In this document: in pieces, positions 1 to 64,000 of the stretch
How positions within the stretch are numbered: the stretch's first letter is position 1
Layout: every line of letters begins with the position of its first letter
Assembly: GCA_904063045.1 (NCBI GenBank)
Contig: CAJFCJ010000005.1
Coordinates: forward strand, 3,935,689-3,999,688
Length of the DNA stretch: 64,000 nt
Reading direction: 5' to 3'
Source: Dimorphilus gyrociliatus
Taxonomy: Eukaryota > Animalia > Annelida
Translations under genes and position numbers: made by a program
The notes under the pieces: model-generated
The model's input: only the letters and a program-made list of their open reading frames with translations
Told to the model about the DNA's origin: nothing
Database searches by the model: none

Positions 1-1603
1 AACGTATACGGGTTTTTTTCGAATAGGCATCTTTCTTGGAAAATTTGGCGTTCCCATTACAATCGTCTTCTTTTCTTCCCCTGTGTTTTAAATGGCTTGG
101 CTGTCGATTCAAGGTCAAAAATTCTATAATCGCATTCCACAAAAAAGTCAATAGGACAGTGAAACGTCTTTATTTTTAACTCATTGGCAACCAATTGATG
201 CGTATAGACTGCCAATTAACCTTCATATACTTCTCTATCCTTCTTCAGGGGATTTCATGTAAATTGTTCATTAAAAGTATAGACTAACTCAATTACAAAC
301 GCTCTTAGAAAGAGTGTCAATGTCATCATTGACTTTACGTACAATGTACAAAAGCATTTAATTTATAGCTGAACAATATTTATAGACTTTTTCAACCTTT
401 TAGTTTGCCGATAAAATACTAAAGGTGATGATGAAAGTATATATCCTATAGCTAAAATAAAGAGCATATAATATTGGCAAACTTTCTAGTATGCGACAGG
501 AGTCTTGAGCTGGAGGGCACGTAAACCTTAATTATATATCATTAATAAACGATTAAATGGAACTCTTTAAGTAAAAGAAGAATATGCAAATATTTATTCT
601 TTCAACATAATTTCATCATGCACAATATTCAATAATTTACAGATGATATGTTCTATTATCTCTAATGTCTTTCCTATGGGAATGAATATTACACTTGCTT
701 ATTATATGTAACATATATAAATACAGTTTATGTTCACATAGAATACTGTACAGTATATTTCTATTTATGAATATGCATGAAAACAGATTTTGTGCTCACA
801 CTATGTATAGATTTATTAGAAAGCATTCTATACAATCTGTTTAGGATACATTAAATATGTGATCTATAGCATACATATGCTTAACGTATGAAAAAAGGTT
901 GCTTTTTTTATATTTGTTACAAACTGGTATTGCCTCCTCCCCCTCGTTCTTTTCCCAGCCTCCCTTATTCGCTTTCTTTCTTCCTTTGAGAAAGAGAAAG
1001 CAAACATTTCACCTTCTACAAACTAAAAATACTTGGTGAAAATATTTCAAAAATTTCATTGAAAGAAAACAGTAAAAGAAATGGAAAACGAGTAAATACT
1101 CGTAAACAAGTAAAAATTTATGGTATATAGAATAATATCTGTATGTATGTAAATACTGTATTTATATATATATAATATATATAATTGTTTTATATAAATA
1201 TACAGTACACTGTACTCTTTTTCGAACTTTCTATCTATATGTATAGAAAAAGGCAAAAAAAAAACTACTGTAATAACGAAGCTTATTTTTACTAACAATA
1301 TACAAATGTTTCGGAACAATAACTGCTTTATAACAAATAATAAGAGCTTATGAACAAGCTGTTTTCCCTCTCACCCTTAGTTTAACATAGTCTTTTTTTA
1401 TTTAATCAAGGTTAAAAACATATTACTCAGACATGAACTATACGGGATAGTTCAATAAACTCTATTTTTTTTGTTATATCCATTGAATATCTTAATGAAG
1501 CTCTGATTGAAGAGTTGGAAAAGAGTGGAGGAGGAATACGAGAATAATAGAGATTTTCTGGAATTTTTTATGCGCCATCTGCTTTATAGCTTCTCAGAAT
1601 AGC

Positions 1604-1628
1604 ATATATATATATATATATATATATA
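1604..1628. repeat. (TA)n microsatellite
   Basis: Direct reading. Confidence 0.9.
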
Positions 1629-2821
1629 AACTGTATATCTCCATATTTCTTTGTATATATACATATATAATATACTGTTAGTTTATAAATAGTTTTATTT
1701 TATAACATCCATGTCTATAAAAATAGAAATTTAATAAAGAAAAGGAATAATTAGAAAAAATAATGTAATCTGCAGTTTAGACTATTAAATGAGATCATTG
1801 ACAGATTTTTCTAAGGATGGTTGCGCTTGGGGAAAACAAAGGAGCAGAGTAAAAAAAGAGAAGAGTGTCTAGACTTTTGGCGCGCTATGAGATAAAAAGA
1901 AAAGAAAAATATAAATCTGAATAATAAGGTTAACGACAAAAGTAAAGAAAATAATAGTAAGTAGGGAAAGATAAAAAAGAAAAGAAACTTTAAAATCGCT
2001 CTCTCGAGTAGTCAGACTATTTGATAAGAGCAGTTAATTTGTAGTTAAATATAAAGGAAGGTTTCCTTAGATGTTGTCAAATGGTTAAGATAATTAATAT
2101 AAGTAATATAATGGAGTTCAATAATGTTTAATAAAAGCTATCCTGAAGAATAAAATAAGTCAAATAAATGGATGAAAAACGAAAAAAAGAGTATAGGCCT
2201 ATTTACTTTCCTCTTTTTTTTCCTTTTCACTTCTACAAACAAGGAAGCTGATGCGAGAATAATTTTAAAAATAAACGTAAAGTGGGGAGAAGAAAAAGGT
2301 TCGAACGGCGAATGTACTCCAGAGTCCAAAATGTGTATAGTATAGGTTTTCGCTTTAGTAGGTTAGTGTGAATAGCAATCTTATATATAAACGGTTATAG
2401 GAAAGCTATTTTTAGAACGATGCTCGAGGTTTTTACGCCAAGATTAATTTTACTTGTTTGCCCTATAGTAAAAGAATATATAGAGGGAATTGAAGGTGTG
2501 AATATTTTATTCCTATATCTGCCTCTGGTACTTTATAAAATCTTATTATACCGTCTATATATCGATTATAACGCGATGAATGATAAATCGTTCTTCCCTG
2601 CTCCTGTCGCTAAATGCCTCTAGTCGGGATATGCGCTGAGTAAAAAACCCTGCTTTTCTATTCTTGGATCTTGCTGTACACGCAGCCGGAAACCGTAAAT
2701 ATAGGCCAACCGCTAACGCTTGCGAAGAATACTTTATATCGGCCATACTTTTCTTATCATTTGGAGTTTCCAGTTGAAAATAGTGATATAAAACAGTTTA
2801 TTTACAAAAAAGCTTTAAAAC

Positions 2822-3888
2822 ATGCATAGAGCAAAAAAGGCCGGCATCGCTTTGGATATTGAAAGGAAATTAGAAGAGGTATTAAATTAATAAAATAAGA
2901 CAAATTAGATAGAGAAAAGAGAGAAAGGGTGTAAGAGATAGAAAGAGAGCGAGAGAGAGAGAGACAGGCGGATAGAAAAGAATGAAAAAGAATGGGAGAA
3001 AAAGGCTGGGAGGGTAAAAGAGAAATTGTAAAATTTCATTAGCTTTAAAACATCTTTTCAACCTTGTAGAAATACAACGAAGAAGACGCCCTGGGAACGC
3101 CCGATAGAGTAATTAAATGGATAAACGAAATTTTGAAAGGAGAGCATGCTCCCTGCGTTAGTTTACCTTTAATCAAATTCAAACATAGACTTTTGATGAT
3201 TGGAAAGAAAAATTTAATCTTTTTTCAATTACTTTTATTAGACAAGAACCGGATGGAGGCATTTGCAATTCCATTTAAGAGATGGTATCGTATTATGCAA
3301 GTGGGTCTATAGTTTGGTTTTAAAAATAAACCTGAGAGCCATTTGCCCAGTTACTTAAGTGCTTTGTTCATTTTTTTTATTTAGGTTTATAAACAAACTA
3401 CTGGAAAGTGAGGAAAAACAAACTGTTAAATTCAGTAAAAACTCCCACACTGCTTTCATAGCTATGGAGAATATTGAGCACTTTAATAAGGTTTATATGA
3501 CTATACTCTATCCCTAAAACAAAAATTGGGCGAAATGAGTTACTTTACTTAACCATTTATCAATTAAACTCTCTAAATCTGACAATTCTATAGGGAGCAG
3601 CTAGATATGGTCTTCATGAAACTGATCTATTCCAGAGCGTGGATTTGTATGAAGGAAGGAAAGGAACGTTTCTAAACATCATCAACTGTTTGAATAGATT
3701 AGGTTTTATGGTAGGTTCTAGGAATTAATGAAACATTTAAACAAAAGGAAAAACTCAATTCTATTCTTCTTCTGTAATTCATCCGTTTTTTTTTCTTTAT
3801 CTCTCAGGCAAATGAGAAGGGTTTCCAACCGCAATACGAAGCCATCAAACCCCCAGAGAGAGATGCGGAGACTTGGAGTTCTACTTAA
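2822..3888 (+). CDS. Myophilin/transgelin/MP20-like single calponin-homology protein, 6 exons, ~168 aa (not in the ORF track)
   Basis: Exons 2822-2878, 3070-3156, 3242-3300, 3385-3490, 3594-3710 and 3808-3888 are joined by GT-AG introns in consistent phase. Translation: MHRAKKAGIALDIERKLEEKYNEE...HLRDGIVLCKFINKLL...MENIEHFNK...DLFQSVDLYEGRKG, which contains the CH-domain motifs DGxVLC, MENI and DLFQxVDL. Confidence 0.9.
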
Positions 3889-4047
3889 ATTACTTTTAAA
3901 GTAGACAATTGAATGTAGTATTCGATTAGATAAAGCAGCTTAGTTATTATGTCAACTCTAGAAAACGTAATTTATCTGAAAATACTATAAAGTGTACTAT
4001 AATATAAATGATATATACACAGTATAGATATAAATACTAATATATAG

Positions 4048-4049
<2 letters not shown>

Positions 4050-4085
<36 letters not shown>

Positions 4086-4101
4086 TATATATATATATAT
4101 A
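4050..4101. repeat. (TA)n microsatellite interrupted by CAG
   Basis: Direct reading. Confidence 0.9.
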
Positions 4102-5330
4102 GTGCATATGTTATATATTTCGAATATCGAAGTGATCTAGGTTGTCCAATATTTGCTTATTTAGTTATATAAAGGCTCATACTAAAAATAGAATGTCAAA
4201 CTATATTTAATAATGGCAGTGGATTTGTATGAAACAACATTAATTCATCAGAAATTACTTCCAACACTGAGAATATTTAATGAAGCTTCTAACTAATTTT
4301 CTTTCATTGAAAAGAAAAGTTTAACATATAAAGAGAATAAAATAATAATTATTACTATGAATAAAATATTTAAATAAATACGATTAGCTCGTTTAAAACA
4401 ACATCTCTTAAACCTTTATAAAAACGTTATAAGATAGTATAGAAAGAAGAAAAAAAAAAGATCGATAAAAGGAGAATGAGAGCTTCATCTCTTCCAAATT
4501 CATTGCACAATCCGATTTCTTTTTTATTGGAAATCGAGAGAGAATAGAATAATATATTTTTACAATTCTGTCTATTGTATACCTCATTTAACACGTACGA
4601 AACATAAAACCTTTAGCGGACTTTATTAGCGACACAAATACTACATAAACAGTGCTAAAGATGCCTACGGCAGTGTACTCAACTTTTATCAACAGAAGAT
4701 AGCTAACTACGGGACAGAACTCTTTCCTAATGAGACGCCATCTGAAGTAGTTCATAGCAATCCTATAGGCATTTCTTTTCTACAAATTCCTATTCCTTAA
4801 TTTCGCTTTATAGTTGCTATCTCTTCTTTGTATTTTCATTTCCAATCTTATTTTTCCCTTAATTCTTTCGTTGATAAGTCTTGAAAGCAAGACAAAAAAA
4901 GAGACAGGGAGACCAAGACAGAATGATCGAAGGAAAGAGAGACAGATGAATCGATTTAGAACCAGCAATTTTTCTCCTTTTATTTTTCAAGTACAAAAAC
5001 ATTGCATTTTCTTTTTTTTCATTTCTTCTTTTATCATACAACTCATTCCTCTCAACTATTTTCTCAGGTCATTTCAATTATTTTGTTAGGAAGTATTTAA
5101 AAAAACCTTTCATCTCTTATATTTTATCAATTTAAATCGACGCTCCTATAACCGTCGACCCACTTTTTGTCATTTCCGAATAAATAAAAGTACAAAGTCT
5201 AAAGTAATAATATCGATAGTAATAAAAATCTGTAAATATTAAAAATATCGAATCTAAGCGTTCAATCAAAATATACTAGTGACGCTTTTAGACAAACCCT
5301 TTTTCTCTCACAAACACACATACACTCTAT

Positions 5331-5349
5331 CTCTCTCTCTCTCTCTCTC
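5331..5349. repeat. (CT)n microsatellite
   Basis: Direct reading. Confidence 0.9.
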
Positions 5350-7282
5350 GTTTGCTCTAATTATATATTAACAAACGGCTATAGAGATTTTTTATCAATT
5401 GAAATATTCTTGTTCGAGTTCTTTACAAATGTAGCTTAAATAGTAATGTACCTATGTTTATTACATATATTACATATGTATATAATATAAAAGGCGTCTT
5501 TTGAAGTTCTCTCAGCTGTAGAAATTAAAGGAATGTAGTTGCTTATTACAAGCGTCAAGTTGTGATAAAAATGAAAAAAAGACTTATGGACGTTACCTTC
5601 GTTTGATAAATACTAACTTCCATTGCTAAGCAACGGATGAACACTAAAGCAAAGTTGCAAATAGGAAATAACGTACTATTGTAGATTTAGCGTACACTTT
5701 TGTGAGGTTGGCCCTTATCGCTCAACAAATAGAAATTGAATTATTAATCAAAGATAGCTCTAAATATGCGTATTTAGCATTCCAGAACACCTAAAAACAT
5801 TGATTTCGTTGAGTTTAATAATCTTATGTAATTAGAAACGAAAAGAGGAACATAGAGAGCTGATGAATAAACAAAAAAGGGATCATAGTAAAATTAATTA
5901 TCAAAGATTTTTTGTAGTCTTCCAGTAGCTCTAATCGGGTCCTTAAAATGGTGCTTGACAGCATTTTGACTTCTAAAAGACGAAAGAAAAGAGATTATGT
6001 AACATCGAAAAAGGCTGGAATAGTATATGAGAAAACATGATAGACGTCAGATGTCGCTCTTGCTAGATGATATTCTATCCATCTTTAACGTTCTCTCCTT
6101 GTTGTTTTTCTTCTATTGTACACTTATTCGAATGCAATGAAGATAAGCATGAAGAGGCTGTCCTCTATCCGTGTCATTTTTTAATCAAATGAAATAAATC
6201 TTACAAACTAATTACTAGGTAATTAATTAATAATTAACGTACTATTTAAAGTAATATATTTTAATACTTTTACTTAATTGTTTAGTATTCTGATATTAAA
6301 AAATCTTTACTATATAGTTGAATTTATATAAAAAAATATACTGTACTTATAATTTACAAGCGACTTTTCCCAAAGAGTCGTCTCTTCTTTAAGACTATAT
6401 TTTCTCCCTAAAAAGGCCTACAGCGAATTTAAAAAATCTTCTCTACTTCCCTAATACATTTTTTACTCAAGTTCTGTAAAATACTCGCTTATAGACAATT
6501 TTTTTTAAGTTTTAAGAAGAAAACTCTTTCTCCTCTTCTATCAGCTTTTTCTCGAACCATATTTCTTCTTTCCTTCTCTCTTTAATTTTTACTTTTTCAT
6601 CTTCTCTAAACAGGAAAAATGAACGTTTATCTTGCTTCTTTGTCATCGTTTTATCATTTAAGAGATTTTGCATATTTCAATTCAAATTTAATATATTCAT
6701 TGTTTATTTATTGTATTCTATTAAATTGGTAACAGGTGTTTTAACAGGTCAGGCGTATTAAGTAGAATGAACAGTACGCCATCTATCGCCCTTTTTTGTT
6801 TCAAATAGATTACAAAATAGTCAAGTGATAGGCCTATTGACGATATGCGCTAAACGCGGAGAACGTAGAGTAAGCTGAAGCTGCTTTTTTATACAACAGA
6901 ACATAGAACGATGGCAGTATAGGCAACCGTATAAGATAGTAGAAGTTGTAGAAGGGGAAATTTTTATAGAAGATAATAAGGATTATTGCAGAGGTAAGAA
7001 AAAAAACATCTCTATTATTGTTCGCTTCTTCGAGTAAAAGCTTGCGAAAAAGCCAAAGGATCTTTCGATATTGCTGTAATTTTGTATGAAAAAGATGCTT
7101 AACTAATTAACCTATGCTATAAAAAAAATCCGACCTAGATAACATGGAGCAGATGGCTTTTGTGCAAGCCGCAAATTTTGCGGTTTTTAGCGTACATCGA
7201 TTTTGCGCATACACTTTCCAATTTTTTTATTTCTGTAAAAACAGTATGCTATTATTACAGGTGGGTAGGCCTTGATTCCGTT

Positions 7283-10200
7283 ATGGGAGCTCTTTACGAA
7301 GACGTTGAGAGGTTCTTTGGCGATATCTTTGCCGCTTATGGGAGAATTTTAGCGAAATGGCCTTTTTGCTTTATAATAGCTTCAGCAGTTTTGTCTGGTC
7401 TACTTGGATTTGGTTTGTTCAAGATTCGTATGGTAACCGATGTTGAACTATTATATACGCCTATCGGAAGTGACGCTCAAAAGCATAGGGATTATCTTAG
7501 CAGGCATGCGATTTTCCTTAATTAAATTTCCATCACATACAAAAAATACGAAAGAAATAAGAAAAAGATTTCAATAGACAAAGTCATTACTATTTATAAG
7601 ACAACCGTCGTATTTATTTTTTTTTAAAAAAACAAAATGTTACCAAAAATTAAAAAAAATCGCATTCCTACTACTTTATTCACACGAAAATAACATCATT
7701 AACAGACTCTTTGAATCAAATTCTACTAAATTCTATTCCCATCAACAATTTTATGTTGGTCCTTACGCCGACCTCATTTTTACTAGACCTTTTGTTAGAT
7801 CTAATAATATCCTGATGGAGGATTCATTATCAGAAATTGATTATGTTATTGAAAAAGTTATGAATATAACGGATTATGAAATTGTATGTGCAAGAAACGA
7901 CGGTCAATGTGCTATTGACGGTATGGACTCCATACGAAAATGGAATAGAGAAAGATCAAGAGTTTGTGGTTTATCTGGTGCTAATAGCGACGCAGATGAT
8001 TATTTAGCTATAACCCACAAAATAGGCGATTGTGTCGACTTGGCTAAAGCCTTAAAAATTAGATTCTACTTAAGAAGGGATAACGAACGAATATTAAGAG
8101 ATTCAAAGGAATGGCAGAAGAGATTTATAAGTTTACTTAACAAGTTAAAATCTGAATTAAACTACACAGTGGTGAATTACGCCGCAACCGAATCGTTGAG
8201 TATTGAATTAAATGCCAGGGTCAGAGTTGATCTTAAAAAGTTTGCATTTACTGTTCTCATTATGATCGTATATACAACAATGGTAAGTTGTGGAGGGAAT
8301 TGGGTAACTAGTAGGATTAAAATGTCCCAAGCCGGAATTATAGCAGGCACGAGATTCTTAAGCTTTAGAAATAATAATGAAAAAAAACTACATATAGATA
8401 GAGTCATTTTGTAGTTTTATATCGACTATATACTATGTACAGTATGCAGTGGACACTTTTTAGTATATTTAATATATATTCACAAAACAATGTTTTTATT
8501 CAGCATATGCACTATAAATTATATTATGAATTAAACTATTGTATAAACTGTATACAAACTATATTTACGTAAAAAGAAACTGACCTATTTGTAGATAAGT
8601 AAAAAATATATTCTTAAAAATAGCTCATTTAAAAAGAATAGATAGTTTAATATATACAATGAATATACATATAAATCAACTATACAATAAAAGCTAGATG
8701 GATTAATTGCAAATAAACAACAAACTAAGAAAGTACAATTTACATGTTAATTAATTAACTCAATGAATCGTACAGTTCATTAGACTCTTACTATGATGGA
8801 AAAATATATAAATTATGAATAATTCTCTTCTATACGAATCTGAGAATCAATTCTCGGTTCTTTTATAGATCTATTCTAAATTAATAGATCATTTTATTCC
8901 CAGATATAATAAGATTGATACGTTTTATTGATAATTTAAGCTATTTTGTGGTTCATTAAGCGTCACATATTACAATTAATTAATATTGAAAGAAGATTGA
9001 TAACATTTTCAAACTTAATAATAAAGAATCTCGTTCCTACTCTTAATTAGCTCTCCTAGCCATTCTGGGTTCGTGTGGACTATTAAGTGTTCTGGAAATT
9101 CCTTTTGCCGATTCTTGCGGTGTCATGCCATTTTTAGTTTTGGGAGTTGGGGTCGATGATATGTTTATTCTTATGTCCGGTTGGAGACAAACAGAAATTA
9201 CATCATCCGTTGACGAAAGAATAGCTCAGACGCTCAGGTCTTCTGCAATTAGTGTTACTATTACTTCACTTACGGATTTATTAGCTTTCTGTATTGGGGC
9301 AACGACGCCGTTCTACAGTGTTAGATGTTTCTGTGTCTATGCTGGTAAGTAATTTTTCTATTAGACGGAATCGACGTTTTACCTGTTCTACCTTTTAAGT
9401 GAATTGTGATTGACCAATGTCAATATTTTTGTAAGTTATATCATTATTCTGCTCCTCCTACTACAATGGACTCATTATTTGGTACTTTTAATTTCTTTCT
9501 GCTTATAGCCCAAAGCAAGGCATTTTATGAATGCTAGAGGCCCAAACAATCTCCCCGAATATGTTTTTTACAACAGTGAAAAGAAGCTGAAAACGACCTA
9601 ATTCATTGCCTCTTCTAAGTTTTTAATAGTTGCTAATGGCATACAACATAGTCACAGTACGAAATAAGTCTGTCAATCTCCCATTTTTATCGTGTGCGAC
9701 AAACATCTGTAGAGACTAAATTGTAAACTATAAACGCCCGATTTATTTACGTAAATGACATAAATGTATAGTATGTACTTGAGGATCATAGAGAGGTGTT
9801 TACTCGGACAGGAAATGAAGAGAATCGTAAAGTAAAAACAAGACGGCGTATGGTAGTAATTTTCCTTCCCCTAACGAATATATCTTTTAGCTTATAAATC
9901 GTCTTCCTCGATTCCTTTTAGCTTATTAGTCCATCTTCGTGATTGAGCAGGTAGAGTGAAGAACGAGAAGAAATATAGACAAAGAACGAGAGAGAAAAAG
10001 AGAAAATTATAAAATAAAAACAAGACGTAACACTTTATAAAAAGCCTCTCCTACCTTTTCTACCACCCACCTTACCTCCTACTACAGTCGATTGTAGCAA
10101 AGATGTATATTTGTATATTTTATAATTTATATAGCATATATCTGAACGTATATTTATAAATTAAACTTTTTTCTGGGTAAAGGGTCACCCACTACGTAAT

Positions 10201-13200
10201 TTAAGCTTATACACGTAAAGTTACTGCTTTCGAGATATATTTTATGTTTGTATCTGTAAGTATGTGTGCACGTGTTTATTTCTAAGCTATATAGGCTTGA
10301 AAATCTACATATTATCCGACTTCGAAGAAATATTCCCTTTTCGATTGATTACATAGCACTATATTTAATTGTTTAACTCTTTACATAAACTCCACTCATT
10401 CTTGTATAAATGAATATTAAAGAAACAATAATTTGTTCTTTCTTTATAAAGGGGTAAGAAACAGAGTGTACTGTATCTAACCTTTTTTATGCGTCGTCAG
10501 GAATACTTTAATTCCCTCAAGTAGTTTCCAGTGGTATTTTTTATTTATAAATAATATTCATTAAGGTCCTCTTTTATTCTCTCTTCTTTCATCTGGTAAT
10601 CGAATTTCGTACATCTACACATTTTTATACATGTATACTGCATATACAGTATAATATATATATATATGTATTTATATATACTATATATAAAAAGCGTCAT
10701 AAATGTAAATGTATATAAAAAAAACTACTGTCAAACTAAAATTAGGTTTATAATTCTATCTTTTTGTCTTACATGAAAGGGGAATGTAGAGAACGATTTG
10801 TCGTAATGAGACGCTAATCTAAACTTGCTTAAGTCTCACGTTTTCTTGTCAGATGACACGTTAAAACTTATTGAAAAGTATAAAGGTTTTTCGTCTTCAC
10901 CAACATCAATTTTAGCCTTTTTCTATCCCTTTAAATTTGTATAATAGATTAACTAAGAAATTAGGTTGTTTAATATAATCCGAATGGATCGGTTTTACGA
11001 GACGTAGGATAAATACTGGATGATTAGAAGTAGAGCATTAGCGAAATACAAGAAATGAATAGCAAATTCCACTTTCGAAGAACTAGCGAAATTCTTTTAA
11101 TATTTTAATATAGTTTAATATTTGTATTATTATTATTATTATCAATTAGGCTATATTTATAGATATTAGGTGAATAAACGAGGATAGCCAAATATTCTCA
11201 GCATATAAAAGAAAGGGATATTGCAACCGTATAGGAGAAAATCTAGCGGAAAAAGTCCCGTTTATAATCGATCAACCTAATAAGATTAAGCAATGATTCA
11301 CTTTTGGCACTTTTTTGCTTCATAAACTCGATGAATCTTCTGAACAACACTAGACGATTCCTCTTTCTCCCTTCTCCTTTATATTGCAAAGAACATTCTG
11401 TTATTGTTTTCATTTTTTATCTTCACCACTCTTTATAGTTATCTTTAGTCTTTACTCTCTTCTCCACTTGTCTATCAGACAAATAAATAAAAGATTTTCT
11501 GCAGGCGTCGCCATCTTCCTCTGTTACTTCAACCAGTTGACCTTCTTCGCTGGATGTCTCGTGCTACACGCCCGCCGGGTTCATGAATCTAGGCATTGCG
11601 TCACCTGTGTTAAAACCAGCTCCAGAGTCGAATTGAGGAGTAAGGGAATGAATGAGGCCTACGTTCTTTTATGCAGCGGTCATCCTTCTTCCGCTAAGCA
11701 TGGCGAAGCGGAAACATTTTGCCAAAGAGTTCCCGGTGCTAGTTCAATACCAAAACTCCTCCTTACGAGGAATGCGAAATTCTTTTTCTCTTTCAATTAT
11801 ATAATTTCAATAATATATCATCATTTAAAATGCCAAACTAACAGCCAAATGCTAGGGTCGAAGGTCTACATCAGATTCGTTTAGTGTTTAACTCTTTCAT
11901 TCCTTTTCGTTTTTAAAATTCACACGATATTTAAAATAATAGAAGACTCTAAACAGAAAAATAGTGAAAGAATTAAGGGAACTAGAGAGAAGTAAGAGCA
12001 GAATAAATCTAATTCAAATAAATTCTCTACGGAACAGTTTAACACAAGACATGAGCTTAGCTATGAAGGTGTTCAATTGTAAGATTTTACTTATTCCCCC
12101 TCAAAACGGTTAAATTAATATGAAATATTATTGATCATAGATGAAATGATCGATTAATCATGCAAATGATTCTTTTACGGATAATCTCAAAATAAAAAAA
12201 TGAACGCGTCTAATGTATTTATTTATTTTTTCTTTATAAATAATTTATAGTTTTCATAGATTTTTAAATGCAGTGCTACTGTATTTCACTCTAAATCAAC
12301 AAAACCAATTCTTCGTTATTAACTCCGTCAAAATATCAATTTTTTTTTGTTTTCTGTTTTTTTTTGAAAACGAGACACACGAGGTTTTTATGTACTCTCT
12401 CTCTCTCTCTCTTCTGTTTTTACCCTTTTTAATGCAGCAGTACTACTGCAATTTAGATTTTCATTCGTAGTGTTAACTTGACGAATTCCAAATGTTTACG
12501 CAATACGCATTACTCAAATAATCCAACGATGGCGCTATCTAATTAGCTTAGCTAGTTTTGGCATTCTCATTGTAATAGGTTTAATGTTGGCTTATTCTTC
12601 ATTGGGTTTGAAAATAAATTGTCGAATATCATAATCGACGATAGATGGCGTCCTAAGATAACCCTCAAGTAGAATAATACGTATAATATTTATAACATAA
12701 TAATGAAAATTTCGCATCCCTCAGGCCAGTTAAAGTTGTGGTGTGTATTGCTTTCATAGTTTATCTAATTATTTCGGCATTTGCCGCATCTAAAACGAAG
12801 CACGGCCTAAAACTGGAAAAGGTCGTTTCGGAGAGTTCTTACTTCACTTCCTATCTGGAGGTTGACCGTCATTATTTTCCGCAATCAGGGCCAGTCATTA
12901 TGTTGGTTATTGATGGAATGTATGATTATAAAAAAGCTAAAAATCGTCAATTGCTAAAAGAGGTAATAGATCAAGCTAGAGCTTATGGAAATATGGATAA
13001 ATCCTATCAGATATCTTGGATAAGAAATTGCACTAACTTTGAAAATATCAGCGAATTCATTGAGCGAAATCCATCGTTTGAACAAGATATAGCTTGGAAG
13101 GATGATAGGATAATTGCGTCAAGATTCTATGTCAGATCCAGATGGGTATCAACTGCAGATGAGGAAGGGGATCTTATGAAATTTATGCGAGATACCGTTA

Positions 13201-14353
13201 TGAATGACACTAATGGGAATAAATTGATAGCGTTCAGTCCTCAATTTGTCTACTTCGAACACTATGTTTCCATTGTCAAGAATACATTGTTATCCGTCAC
13301 CGTCTGCATAATAGGAATGCTTTTCGTTGCTATTATGTTCATCCCACATCCAATTTCCATTACGTGTGTTGCCTTATCTATGCTATCCATAGTAATCGGT
13401 ATGTTTGGTCTGATGCATTTGTGGAATGTTGCTCTTTCATCAATAACCACTGTCCAAGTTATCTTATCGGTCGGCTTATGTGTCGATTTCACCGTCCATA
13501 TCAGCCATGCTTTTATGGCTGCAACTGGAAAGAATCGAAATGAAAGGGTCAGCACAGCTTTAAATAAAGTTGGCGTACCAATTCTAAACGGAGCTCTATC
13601 GTCTATTCTTGGTATTATAATGCTAGCTAGTGCTCATTCTTACATATTCGTCTCCTTCTTTAAGACGATGCTCTTAGTAATTGTTCTCGGTCTATTCCAT
13701 AGCCTGCTGGTTCTACCCGTACTGCTTTCCTTCATCGGTCCTAGAAGAACAAGCAAACCGAGAGTATACATACCAATATCTCCTAGCTCTAGAAGCATCC
13801 AACCAATGGAAGCTCCTAGAAGACCTTCAAGTTTGAGATGCTCAAATAATCAGAGGATTTATAAACAAGACAGCAGAGAGGATCAGGAACGTATATCGCA
13901 ATTCATAAATAAATTTAATCAAAAAACAAACACATCATTATCAAAAGAATATTATTATTTATCATTAAATTTAGCTAATTGATCATTTATAATAATAATG
14001 CTAATTAAAAAAATTGCGGAAAACGTTCCTACCAGGAATCTTACACAACTCCAAGAGAAAGCCCCCGCCGACAGTCGATACCATTAGTCAGATTCGATGT
14101 CAGGCCGAGAATCACTCGACAAGACGCAATGGAGGAGAGTAGTATCATTATACATCATGCCCCTAGTTTTCCTCAATTTAACGCTACAACTCAAACGGAA
14201 ACGCCCAGTGGATTAGCGGTTGGTATTCCAAGATCTATTTCGGCTGATGGCCGAACGATTTCACAAGACTCTAGAAGTGATGGTTTCTACAGCGCTACAG
14301 AAGAACTTAATGATAATGATAGTTTCATATCAGCATTTGGCTTCTTTACTTAA
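7283..14353 (+). CDS. PTCHD3: Patched-domain-containing (PTCHD3/PTR-like) RND-family membrane protein, 6 exons, ~966 aa
   Basis: Exons 7283-7503, 7706-8346, 9051-9344, 11505-11769, 12725-13886 and 14036-14353 total 2901 nt and stay in frame. Sterol-sensing TM4 MPFLVLGVGVDDMF and TM10 GLCVDFTVHISHAF, followed by GVPILNGALSS. Four junctions need GC or GA donors (see findings). Confidence 0.9.
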
Positions 14354-15212
14354 ACTTTACCTATTTACCAAATCTATGAGGAATAAAATTCTTTTTGACA
14401 GTTTCCACATTGTTTCGTTTATTCACTAATAACAATAATCGTTTACTATAAGCTTTTGTCAATATTGATTACATTTATTAACTTTTGTGTTTCCTTAATA
14501 TGATTTATACACTATATATATTTTTCATTTTTCTACTTTTACGTTTGCTTTTTTTCTCATTGGTCTTGCCGTTGGATTGAATGCTCAAATTTATCTAAAT
14601 TAACAAGTAACAAGTGCATAATCTATAAATTGTTTAAGAATAAATAGGAATCAGACGGTGAACAACATTTACATGCTCTGTTTAAGAAGAAAGCAAATAT
14701 ATTATTAAAAATGTTCAAATTCATTATATTTATCCAAATTTTATTGGATAAATTAAAGATCTAGAGTAATAAAACAAGTGCGTCTACTTTAATGGCCTAT
14801 CAATATATTTTCTTTTAGATATTCTCATTGTTTTATTCTACTTCGGCGACATGTTTATAGTTTGAATGCAAAAATAATACATATATTATTCAAAAGTTTC
14901 AAAGTCTATTTACTACAATCAGTTTTGATTAGAATTAAGTGATTATGTAATTACTCTAGTAATTTAAAACACTAGGTACTATTCCTATTGTCTCACGGTT
15001 AAATTATTTTTAAATTAGAGAGTTTTGAAGATAATAGGTGGACACTCTTGGGTGACGAAACGTTTTCGTTCACGCATGCGTAAACAGTCTTAATTTTACG
15101 GAAAATCGGGAATTTTTAAACCGGAATATCCGCAAACGCCATAGCATCTCGGCGATTTCGATATCGAAACACGCCGATCCGATATTCTATCTATCACAAG
15201 TGTTTGATTGTA

Positions 15213-17132
<1,920 letters not shown>

Positions 17133-17456
17133 CACTTTTTGTTTCGCTATTTCAACATTATACATTGTAACCGAAAATACAGAACTAGGTGTAAAAATTC
17201 AATTTTATATTTGAAACTTAACCATAACATATTGAAAAGATTGTTCATACATGTACGAACTTATCTATGCTACAAGCTAGAAGCGATGATACGCAGCATT
17301 CTAGCCGTTTGAAACCGTTGAAAGGTTATATTTGTGTAAATGATTCAAATTCGACGAATTTGTATTAATGTAATATACATACTATATTTTTCTGAACAAA
17401 ACATTAGACCCAATAAACGTTATTTAAGATATTGCCTTGAAGAACAAATTAAGATT

Positions 17457-19215
17457 TCAGTTTGTTTGAGCTTTGCACTCGTGATTTTGAACGGCTGTAA
17501 AAGATTGATCACGAAAACGACAGTGCAAGCACTCGTATATTTCTGCAAGATATTCGTTATCTGTCGCTCTTTCAACTTGCAGTACAGCCTCCGCCACTTC
17601 AGACTGTCCTTCGTCCACACCAATTCCTGATGCGTTTGTTTCCCTTCTTTTCCTTTGTTTGGGGTTTTTGAGATCATCATGCGTAACTATCATATGACAA
17701 GAGTCTTTGTAAACTTCACTTCGAGGAATTCGAACTTCGTTTATTGGCATTTGAAACACTTCATCTGTGTGATCTCTCTCACCAACGCACAAAGGTGCTT
17801 CTTTGTCAGGATGATGGACACGAGCGTGATTTCGAACCTATTAAAACAAGTTACAATTTTCTTAAATAGTACACAAAAAAAATTGCAGTACAAACTTGTT
17901 CCGGCCTCATGAAACTCTTACTGCAAATCACACAAAAATGCATATGTGTTCTTATATGTGAATAGATGTGGCGTTTTGTGCACGAAAGAGCTTTAAATTT
18001 TTTATCACAAACAGGACATGGCCATACAACAACAAATCCGTCGTCTTTATTACATATTTTACGAATTTTACTCTCAGGGGCTCCAACAATCTATAAGTTA
18101 TTTAAAACTAATCAGTATTGACTGAAATATTGGAAGAATTTGTCAGCTAACCGAAATTTGATTTAATTTCATGTGGTTATGGACTGATATTTCTGGAATA
18201 CCTATGAAATATTTCAACTCGACTTGGTGGTATCCTTTTAAATATTCATCGACTTCTTCGCATAGAGCTTTATACTCTTCGAGACAACTTAAATCTTCTT
18301 TGTTTTTAGTCTGCAAAAATTTTTGAGAGCTTAAAATTAAATTATCAATTAGAATTTTTATCCTACTTGTATATCGGGAAACGTAATAATCTGTTTAATA
18401 AAAATTTTAGCTTCACAAGATGTTTTCGTGTCCATTTCTGAACATTTGTAGTCTCTCTTTCCAATAATCCAAAAAGGTGTGCTGTTGAAAGGATACCAAT
18501 ATTGGTTGTTATGTTCCGCTTCCCAGAAAGTTTCATGACTTTTTTGAGCCCAACTTATATCTTCTGAAAGCCAAAAAGAATTTACATAAAGAAAACCTAA
18601 AAGATATGGTGTAATTATAAACACTAAACCTTGGTGAAGTATCTCGTCAAATTCTGTCTTATAAGTGAAGCCGTTACTTTCGCAATGCTGTTTTATTTGC
18701 TCTTCACAGTCTTCAATATTTGAACATTCGTACCAAGTAAATCCTTCTGCACAACTGCCCCTTCTCTTGTTGGCTTTCTTTTCAGTAGCCTTTGGTTTAG
18801 TTGGACTAGGCTCAGTTATTTCTGATGAGGCTTCCGAGACACTACTTGAAAATTGCTGGCCAACTGCTGCTTCAATAGACGAGCTGTCATATTCTGTATC
18901 GCTATAGTCAATTTTACGTCGCTTATTTTCACTAAAATGAATTAATTGAGGTTGATTTGAGAAGCCAACGGAAAACAAAGTCACTTGTTTATCGACGGTA
19001 TCACTTTTGTCGTCTACTTCATATGCTTCAGTATGATCTGATATCTTTTGCTTCAAATAGTATTTTTCTCCATCCTTCAGATTATTTACATTTAAAAAAC
19101 ACTCTCCATCATACTGTATATGATAATTTTTTAATTTTTGTTTAACATTTCGATTAAATTCAGTTATTAAAGTCTCTAACTCTACTTTTAGATCATCTGA
19201 CGATTCAGTGGTCAT
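17457..19215 (-). CDS. CaRF-like DNA-binding domain plus C2H2/C2HC zinc fingers, 4 exons
   Basis: Exons 19215-18367, 18310-18152, 18090-17896 and 17837-17457 are all phase 0, GT-AG. YPFNSTPFWIIGKRDYKC...CEAKIFIKQIITFPD...YFIGIPEISVHNH resembles, from memory, CaRF (IPYDGIPF...CPARIYIKKVQKFPE...YVQLPTQQAH). It is followed by CPVCDKKF..HIYSH, CVICSKSF..HARVHH and CLHC..HEC fingers. Confidence 0.75.
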
Positions 19216-19639
19216 AATTTAACTAAATATATATAATAGCATTTGGTATTTCACAAAAGAAAAACAAAATCCGAAAGAAAAGGAAAAATTAGAATTCGTT
19301 TTAGAATTGATCTATTATCACTCACATCAGAAGATGTTCCATTTCCAGTAAACGGATTCCATAATAAAAAAACTCGGCGTTGCATTTCCGTTTCCGGGTA
19401 CAAAGTGTTCGATGAAATTCGTAAGTTCACATTTTTGTTTCTTAAGAAAAGCTGCGTTTCCAAATGCTTTAAATTATAGATATAAAAGATTCTAATATTA
19501 CGTTAGTTACTCTAGCCTAAGGTCAGGTTTCTTTGTTTAACGGTTTTTGACTGTTTTAGGAAGACAAGAACTAATGAGAATAGATTATGAGTACATAATG
19601 TTATAGTAGCGTTCCTAAATTCATTCTCGTTACAGAATC

Positions 19640-21808
19640 ATGAAACATTCAGATATTCATGATCTGATTCGGCCTGTTTTATGCGAAAACATCATAAAAA
19701 CCTGCAAGCAACGTTTAGCAGCATCCAGTCCAATTTTAATACAAGGACTTATTGGCATAACTCTAAGCAATGAAGATGTTATTCTGGTAAACATAAAGTC
19801 TACCATAGATTGCAATGAGGAGTTTGAAACGCAAACAAACCGGGATAGTAGGTCGTCTTCCCCCACATTCGTCCATAAACGAAAAGGCAAATACCCTCAA
19901 AAGATTCTCAGGCAATTTGATGCAAGATCCCCCTCACCTGAGAAATTAAGTGATTTAATCACTTGCGATCAAGATGTGGCCGTAAATAATTGCCAGCGAT
20001 CTTTGCTCACTTCGCCAATAAAAGCCAAGCGAAAAAGAAAATTTAAACGAGAGGCATCAATCAGTAGTCAAGAGTCGGTCTCCGGCATTGCTGACACTCC
20101 GGGTAAATCGAACTCAGATTCATTTTCTACTATTTGTAAAAGCATAGAGCCATCCGATGGTGACGTGAGAAATCTAAGCGATAGTGATAATGGCGACGAA
20201 GATTCTATTACAACCTCTTCAGCATTAAACCTAAATGCGGTATGACTACTCCCCTTTTAGTCTATTGATTGAAATATTTACTTACTCTTTTGCAACACCT
20301 TACAGTTGTCTTCCCAAGCGTTTAATCCAGAAGTGTGCTGTCCTATCTGCTTGAAAGAGTTTTCGAACAAGGGCAACTTAAGAAGACATTTGAAACATAT
20401 CCATGATTATGGCAAAGACAAGACCAAAGAGCCAAATGTAGTCGTTTTATTTTCTTACTAAAAGTATTTTTCTATTTATCAGTGTTATATTTTCAGATTG
20501 AGTTGCCTATTGTGCCTATACCAACCGTCCAAACACCACAACTATTAAATCCTCCAGTAAGCCAAAGTCCTCCATGTACTATATGCGGTAAAATTTTCTC
20601 GAACTATGGAAATTTGCGAAGGCATATGAAATTGCATGAGGGTGAGAACAATATTGGTGATAATTCTAAACTTGAGGTTGTAATGTTTTTCTTCTTGAAT
20701 AAAGTAGTTAAGTAATTTATTGACTTTTTATTCACAGAAAGTAAATTTTGCCGCTTTTCAAACTCACACCTGTCCAAATTGTTCAAAAGAATTTTCGACT
20801 ATGGGAAATTTACGAAGGCATATGAAATTAACTGATGGATGTAGAGAAAGTGGACTTATGCCTGTAACTAATAAGGTGCGTATGTCGTATGAATGAGAGT
20901 GTTTCTTGGAATGTCGTTAATTAATTTTGTTGCCAATGCCTAATTCTCCTTGCAATAATATTTTCTTTTAGAAACTAGCTAGAATTAAAATGGATTCTTT
21001 ATCCATCTTGCTTGGTGTTTAGCACATATGCACTCTAATATGCATGTCTAACACTAAGACCTTTATAGGCATTCTATTATTTACTTTTGTGTGTAGCTTT
21101 AGTTTAACATAGACTAGTAAACAGAATTATTCGTGTGATGAATGTGGAAAGAGTTTTGTAAACGGAGGCAATTTGAAGAGGCATCAGAAAACTCACAATA
21201 ATCAGAAGTATGTTATCTTTTTCTTTCACTAGCTCACTAACATTGGTGTTGTGCTCTTGATTTTTCTATTTTTCACATTCTGCTTAGTTTAATTGACCAA
21301 TCGACCTCCGGTTTACCAACCATGTTTTTCTTTTATAAAATATTTTCTTTGAATATATTAACGCAGGGAGTTCAAGTGCACTCTATGTGATAAAGAATTT
21401 CATAGACGAGATAAATATCTGGAGCATATGAAAGGTCACTATCCAAGCCATACAGACGAAATAGGAGATCGACAGGATGAAAACGAGTCTGATCGTTTCG
21501 AGGATGGTAACAAGAAACTAATTTGTGCTATCTGCTTTACTGAATTTGAGGACGAAGGTAAACTGCGGCTACACCATCTTCAAGCCCACGCTTTTAGCAG
21601 GTAGGAACAAAAGATTTTCTTATCTCTACTTAAGAGATATGTCTTGGCATGGCTTAATCATCATCCAAATAGGGCTGCTAGAAAACCTAACGAAGATAAT
21701 ACTAACTTAGGATCCCTCAAGATGGAACAAAACAGTGAAGAAGACAATGACGAAGAGACCAACGATGACGAAGAAGACGATGGGAATAACATGGAACTCG
21801 CTCAATAA
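19640..21808 (+). CDS. C2H2 zinc-finger protein (6 dispersed fingers) with conserved N-terminal QGLIGITLSNEDVILVNI domain, ~7 exons
   Basis: Exons begin at 19640, 20306, 20497, ~20738, ~21113, ~21367 and ~21671. Fingers CPIC..HLKHIH, CTIC..HMKLH, CPNC..HMKLTDGC, CDEC..HQKTH, CTLC..HMKGH and CAIC..HHLQAH. Acidic tail, stop at 21806-21808. Confidence 0.85.
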
Positions 21809-22250
21809 ACAATTCATTTAAATTTTCGAAAATTTGTTTTTGTTACCTCATATGATGTTATTTTTTTAATCCTTTGCAATGCAAAGTGAAAAACAGAATT
21901 CTGTTGGCTCAATTATTATCATTCCGCTCTGATTTGTTATCGATTTTGTGTTTAGTAGCGGATTGATTATGTAGGTTAAAATTTTTAGTTTGTCCATTAC
22001 AATTTCGATTGTCAACTTTACATATGACGGTCACATGAACGATTCAGGTGTAATTAACTATTTTAGGTTCGGTGTTGGATTATTTGTTATAAAAAATATT
22101 ATGTAAATGACGAGTATGTTTCTTATTGATTTGTTTGCTTTTTGCGACTGACGTGAACAACTCGCATTACTTTCTAGTCTCAAAAATTGTTTGTTTGAAG
22201 AAGACGACTAGCTTTTAAAATCCATTTAAAATAAAAATTGACAAATAATT

Positions 22251-23858
22251 TTATTTTTGGATATTAGATTTGTCGTCATCAATATCAATTAATTTATCAG
22301 ACTTATCGCCACTCCTCGATGATTCTGAATCGTTAAATCTTGCATAATTGTTCAAGCTTGTGTCAGGTGAGTTAAAATTACATGATTCCCCTAAATCAGA
22401 GGCGCTACCAATTGTTGTCGTGTCATCAGCTAACAGCGGCGTTCTTTCTGAAGCAGGTGCAGCGTCCGTAGGTTTTGATCGAAGTGGTCGGGTAACTCTA
22501 GTACCAACTGTGCGTACATGATCTACAATATCGTCACGAACGTCTGAAACGTCCCACATTGATAAGAAGGATCTGCAGCAATCCTGAGGCTGATCTTCGT
22601 TGATGTAAGGTGTATGTGAGAAAGAATAGTAGTGAGCAATTGCTGCGATGAACATTTCTATACATATAAGGAAGTCCTGTAAAAAGTAATTGTTAAAAAG
22701 AAATAAACTTTCAAAAATAACTTCAAGAACCTGGAGACTGTTGGCTATATCCTTCTTTTCCAAACCAAGTTTTGGTTGAGCTTTAATAACGTTAGCTTTT
22801 GCCAATGCTGCTATTACAACATGTTGCCAAAATGACATGAAAATAACTGCTTTAATGCAAAGAAATTTTGAAATTGGCTTTAGAGGTTGCAATTGATGTT
22901 TTGTTGCAGTGTAAAATAATACTAAACAATACATAGCCCACTGTTATAAACAGTATTAAGTATTAATTATGTATATACGATATAACATTCTTTACTTTAC
23001 CGCTTGAGACAGATTGTTAACAAATGTTAAATAAATCCAAGCTGATTTAAAATTAAAGTCTCCTTCGTGATATTTGCCACACATTTGACATATACTTTAA
23101 AGAGATAAAGGGCAAAGATTTCAGAAAAACTGCTTTTTAAAATAACGTTTTTACTTACAAAGCTATTGCTGTAGTAGCCGGCCTTAGTACTGTATATTGA
23201 AGAACTCCATGTTTGCAATTCTCAATAATTGGTCTAAAAATAGAGGATTAAATGAATACACATGTATTGAAAAAATACATATTTTTATCATTGTTTATTT
23301 TCTTACTTTCCCATTTTCCACGGTTTGAATAAGCAAAGAGGGAATATATGCTTTACTTGTTCGCTCATTTGAAGATCTACTTCAATGTTAGGAACACTCT
23401 CGTTCAGATAGGTTAATAAATAACTCATAAAATTATAAATAACATATGCTTCATAGCATTCCCTCAAAGTATCCAAGTAAATTGCAGATGAAGGAAATTT
23501 CAATGCAAACCACTGAAATTTGTTAAGTTTTCATTAATAATTAATCTAATCGAATCAATAAACTTAGACAACTTACTGCATTCAATGCATATATCGGAAC
23601 CATCCATAATATCCTAATGATATACTTCTGAAGACTAGGATGATTGTAATTGACCAAATGCTGTAAAATACCCCAAAATGAGATGGGAAGTGCCATCACC
23701 ACAAACATACCTCCAATGAACCACGCTTGAGTATTTTTGTGTGTTCCATGTTGGTTAAATTCGATAATCATTAGTGGTAAAGCAACTATGAGCAGGATGA
23801 GGTATATTACCATAACGAAAGGCCTTATCCAGGACCTCCATGATGTCAGACATTCCAT
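22251..23858 (-). CDS. TMEM184C: Transmembrane protein 184C (OST-alpha/TMEM184 family)
   Basis: [16 protein letters not shown]...[45 protein letters not shown] and [25 protein letters not shown]; GT-AG introns throughout. Confidence 0.93.
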
Positions 23859-23996
23859 TGTGAAATACTAGTCAATTCTATTAAACTTTAATATATATAT
23901 ACTTCAGTTTCTATAGATAATGTGGTAAATTAGTAGAGAAACTTAAGAGATTTTTGTATCGTTTACTATCCATTCAATTGTTTTCATCTTGAAAAA

Positions 23997-24006
23997 ATCA
24001 CGTGAT
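23997..24006. promoter_or_regulatory. Palindromic E-box ATCACGTGAT (CLEAR/USF-type) ~140 nt upstream of TMEM184C
   Basis: Exact sequence seen; TCACGTGA is the MiT/TFE and USF core. Confidence 0.45.
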
Positions 24007-24226
24007 GCTTACTATTGAAAATTACTTTACAACTCAATATGGAGCTTAGTAAAACTGTATAGAGCGCCATTTTTGTTTCTCAAAATGCTTCATACACTAA
24101 AATTCAAGTTTTTCCTTACGTATCATATTAAATATAATCAGCAAAAAATGAATTGAAACCCTATGTAATAAAAAACTAGCAAAATAAGCAAGATTTGTAT
24201 ATATAACATATACATATATTATACAG

Positions 24227-24230
<4 letters not shown>

Positions 24231-24256
<26 letters not shown>
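24231..24256. repeat. (TA)n microsatellite
   Basis: Direct reading. Confidence 0.9.
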
Positions 24257-24261
<5 letters not shown>

Positions 24262-24324
24262 TATTACATATATACTAATACTTATGAAACTTTACAAAAT
24301 ACAAGTGTGATTCTTTTATACAAT

Positions 24325-25953
24325 TTATTTTTTAACAGTTTTTTTTTGTTTAGTTGGATCATATGAATAGGTTTTTTGTATAGGAGCTAAACCAGCTTCT
24401 TTGAAATTGATGCTATCTACTCTTTGCCTATCTTCAATCTGAGCGGCAACTTTCGAGTTTTTTATTGCTATAATCAAAGAATTAAAATGATGTTAGTTGA
24501 ATGAAAAGTAAATAAAGTATATGAATATTTATTCTTACAATCTTTAAAGCCTTCCATAAACTTCTTTTTAGGTATACCAGAATTTTCATGTTTAACCATG
24601 ATTGGTATATTAAAGAACTGTCTAACATTGGGTATTTTCAAGAAAAGTACTTGAAATAATGATATAGTATTTGATGTAAACCAATAACAAAGCATAGCCT
24701 AATTGGGAATTCTCTTTAATGTCTAAATAAATTATAATTTAGTTGTTTACTTACCGTTGGGAAATTAATAATAAACGGAAATACAAAAATTGGCATTGCT
24801 CTCATAACCATCCTCATTTTAGGATTTAAAGCTGTTGATTTCACTCCATCAACGCCTAACTCAATTGTTGCCATAAGTGTTGCGCAAGTTAAGAAAGGAA
24901 GAGCGTAAAAGGGATCAACAACTGTTAAATCAGTAAACCACAGTATTCCTCCTGTCTTCAAACTGTCCACCGGTAAGTTAGCCATTTGTCTTACACCAAC
25001 AAAAACAGATAAAAATATTGGTAGTTGAGCTAAGGGAACCAACATTCCTCTTAGAGGTTTTACTTCATTGTTCTTCATAAAGTCCAAAAGTTCTTTGGCC
25101 GCTCTAGATGCTTTTGAATAGTAAAATATAAAATTAAAATATAATTATTCCTTGTATGAAAGATTTAAAATTACCGGCTACTTGATCGCCCATTAATCTC
25201 GCCTTTGAGAATTTGTCCTGGAGTCTTGTCATTGTTGGCATATTATTATGCATGTTAGCAGCATGTTTCTGAGCTTTAACAACCAAAGGAAATAGCGCCA
25301 ATCGTACACAGACAGTTCCTTTAAACATAAAGTAAACAATAAGTTAATAGAAAAGTCTTCATTGTTTAGTATTTATAAATTCATATTTTTCATCTTAATA
25401 TTCTATATTACCAATTACTATTGAGGTCCACCATGGTATATCCAAACCAACGTGTAAAGATTCCAATCCCCATTGCACTAATCCATTTGGTGTCCAACCA
25501 GCTAAACCTAAGCTCTGTAATGTTGGTTCTCCTAATGCAGTCAACACTGATTCTCCAGCATCTTGAATAGGTGGTACTGGAGGTTCGGGGATGTAACCTT
25601 GAACATCCGCTGGGACTGTTTCAGTGGTAGTACTCTATGTAAGAAAACGAAAATGATATAAGCCAAGTTTTTTTTGTGTGAGAGTAAATGAATACAACAT
25701 TGGCAATATTTAAATTCGCTCCATCAGCTTTTGTTGAATTAAATCGAATTGTACTTGCGGTTAGAACAACTACCCGGTTTTTTTGTAGTAAAGTTGAATA
25801 GTTATGGCTTTGTATTGGTCTTGATAGCTGAAATAGAAATAAATATTATTATTATATAACATACTTTTTCCTGATGAGCTGACTTACTGTTCTTGATGAA
25901 TTTATACAATTATAAAGTAGTTTCGAAAAGCAAGCACGAGTAGAGGCCGCCAT
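24325..25953 (-). CDS. OXA1L: Mitochondrial inner-membrane insertase OXA1L
   Basis: N-terminal presequence-like MAASTRACFSKLL, LGLAGWTPNGLVQWGLESLHVGLDIPWW, VRLALFPLVVKAQ, LAQLPIFLSVF..RQMANLPV, GGILWFTDLTVVDPFYALP and YWFTSNTISLFQ. Confidence 0.93.
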
Positions 25954-26174
25954 TTTAGGTAGAGTGGCAAATTGCTCCTCGCATTTTTTTAAGCTTGTTT
26001 TTATGAATAGCAGCCAAGATCAGATTATGGTGTAGTTTCTAGATCACGTGACCCTAAACATTTCTTAAATTTTCAGTAGCTCATTTTATCGTCCACATTC
26101 CGATATCAGACAATTTTTTATTGAAAGCATGAAAGTTATGAAAGATCTGTAATAAAAAGATTATATCGTCCGGA
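25954..26174. promoter_or_regulatory. Bidirectional promoter between OXA1L and CCDC191 with TCACGTGA (26044-26051) and a YY1-like GCCGCCATTTT over the OXA1L start
   Basis: Head-to-head ATGs 221 nt apart; motifs read directly. Confidence 0.55.
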
Positions 26175-29100
26175 ATGAGCAACGCAAGAGAATTGTATCG
26201 ATGGGAGAGATTAACAAAACCCAAGATATATGCTACAAAGTCTCAAGTAAGACAATAACTATTATACTTTGTTAATAGATCTTGAAATCGTATTTCATGC
26301 AGAAAACTACAGATAAAAGTGACATAGAAGACTGGTTAAAGGTAAAGTGCAGAAGAGTGGCTTATTACTTTCTTCTTTATTAAAATATTTTGTGAAACAG
26401 AAAGTTGAAAAAGCATCCGAACAAGCAACTGACGTTGTTCTTGGTGGAAATTCAGTTCCAGTTCCATCTCGTAGCGTTGTACGTAAGAATACGCAAAAAG
26501 ATCTTGAAAAGGCAAGGATCCACAATGCTGCTTACGTTGAAGGTACGATAGAATTCTATAAGAATGTTCTTATTTTTATAAAATATATATTAAAAGGGGA
26601 TTTTTAACAGCTCAAGATTTATTGGACAATTGGATGAAAGAAAAGTTGGTTTTAGACGAAGAAGACGATAGAGAATATTCGGGTCCTTCTGACATTCAAG
26701 TACAGAATGAATGGGATAAAATATTGAACGAATACGAATCAGAAATGATGGCACTAAGAACAAAACCCGATACTAAAAAAGGTCTATATCAGTTTTAGCC
26801 TTTATTTATGTAATTTGAATTGTTTTCAAAACTATTTCAGCTCGTTCTAAATGTTCTAATACATCTAGCAGCCGTGATCCAGCCAATGTAGAGAGCATTG
26901 TTCAGGTAAATTAGTTTTTCATCAGTGTTAAGAGAGTTAATTACCTAATTCATAAACTAGAGTCTCCTTGACAAAGAATATGTTAGCGAATATGTAATTG
27001 ATGATCTAGGCTTAGATGATGACCTTGAAAAGAAAAAGAAAGACCCACGCCTTAAGATGGAGTTAAGGCACGAACAGGTAAAATGAAATTAGTCTATACG
27101 ATTTGTCCAATAATTTTGCTACTAATAAAATTTCTCTCAGGTAAAGAGAAATCGCCTGCAGAGAGAAGCAGAGCAAAAGAAAAAGTTAGAAGAGAAAATT
27201 ATGAAGAAGAATGCTAGAAAGGAAGCAGAAAAGGTTATACGCCAAGAGGAACAAATGAAGAAAAATAAATTTAAAGAAGAAGAAGAGAAAATTAAGGAAC
27301 AGATGATGTACATTAGGAAAGAAATGGAATTTGAAAAACGTCAAAAAGAATTAGCATTAAAAAAGTAACGTAACATTTATATATAATAAAAAGGTTTAAC
27401 AAAAATACTCTGTTTCCTCTATATAGGAAAAAGAGCGAAGAGAATATGCTAAAGAATAAATTAAAACAAAAAATAGAAATCAAAGCTATTAAAGTGGAAG
27501 AAGATGAAACTCATGAAAGAATTGCCTCGATGAAAAAAATATTAATACAAGAACGTCTCATGGCAGTTGAAGAACGCCAGAAACGTGAGAATATGAAGGT
27601 ATCCTGTATAATAGTTACTTATTTTTATTAATTAATTCTAATCAGTTAATTTCTGTTGTAGATTAAACAAAGATATTTTATCGGTTGGTATAATTGCATT
27701 CTACAAAGTCGATTACAACTTGGTAAAGCTAAAGCATTTTATGATTGGAAATGTTTAATGAAATATTGGAATTCGTGGAAACTCTACGCCATTCAACAAT
27801 CAATGAATAAAAAAGCTATAATGCATCAGGAATCTGTTAAAACAGATCAAAGGTAAAAAACAATGCCATGTTTAAAATATTTTCTAATCAATTTCTCTTT
27901 CTCAAATAGGAAGCAAATGATCTCCGTCAAACACTATCATACCACTCTTCTAAGAAAGTGTTTCAATTCTTGGAAGATGTATCTAGAACAAGCTAAAGTT
28001 TCAGATATGTTTGACGTTAGTGCGAATTTACAATTTCTTCTTATCAAAGCTTTATTCAATAACTCTTATCTTCTCTCCTCGCATTTTAACAGGAAAATAA
28101 TGAACGTACTAAAAGTAAAATAAGTGCGTTTTTAGACGCCTTAGAAAATGTTTCTACCGTCCAAAAAGAAGCTAGTAAAGTAAATCCAGTACAAGTAGAT
28201 GATAAGCAATTAGTTGTAAGAATTACTATTATTTTTAAAGACTTTTCCTATAATTGCAAATAACCTATGCCAGATTTTTTTTATCTATTTTCTTTATTAA
28301 ACTTTTTCAGTCGGAATTATTTAATGATAAAAAGGCTCCTAAGAAAGCTAGACCTACATCTGCTACAACTTCAAAACCAAGTATTATTCCTAAGGAAGCT
28401 TGGCAAGTTACAAAGAAACACAATAAGCTTACTAAAGAGCAAATACTGGAAATGAACGAAAGATCTCGAGAAGAGTTGGGTGACGACTTAGTAATAGAGC
28501 AGCAGCCATCTGAGGATGATACTGGTAGAAGTTCAAAAGCGAAGAAATTTCACCCACCTGAAAATTATCATCATAGACATCAAGCTCAACAGAAAATTTT
28601 ATTAGAACAACAAAAAGAGTTAAAGGTATTTTTCTCTTATTTCATCAAAAGCTTTTATTTAAAATAAACACAACTAACTCGTTCGGTTTCTAGGAACAGA
28701 AAAAATTAATTGAGGAACTTCACTATTTACAAAAGCAACAGTTACTCCAACAACAACTTGCGAACAATCAAACTCCAGATTTAATACAAAAACATCTTTT
28801 GGAATTAGAGAAAAATTTAATGGATATTGCGAGTAATTACTCTGATAATCAAGCAGCTCATAGACAAATGCATGAAGATAAACCAACTCTTGAAGGAGAA
28901 TCAGATATAGTTAGTGAACTTCCATCTCAAGCGAGGTAAGTACATTTTAGACAATGTTCTTAATGATATTTTAATTTTAAAGATGTAATCTTTTCCTTGG
29001 TTAGACGGGAGACTATAGAAACTGAAAGATCAGAAGGATCGTCCAATCAGTCGAATAGTTCCAAGCGACATTCAGATTTCCTAAAAGGTTTTCTTTATCT

Positions 29101-30025
29101 ATATTTACTTTTGTTGCATACAATATTCCCTCATTTGTAATACAACTGTATTGTTTAGCAATGGAACAAAGGTCAGCTCAAAGAGCCGCCTTAAAAAAAG
29201 AGAGAGAGACTCGAAGAAGACAAGAAGAAAAGGAAAAACTTTTAAGATTAGAGAGAGAGGCGAACGAAAGAAAGGAAAGAGAAGAAGAGGAGAAAAAGAA
29301 GAGAATCATAGAGCATAGGGAAAGGAAACGACAGGAAATGCTACAACAACAAAAAAAGATTGAAGAACAAAAACGCTTTCAATCTTTAAATCAAAAAGCG
29401 GAGGAGTGGGCAACATTTGCAACAATGAAATTTCGAGGTTGGAAGCCGTGGCGTAGATTTATTCAAATGATAAACGATAGAAAGATACTAGCTGAGGAAA
29501 AACGTAAGAAGACTCTCTTAAAATTGGCTTTTTCCGCTTGGAGTTCTAAATGGCTTTCAATTGAAGAGGATCGTAATAGAAAAGCTAACGAATTCTATAG
29601 GTTCAACTTACAAAAACACTTTATAAAGAGGTGGGAGAAAATTGGTAAATTATCTCAAATAGCCGAAGAAAAAGCAGCAATACATTACAGACAAAAGTTA
29701 TTATCAAAATGTCTTACTTCATGGGTTTCTTATTACGATGAAGAGAAGATTCGTACCTGGAGGATGGAAAATATTGCGGACCAACATAATACAAGGTAAT
29801 ATTAGTAATAATGAAAATGATAATATTATTAATAGTAACAATATATTTAAAATTTTTAGGCGTATTCAATTAACTGCTATAAGATGTTGGCAACGTCTTC
29901 CCCAAATGAAAAGAGCCCAAGAAGAGAGAACAAAAAGACTTTCAAAGATACGTCAAAAGGTCGCTAATATTTTACCAGATTATGATCCAAATAAGAGTGA
30001 TACACCCAGATCATCTATAACTTAA
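26175..30025 (+). CDS. CCDC191: Coiled-coil domain-containing protein 191-like, multi-exon
   Basis: MSNARELYRWERLT...IEDWLKKVEKASEQA, KDPRLKMELRHEQV, long coiled coils and repeated W-containing SFI1-like helices (KCFNSWK, LAFSAWS); GT-AG introns. Confidence 0.75.
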
Positions 30026-30277
30026 AACTATGTTGAAAATGTTTTCCAAGTACAACGGTTTCATGTTCAATCAATAAAGTTTAATTACTCATCTTTTCTC
30101 TTCTTTCATTTGACGTTATTTCAACTTCTTTTTGAATTTAAAATATTAAAATATTTTTAATTAAAAGTAATCAATCCCTTTATTATTATTATTATTTGAA
30201 AACGGTAACATTTTTTAACGAAAAAACCTGATCAAGATCTCTTTCTTTTCTTTTTCATCATTAAAAAATACAGTATT

Positions 30278-31181
30278 ATGCCAAAACGAAAGATTAAACA
30301 GAGATACAATACAAGAAAGAAGGTTAAAAAAGAACAAATACCTCTAATAAGTAATAAAGGATATCATATATATTGTAATATACATATATATATTCATGTA
30401 TTTGCCATTTTACCCAGTTGATGATATATCGGAATTTGATAAAACCTACAAATGCTTAGCTTTTGAAAGAGGTTTATTTGGCTCAAAGGAAGAAAATCTT
30501 GCAAGAGGTGGAAAAATTAATTTACCCGAATTGGTTTTATCTGAAATCGTACGGGAGTCGCTGCCTTGTCCTTATCTTTTCAAACTAACGAATAACGAAC
30601 GCTTCTGTTACTGTGGAGTTAATGAATTCGTCGCTCCTCCAAATACAATTGAATTACCTTCATGGATGTTGGAGAGTCTCAAAATTGAGGAAACGTCTAA
30701 TGTTAAAATTGAATCAGTTGAGCTACCAGTAGGGACATATCTTAAAATTCAACCGCAAGACGTTAACTGGTTAAATATAACCGATTGCAGAGCTGTTCTT
30801 GAGAAATCTTTACGATCCTTTAGTACATTACATAAAGATGAAACGTTTCCAGTAGATTACAACAACAGAACGTATCATCTAAAAGTACTAGAAACATTAC
30901 CAAACGACGCTATTCAAATTATAAACTGCGATATAAATGTTGATATTGAGTTACCCGTTGGCTACGAAAGCGCTAAAATCAAAGATAAAACTCAAGAGAG
31001 AAAGAGAGAAATATCTAATAATAGTAGCACTTATCTTGGCCGTGGATATAGAATTGATGGAAAAATACCAGATTTGTACATTCCTCCCACACCTTCCGGT
31101 ATGGTTCGAGAGGAGCTTAAAAAAGGAAGACCAGATTACAAACATGATATATATGAACTTTGTTTTAAATTAGATAAATAA
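30278..31181 (+). CDS. Divergent UFD1-like protein (p97/VCP cofactor family) with basic N-terminal extension
   Basis: GGKINLP, YLFKLTN..CGVNEF..LPSWM, YLKIQPQ..LNITDCRAVLEKSLRSF, IINCDINVD and SHP-box-like YLGRGYRIDGK. Probable first exon 30278-30350 (MPKRKIKQRYNTRKKVKKEQIPLI) and a 67-nt TA-rich GT-AG intron at 30351-30417. Confidence 0.85.
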
Positions 31182-31340
31182 TAATTTGAAGACTAAACAC
31201 AAACATAAAAGAAACAACAACACTGAAGAAGAAAGATGGAAAAATGTTTAAACAGAGGAAAACGAAGATAAAATTAACAATAATAGATTTTTTTATCATT
31301 TTATTTATCGTATAAAAAAACTAGTTTTATCGTTCTTAAG

Positions 31341-33052
31341 TTATTTATTTGGTTCCGTCCAGCCGGCAATAGATTCTTGTTCTAGATAATTGGCGATAGC
31401 CAAACTTAATCTATCCATGTGGGGAGCTGTAACAATTTGAACTCCAATTGGTACTCTGGACGTTGATGATAGACCTAATGGAATGTTACACGCCGGCAGT
31501 CCCAAAACATTAAATACTCCAGTATACGCCCAGTTAAATGGAACCAAAAGTGGTTCATTGTGATATAAAGCAGGTGTTGGATGAGTTGGGAAAACGAAAA
31601 CTCCATCCTTGCCTAATAGTTTAAGCATATCACTCTTTAATTTTTTGGCTCTATCCTGGAATTTTTTTGCCATATTCTTCGGCATCGGAAATTTTTCGAG
31701 AAAAGCTAGCAATAAAGCGGGAATTGTATGACGAGGCAATCGTAGCACAACGCGTGCTATTTCTTCATACAAATTCCAATTTTTTGACTCTTCAGCCAAT
31801 TGAGCAACGAAAGGTTCTTCTCCAGATTCGCTCATACCAGCAAACCAGAGATTTACGCAATCTTGAAATTCGGGAAGGCTAACTCGATGAACTTCAGCCC
31901 CAATATTTGAAAAATGATCTATAACTCTTTTCAAACCCTGACGGACGTTTGGATGAACAGGTAGTGTTGTAACGCTTCCCTCTGCTTCTTCCATATAGAA
32001 AAATCTCAACTTTCGAACATCGACCTAAAACAAAGTACATCCAGTTTAGATTCTGAATCTTAATCAATAAATTTAAAACGTCCTACATCTTCATCTAACT
32101 TGAGCAGGCCTATCTTGTCAGGATCCGCCATAACTTTCATCATAGGTATTAAATCGGAAGCATATCTGCAAAAGGGGCCAGTAGACAAGAAGTCCTTTCC
32201 TCCCTTTGTAGCAATTGGTACTTGTCCATCGTTGTTAACAATTGCTATTAGAATTTTTAATATATGATAGAATTTTTATTAGAGGGTCTATTAAGAAAGC
32301 AAATTGTTTATTTTTCCCTTACCATTTGTTGGTTTGTGACCGTAAATTCCGTTGAAGAATGCTGGCATACGAATACTGCCTCCGATATCTGATCCTAAAC
32401 CAACTACAGCTCCAGCTGCCGAAACAATACACGCTTCTCCTCCAGAACTTCCACCAACAATACGACAAGTATTGTATGGATTTTTTGTAGTACCATACAC
32501 TAAATTGGACGTTTCCCACCACATACAAAGTTCACTTACGTTTGTGACTCCAAGTACTATGAGACCAGATTGTTTGAGACGAGTAACGACTGGGGCATCA
32601 AAATTAGCTTTAACATTTTTTCGAAGGATGTTTCCAGAAGTCCAAGACATTCCCTTAACTGCAAAGCATTCTTTAAGACATGTTGGCACTCCTAGAAAAG
32701 GCTTATTTTCTATTAAATCTTTTTCGCTAAGATTTCCAGATTCAATCAATTTATCAACTTCTGCAGCCTCGGCCAACGCATCATTAAATCTATAGGCAAC
32801 GACGGCGTTCAACGCTCCATTAACTTGCCTAATTCTCCTAATAAACGCCGTTACTAGTTCTACGCTGGTAATTTCCTTTTCTCTAATCATTCTTGCTAGC
32901 TCTGTTGCCGGTTTGCGTAAGATGTCATTGTCGATATCGGGTATTTGTTGTCGTTTCTTCTCATAATAGAAAGCAAACAAGGGACGAACAATGTAATATA
33001 TCATTCGCAATGCCATACAAATTGACACGAAGAGTAATTTGACGATGTTCAT
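31341..33052 (-). CDS. FAAH2: Fatty-acid amide hydrolase 2 (amidase signature family), 3 exons
   Basis: PFLGVPTCLKE, TKNPYNTCRIVGGSSGGEA, GLGSDIGGSIRMPAFFNGIYGHKPT and YTGVFNVLGLPACNIPLG..PIGVQIV. Confidence 0.93.
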
Positions 33053-33510
33053 TTTTCTAAAGTATGTTTGTTATATCGAATTCATAAGCTAAATGAATTT
33101 ATGTGCAGATTAAGAGTCCACTTGACATTAGTTATCGACAGTGTTCTACCAGTTTATTTTCTTGTTTCAGTATATTTCGCGAGAAGCAAAGTTTTAAGAG
33201 TTTAGGAGATAGAAAACTATCATCAAGTTGAATTTAGTAGTTTAATTTATTAGCTGAAAAAAGTCAGCATTCAAACTGAAAAAAAAAAGAAAACAAAAAA
33301 GAAAATTCATTTTAGAAACAATTGAAAAACGAGACAAAATAGTAAAAACATTGAAATATAAAGTATATAAGGCAAATAAAAAACAAAAAAAATATGACTA
33401 GATAAAACATCATGAAGCCTGTACGAATTAAATTTTTGGTTGTTTTATCAAATAAAGAATGAAGCACTTTAAGGAAAGTCAGAATATCTTTTTGTTATTC
33501 TGTTCTTATT

Positions 33511-34903
33511 CTATTGGCCTTTAACTGGATATAAGAGAGACGTATGCTCGGCCCCTTTAATTGGTAGTTTGTTCAACGAATAGTGTTGAACCATTTGCGG
33601 TATATTTTGAAAAGGTTGAGAAAATTGTCCAAGTATGTAGCAATTATCCCTAATGACGATTTTCATATGCATAAATCCGTGACTACTTCTGTTGAACAAA
33701 TAATAATAATTTTAATAAATTATTCAAGTTTACATAATTTATATCGTTTAAACATTTACTTTAAAGATAAAGAATGATCGCTTCTATCACTCTCACTACG
33801 TCGAATTAGAAAGCTGCCTTCACGGTGATATTTTAGTCTTTTCTCAGCTTCTAGTCTTGATATTGCACCATGATACCACTTTTGTTGTTCCAGTGGTAAG
33901 CTCGTATTACACTCGAAACCGAGATTTAGCCTAGCCATTAGGGCGTTGTTATCCCAAGGTTCATCGTAGTCTTCATCAGGCCTTGAATCTCTTGATTTTT
34001 CACTCGAAATTTGCGATAATCTTGATTGATCCCAAGGTTTATCGTAATCGTCTACTGGTCGTCTATCATTTGCTTTTTTTATTTTTCCTTCTAATTCTTT
34101 CTTGTTAGGTGAACGATCCAGCGATTCGTCATGGCTAGAAGTATTACCAATTTCTCTTACTCTATCACGTTTTAAATGAGTATAGGCGTGATCGTCGTCA
34201 TTCGAAATAACAAGTTTGTTTCGCAAAGCTGCTTTATTATCAGTCCATGGTTCATCATAATCTTGTTTGGGTCTTTGATCGACGTTTGACTGGCCTATTG
34301 TCGGTGGGATTGATGTATTTGGAGCAGGTAGTTTTTGAATGGGAGCATTGGCAGATGCTATTGGCAAGGTATCTTCATAAGCATTATCACGAGATCTCTT
34401 TCCATTTTCCTCTTGTTTTTCTTTAGATAAAAACGTTTCGTTATACATCAATGTCAATTTATCTTAGTGTTAAATATACTTTGTAAAAGCTTCAGGGCTT
34501 CGTATGGCTCTGTATAATCATCTTCATTGCTAATTTGAGAAGACAATCCATCAGTAGTTTTTAAATCTATAGGATCGCTATATTCATCAACAATTGGTGG
34601 CTGACGAATGATAAACATAAATTAATTTTTTTTTAACATTTTGTTCATAATTACTATTTGACAATCAATATTTACTGTATTTTTTACATTTCTTGGCTCC
34701 TTTTGGGGACTATGTTTCTGCTTGGAGCAGACGCTTTCTCTGACTGGAGATGCTCCTGAAACTGAATCAGTGGATGGTCGATCTGAAGCAACGCAAGTTG
34801 TACACGCTTGAGGTGTCGTATAATCAGACAAATAGTCCCTAGTTGGTGGTTGTGGAGGAGCCTTCTTCGAGCCAATACCTAGATGTTTGAGGAATTTCGC
34901 CAT
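33511..34903 (-). CDS. SHB/SHD/SHE/SHF-family SH2 adaptor protein, 4 exons
   Basis: N-terminus MAKFLKHLGIGSKKAPPQPPTRDY, repeated DYDEPW/DYDKPW motifs, and C-terminal SH2 LEQQKWYHGAISRLEAE...FLIRRSE...LPIKGAEHTSLLYPV. Confidence 0.9.
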
Positions 34904-35052
34904 TCTAGTTGTCCACTTCCGACTGATCGCCGAAAGTGCGATGAATATTTCGAGGCCGATGATTGGAGAACATTTCGTTTCACCACTAACGCCATCTTAT
35001 GTAAAACGTTTTTCTCAGTAAAGCAATTGAGGGAAGGTCTTAAACTAGGAAC

Positions 35053-36350
35053 ATGTCGATTGCATATAAAACCTTTAAACATGCCATACCCGAAATTGAA
35101 AGACTATCCGATAGGGTCATACGAATCTTAGGACTGAACCCGAGTTTAATGACGTTGGCTGGTACTAATACATATTTAATAGGAACCGGTAAAAGGTAAA
35201 TAAGTAGTATTCTTGCGCAATATAGCTAAGGTCATTTTAATTTTTAGACGAATTCTCGTTGATACCGGCTCTAAAGGCTTCCCAAAATATATTGAGAATT
35301 TACAGAAAGTTCTCAAGGAAAATGATACTTCGATAGGAAAGATTATAATAACCCATTGGCATAATGATCACACAGGAGGGATTGATGAAATCTATGATAA
35401 TATTCTCAAAAGTGTGTATAAATACTAATAGACTACTATTAATATATTTGATTGTTGACAATATTTTATCTATTATATCCTTTTTTAATTTAGATGATGA
35501 TATTCCCCTATTGAAATTCAAAATGCCCGATGGAAAGGATTCGTCTTTAAAAAAACACTCTAGAACATATCAATTTATCGAAGATAATGACGTTTTTCGA
35601 GTTGATGGTGCAACTTTAAGGTAATACGTCAAAGTCTATGATAGTTAATAGAAAACATACTTTTTCTATTCCGCTAAAGGGCTTTACACACTCCTGGTCA
35701 TTGCGAAGATCATATTATGCTTTACCTTGAAGAGGAAAACGCTCTTTTCTCCGGAGATGCTGTTCTCGGTGAAGGAACAGCCGTTAGTCAAAATAAATTT
35801 CTATTTATATTATTGTGTATTTACTCTGTTATTATTAATATAAACAAACAGGTATTTAATGATTTGTTCGATCTTATGGAGAGTTTAAAAAAGGCTCTGC
35901 GTTTGGAACCAACTGTTCTTTATCCTGGCCACGGACCCTTAGTTACCGAAGTAAAAGAGCATATTGGAGCTTATATAGAGCATAGGAATAATAGGGAAAT
36001 TCAAATTGTAAACTATCTTATGAAGAATGCATCGGATATGCATTCAGCAGAAGAAATTATGGAAGCTATATATGAAGTAAACTTGTCCATACACAATCAT
36101 TCTTTTCTTAAGTTTAAGCACTTTGTTTCAGAATGTTCCATCCCAACTCCATTTTAAAGCTGTTGAAAATGTTCATTTCCACCTTATGAAACTGCTGAAA
36201 GAAAAGAAAACGGGTATAAATAAATTCTTTACAGTTTGATTATTACTTTTATCAATACATTAATATGAATGTACTTTTTTCAAAGAATACAAAGGAGACG
36301 ATTTCTACGAAAGAAAATGGCGTTTAACAAAGTGTATTTCTGCCGTTTGA
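35053..36350 (+). CDS. LACTB2: Endoribonuclease LACTB2 (metallo-beta-lactamase fold), multi-exon
   Basis: [47 protein letters not shown] metal motif, [20 protein letters not shown] and LYPGHGP. Confidence 0.93.
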
Positions 36351-36633
36351 AAGGTAAATAGCAGAAAACCACAATTGTTCCTCGTCTTTTTGATTATCTC
36401 TAAACAAAACCTTGAAATTACTTTTGATATACAAATGAAAATGATTGATTTAATCATATTATCTAAATACATATATACTGTATAATACTGTAGTATATAA
36501 TCAGTATAGTGGTATAATACTTGAAATAAAAGCATGTATACATGTATCAATAATTAATTATTGAAAATTTACCTTCTTCAATTGTTTAATGGTGAAAATG
36601 AAAATTTTCGTTTTATTACATCATTCACTTCCT

Positions 36634-36936
36634 TTAGTGAAGTTGCAGTTCTTGGGGTTGCTCTTTGTTTTCGACTTCTCCTTTCTGGTTGCAGTCGTTA
36701 CTGAATAAAGGAAATTTTTGTGTATTAGACTCTGGTATCTTCTTTTCTAAAAAGAGAAAAAAGACAACTTACACATTTTCGATGTCTACAGGAAATTTTT
36801 CGGCCATCTTCTCTACTATAGAGAAAGTAATGTTCTTTAAATTTCCATTTAAACTAATCAACTCATTCAAAATATTGTTGAATGCTTTGCTTTTAGAAAA
36901 TTCGCTAAACTCGTCGTTATCTTTCATCTGAGTCAT
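36634..36936 (-). CDS. Possible small orphan protein (~76 aa, 2 exons)
   Basis: ORF MTQMKDNDEFSEF...FPVDIENV ends at a GTAAGT donor. An acceptor tttattcag ~76 nt downstream continues in frame (NDCNQKGEVENKEQPQELQLH*). No recognisable domain. Confidence 0.3.
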
Positions 36937-37844
36937 TTTCAGTACGAAACGTAACTTTTTCCCCAATAGTTTTCGAAGTATCTTTGTCTAAAGTCGGTGA
37001 GTGAGTGAAAAGTGTCTTTTATAGACTACAATATTCAACCATATATAAACATACAAAACCACATGGTTGTTTTCTAATTCAATTTTAATGGTTGCTATAT
37101 TGCACAACAAAAATGACTTGTGCAACTATCATTCAATATGTATAAAAGGAAAAACCCATTTTTCTTCTCTATCAACGCTTCTTTAGATTTAACCCTGAAG
37201 TGAATGTAACATATTCATGTTGTGCAACAAGTGTTGAATATTCATCACTGTTATCTTTCACATTAAAACACAAACTTCAAGAGAATAGATATATTTCTAG
37301 TTCATTTTAGTATAAATGACATATGAAATCCTATATTTACTTTCTTTTATCTACTATCTATTGATATTCAAATAATAAGAATTTAGTGTCATACAAATAT
37401 TATCTTTCATATTGTATTAATTTATTTAATGACTGAGCATATGGGGAATATAAAACATACAACAAATGATTATTTTTTATCTTATCAGTATTTTCTACCA
37501 GGCTTTACTATATTAAAATGAATAGAAAGAATGGTAATAATAGAAGTAGGAAGTATTGTTTAATTACTTTCCAGTCTAGTTTATTCATAATGTATATCGC
37601 TTTCTCTTTCTATGGGCGATGTAAAACATTCTCCATATTTATTCCTTTATCTGGCTCCTCTTGACAACTGCTGATTAGATTGTGGAATAATCAACTTTTT
37701 ACTTCATACTACTAGAGTTAGATAAGAGAACATTATGCAGTTTTAGGCCTGCCTTGTTATCATATTAGATATCGTTTGAATTAATTCTCTCAAATTATCT
37801 ACAGAGGTGTACAAGGATATATCTTCTTTAAAAAGTTTGCCAAC

Positions 37845-39640
37845 ATGAAAGTTCTAGGAATAATACTAGTGGCAATTCGTTAGTATTTTTAATATATCTA
37901 TGATTAAAAGCTTTAAAAAACTTGAATATATGAAAGTGAATAAAAAAAGATGACAATGTGTAAAATTTCGATTAAACAGCAGTTTTATTAATTGATTTAA
38001 CAATAAAATATATTGTGATTTGGTTTTATTATTTGTCTGAATTGATTTCAGCCTTGTCATGTCTAGCTGCAATTATCAAAGTACCAGAAAACTATGTCGG
38101 CAAAATAGACGATGATTTTACATTGGAGTGTAAAAGTAATGGGGAACAACGTGATATGAGATGGTTTAATAATAAAGTAAAAATGATAAATACTCCAAAT
38201 GGAGTAAAGGATGAATTTAAGAACAAATATGAAATTGTAAAAGAAGGAGGCAGGTAAAGAAATTTTTCAAAAAAAAATATTTCAGATAAGATATGAAAAC
38301 TGATGATTAATTGTAAATCTTTATATAAGAAACTTGTCGTTTACACCTATTGAAAATTTCTTTCTAGGTTTGACCTTATCGTTAAAAATCCAACTATTGA
38401 AGATGGTGGCATTTATCGTTGTATGGATGACAGCGAAGATAAAGAAGCCGACGCGATTCTTGTCAGTGAGTATATTGTTTATAAACTCTACCCTTCAAAA
38501 TGGAATTAAAAACCCTTTCTTTTTTCTTCCAGCTGAACCGTCTTATTCTTCAAAACCTGAGCGTATAATAGAAAAGCAGAACGTTACTCATACGTGCGAA
38601 AGTCTTATTGGAAGTCCTGAAGATATATCCAAGTACAATATTAAGGTACTTTTCCCTTTTATTTCCTTATCTTATCATTCACTTTACTAACTATTACAGA
38701 TGGAACTTCAATTAGGTGGAAAGGTTGTTCATACAGAAACTAATATTGAAAAACTTAGCAGAGTAACTAACAATCAACATAGACTCAAATTGGTAAACAT
38801 TAACGTTTATACATATCTTTTTTAGAAATATAAAATACTTGAAACAATTGAGACATTATTTGTTTTTATAGGTCTATAGCAGGAATGCTCTCTTCAACGA
38901 TAAAGATGTCAAATGCATTTTATCCGCATACAACCCAGACTTTAAAATTTCTACAAATGCTACTGTCGATATAAAATGTTGGCTAACAACTATACGTTAA
39001 ACACTTTTATTTATTTTTGTCAATTTGCAGATGGACCAAGAGATATGAAAATTGAACCATTTTCTCCAAATTCTGACCTATACATTGGTGACGTATTAAA
39101 TTGTACCGTTGATGCTAATCCAGATGCAGATATCAAATGGAAATCTTGGGTAAAAAACAATTGACATTATATATATATATATAAAAGTAACGTTTATTTC
39201 TATTTATTTAGATTCCTAGTAAACCAAATGTTGCTGGCAGAGATCTTGTCTTAACAAGACAACATGTTGGTTCTAACACGTAAGCAGTTGAATAATAAAT
39301 GAATAAAATTCAATGAATATATATGTAAACGTACGTTTATGTTTTGCATTTTTTGTTGAATAGATACGAATGCATAGCGGAAAATCAACCAAGTAACGTA
39401 GTCGAATCGATTAAGAAAAGAATTGAATTCACAGTTTGTAAGTAGTATACAAACAAATTTTTTTAATTGAAATTTATATAGTTTGTTTTCCTTGTAATAT
39501 ATTATACAGTATATTAATAAATTTTCTATATTTCAATAGTGGATCGAACCAGACCAGTTCAAGCTTCAAGTTCAAAAATTGCAACTAATTTGTTTCTGTT
39601 GTCATCCAGTTTATATTTCGCTAAAAATTTATTATTTTAG
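37845..39640 (+). CDS. Three-Ig-domain cell-surface protein with signal peptide and GPI-signal-like C-terminus, ~10 exons
   Basis: Signal peptide MKVLGIILVAIP. Ig1 FTLECK..WF...EDGGIYRC, Ig2 VTHTC...KC..VDIKYGP, Ig3 LNCTVDANPDADIKW...YECIAEN. Tail ASSSKIATNLFLLSSSLYFAKNLLF* with no cytoplasmic segment. Confidence 0.8.
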
Positions 39641-40036
39641 TTTAGACATGCTATTTAAATATTTCTAAATTTAATTAGAAGAAAATAGTGTTTTCAGTAC
39701 TTCATGTATACTGTATACAGGACATATATAATTTACACACACATATATATATATAATACTATTTTCTATTTTGTAAAGTAATGTCTTGTACAATTCACCT
39801 TCTATTATTTAAATCCTTTTTCTAATTAATAAATTTCCAAGTGATTCAAACATGTCTCTTATCATCGTTAGAATATTTTACTTCCTATTTGTTTAAACTA
39901 TTAGTTATAAAAGACCCCATCAACGGTTATAAATAGAAAATGGAAATTACGCGCTCTGTCTATCTAGGTGGGGTTTTGAGTCATATTTATAACCATACTC
40001 CCTAGCGCGACACTCATAACTAGGAAAGCCAGCAAC

Positions 40037-40716
40037 ATGAGCTATAATTTTGATAAAAAACCTTCCTATCCTCCTTCTGATAGTCAGGCTCCTCCACCAT
40101 ATAATCCTTCCGCTCCAAATTATAATCAACAGTTTGTTAGTATCTAGTTTTAATTTTTTTTCACTAGAAAGTAGAAAATATTTTCTAAAAACTACAGCCT
40201 CAACAGCAGCCATATCCTCTGCCTCAACAGCAGCCAAATCAACAGCAGCCATATCCTCAGCCTCAACAGCAGCCAAATCAACAGCAGCCATATCCTCTGC
40301 TTCAACAGCAGCCAAATCAACAGCAGCAAGGGGGAAATTCAAGCATTGTCAATACCAGTATCCAAATTGGTGTTCCAAGCACTAATCCTAATCCTGGGCC
40401 AGTTTCGCCTATGCCAATTATAAGGCAAGAGAGACAACATATTAATGATCATCTTGTGAGTATACCATCTCTAAAGTAGTTAAAGCATATACACACGTAT
40501 GCTTTCCTCTTTCAGTGGCTGAGTGTAGTCTCGATATTATTCTTTTTCCCTTTTGGAATTGTGGCTCTGATATTTAGTCTTTCGTGTAGCACTACGAAAG
40601 CCACTAATCCTGAAGCAGCGTATAGTTCTTCTAAAACAGCTCTCGGTTTTAGTATACTTGCGTACATAGCTGGAGCTGTGTGGATTATAATTGTTATTGT
40701 GGCTGCTTATAATTAA
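40037..40716 (+). CDS. CD225/dispanin (PRRT1/IFITM-like) membrane protein with Pro/Gln/Tyr-rich N-terminus, 3 exons, ~185 aa (not in the ORF track)
   Basis: Exons 40037-40135, 40198-40455 and 40516-40716 are all phase 0. C-terminus DHLWLSVVSILFFFPFGIVALIFS...AAYSSSKTALGFSILAYIAG matches the dispanin pattern DxL..S...L....P.GI.A...S......A...S..A. Confidence 0.8.
40198..40325 (+). repeat. Coding minisatellite, ~3 x 39 bp, encoding PQQQPNQQQPYP(Q/L)
   Basis: Repeated cctcaacagcagccaaatcaacagcagccatatcctc(a/t)g units. Confidence 0.9.
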
Positions 40717-41031
40717 TTTAAAACTTTTCGTGTGTTTACCATGTGCACTTGTAGAAAATGGTAAAAGACGGAAGTAAATACCTATAGAAAAAGTGTAAAT
40801 GGAACTTGAATAACAAGAAAGAATGTTAAATCTTAAAAAAAAATCTTAACTGAGTAACAGCCTTCTGAAAAGAAGTTTTTAAAGAAAAGTTGTATTGGCT
40901 TTGTATACGAGATGTATATTTAGCTTCTACTTTCGTTCTCTGTTTGCGGCGAGTTTCAAGTTGTAAATGTCAAACTACATTTATTTATTGGATATTAATA
41001 AATAAGTTTTTAATAGAAATAATTAATCATT

Positions 41032-44000
41032 CTAATAGGATTTTGTATTTTGAATTAAAAAATAATTTTCTGTACAAGTCCTTTCGAATAATGCCATTTT
41101 CTTAGTTTCTTCTTCAGGTAAGGAACTCCTTAAATAAGTATTCTTCTTTTGTCTGCTTTTAGCTTTTAAATAACAGTTCTTAAGCAATCTCCAAATGTGA
41201 GTCAGTATGATAAACGGTGGTGCAAGGGTAGGCCTATCGAAATATTCTTGAATCAAATTATATCTATAATATTTCCAAACTTTCTCTGAGTTTTCTTGAA
41301 CTCTTTCAAAAGTATTTGCGAACATTGCAATCAACAGATTTAATAATAGAACGTTTGTGATAACCATATATATGGCAAATAGAACAACAGCCAAAACAGA
41401 TTTTTTAGGGCAAGGATTATCGCTACCAATAGTAGAATTACAATTATCTGAATTTCCTTCTACGTGGTCGAGAAATAAATCGCCATACATTTGCCAGTAC
41501 GGTATATAAATAACATTCTTCAATAAACTCCAACTAGCGGGCGTATTAGGGAAGAGAAGAGCATGACTCGCTACTCCATAAGTGACTATAAATACAAGTA
41601 ATATAGCAATAAAGAAAAGTAAATCAGTTAACATTCTTCTTATCATAATAACTTTAGGACCAATATTTTCAAAGGCATAGAATACATGCAAAAATCTAAG
41701 GTAGAATGTTACTAAAGATATACAGTAGAAACTTCTGACCCACATAAAATGACGAATTGGTAGAGTATTTCTTATAATAACTGATACCATAAAGAGAAAG
41801 TAAGCGAGTAAGTCAAATTTATTCCATACGTTTTCAACATGTTTCTTTAGTTTTTTACCTAAAGATGGTGAATTTGTTGTTGCTATCTATATTTTAAATA
41901 AATGAAACAAAATCAACTCTATTCAAAATCAATTCTTATATTATATTTACTTGTCGAATCTCTTCTATAAATAATGTTGTTGACCATATCCATATAATAA
42001 ATTCAAAAGAACTAGGCCTATTATCTTTTGTCCATGGGTGTAGATCAGTGAGTACGAAATATGAGAATACTCCCAAAAAGATTATATAGGAAATCTGTAA
42101 GAAAGTACTAGGATAGAGAAAAAGAAAGTGGTAAAAAGATATTACCGTATGGCACCAGAATTTTGAAATGGGAGCTGTATAAAAGTATCTTAGCCTACGG
42201 AAAATGCCAATATGATTGTCTGTTTTATCAAAAATACGTTTTAAGTTAAATCTTTTTCCAAATCTTCTAAATTGATGATATCTATCTTCATCATTGTCGC
42301 TGATCATATCATTATCCTCATCGTCGCTATTCTTTTCAAAGGTTATCTGTTGTTTGGATGCCGAAGAATTTGTAAATTTGATTGAACCTCTCTTCCGGAT
42401 TGAATCTTCACTATTGCGTTCTTTTGTAAATTTTATTAAATACGGTATGAGTATTGGTAGTAATATAGATAGGAAAATACTCCATTGACCAGTTTCCAAA
42501 GCTATTTCACCTTTCCATATTATATTTAATTTTGTTTGGCAACACGAATGACTTATCAGATCCATTGATTGGAGCGAATAGCCTAAAGAAAGTACTGTTG
42601 AATTGCCCCAATCTGCTAATTCTCTTATAAGGAGCTTATGAGCGTAATTTTTATTTCTCCTGAAACATTCGTTCACTATACCCACAGCTTTCGATTCCCA
42701 TTCGACTGCTTGATTACTAAAATCTTGTGCTAAATCGAATTCCTGCTGTTTACGAGCTTCATTAGATAAACCTTTCATAATTGATGCTGCCGTTAAAGCA
42801 GCTCCAATATGATCTCTCCCAAGCTTCCAAAATAGAAAAGCAGTATTCTGTTTATTAAACGCTAGAGACCATAAAAACAAATCTCTCTCGGGAAGTTCAA
42901 CGGTAATGTTTTCATTAGTGGATTCTTCAATACTAGAATTATCATTCAGTTTACTTGCTTTGTTTGTCATGTATCTTTTGCTACTGTAAATATTCTCCGA
43001 TTCCTTGACAAAAGAACAGAAAATCTTACCAATATAACTTAAGAGTAAATCTGGTAACTTTTGTTTTAATTGTTTTATCGCCTTCTTCTGTATAGCTTTC
43101 CTAAGTAGGTTACGTAATAACTTAGCATTTGTTTGTCTTGATTCATCTTGTAAACTATTCCAATAGAGGTCTTGTAGTTGATCAACTCTCAGAAAATGTC
43201 GTAAGTAAACACTATTCTCAAGAAAAATTTGAACGAATTTAGCTTTATCTTGCATTAAAGATCTGACAAGTGAATTATCTAGACCTGTCGATACCCAGAA
43301 TAGATTATTTCTTCTAGAAAATATTTTCGTTCTTGCAATGTCGTGTCTATTGCATTCGATAGCTAAAGTTAATTGGGATTCAGGATCGGATTTATTAGCT
43401 TCAAACGAAGATATAAATATAGCTTGGTCAATTCCCTTTATCTTATCATCATCGTCAATTAGAAAGATTGTAACAAACGATCTTTTGTTCAATATTATCT
43501 TTATGTAGCTAAGACATTTTGGAAATTTATGAGGGTTGTTTATGAAAGCTTCTCCAAAGTTATATTCAACTTCTTTACTAAATTCACTCTCAAAATCCGG
43601 AGGGTATACAGTTTTACTTTCATCGTCAGGTACCATTGTTTTCTGATAAGCGTATGATATTAAATCAGCTGCTTTTCCAGAACCTTTTATCACCAAAATT
43701 TTCTGATCACTTTCAACTGCGGATGCTGCATTTTGAATAGCGTTTAAGCTTCCTTCTACTATTAAAGAGATAACTGGTACCTTAAAATTTTGCCTAAAAC
43801 TAAATGAGTATTTCTTTTTCTCACTAATATATCGTTGAAGACGAAATCTAAAGGGAATTTCAGACCCGTAACCACTTCCTTGTTTGTTTTTAACTAATAT
43901 AAAATGTGTATGATTATGGTCAAGAGGTAATATACGATTTTCCTGTTCTTCATTATTATCAGAATTTTTATTACGTCTATAATTAACCAGAAAACTATCT

Positions 44001-44715
44001 TTTGCTGCATGTTCGTTGACAAGAGATTCTTTATTTTCAATAACATCCCATGGAGCTATACCTAATGCAACAATATTACGTTCCGAATGAGGACAGAGAA
44101 AATTATGTTCACCAACAGCTTCGCCAACAAGTTTTGTTACTCCCGAACCTAATCCACCAGTAATTATCCATGCTTCAGTTGAAGATGCAGCCTTTATAAG
44201 ATCTCTTTTGAAGAAATTTTTTAAGTTTGTTTCCATAAAAAAGTCCCTTACACCTCCAATAACAGAAATAATCAATTTTGGAGGTTTTAATTTCCAATCG
44301 TCTTCAAAGAGTTGAGTCATTAAATCTGCACCGCAACTTCCTGATACTCCAATGTAAGATGCAGGAGTAGTAGCATCTAGGCCATAGCCCCTGAATTTTA
44401 TTTTACCTTTACAGGTTACATATTCACTAATAGGACGTTCAACTTCTTCAGCAGTTTCTTCAGTTGATTGCGGTATCTCTTCCTATAAAATTTTAAATTA
44501 TTCAAAGTATAATACAGTAATTTTATTTTTACTTGAAAGTAAACTTTGATGGTTTAAAGCATTTTTACAATTAATAAACAAAGAAGCTTGGTTTTGAATA
44601 TAAAAATTGCATTGTATATATAAGTATATAACAAAAAATAAAGGAAAGCGATAAAAGAACACTGATAAACTTTTTTTACATTTGATTTTAACGAAATCTC
44701 TTCTGATGTTTTCAT
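41032..44715 (-). CDS. TRPM-family cation channel (TRPM2-like core) with very short C-terminus
   Basis: Probable exon 1 at 44715-44680, then a large exon from 44483. SLOG/MHR motifs PKLIISVIGG, AWIITGG, LDHNHTHFILV, LFLWSL and YTAPISKFWCH. TM region IGPKVIMIRRMLTDLLFF, pore PYWQMYGDLF, NVLLLNLLIAMF, TRP box WKYYRY and PTLAPPFII. Confidence 0.93.
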
Positions 44716-44828
44716 TTTGATTAAATGTTTGATAGATTTGTTGCAAGACGGGTAACCAAACTAAAAAAAAATACACTTTTATCTATTTACCAGGGAGAAA
44801 ATGTATAATGTTTATTCATGATTTTTTT

Positions 44829-44848
44829 CCACGTGACGTATCACGTGA
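44829..44848. promoter_or_regulatory. Tandem E-boxes CCACGTGAC / TCACGTGA between the divergent TRPM and RING genes
   Basis: ccacgtgacgtatcacgtga seen at 44829-44848. Confidence 0.45.
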
Positions 44849-45340
44849 GTTACTAAAAGAGAGATTCTCCGTAGTATTGAACATTGGAATGAATAAAGCA
44901 GCGATTATTTTAACAAAACTATTAAATAAATTGTATTAGTATTATGTTGAAAAGAGACTTACTTAAGCTAAAGTACATGAAGGTACCTGTCAAAATGACA
45001 CTATAGGTTGAAAACTAAATGCTGAGAGAGAGAGAGATTGTAAAAGCATACAGAGTGAATGTGTGAGAATGAAAGGCCAAAAAATATTTTCTGAAAGACA
45101 TAAATAACAATATATAAATGTAACCTTTCTTATTCTTCTTCTTCCCACACCTTCGAGTCTCCCTTCTAAGTTCTCTCTTATTCATCTTTTTTCTTTAAAC
45201 CATATTCAATCATATTAAAGCATTTCAATATTAACTCAAAGAAAAGGAATTTTATTTTCACTGTTAAATTACTACACATCAAATAAGATACGTTTTGATA
45301 GTAAGAGAATTACTTAAGCCAGCTATATCAACTTTTTAAT

Positions 45341-46945
45341 ATGGCGAAAAAATGGTTAAGAATTGAAGAAGATAATTTAAAGTGTGTTATTTGTCAAAAA
45401 TTAGGGATTGATAAGGATCCACGATTACTATCTTGCGGTGATACATTCTGTTCGAGTTGTTTACAGAATTTTGCTAATTCTAACGAATGCGATAATCTAT
45501 TTACCTGCCCAAAATGTAAAGAGGATATTAAATGGCCAGAAAATGGTATTGATGGTATTCCTAAAAATAATCTATTCCAGTATTTGGAACAAGTTGATTC
45601 CAAGACGGATTGGTCAGGATTTAAAAATGAGAGTAATATGATCAAGTTTTGGAATGAAAGCGAAGGTAACATTATTAAAGATGTTAAGAATGGTATAGAA
45701 GAATTGTCAGATAATATACATAATAAGGAACAAGAACTTTTAAAAAGTATTCAAGAAACGTACAAGTCATTCAAGAGGAAATGGCGTGAGAATCAGGCCT
45801 ATTTACACTCTCTTACATTGACCCCAATAGACTTTGAAGGTGACGGTGAGAAGCTCTTCGAAGAAGTTTTATGGAACAACTACAAACTAGAGCATACACA
45901 AATCACATTTACATACGAATTAAACCTTAATCCTAAGTTTTATTTACTAAGGTCAATGGAGGAGGGAACTCCTATGAATATAACGTCTTGTAACGAAACG
46001 AAAAGAGCTGTTGATCAAGATAATTGTATAATTTACGAAGATGATCTAATATACGAGAAGAATAAGAATGAATTATTTGAATATTCATGTAAAGAATCAG
46101 GTTCATCAATAACGAAAATTCCATTAAAGTCGTCAAATGCTCTATTCGCCGTTCATAAAGGGGTCATTTATCAAATATATTGGAGAGAAAGTGGAAAAAA
46201 TACATCTGTTAGGAAAGATAGCGGAATCGAAACTTCTAGATTTCAAAATCTCTTATCATCAGTTGCTCAAGACGCTAGTCAATTATTAAATAGAAAAAAT
46301 TCAAAGAAAGATGGCACCACTCAGAGTATTGGCGAACATACATCGTCCGATAGAATATCTATCGAGAAATATGTAAGGAAGGAATGGCGAAAAATTGGTG
46401 AAATTCAACAAGATCAATCAACCAATGGAAAATCTGCTCTATTCGCTATTGGTCCAAAAGTATTAATTGTAGTAGAAGCTGGTAAAGTTTATTGTTTTCC
46501 TATTGATAGTGATGATGGTGAGAGTAAAAAATGGGAAATTGCCATTAAACACAACTACGATAGGGTTATCTACATACAAATTATAGTTGATTGTATATAT
46601 TTGATTTTAGAGAAAGGAGAAGAGAATATAAAAGATAATTTCTTATTGAAATATTCAACTTCCGGTTGTCTTTTACTTATGCATAGACTAAAATTAGAAA
46701 ATTTCAATTATAGAAATTGTTTTATATTGCCAAGTGAGAATATTATATTATTAAAAGAGAAAACCGTAAAGATTATATCACCATTTGGAAAAGAGTTGGA
46801 TGAAAAACGTTTGGAAAATCTTACAGGTAAATTTGATAATCCAGTATGGTTAAAGGTTATATGGACATTAAAAGAAGTATATATTTATGGTGTTTTTAAA
46901 CATAATGATACCAGCTTTATAGGATTGATGAAGTTGTATGGTTAA
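45341..46945 (+). CDS. Intronless RING-finger/coiled-coil (TRIM-derived) protein, 534 aa
   Basis: CVIC...DPRLLSCGDTFCSSC...CPKC followed by the TRIM-typical I.WPENGIDGIPKNN, a coiled coil and a beta-rich C-terminal region. No B-box seen. Confidence 0.8.
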   Translation: MAKKWLRIEEDNLKCVICQKLGIDKDPRLLSCGDTFCSSCLQNFANSNECDNLFTCPKCKEDIKWPENGIDGIPKNNLFQYLEQVDSKTDWSGFKNESNMIKFWNESEGNIIKDVKNGIEELSDNIHNKEQELLKSIQETYKSFKRKWRENQAYLHSLTLTPIDFEGDGEKLFEEVLWNNYKLEHTQITFTYELNLNPKFYLLRSMEEGTPMNITSCNETKRAVDQDNCIIYEDDLIYEKNKNELFEYSCKESGSSITKIPLKSSNALFAVHKGVIYQIYWRESGKNTSVRKDSGIETSRFQNLLSSVAQDASQLLNRKNSKKDGTTQSIGEHTSSDRISIEKYVRKEWRKIGEIQQDQSTNGKSALFAIGPKVLIVVEAGKVYCFPIDSDDGESKKWEIAIKHNYDRVIYIQIIVDCIYLILEKGEENIKDNFLLKYSTSGCLLLMHRLKLENFNYRNCFILPSENIILLKEKTVKIISPFGKELDEKRLENLTGKFDNPVWLKVIWTLKEVYIYGVFKHNDTSFIGLMKLYG

Positions 46946-48372
46946 AGAAGAAGGAAAACGAACAATGTAATTGTATATCCTATGGATGAAATATCATTAT
47001 TTTTGGTGTTAAAAGATGCAGTAGAATACCAAAGCACAGTATATACTATCTAATATATAATATATAATATATAATACAACAATAGCTCTACTAATACATA
47101 TAGTATATTAATATTGATTGCTCAAAGAATTCTAAAAAGTAGCGTGGAAGTTTGACAAACAAAATTATAAATGTGACAACTCGTGAACAAAATCTCGCTT
47201 TTCTTCTTTCTTTATTGTTTTACAGTTAATATTCTACTTTTTATCATTAATATTACATAATAAAATAAGAATTTTATAATTGTTTTCATATGTATCCAAA
47301 ACATCTATTGATTTATATAATGTCGTTTCTCAAAAACGTTTCTGATATTGAATTTCCTTATTTATGCAAATAATTTAATAGATTCTCTTTCGAAAGATGA
47401 ATCTCTTTCTTTTTTAATTCATATGCAAATTAGTTTCTTTTAATTAATTTAGGCTTAAAGATTTTAAGATTATAATTAAAAATTCCCCTTTTCTTCTTCT
47501 TTTTAATTATATAGTCTTGTTTCGTTTCTTTCTATGTCAGCTGTTTATATTAATACTATATGCAGTATGTATATTGTATAAGTAGTTAATATCATAATAT
47601 TTGAGATTGTGTATCTATAAAGTATTTATCTTTGCACGTTAACTATTTCTTATTATTTCATATTATATTTAAAAATAGCTGAGTTGTTGTTTTTTTATTA
47701 TAAGATTAACAAGGAATAAGTTACCTTACTAAAGTGGTTTCTTTGTGTTACTTATCATAATTTCGCCCCTGAAATTAAAAGAGAGAAAGTTAACGAAACA
47801 GATATCAAACCAGGATTAAAAATATTTTTTAAATAACTCTAAGGTGTTTGTCTTATAACACGTTCGAGATAATCAATATAACGATTAATATGTACTCTAT
47901 TAAACATTCTTTGAAAGACATATGCTAACATTCAAGAACTCTTAGACTATTCTCATACCAATCCATAGTACAAATACAACATATAGGATATTGTTATTGA
48001 GGAATGAAAACATAAGATAGTTTGGTTTTTAATAAAAATATTAATTATTATTTCTTTCGAGTCGACTAAATAGATATTGTTTTAATTGATAAGAAAACTA
48101 TGAATATTTTACATATAAAATCCATAAATTACAATTTAATTGTCTTATCTTGAAGATGCATTAAAATATCTATAGATGCGATTATATCTTATTGTTTTAC
48201 ACAGGATTGATTATCAATGAAGTAACTTAATATATCCTTTCAAATATTCTTATCACATAAAAAAAGTAATATTGATTTATTCAATACGAATATTAAATAA
48301 TAGAGAGTTTCTCTATGCTTTTCTTCTTCTTTATTCTTATTAAAAAGATATATGTACAGTATACAGTATAGT

Positions 48373-49899
48373 CTATATGATTTCATGAACAACTACAGAT
48401 AAATTTGTTATATTTTTTGTATATAAAGTTCCATTACTTGTTAATTGTATTTCCCCTGGACTAAAGTTTAATTTCAAGTTATTCTGTTTCACCAGTTCAT
48501 TATCGAAAGCTTGAATTTGTGATTGTCCATTTTTAGTTAATAGGAAGCCTTCTCTTGGTAAATGTATTACTGAGTATACTTCGAAAGGTGAAGTTGACCA
48601 AGGTAGTATTCTGACTACACTTCCTGATTTCTTAGTATACATAACTAGACAGTTATTTCCTACACCAATAACATTTCCATCACTTAGTACGCAGGCTGTA
48701 AGAGTTAAATTTGCTTCACCCCAGCTTTGAGTTGTCCATTCCAATTTATCGTGGAAAATAAGGCTTACCGTTTGATTCTTCTTCTGAGGAGAAGATAAAA
48801 CGGCAATAGATACTTTTGCATCGTCCCTTACAAAGAGTCTCCATGCATTATCCACCTGGCATATTGAATTATACTTGATATTCATTGAATTTTTTAAATT
48901 AGACTTAAGTATACGTTTATTGCCTTCATCTATTGCGTAAATTGTATCATTTACTGTTATAGAAAAGTCGGTAATGAGCTTTGAGATGAACGTTTGTTTA
49001 CGTTGGCCATTCTTAAAGATTCTTATTAAGGAGCACGAATTTTTTGAATAAACAATTTGAACTAAACCATCATTCAAATATTTACAATGATTATACTCAG
49101 CAGATATTGATGCTATTTTACGAAATTTATGTATAGTTTCTAATGTAGGTTGACACCTTTTTATTTTTCGATCGTCGCCACTTTCGGGTTTTTTGGCGAG
49201 ATCAAAATTCAATGCTAGGAAAGACTGTTTAGTTGAGAAACCCTTTATAAAATTATCAGATTTTTTCTCCATTTCTTTCTCGTCAATATGATTGCTTTGA
49301 ATCTCTCTCCTTAATTTCTTAATCTCATTAATCTTGCGTGAATTATACTCTTCTATCTCGTCGTTAAGGTGTCCAACCTTCTCCTCTATCCTTTTATAGC
49401 AATCGTCTTCTGTTTCTTTTAATCTTTGGCGTAACAATTCCACTTCTTCTTCAATGCGTCGTTCGTAAATATCCAGTTTAAGAGAGTAGGCCTCAATAGC
49501 TTTTTTAGTTTCCATTTTATAGTGACTGGAAAAGACTATCCGACATTTGGGTGGTTTGTGTTTATCAAGACAATTCAAACATAAAATATCACTCTTACAA
49601 ACTGAGCAAATTATAGTGGGACTGATATGAGTTGTGTTGTGAATAGAGCACGCTGATTTATTGGTAGATTTTTCTGAATTGATTGTTGAAGAACGCCTGG
49701 GCAAGCCATAAATTCCTTTAGCAGACAGCCTTACTTTATTTTTACAAACTGGGCAACAAATTTCGTTATTCGATTGATCAGTATCCAGTTGATCGAGACA
49801 TTGCAGACAAAAATTGTGCTGACACGGTAAAATTCTAGGTTGTCTTTTATCCATAGATTGGGTACATATTCCACATAGCAGCTGTGTATTCGACTCCAT
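48373..49899 (-). CDS. Intronless TRIM-like protein (RING, B-box, coiled coil, divergent beta-propeller-like tail), 508 aa
   Basis: CGIC...PRILPCQHNFCLQC...CPVC. B-box-like CSIH...ICSVC...LCLNC..KH. Coiled coil, then beta-rich repeats such as FSITVNDTIYAIDEGNKRILK (NHL-like). Confidence 0.85.
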   Translation of the reverse strand: MESNTQLLCGICTQSMDKRQPRILPCQHNFCLQCLDQLDTDQSNNEICCPVCKNKVRLSAKGIYGLPRRSSTINSEKSTNKSACSIHNTTHISPTIICSVCKSDILCLNCLDKHKPPKCRIVFSSHYKMETKKAIEAYSLKLDIYERRIEEEVELLRQRLKETEDDCYKRIEEKVGHLNDEIEEYNSRKINEIKKLRREIQSNHIDEKEMEKKSDNFIKGFSTKQSFLALNFDLAKKPESGDDRKIKRCQPTLETIHKFRKIASISAEYNHCKYLNDGLVQIVYSKNSCSLIRIFKNGQRKQTFISKLITDFSITVNDTIYAIDEGNKRILKSNLKNSMNIKYNSICQVDNAWRLFVRDDAKVSIAVLSSPQKKNQTVSLIFHDKLEWTTQSWGEANLTLTACVLSDGNVIGVGNNCLVMYTKKSGSVVRILPWSTSPFEVYSVIHLPREGFLLTKNGQSQIQAFDNELVKQNNLKLNFSPGEIQLTSNGTLYTKNITNLSVVVHEII

Positions 49900-50759
49900 T
49901 TTTACCGCCTTTGATATCGAAAGTACAATATGATTTCTTTTCTCTCTATAGAAAAAACCAATCGAGTAGAGATAAATGTTGTTTATATGCTCATGGCCGA
50001 GTCATTATGCATAGAACTTTCGCAATTCATTATTGATTTTATATGCAGTCAGAAACTGGTAAAAGAACATACAAGCTTTTTTCTTGTTCTCAATCAATTG
50101 TAAAATAATTATTATTAACATAAATTATAACAAACATTCGAATCAATTTTTACCTATACATGACCTATATATACAGTATATATAACTATTTACATTTAAT
50201 TGATTACCTGTCCAAAATCAACTATACATATTGCTCTCAGTTAATGAAACTATATACGCTACTTAAAAACATTGTACTATTTAGCATATTTCTTTCGTGC
50301 CAATAGATTCTCTAGTTAATTAAACCTCTTTTTTGCATATGTATCAACAACAGCCTAAATGGAATCTATTACAAAAGCTATTTATTACATCTTGTTAGAA
50401 CTTATATTACCATTTCCTTATTATATTGTACCCTTTCACTAAGGATTGTTGTTATAAAAGTGAATACAATATGCACTTACTTATGTTGAATATTTTTATT
50501 ATATTAGATGGTAGAAACTTTAGAATTACATTTTCTAAATATACCTTTTTAAGTACACAGGTGAAATAATTTAATTAATTCTTTAATTTAAAATGGTTTA
50601 GGGATAATCTCCTGATTCCAAAGATTAGTATATCCTTTCATAAATTAATCTATTCCAAATGTTGGAATAAAATTAAAAAATGCTGAAATTACGTGTATAT
50701 AAACGGTTTTAAGAGGGCTAAATGATACAGTAACCATTTGCTACGAACCTGATAACACA

Positions 50760-53700
50760 ATGAACTGGCAAAGAAAAATGCTCAGTTCAATTATTTTTAT
50801 TTTATATTTAGGCGTCTCTTTCGGATTAGACGTCTGTATTAAACATGTTATTTAAAAAACAACACAAGTTTATATTAATAAATTTCTCATTAATTTCTTT
50901 TTTTCTTTGTTTTTCTCCTTCTTTAGGATCCTTTGTTTAATAAAAAGAAGTATTTGGAGCTGTCAGTTGTTTGCGATAAAGGATGTGTAAGCGTCTAATT
51001 TACTTCCTTAATCCTTTAATAATTACATAAAGTTTCGTTGATTTCCTTATAGTATTCGCTTTTAGTGAGGGGAGGACAAGATCCTGTTCAACATATGTAC
51101 AAACTAATTAGCGAAACTGAAAAGGCAAATAGTTTAAATTGTCGCTATTTAATCGTGAAATAGAATGATTGTTTATAGATAATGGCTCAATTAAATGTTC
51201 AATTGATTGTTACGGATATTGAAATTTGGAATGCGAAAAATATGATTCCTTTTAATGCTGATCTTAAGACTTATATGTTAGGAATGAGAGATTATAGGGA
51301 AGAGTCCTTGAACTTGAAAAGATGGTCCGACGCTACCTTGCTTGTTACGTAATGAATTTTTATTTATTTATCTAATTTTGTAGCGATTTAATGAATTTTC
51401 TTTTCTTTTAAGAGGATACATCTTCCGATCGGAGCTTGGATGGTATATGTTCGACGCTGTCTGCAGCAAGGGAGACGCAGTTGGAGTTGTTAGACTAAGA
51501 GGCTCTAGATTATCAAAACTCGAAGCTGTTCTTACTGCTCACGAACTTGGTCATGGACTTGGTCTAAATCACGACGAAACTGGTATAAAAACTATTCATA
51601 TGACTGTTATTATTAAAATGTTCAAAACTGAAAATTCTTAGGTAAAGACTGCTGCGAATCCGGAGATGGAAACTGTGTTATGGCTCCTATAGTGTAAATT
51701 TTTCAATTTGAAATAACGTTATTAAAGAAGAGTATCATTTTCATTTCTTTTACAACATTATAGGAGAAGTTCAAATGCAAAATTCGGTAGATGCAGTATC
51801 GAAAGATTTGCCTATCATATAAGACAACCATATAGAACTTGCCTATTTGATAAACCAACTTATGTAAGTCTTATGTTAGATGTTTAACAATTACTAATTA
51901 ATAATTATTAATCTTCTTTTTACAGGCTATGAACGTTAATCGACCAAATAAGTGCGGAAATGGTGTTGTAGATGAGAATGAAGAATGTGATTGCGGAGCT
52001 GTTAATACTCTCTAAAATCTCTTTTCTTCTTTTATCTCTTTTTATTTATTGTGCTTTTCAATGTTTTTTTAACAGAGTAATCTTAATAATTGCGCTACAT
52101 GCTGCGATATGACGACGTGCAAACTTTCCACCGGAAGTGCCTGTTACGAAGGAGATTGTTGCGATACATCTACTTGTCAAGTAAAGATAATATTTTAATA
52201 TCTATTATATGCTTATACGATGTTTAATTAAAATAGTTTCAACCATCTACGCATACCTGTAAACAGTCGGTTGGAGATTGCGATATTGCAGATAAATGTT
52301 CCGGTTCTTCTGCACAGTGTATCGATACTTTTAAATCGAATGGTCATGATTGTTCCGATAAACAGGGAGAGGTACATATTAAGATAAAAGAAAAATAACA
52401 ACCATGGAAGAATGCATATAATTAAAACTTATATAATTTATACAAATAGAAAGGTTATTGCCTTAGCGGAATTTGTTCTACAAAGACGATGGCGTGTCAA
52501 GCAGCTTGGAATTCTGGTTATTTTCACTTAATATTTAATAAATTCATTTTGTTGATTTTTTTCTATAAAAAGATTATAAGGCGGCACATGACTCTTGCTA
52601 CAGAACATCATTAAACTGGGCTAGTGAAATGAGTCATTGCGGTAGTCCGCAAAGCGACGTCTATTCAAAGTGTACAACTGGAACGTTAGTTTTTTTTTCG
52701 ACATTATTCTTTCTATTAATTATTTATTATTAATATTTTACTATTCTAAAGGGAAAACAATTTTCAATGCGGTTTGCTTCAATGCGATTCTGATAACACA
52801 AACTACGTCCTAGAAATACAAGGTTCTCAACGCGCTCAATCATATCGTGCTGGTGACAAAAGATGCTTGTTTGTATTATAAAAACGTTATAAATAAAAGC
52901 GATTTCACGATCTTCTTATTAGATTTATACAACATGGTGGCTGGGATATGGAAGTTGGTAAAGGTTCTGGACCCTATATGGTTCCTGATGGTACTAAATG
53001 TGGTGACGGAAAGGCTTGCTATAAACAAGCTTGTTTGGATAAGAGTCAGGCCTATGATATGATTGTAAGTGAAATTGAAAATCTCTAATAGTTCCGAGAT
53101 CTAAATTAATAATTTAGTTGAGGCATTTGAAATAAAAGTTGTTCTTTTTTTGTATAGAAAAGTGCTAAGGAACAGAATACCGCCTCTACTTCCATTTGCG
53201 GTAATGGCGTAAAAGAGGATGGGGAAGAATGTGACTGTGGCGCAACACAATGTGGTTGCTGCAATCAAAGAACATGTAAACTTGAAAAAGTTGGTTCAAA
53301 ATGTCTAACGAATGATTGTAAAGTTTGTGATGGAGCTTCAATCCATGTTTGTAAATTAAATATATATTGTATATATATTATTGTTTTTCAAAATCCTAAT
53401 ATGAATTATTGTTCATTCAAAGTGTCCAAGTGCAGCAAATTACAACAGAGCAAACTTCGAAAAATGTGATTCTGAAAATGGCCAATGCTTTAAAGGTCTT
53501 TGTAGGTCATTGAGACAAACTTGTAAGAAATATTTTGGAGAATCAGGTAGATATTTGATTATATTTTAGACAATTTTCTATATTTATACATACATATTTC
53601 TATCGCCAGCCGAACCTGATCTCCAACAGATCAAGAGAAATGCATTGCCTGGTAATTATCTGTTCAATGGCGGAGGATTTTTGATATTAAGTTCAGCTGG

Positions 53701-54253
53701 AAAAGTTTACAGATATTACGAATTTAAGCCAACAAATGGAGATGGGTAATAAACATCATTTTAAATTGATTATTGTTGAATAAAATATTGACTTTTATGA
53801 TTTATTACATAAAGAGTTTGCGGTGTTGTTCATTGTATTTTACCATACGGTACTAACCCGAAAATAAGTAATTACCCAACAAGAGGATATACTTCAAGGC
53901 GATCATCAAGTTATCCAACAAAGTAAGTTCTACTTTAAGTCAATTTTATAATCAATTTTTCTCTATGCTATCGTTTTAAAAAATTTAGGATGGCTTACTT
54001 TTCGAATTTATCACCATTTTCTATTCGAGGAGTGTCTCATAGAATCTACTACCCTCTTATGAATGAAATGGGAGCACCATGCAAAACGAATACTGGAGCA
54101 AGTGGAGTAAGACAAACTATTTCCCTTTAATTAGTTTTTCAATTAATACGCAATCTTCTTTCTTTATTTCAGTATTGTTGGCCTTGGTTTAGACGACTTG
54201 ATACTATGTCTAGGATTGTTAAATACTACTATTCTGAATGCTTACCTATTTAA
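50760..54253 (+). CDS. Secreted ADAM/reprolysin (M12B) metalloprotease-disintegrin, ~18 short exons, no prodomain or TM, duplicated disintegrin/Cys-rich module
   Basis: Signal-peptide exon 50760-50831. KKYLELSVVCD, HELGHGLGLNHD and Met-turn CVMAP. Disintegrin CGNGVVDENEECDCG...CKQSVGDCDIADKCSG and Cys-rich MVPDGTKCGDGKAC. A second CGNGVKEDGEECDCG at ~53190 is followed by a second Cys-rich-like part. Stop at 54251-54253. Confidence 0.88.
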
Positions 54254-56175
54254 GTAAAGAAAAATTACTTAATAGAATTCGGAATCAATTTAAAATTGTA
54301 TATATAGTATAATGGTTATTGGACGCACTACTGTATATGTTCTATATAAACATACATAAAAAATGAAAGATCTCTCCATGTTCAGTGAATAAAATGATGT
54401 CAAAATGTTAATTAAACTGGAATTACGTAATCATTTTCACAGATTTCAACTACGAAAAATTATTATTTAAATAATCTTTCAACTAAAATGAAGAAATAAT
54501 TAACCTTTGATTTATGTTATAGAAGCGATTATCTCTATCTTTCTTTTCTTTCTCCTTGAGTTTGTTCTCTTTTATTACGCATGTAAGAAAAAAGTGTCCT
54601 TAAATTAAAACTATATTAAAGGACATGTTATAGCATGCCATTCAAGGACTAGTTGGCTTATTTCAAATTAGTTAGAAATCTCATGCAGAAAAAAGCCCCC
54701 TCAGCATTTTTTATTTAGGATTAAAATGCTATTATCATTAAGAATGTCAATGTTGAAGGGCAATAGAAGATATATTAGATAGTAAACAATATTTGAAAAG
54801 CACAAACAAATTGAAAACTGATCATTTAACGGGATACTTGACATAATTATTTGACTAGTCCTATAGGACAGACAGTAAAAGTTAAAATATACATTAATAA
54901 TATATTCTATTGACGTTTATGGTTTATGCAAATTACGAAGATTATTAGAAAATTCTTATTAAATATTGAACGACAAAATAAAATATTATAGTCTATATAA
55001 CCTAATTAAAAGAGACCTGATTTTGGATATATTACATTAAAATAAATGAGGCAAAAAACAACGTAGATAAAGCTTTTGAAATGTTAGAATGGAATATTTA
55101 TATCATCGATGTTAGGTCAAAACTATATCACATTTTTTGCTGACATAAGCTAATAGAGGGAAACTAACTTTATTTTATTAATATACCAAATACTGCGCAT
55201 TGTAATATTCCGTCTCATTTTTTTTAAATAGTTAACTATGCCTAAATATTAAGGGAAAAAAAGCAATTAGCCTATAAGAGTTGTGCTTTTACTAAAGTAT
55301 ATTTGCATATTTATATTAGTCGATATCAGTATTAAAAGCTAAACACCTTTCTATTCAATATTTAGGAGTTTTTATAGTAGGTGAACTATGATATAAAAAT
55401 AAATCGAAAAAATCACCTTAAATCGTATTTTTCTAGGCCTAGCAAATAGTCATTTTGGCTTAAAGGCTGCTTGTGTAGAGCATAAGAAAGAAAAGGCAAA
55501 ATAAACGCTAAAGATTATTGGAATATTTAAATCTATTTTCGATTAGAATTAGTACTCAGGCAAACTGAAAATGAAATAATTAACCTTCAAGAAATTAATA
55601 GGTTTGTAACGTCTGAAATTATATACTTTATTACTGTACTCATTACAATTAATCGAAAGAAAGTAACGTTAGAAATAAAAGTATTTATACAATCTATAAT
55701 ACACCTGTTGAAATATAGGGAAGGGTAACGAAATGAGTAAAAATATTCCAAATGGTGATTGACAGAAAGAGTTAGAAAGAGGGAGAGAGAGAGAAAGAGG
55801 AGGGAAAAAGAAAAAAACGAGAACAGAATTGAGCGTCGAGTTTCAAACTGTTCGATACTGTTTCCATAACCACGAATAAATAATAAATATTCATAGAATT
55901 CACTGTAGCTGAATCAACTGCTTTTTTTTCCCGCTTTTCGAGAAACAATAAATAGAGGGCATATGAGAGAGCTCGAGTACAAAACACTTACAAACCTGTG
56001 TTCACCGTCTATAATTTTCGTTCTAAATGGATAGATAGATTCTTGCGGAAAGAGAGTGTAATTGAAGGAGTGAGTAAGAAAGAGAGAGAGAGAGAGCGGG
56101 AACGAAAGGAGAAGTAAAGCAGGAGTTAAATCCTTTGGTAAGAACAGGTAGAAAGAAAGTAGAAGAACATACAAA

Positions 56176-58803
56176 ATGGATACGTTTACCAAAATGGAAA
56201 CAAACAGCTTTTCGGATAAAGAAGAATATGAGATAAGATCATCTAAATCAACGGATTGCGGGTATTTTTTTTAATTATTAGATGTCATAATTATCTTATT
56301 TTATCTTTAATGTACTTCAGGTCAAACAGAAATAGAGCAAAGTTATTCTTAGTTGTTATCATAAGCTTTGTAATTGCCGCTATTATTGTTTTAATAGTTG
56401 TCGGTGAGTTAATTTCTAAGAAAGATATCCTATCTTAACAAGCAATTATACAATATATACATATATAATATGTATAATATTTTTGTATTTCTTTCAGTAA
56501 CTAGAGCTGAAAGACCTGATTCTAATAGTTCGATTGGTGGAGGTAAAGATATTATATAAAAATCACTGTAACTTAGATCATAGATTTCGTACTCTTTTTA
56601 CTTATTCTTTCTCCTTTTCTTTTTCTTTCAATCCTTTTATTTTTTACATTTAATTACGATTTCTTTGAATTTATCAACAATTCATGTAAACATTTTGTTT
56701 TTGTTAATTACCAATTAACAGTAAAATGCAGTTCGTGTAAATCTAATGGTAAGGTTCACTCACCTGCTTTCTTTAATTTTACATTTTATTGAGTGTTTTT
56801 TTAAACTAAATAACGGAATATATAAATCATTTTCAATGCTTTTATTTAGTTTGTCACTGGATTTTATCCTTAATCATACTGTTACGTAATTTAATCGGAG
56901 GAAGGCGAGCGTTAATAAAAATATTATCACGTTTTATTTCAGATGAAGATGCCTGTACGGATGTTAGTATTATTGGCGCTGGTTTAGCAGGTTCCTACAT
57001 ATCTTGGAAATTTAGAAATTCGTCAAAAAAAGTTCATCTTTACGAAATGAGAGAGAGACTTGGAGGACGTTTACTTGACACGAATTTTATGCCATACATT
57101 AATGAAACCATACCTGTATTAAGCAATTTTATCAATCCTGAGCGAGATACCAGACTAAATAGTCTAATTAACGAATTTGGTCTAAAGATTAATAAACTAA
57201 CAGAGAGAAAAGTTTTTTATTACTTAAGGAATCACTTGAAATCTGAAAAGAATAGAAATAATGGTAATCTCCCTTATTTCTTCGACGAAGACGAAAAAGG
57301 ATTGTCTCCAGAAAGTTTACAAAAGTAAATGATTCATAATTTTCTTCTTACGTTGCCTAAAATTGCAATTTTACAGATACTATATTGAGCAAATTTTAGG
57401 ACATTCGCTAAACATATCGAATGTATCTAGTTTATGTTTACTTAAGGAAACGGATAGGAAAGTCCTTTTGTCTTCGGAGTAAGTACATGTAAACATTAGT
57501 TATTGATATACTAGAAATGGATACATTGATAAATCTTTTTTTTAATTTATGTACATTCTTTGATCTCTGTACTATTTATACAGTAGTTGTATTTAATTTG
57601 CAGCTTTTCAAACGGACTAGAAGGATACGCTTCGTCCGAAGGCATTAATTGTCTATTAGATACCTTAGGTGTAAACGCTCCAAATCCAACAAGTAGTCTT
57701 GGATACCTTGGTGAATATTTAGCCAGGGAATTTACCGATTCCCATCAATTGGACAAAGCCGATAATCTGGCCGAATTACTTGTTAAAGACTTTAAAAAAC
57801 TGTAATATTTTTGTTTAGATATTTTCTATAAATTAACAAAATTAATAAAGATAATCTTTCATTAGTTCAACGTTCTACTCGCATAAATTGGAGCAGATAG
57901 AAAAGAAAGGTGATATATTCAGGCTAAAATTTACCTTGACTGCCAATGAAAATGGGCAATTAAAGAAGCAAAAAGTAAATATTACATATATAAATATAAA
58001 GGTATGTAACGTATGTTATTATTACAATATTACTACTTTTTCTTTAGTTGAGCTTTGCTTCATGTACGAAAAGGCTTATTCTTTCCACACCGAAAAGTTC
58101 TATTGAGGATATAGAATGGAAAGGAATTAAAGATGATAAATTGTTCAAGGAAACAATGAACTCTTTAAAAACTAGAGAAATAACAACAATACATTTAATA
58201 TTTAACGAAACAATTTGGTCGGATAAATTTTCGTGGATCACAACAGATTTACCTCTTCAAAGGATATCTCAAATTCCATTTATTAGATCATTTAATATGC
58301 CTGTACTTGATCATATTAATTCCAAAGAAAATTCATCTTCATCCCACTTGAATAACAATTCTACTACTGCTCCACCTTCGGGAAATTATCAAACACCTCA
58401 ACCTGTACAAAGTGATGAAAAATTGTATTTATTATCCATAGACAGCCACGAGAAGTTTTTTACATATTGGGAAAGCTTGAAGACTGACGACGAACTGTTG
58501 AATCATATAAAGATTCATCTTAGTCGTATATTCTCTGTAGATAGAAATGCCATACCAGATCCATTATATATGAGAAGAGCTACGTCAGGGAGTAAATTCC
58601 CATTCTATAGTAATAAATACTTATGGAATAAGAAAGTAGATTGGTGCCATATTAGAAAAGCCATGTTTAGACCAGTATCTCATGAACAAATATTCATTGT
58701 AAATGATTCGTTTGATACTGTTCAAAATCAACAAAGTTTAGAGACGCTATTAAAGAACGCAGATGATGTCCTAGAAACGTACTTTAGTGATTTTCTAACT
58801 TAG
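56176..58803 (+). CDS. Flavin amine oxidase / L-amino-acid-oxidase-like (achacin/aplysianin-like) with N-terminal type II membrane anchor
   Basis: FAD-binding DVSIIGAGLAGSYISW...VHLYEMRERLGGRL. Upstream exons encode ~35 hydrophilic residues, then LFLVVIISFVIAAIIVLIVVV. The last exon 58048-58803 has family-like LTPKS..IEW and IFIVNDSF segments. Confidence 0.75.
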
Positions 58804-58989
58804 ATTGTTATAGATTTCACTTAATTTATTTGTTAATGTATACATAATTGTTTATTGTCGTGTTTAGCCTTGACCTTAATTAAAATGTATTATTATTGAG
58901 AAATGACATGCAAATAATATATCAATAAGTGTATATACTGTTTAAACGTTAAAAAACGAATTGAAAGAATATAAAATCAATTATGAATT

Positions 58990-59817
58990 TTAATTCTCTA
59001 TTTTCATTAAATTTTCTAGTAAATCTATATAATTTATTAACTGACTACTTTCATCGACTAGACAATAATTAAACAAGTCGTTCACTTCGGATTCGGATAG
59101 CTTTTCGCCATGATTTATCAGTAATTGTTTGAGTACCTTTTTCTCTATAAAATTACTATTTCCTGGTTTAGAAAATGATTTGAAAGCTTCCACTAAGGTA
59201 TTTTTCTCTATCCAACTTTCCGGTTTATTAAGATAAACGAACAATGCAATAATATCAACAAAATCAACGCATGCAGTAGTCAAATTTGTTAGATTAACTG
59301 ATGGGTCATTTTCTATTGGTTCAATTGTTCCTTTTCTGTATAGAAGAATAGATCCATTTTCATTGAACGAAATAAAAAGGTTAACATCTAATTCTGGTAT
59401 GGAATATTTCAGGGAAAGTAGAGCAGAAGAAAATTCTGTATCAGACGGGTTTAAGGATAACGATCTGATTATTTTTACCGCTTCCGATGGTTTTATCAGA
59501 CCATCGTTATTCCTATCGTATAAGGAATACAACTCGTAGGCTTCAAGGAGGAAATGCGAATCTAATCTATTTCCGACCAGGTCTTCTTGAATATTTTGGT
59601 ACATTGATAGGCATCTTCTACTTGGTAATCTCACGGGTTGAATACAATTAAGATCTTTAGAATCTAAAGAGTTGTTCTCTTCAACAACTAACGCATAGAA
59701 GTTTTGATCAATTAATTGACTCTCTATGCTTTCACGTATCCTACTAAAAATACTCTTTTTACTACTGGAAGTTGTTGCTGTTTTATCACTAGAATTTTTC
59801 ATCCTTATTTTTGGCAC
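58990..59817 (-). CDS. Divergent calmodulin/myosin-light-chain-like EF-hand protein with N-terminal extension (true start uncertain)
   Basis: EF1 LEAYELYSLYDRNNDGLIKPSE, then IIRSLSLNPS (cf. MLC RALGQNPT), EAFKSF...LLINHGEKLSESEVNDL and INYIDL. Confidence 0.75.
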   Translation of the reverse strand: MPKIRMKNSSDKTATTSSSKKSIFSRIRESIESQLIDQNFYALVVEENNSLDSKDLNCIQPVRLPSRRCLSMYQNIQEDLVGNRLDSHFLLEAYELYSLYDRNNDGLIKPSEAVKIIRSLSLNPSDTEFSSALLSLKYSIPELDVNLFISFNENGSILLYRKGTIEPIENDPSVNLTNLTTACVDFVDIIALFVYLNKPESWIEKNTLVEAFKSFSKPGNSNFIEKKVLKQLLINHGEKLSESEVNDLFNYCLVDESSQLINYIDLLENLMKIEN

Positions 59818-59853
59818 GCTTTCAGCTGATAAATAAGAATAACATTTTACAAC

Positions 59854-59857
<4 letters not shown>

Positions 59858-59896
<39 letters not shown>
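59858..59896. repeat. (TA)n microsatellite
   Basis: Direct reading. Confidence 0.9.
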
Positions 59897-59898
<2 letters not shown>

Positions 59899-60334
59899 TT
59901 CTCTCTATACGTATATATCTTGCTCTTGCTCTTTGTAGCAATGAAATATACTTAATTTTACAAAGGGATAGATTTGTTTGTTGGTCAAGATATTCTTATC
60001 AAATTCAAATAAAATAGTGACTACTATTAAGAAATTGGGGAATTGTCTTGCGAAACGTAAAGCATCTATCGAGAAATTATACAGCACATTATATGTCGTC
60101 CTATAATTGATGCAAATGATGAACGGTAGGTGGCGTAATTGTGTCTGACCAGTGCCTTTTCGATGAAATCTGAACATTTCTGTTTGCAACTATCTATTTA
60201 TCGATCGATGAGACAACATGGGAAAGGATAATTATTGAAAGATAACTCTGAATTAGCATCACTTTAACCTACGACCTGTTAGGTTACAATTTCTATCGAA
60301 ATACAAGAAAAATTTTCTTTCTATTTATGTTGTG

Positions 60335-62377
60335 ATGAAGGTTATAATGATTCTCATAGTCTATAAGTTGGTTGACTCGTAAGTAGATAAACATCTATTT
60401 TCTATTTTGTTATGTTTTATGAACAAATGAACGATATGAAAGATATATGATAAAACAAATATAGTCCAGCATCTTAATTGAACGATACAAAGTAACTAAA
60501 TTGAGTAGCATCGTATAAATTAAGTTAATGGGTCGAAGAAGATTTCTACGTTCTATTTTTTTATGTTCCGGATTATCGGAGCTAATGATCCAAGTTTATT
60601 GGATCTCTCTAACGAAAACCTTATTAAGCTTTCACTAATAAATTAGATTTATTGATACTTTATTCCAATATACCATTTTTTTATTGCAGGCAACAATTTC
60701 CCGACATCTATAGACAACCAATAAACATAGAACCATCCTACGAACATAGACTTATCCATTATCTATTCAAGAAGTACGAAATAGCTCACAAATACGCAAG
60801 ACCAAGAAAAGTATGTTGATTCTCTTCTATTGCGCATACAATATATATATATATATATATACGTATATTTATATAATTAAAATAACAAGATATGGTCCTC
60901 ATTAACGTAATACTGTATATTCTATTTTTAGAATTCATCGGATGCGGTTGTTGTGGATTTTTCGTTAAATTTAAAAAAACTTTTAGATTTAAACGCGAAA
61001 AACCAAGCTCTAACTTCTTTAATTGAAATGACATTAATATGGACAGATGACTATTTAAGTTGGGATCGGGAATTATTCAATCAACTTCAAAGAATTCAGT
61101 TTAATGTTCGTGATATATGGAGACCTTCCATAAGAATATTTCAACTGTAAAGCTTCTTTGGTTTTGACGTCATGCTTGTAATTTACAGATATTTTCTTTC
61201 TAAACAGTATAGAGGAACGTTACGAAGCTAATCCGGTGATTGAAGCTGTTGTAGAGTGGAATGGCCGAATAACTTGGGTTCCCAGAGGAATATATACAAC
61301 ACCATGCGAAGTCGACGTTACCTTTTTTCCTTTTGATAGACAAGTAAACAAATTGTTATATTCTAAATATTCATCGTGTTGATATGATCTTTTCAATCAA
61401 ATTAGACATGTTCTTTGGAATATGGCAATTGGATTCATTCGAATGATCAAGTTCAAATACAACTTGGTTCATATTTAAATAATACAAATAAATTTGCCTA
61501 TTCAATTGACGAAGGAGCGGAATGGGAAATAACAAACGTTCAACAGGAAGTCTTAAACAATATATCTTATAATTTAGCTTGTTGTTCTAACGAAAAATTT
61601 ACCATAATGAGATTTCATCTAAAATTAAAGAGAAATGCAACATTTTTATCAATTGTCCTCTTTCTACCTTGCTCTTTGCTAATGATTGTAAATCTCCTAA
61701 CGGCTTTCCTGCCTCCAAGTTCATCCGAGAAGATTCATCTAACATTAAGTATTTTCCTTAGCTACTTTGTTCTATTACTTATCGTTATGGACTATATACC
61801 CCAAGGAAGTAAATTACCAGTAGTCGGTAAGTCTGAGTATTCTGTTTAATAGTAATTAAAAGTAACTACTATAAAGAAATATTTATATTTCTACAGGAAG
61901 ACTTTTCATAGCCAGTTTAAGTATTATTGCGTTAAATATTATCACTTCGGCCATTGTTTACAATATTGCCCTCAAAGGAGTTAGTCAAATTCACGCAAAC
62001 CAATCGCTAAAGGTAGAATATCAATTGTGAAATTTAAATATTTAATACTAGTGTTGTTATTCCATCGAAAAAATCCTACGACATGTCATATTATTTTATC
62101 ATTTCAGAATAATTTATCAAAATTAGGTCGATTTCTATGCATACCAAACGCCTATTATATGGTCTACATGGAGGAGGAAAACCATTTAGATACGCGTGTC
62201 AATTTGGTCAACGATCATGCAATAACCGAATTAGTTGATGAGAATAGTCTTAAAAGAGACAAAAAGCCGATAGTCAATTGGTTATTGATAGCGGCTATCT
62301 TAGATAGAATGTTATTATGTCTGTATATAATTTTAAATGCCATTACTGCCACATTTATATTCTCTCATCCAGCGTAA
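60335..62377 (+). CDS. Nicotinic-acetylcholine-receptor-like Cys-loop cation channel subunit (alpha-type vicinal CC), multi-exon
   Basis: Signal exon MKVIMILIVYKLVDS with tc|gtaagt donor, EHRLIHYLF..ARP, Cys loop CEVDVTFFPFDRQTC, loop C LACC, M2 SSEKIHLTLSIFLSYFVLL and M4 ILDRMLLCLY. Confidence 0.9.
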
Positions 62378-62962
62378 CAAATATTTCGAAAATTAGAACC
62401 AATACAGTTATTCAGTCTCTCTTTTTTTTATTTGTGTCGCCCTACATCGTATATGGACACATGCGCTGTCTCTTTCTCTCTCTCACTCTCTCACTCTTCC
62501 CTCAATAAATTCCATTTGGTTTTATATAGGCTGAAAAATACTTTCTTCTTTTCTCTTTACTTGAAAGCGTAGGCTAATTCTAAAAATATCTTAAGAAAAT
62601 ATAAGAGTAGAAAGTACCCAACTTAAAGTCTTTTAACATTAATAATAGTAATAATCGGTGGGTATAATAAATTTTTATTACATACCATATACAGTATATT
62701 GCTTATTGAATAGATTTGAATATTCATTCGTCTAGCACAGGAGACCATTATTCAGTTAACTTTATACCCTAAATGCTCTAAATATTCCAATCTTTAGATG
62801 ACAAATAGTTTGAAAGGATAGGTAATAGGCTCAGAATTTTTCACCACAATACAAATTTTTAGTTTAAGAGAGTAAAGAGTGTTCAACATACCTGTTCCGC
62901 GAGAAATTGTCATTTTTATATCTATATTTATATAGCTTAAGAATTATTATAAAATAAAAATT

Positions 62963-64000
62963 ATGGACCTTCTTAAGCTCCTAACTTATATATCTTTTGT
63001 TATCCTTCCTCTTTTCCTTTTACCTGCAGTAATTGGGTAAGTAAATTGTCTTTTTACTACGGTTAATAGAGTGTATGTAGTATATATATACAGGATTTAT
63101 ATAATGGTTAGTAATTAATATTATTAATACATACAACACACTATATGGCAATGATAATATTTTATCAAGCCCTTTTAAGAATTCTCTCTCTTTGAACCTA
63201 TATTTCTTTCTCGATTTCACCCATACTAAGCTCTTTCATCATTTTAACCATATTGTTTTCTTTCTAGTGTTACAAGTGCAGAATCGGAGAATTTATATCC
63301 GAATCCTGAACATAAACTTATCAGAAATTTATTAAGCAATTACGAAAGGGGACATAGATCGGCTAGACCAGTGAAGAATATTCATAAAGCACTTCATCTT
63401 AATTTTACGTTATTCTTAAGAAAACTTATCGATTTAGACCCAAAAAATCAAGAATTAACAACATTAATTGAAATTAAATATGAATGGATAGATGAACTTT
63501 TAAAATGGAATGAATCCGCTTATCATGGTATCAAACTCGTCGAAATGAACATTAAAGATATATGGTCACCCAACGTTAGAATATCTGAATTGTTTGTTTC
63601 GAATTAATATTTCATCAATGTTTATTTCATTCACTTTTCTATTTGTTATAGAACTGGTAGGAAAACAGATTTTAATCCAATTGAAGAAGTTATTGTCGAA
63701 TCTTCAGGAAGAGTAACTTTTAATCCTAGGGAAATTTTAAAAACGCCATGTGACGTTGACGTTACTTATTTTCCTTTTGAGAGACAGGTAAAATGGTACA
63801 TTTAATTATAGCGTTACTCATACATTATTAAATAGACTTGCTCACTTTCGTATGTAAACTGGATGCATCATAACAAAGCTGTTTTTCTGAGGCTGAAAAC
63901 ATCAGGTAATCTTCCTTATGATAAATTCTATTTTACACCCGAACCTGGTAATGAATGGGAAATAATCGACGTTCACCAAGATATTTTTTATCACGAACAT
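62963..64000 (+). CDS. Second tandem nAChR-like subunit, 5' part (runs off the window)
   Basis: Signal exon MDLLKLLTYISFVILPLFLLPAVIG, EHKLIRNLLSNY..SARPVKN, WSPNVRISEL and Cys loop CDVDVTYFPFERQTC. Confidence 0.88.

Follow-up and report, generated by a model that had tools for sequence, protein, structure and literature searches.

Non-GT introns with pairing inverted repeats in a Patched-family gene of the annelid Dimorphilus gyrociliatus

How can introns without T at position +2 be removed from an animal pre-mRNA, and where might such introns come from? The question is raised by a gene of Dimorphilus gyrociliatus (GCA_904063045.1) that encodes a Patched-family protein of 966 aa in six exons, at positions 7283-14353 on the + strand of the window, by which we mean the whole 64-kb stretch of DNA analysed here. 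Four of its five introns begin with GC or GA. We conclude that the locus is an expressed PTCHD/Ptr-like RND gene with a sterol-sensing domain, and we think it likely that introns 1, 2, 4 and 5 are lineage-specific introns with terminal inverted repeats (TIRs), derived from a mobile element and removed by the spliceosome with the assistance of a helix.

An expressed Patched-family gene

The exons total 2901 nt, corresponding to 966 codons and a stop. The exon 1 reading frame and N-terminus align from residue 1 with two relatives (L003 and L005) and with Helobdella (L007). Exon 3 matches the Pfam Patched SSD (E = 6e-32) and Sterol-sensing (E = 3e-28) profiles, and exon 4 extends the latter match over profile positions 114-151. 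Exon 5, which retrieved 79 homologues, contains a second transmembrane bundle like TM8-12 of PTCH1 and NPC1, placing the protein in the family; its residues 183-356 match PTCH1 976-1149 in the PDB (E = 1e-32), and NPC1 is matched as well (E = 1e-27). The exon 6 reading frame is connected to exon 5 in transcript contigs. The public protein of this locus is a 360-aa truncated single-ORF model, which reads through intron 5.

Table 1. Exons, introns and terminal helices of the PTCHD gene (window positions; a slash in a donor marks the exon/intron junction; x joins paired arms)
Feature	Position	Strand	Description
Exon 1	7283..7503	+	ATG at 7283; begins MGALYEDVERFFGDIF
Intron 1	7504..7705	+	GC-AG, 202 nt, donor CAG/GCATGC
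Intron 1 helix	7498-7515 x 7656-7673	+	duplex -21.1 kcal/mol
Exon 2	7706..8346	+	unused consensus donor ATG/GTAAGT at 8283 inside
Intron 2	8347..9050	+	GC-AG, 704 nt, donor CAG/GCACGA
Intron 2 helix	8349-8359 x 9024-9034	+	11-nt perfect complement
Exon 3	9051..9344	+	sterol-sensing domain core
Intron 3	9345..11504	+	canonical GT-AG, 2160 nt, donor CTG/GTAAGT
Exon 4	11505..11769	+	sterol-sensing domain end and linker
Intron 4	11770..12724	+	GA-AG, 955 nt, donor GAG/GAATGC
Intron 4 helix	11767-11781 x 12708-12722	+	AG 5 nt beyond arm
Exon 5	12725..13886	+	second extracellular domain and second transmembrane bundle
Intron 5	13887..14035	+	GA-AG, 149 nt, donor CAG/GAACGT
Intron 5 helix	13887-13892 x 14023-14028; 13897-13903 x 14012-14018	+	two-part
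Exon 6	14036..14353	+	unconserved C-terminal tail and stop codon

On rechecking the sequence, we found every donor and acceptor coordinate and motif given in a preliminary description of this DNA to be correct. The four non-GT introns invariably have A at -2, G at -1 and +1, A at +3 and G at +5, and their acceptors are ordinary YAG sites. Position +4 is a pyrimidine throughout and +6 is variable, so that only 5-7 of nine positions match CAG/GTAAGT. In the genes neighbouring PTCHD, canonical GT introns predominate.

We therefore asked whether these donors are used. Sequencing reads were placed on 8250-14249, a span that starts beyond intron 1. Two runs, X2 (2017, study P2) and X3 (2020, study P1), were taken as RNA-like from their depth pattern; neither is recorded as RNA, and the run type is a guess. 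Depth in these runs was 125-181 over exons versus 0.4-8 across introns 2 and 3. Their contigs contain the joints 8344>9049 (two ambiguous letters), 9343>11504, 11767>12723 (three ambiguous letters) and 13883>14033 (six ambiguous letters), which correspond to the GC..AG, GT..AG, GA..AG and GA..AG boundaries of introns 2, 3, 4 and 5; the last joint carries a 217-nt flank in both runs. In exon 2, contigs span 8250-8344 and then join 8346 to 9051, and exon 4 lies within an X2 contig covering 11504-11770. Whatever the placement of the ambiguous letters, GT-AG can be obtained from none of the three ambiguous joints. With exact joints in two runs from two studies, the non-canonical donors proposed for introns 2, 4 and 5 are truly used, and in both runs these introns are excised from G+1 to AG after an exonic AG, as U2-type introns are. 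For intron 1, the predicted GC-AG boundaries are supported by frame, homology and conservation.

Alternative donors fared differently. The GT that had been put forward at 11736 as a substitute donor for intron 4 is used in none of the assembled contigs, and the same holds for an in-frame GT at 11857. The transcript contigs read past a perfect ATG/GTAAGT at 8283, which precedes the GC donor by 64 nt, although nonsense-mediated decay could mask use of this site. Both X2 and X3 contain an unspliced intron 4 contig beside the spliced form, the sole hint that the clustering of these donors might be a splicing-efficiency control, as had been suggested; introns 2 and 5 give almost no unspliced signal, their strong helices notwithstanding. 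A further run, X6, yielded nothing on 8250-14249 beyond short, spurious AT-rich pieces.

Pairing between intron ends

The preliminary description missed two features of these introns: their lineage-specificity, taken up below, and a helix around each non-GT 5' splice site. In every such intron, the segment from exon position -2 to intron position +12 is predicted to pair with an arm near the 3' end, at -20 to -27.5 kcal/mol in both species compared. Without the exon bases, the duplex energy is -11.5 to -15.9 kcal/mol, versus a mean of -3 to -5 for interior 20-mers. The perfect terminal complement is 10 nt long in intron 1, 11 nt in intron 2 and 10 nt in intron 4; in intron 5 it is bipartite (6+7). 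The helices of introns 1 and 5 were found in both MFE and centroid folds of the entire intron (z = -3.0 for each intron). Canonical intron 3 has no terminal helix, its longest terminal complement being 5 nt and its duplex energy at background.

The inverted repeats take in the exonic AG and have a core consensus, GNAYGNGA.., in common; +2 usually falls in a mismatch. The motif AGGNAYGNGAWWT occurs four times versus 0.24 expected, exclusively in the arms of PTCHD introns. From the 3' arm it is 5-38 nt to the 3' splice site, which in all eight cases (four introns, two species) is the first AG past the arm. By eye, a CTAAT-like branch-point candidate can be seen in intron 5, ahead of its 3' arm.

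Two independent assemblies of sister-species loci (L001 and L002) retain the +2 series GC, GC, GA, GA. Arm identity between species is 93% and 77%; exons reach 82-88% and intron interiors 52% (Fisher p = 3e-13). When pairs were tabulated for four introns in two species, positions -2, -1, +1, +3 and +5 to +11 were always paired. Positions +4, +6, +9, +10 and +11 vary between introns, and these differences are compensated save for one, at +4 of intron 4 in L001. In that locus, a compensatory change from T-A to A-T at -6 keeps the helix of intron 1, a C-to-T change at +4 of intron 2 leaves the pair as G-U, the inverted repeat of intron 4 reaches about +22, and both helix parts of intron 5 are present. 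Compared species to species, 56 pairs are unchanged, two are changed on one side, two are compensatory and five are broken, at the periphery. Because the core pairs are near-invariant between species, covariation comes mainly from comparing one intron with another, and it could simply mirror different founder repeats. In the species set considered for covariation, L005 (P0057) and L006 (P0071) are from an outgroup lineage or too short.

Lineage-specific gain and comparable systems

L003 and L005 lack introns 1, 2 and 4, and Helobdella lacks introns 2, 4 and 5. The position of intron 3, common to all three, is ancestral. Since intron 3 alone is shared with the outgroups, Helobdella among them, introns 1, 2, 4 and 5 are lineage-specific gains. 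Their interiors show no similarity to one another or to the rest of the window, and no other copies of the arms or elements occur in the window or in L001. A scan of both for further introns of this class returned the PTCHD introns only. One candidate, 1253/2222, was a poly-A/T artefact; another, 25531/25045 (- strand), with a 10-nt perfect complement, was a chance match within two coding exons of an OXA1-like gene that has normal GT introns.

Direct repeats at the splice junctions are just 2-6 nt long (CAG, AG, AGG, CAGGAA) and overlap the AG/G consensus; no repeat of the kind left by target-site duplication adjoins the right arm. The arms start with YAGGNAYG, which we take to resemble Ac termini. 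A hAT origin was rejected: position 5 departs from the YARNG rule, and an 8-bp duplication is lacking. Most likely the repeats are what remains of a mobile element with TIRs, either an introner or a MITE-like one. As T is mostly kept opposite +2 in the right arms, the comparison suggests that GA was the original donor and GC a later improvement.

Several known systems resemble this one in part. In the dinoflagellate Amoebophrya, introner elements are non-canonical introns with inverted repeats of 8-20 nt that pair the intron ends, and with 3-5 nt direct repeats over the exon/intron boundaries; these strain-specific introns have been read as MITE-like (Farhat et al. 2021, PMC7789003). Non-canonical introns with end-pairing inverted repeats and short direct repeats overlapping the boundaries recur in Dimorphilus. 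The protist differs in that its splice positions vary relative to the hairpin, often without G..AG, in thousands of introns, and U1 components are apparently missing (PMC7789003); the annelid keeps G+1 and AG strictly, and its 3' arm is internal, 5-38 nt short of the AG. The copepod Eurytemora affinis has constitutive GA/GG donors with an obligate exonic AG and A at +3, mostly at lineage-specific new positions and with broken automated gene models (Robertson 2017, PMC5714493). GA donors with exonic AG and A at +3, new positions and a broken gene model are all found in Dimorphilus too. The Eurytemora study noticed no sequence or structure accompanying the donors (PMC5714493), whereas every non-GT donor in Dimorphilus lies within a conserved helix. 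We list the G-non-T donors of Oikopleura beside Eurytemora as a close system.

Henriet and colleagues are said to have described, in 2019, MITE-derived non-canonical introns in Fritillaria borealis. Transposon insertion has been proposed as the source of many non-GT/AG introns in that species, where the major spliceosome processes them (Henriet et al. 2026, PMC13326754). Those introns are mostly AG-AN and form the majority in their genome, with adaptation via U2AF and snRNA m6A, whereas the boundaries in Dimorphilus are G[C/A]-AG in a neighbourhood dominated by GT introns. The nonconventional introns of euglenids, a protist lineage, are possibly removed by a non-spliceosomal mechanism, and both their borders and their pairing register are other than those described here. 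Like the Dimorphilus introns, they have non-GT/AG borders, and pairing near the two ends draws these ends together (PMC12501133). A further parallel is found in the zipper stems of yeast and the structure-assisted splicing of long introns. In yeast, intron-internal pairing shortens the effective distance between 5' splice site and branch point, and the stems begin downstream of an intact GUAUGU donor, leaving out the splice site itself; they are not known to be linked to non-GT donors. We found no publication on such helix-associated non-GT introns in annelids.

Competing readings and a proposed mechanism

A number of intron classes were rejected. The donors, G[CA]A[TC]G, are not the /RTATCCTT of U12-type introns, whose branch site, TCCTTRAC, is found 10-20 nt from the 3' splice site; the TTCCTAC after the arm lacks a TTAAC core, its distance ranges from -5 to -36, and L001 does not conserve it. 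Mirtrons are whole-intron pre-miRNA hairpins of about 60-100 nt, whereas these introns measure 149-955 nt with a terminal helix of just 12-20 bp; Rfam gave no matches in the window. From +2 onward the sequence does not start with GT, as a stwintron or nested intron would require. ADAR or C-to-U editing of +2 is contradicted by the lack of RNA/DNA differences at or near the donors, and A-to-I editing there would give GG, not GU.

Could these simply be ordinary U2-type introns, taken out by a permissive spliceosome on the strength of the remaining donor positions, with the inverted repeats inert relics or coincidence? The five invariant positions and the ordinary YAG acceptors fit such a reading, as does a signature equal to that of the Eurytemora GA/GG donors, which have no noticed structure (PMC5714493). 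We nevertheless consider it unlikely: the arms are more conserved than coding exons, no other function is known for the 3' arm, and the arms match within each intron though they differ between introns. The preliminary description had likewise held that C or A is tolerated at +2 owing to strong U1, U5 and U6 contacts. The tolerance is borne out by the donors in use; the explanation is at odds with complementarity at only 5-7 of nine positions and with the perfect GTAAGT that is ignored at 8283. It seems still less probable that the arms do not define the splice site as a helix but are sequence motifs, bound for instance by a protein or a variant snRNA, or form a regulatory or inhibitory hairpin that slows splicing. 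Inter-intron differences are compensated in the partner arm, which a pure motif does not need, and introns 2 and 5 are nearly free of unspliced signal, against a core consensus common to the arms and the unspliced form of intron 4 assembled in both RNA-like runs. A helix covering the 5' splice site does inhibit splicing in other systems.

Removal outside the spliceosome, by helix-guided RNA cleavage and ligation or by somatic excision of a transposon from DNA, is a far more remote prospect. The constant place of the 5' cut within the helix, the excision-like 2-6 nt direct repeats at the joints and the guessed nature of X2 and X3 could be cited in its favour; yet the 3' cut falls at a variable 5-38 nt from the helix but in every case on the first YAG, which resembles scanning by the spliceosome, canonical intron 3 is skipped in these contigs too, and the 278x genomic run X1 contains the unexcised form only, with none of the four joints. 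Least credible of all is an artefact, whether a wrong +2 letter in the assembly, a pseudogene or a gene model joined wrongly, notwithstanding the truncated public protein. X1 and the RNA-like runs show no variant letters, and the sister-species assemblies carry the same +2 letters, which disposes of the assembly error that the preliminary description had allowed for; the frame is intact, the exons are conserved and spliced transcripts are present. For introns 2-5 this reading is already refuted.

We favour helix-assisted spliceosomal removal of element-derived introns. On the unspliced transcript, the 3' arm would pair with the final 2-3 bases of the exon together with intron positions +1 and +3 to about +12; the helix would place the 5' splice site beside the branch and acceptor region, and the first AG after the arm would be chosen as acceptor. 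Most likely, the helix would assist or partly replace U1-type definition of the 5' splice site. T at +2 would thereby become dispensable, with G+1, A+3, G+5 and YAG still serving the catalytic core. The introns themselves were most likely created by a TIR element once dinophilids had diverged from other annelids. The data show splicing of introns 2, 4 and 5, arms able to pair, conservation of that pairing and intron positions private to the lineage; that the helix arises in the living cell and aids splicing we infer, its function from conservation, and likewise the bypass of U1 and the transposon origin. Spanning +1 to +12, such a helix would also keep U1 and U6 from reaching the 5' splice site, and would need unwinding; it could instead inhibit or regulate, intron 4 being partly unspliced. 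A bolder version, possible but in our judgement doubtful, is that these are self-defining introns, in which a transposon-derived cis helix substitutes for the duplex of U1 snRNA with the 5' splice site and shows the donor to the tri-snRNP beside the branch and acceptor. If that were true, T at +2 would be unneeded, and mobile DNA could make working animal introns without a canonical donor.

Introns 2, 4 and 5 are thus RNA-verified constitutive GA-AG or GC-AG introns in an annelid, within the reading of the runs given above. Their structural signature, a helix-embedded 5' splice site with the first AG past the 3' arm as acceptor, predicts such introns from sequence alone. The non-GT introns explain why the public model is truncated to 360 of 966 residues, and other gene models of the Dimorphilus genome, a reference for 'conservative' genome compaction, are likely to be wrong in this way too. 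Recent gains would conflict with the low intron-gain rate reported for D. gyrociliatus. Recent animal intron gain by TIR-bearing DNA is so far documented essentially only in tunicates, and the PTCHD introns would extend it to spiralians. Finally, whether RNA structure can replace U1-type donor recognition is a long-standing question that these introns make testable.

Splicing of the non-GT introns

The Patched-family gene comprises six open stretches within window positions 7283-14353 on the + strand, whose summed exon length of 2901 nt encodes a 966-aa RND protein. Domain and homology searches, run exon by exon, matched exon 3 to the Pfam profiles Patched SSD (6e-32) and Sterol-sensing (3e-28); the latter is carried on by exon 4 (profile positions 114-151 of 153). 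In the PDB, exon 5 matches PTCH1 (1e-32), NPC1 (1e-27) and, less strongly, Dispatched. The public protein of the locus (P0001; NCBI nr, UniRef) is a 360-aa single-ORF fragment of exon 5 (12900-13982) that runs past the intron-5 donor into intron 5 and lacks exons 1-4 and 6. It maps to contig CAJFCJ010000005.1 of GCA_904063045.1, the Dimorphilus gyrociliatus assembly according to PMC10212961. The preliminary description had assigned GC or GA donors to four of the five introns, and its donor and acceptor positions and motifs for all five match the window sequence exactly.

Introns of the Patched-family gene and other genes of the window
Feature	Position	Strand	Character
Intron 1	7504-7705	+	GC-AG
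Intron 2	8347-9050	+	GC-AG
Intron 3	9345-11504	+	GT-AG
Intron 4	11770-12724	+	GA-AG
Intron 5	13887-14035	+	GA-AG
OXA1/YidC-like insertase gene	24716-25650	-	ordinary GT introns
TRPM-like channel gene	38300-44320	-	794-aa single exon; SLOG and TRPM2-like domains
RING-finger ORF	45341-46942	+	long single exon; adjoins TRPM-like gene
RING-finger ORF	48376-49899	-	long single exon; strand opposite to 45341-46942 ORF

Reads were aligned over 8250-14249, which holds introns 2-5; intron 1, further upstream, is predicted from frame, homology and conservation. Two RNA-like runs were used, one from 2017 under another organism label (X2, study P2) and one from 2020 (X3, study P1). Neither is recorded as RNA, and transcriptome behavior was judged from depth and joints; in X2, depth was 125-181 over exons versus 0.4-8 over introns 2 and 3. 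Introns 2, 4 and 5 were skipped in contigs of these runs between precisely the predicted donors and acceptors. Because the canonical intron 3 is missing from the same contigs, and thus serves as an internal control, we conclude that they represent spliced RNAs. At the non-GT joints, 2, 3 and 6 letters are ambiguous. GT-AG results from no possible placement of these joints, and G at +1 together with a 3' AG is retained by the originally proposed placement alone. A genomic run (X1, 278x) contained the unspliced form only, with no variant letters. Assembly error at +2 is ruled out, since two independent sister-lineage assemblies (L001, L002) carry the same +2 letters. The weak GT site at 11736, suggested as a non-preferred donor for intron 4, was used in no contig, and neither was an in-frame GT alternative at 11857 (AGG|GTCGAA, +29 aa).

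A terminal helix and donor recognition

Positions +3 to +12/13 of introns 1, 2 and 4 are perfectly complementary (10-11 nt) to a stretch near the 3' end, and the helix of intron 5 is in two parts (GAACGT/ACGTTC plus CGCAATT/AATTGCG); no more than a 5-nt chance complement occurs in canonical intron 3. Duplex energies between the first 20 and last 60 nt were -13.9, -15.4, -11.5 and -15.9 kcal/mol for the four non-GT introns, versus -4.9 for intron 3 and an average of -3 to -5 for interior 20-mers. With exon bases added, the non-GT values reach -20 to -27.5 kcal/mol in both species, and the helix is kept in MFE and centroid folds of complete introns 1 and 5 (z about -3). A 10-nt perfect inverted match at 25531/25045 is apparently due to chance; it sits in coding exons of the OXA1/YidC-like gene.

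We tabulated the register of the four non-GT introns in the window and in the syntenic L001 locus (Logan SRR23372228), aligned across the entire gene. Positions -2, -1, +1, +3 and +5 to +11 are always paired. Positions +4, +6, +9, +10 and +11 vary among introns, with compensation in the partner arm except at +4 of intron 4 in L001. At +2, C is mismatched in every case and A is paired in three of four. The acceptor is the first AG 3' of the 3' arm in all eight cases, at a distance of 5-38 nt in the window. Identity between window and L001 is 93% in 5' arms, 77% in 3' arms, 52% in intron interiors and 82-88% in exons (Fisher p = 3e-13). Of the predicted pairs, 56 are unchanged, 2 one-sided and 2 two-sided changes remain paired, and 5 at the periphery no longer pair. 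Covariation between species is therefore thin, and its strong signal lies in the comparison of intron with intron. The clearest compensatory change lies at -6 of intron 1: a Leu codon is altered synonymously, and the 3' arm changes to match.

The YAG acceptors at the first AG, together with invariant G+1, A+3 and G+5, make the major spliceosome the likely catalyst. The earlier proposal that it tolerates these donors because their other contacts are strong is not supported: they match the U1 consensus at just 5-7 of 9 positions, with a pyrimidine at +4 in all, and a perfect ATG|GTAAGT at 8283 (8280-8288) in exon 2, 64 nt 5' of the intron-2 donor, is bypassed. That site reads GTAAGC in L001 and is unused in assembled transcripts; minor use of it could be concealed by NMD, the site being out of phase with the 9050 acceptor. 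A weak U1 match, yet a consensus GTAAGT skipped, argues that the donor is marked by the helix rather than by U1 affinity. The helix would most likely hold the 5' splice site beside the branch and acceptor region and may assist or replace early donor definition; a helicase would then open it for U6.

Origin of the hairpin introns

In two outgroup contigs from metagenome eukaryotes (L003, 3677-8402; L005, 6002-10696; about 58% protein identity), single ORFs cover exons 1+2, the exon 2/3 boundary and exons 4+5. Intron 3 is the sole intron they have in common with Dimorphilus; two others, inside exon 2 and at LVLG|VGVDD, are absent from it, the latter being present in Helobdella too. A contig from another relative (P0004) has the same ORF layout, and Helobdella (L007) has intron 3 but lacks introns at the positions of 2, 4 and 5. 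By these maps, the four hairpin introns are lineage-specific and the lone canonical intron 3 ancestral. A Prp3_C/RWD gene lies upstream of the orthologue in both L003 and L005.

When the left end of each non-GT intron is set against its reverse-complemented right end, both read (C/T)AG|G-N-A-Y-G. The motif AGGNAYGNGAWWT occurs 4 times in the window versus 0.24 expected, every time at hairpin-intron arms. Most right arms keep a T opposite +2, suggesting GA as the founder donor and GC as an improvement acquired later. In L001 (8096-9080), the inverted repeat of intron 4 reaches about +22, roughly double its length in the window; such a difference would be expected from decay of a longer ancestral terminal repeat. 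These features fit a TIR-bearing, introner or MITE-like origin, to which we give roughly even chances; the lack of a clear target-site duplication at the non-GT introns, of any similarity found among their interiors, and of further copies within the 84 kb examined counts against it. The closest description is of Amoebophrya introner elements, hairpins formed by 8-20-nt inverted repeats with 3-5-nt direct repeats at their boundaries (PMC7789003), and Fritillaria provides an animal precedent, in tunicates, for non-canonical introns derived from transposons (PMC13326754). In Eurytemora, about 12% of donors are GA/GG; they require an exonic AG and an A at +3, most of them lie at positions gained recently, and no structure was noted with them (PMC5714493). 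The D. gyrociliatus genome paper does not mention non-canonical splicing, and beyond a minor-intron survey we found no paper among those searched linking Dimorphilus with non-canonical splice sites.

Unspliced intron 4

Each of the two RNA-like runs (X2, record 12; X3, record 18) also yielded an unspliced contig through intron 4 (11741-12752), beside the spliced joint. A single X3 contig has A>G at 12283, inside the intron, possibly a SNP or RNA editing. Introns 2 and 5 had almost no unspliced form in these contigs; splicing efficiency is therefore unequal among introns, contig depths being only a rough guide to it. Read-through of intron 4 leads to a stop at 11882 and would yield a truncated, SSD-only protein.
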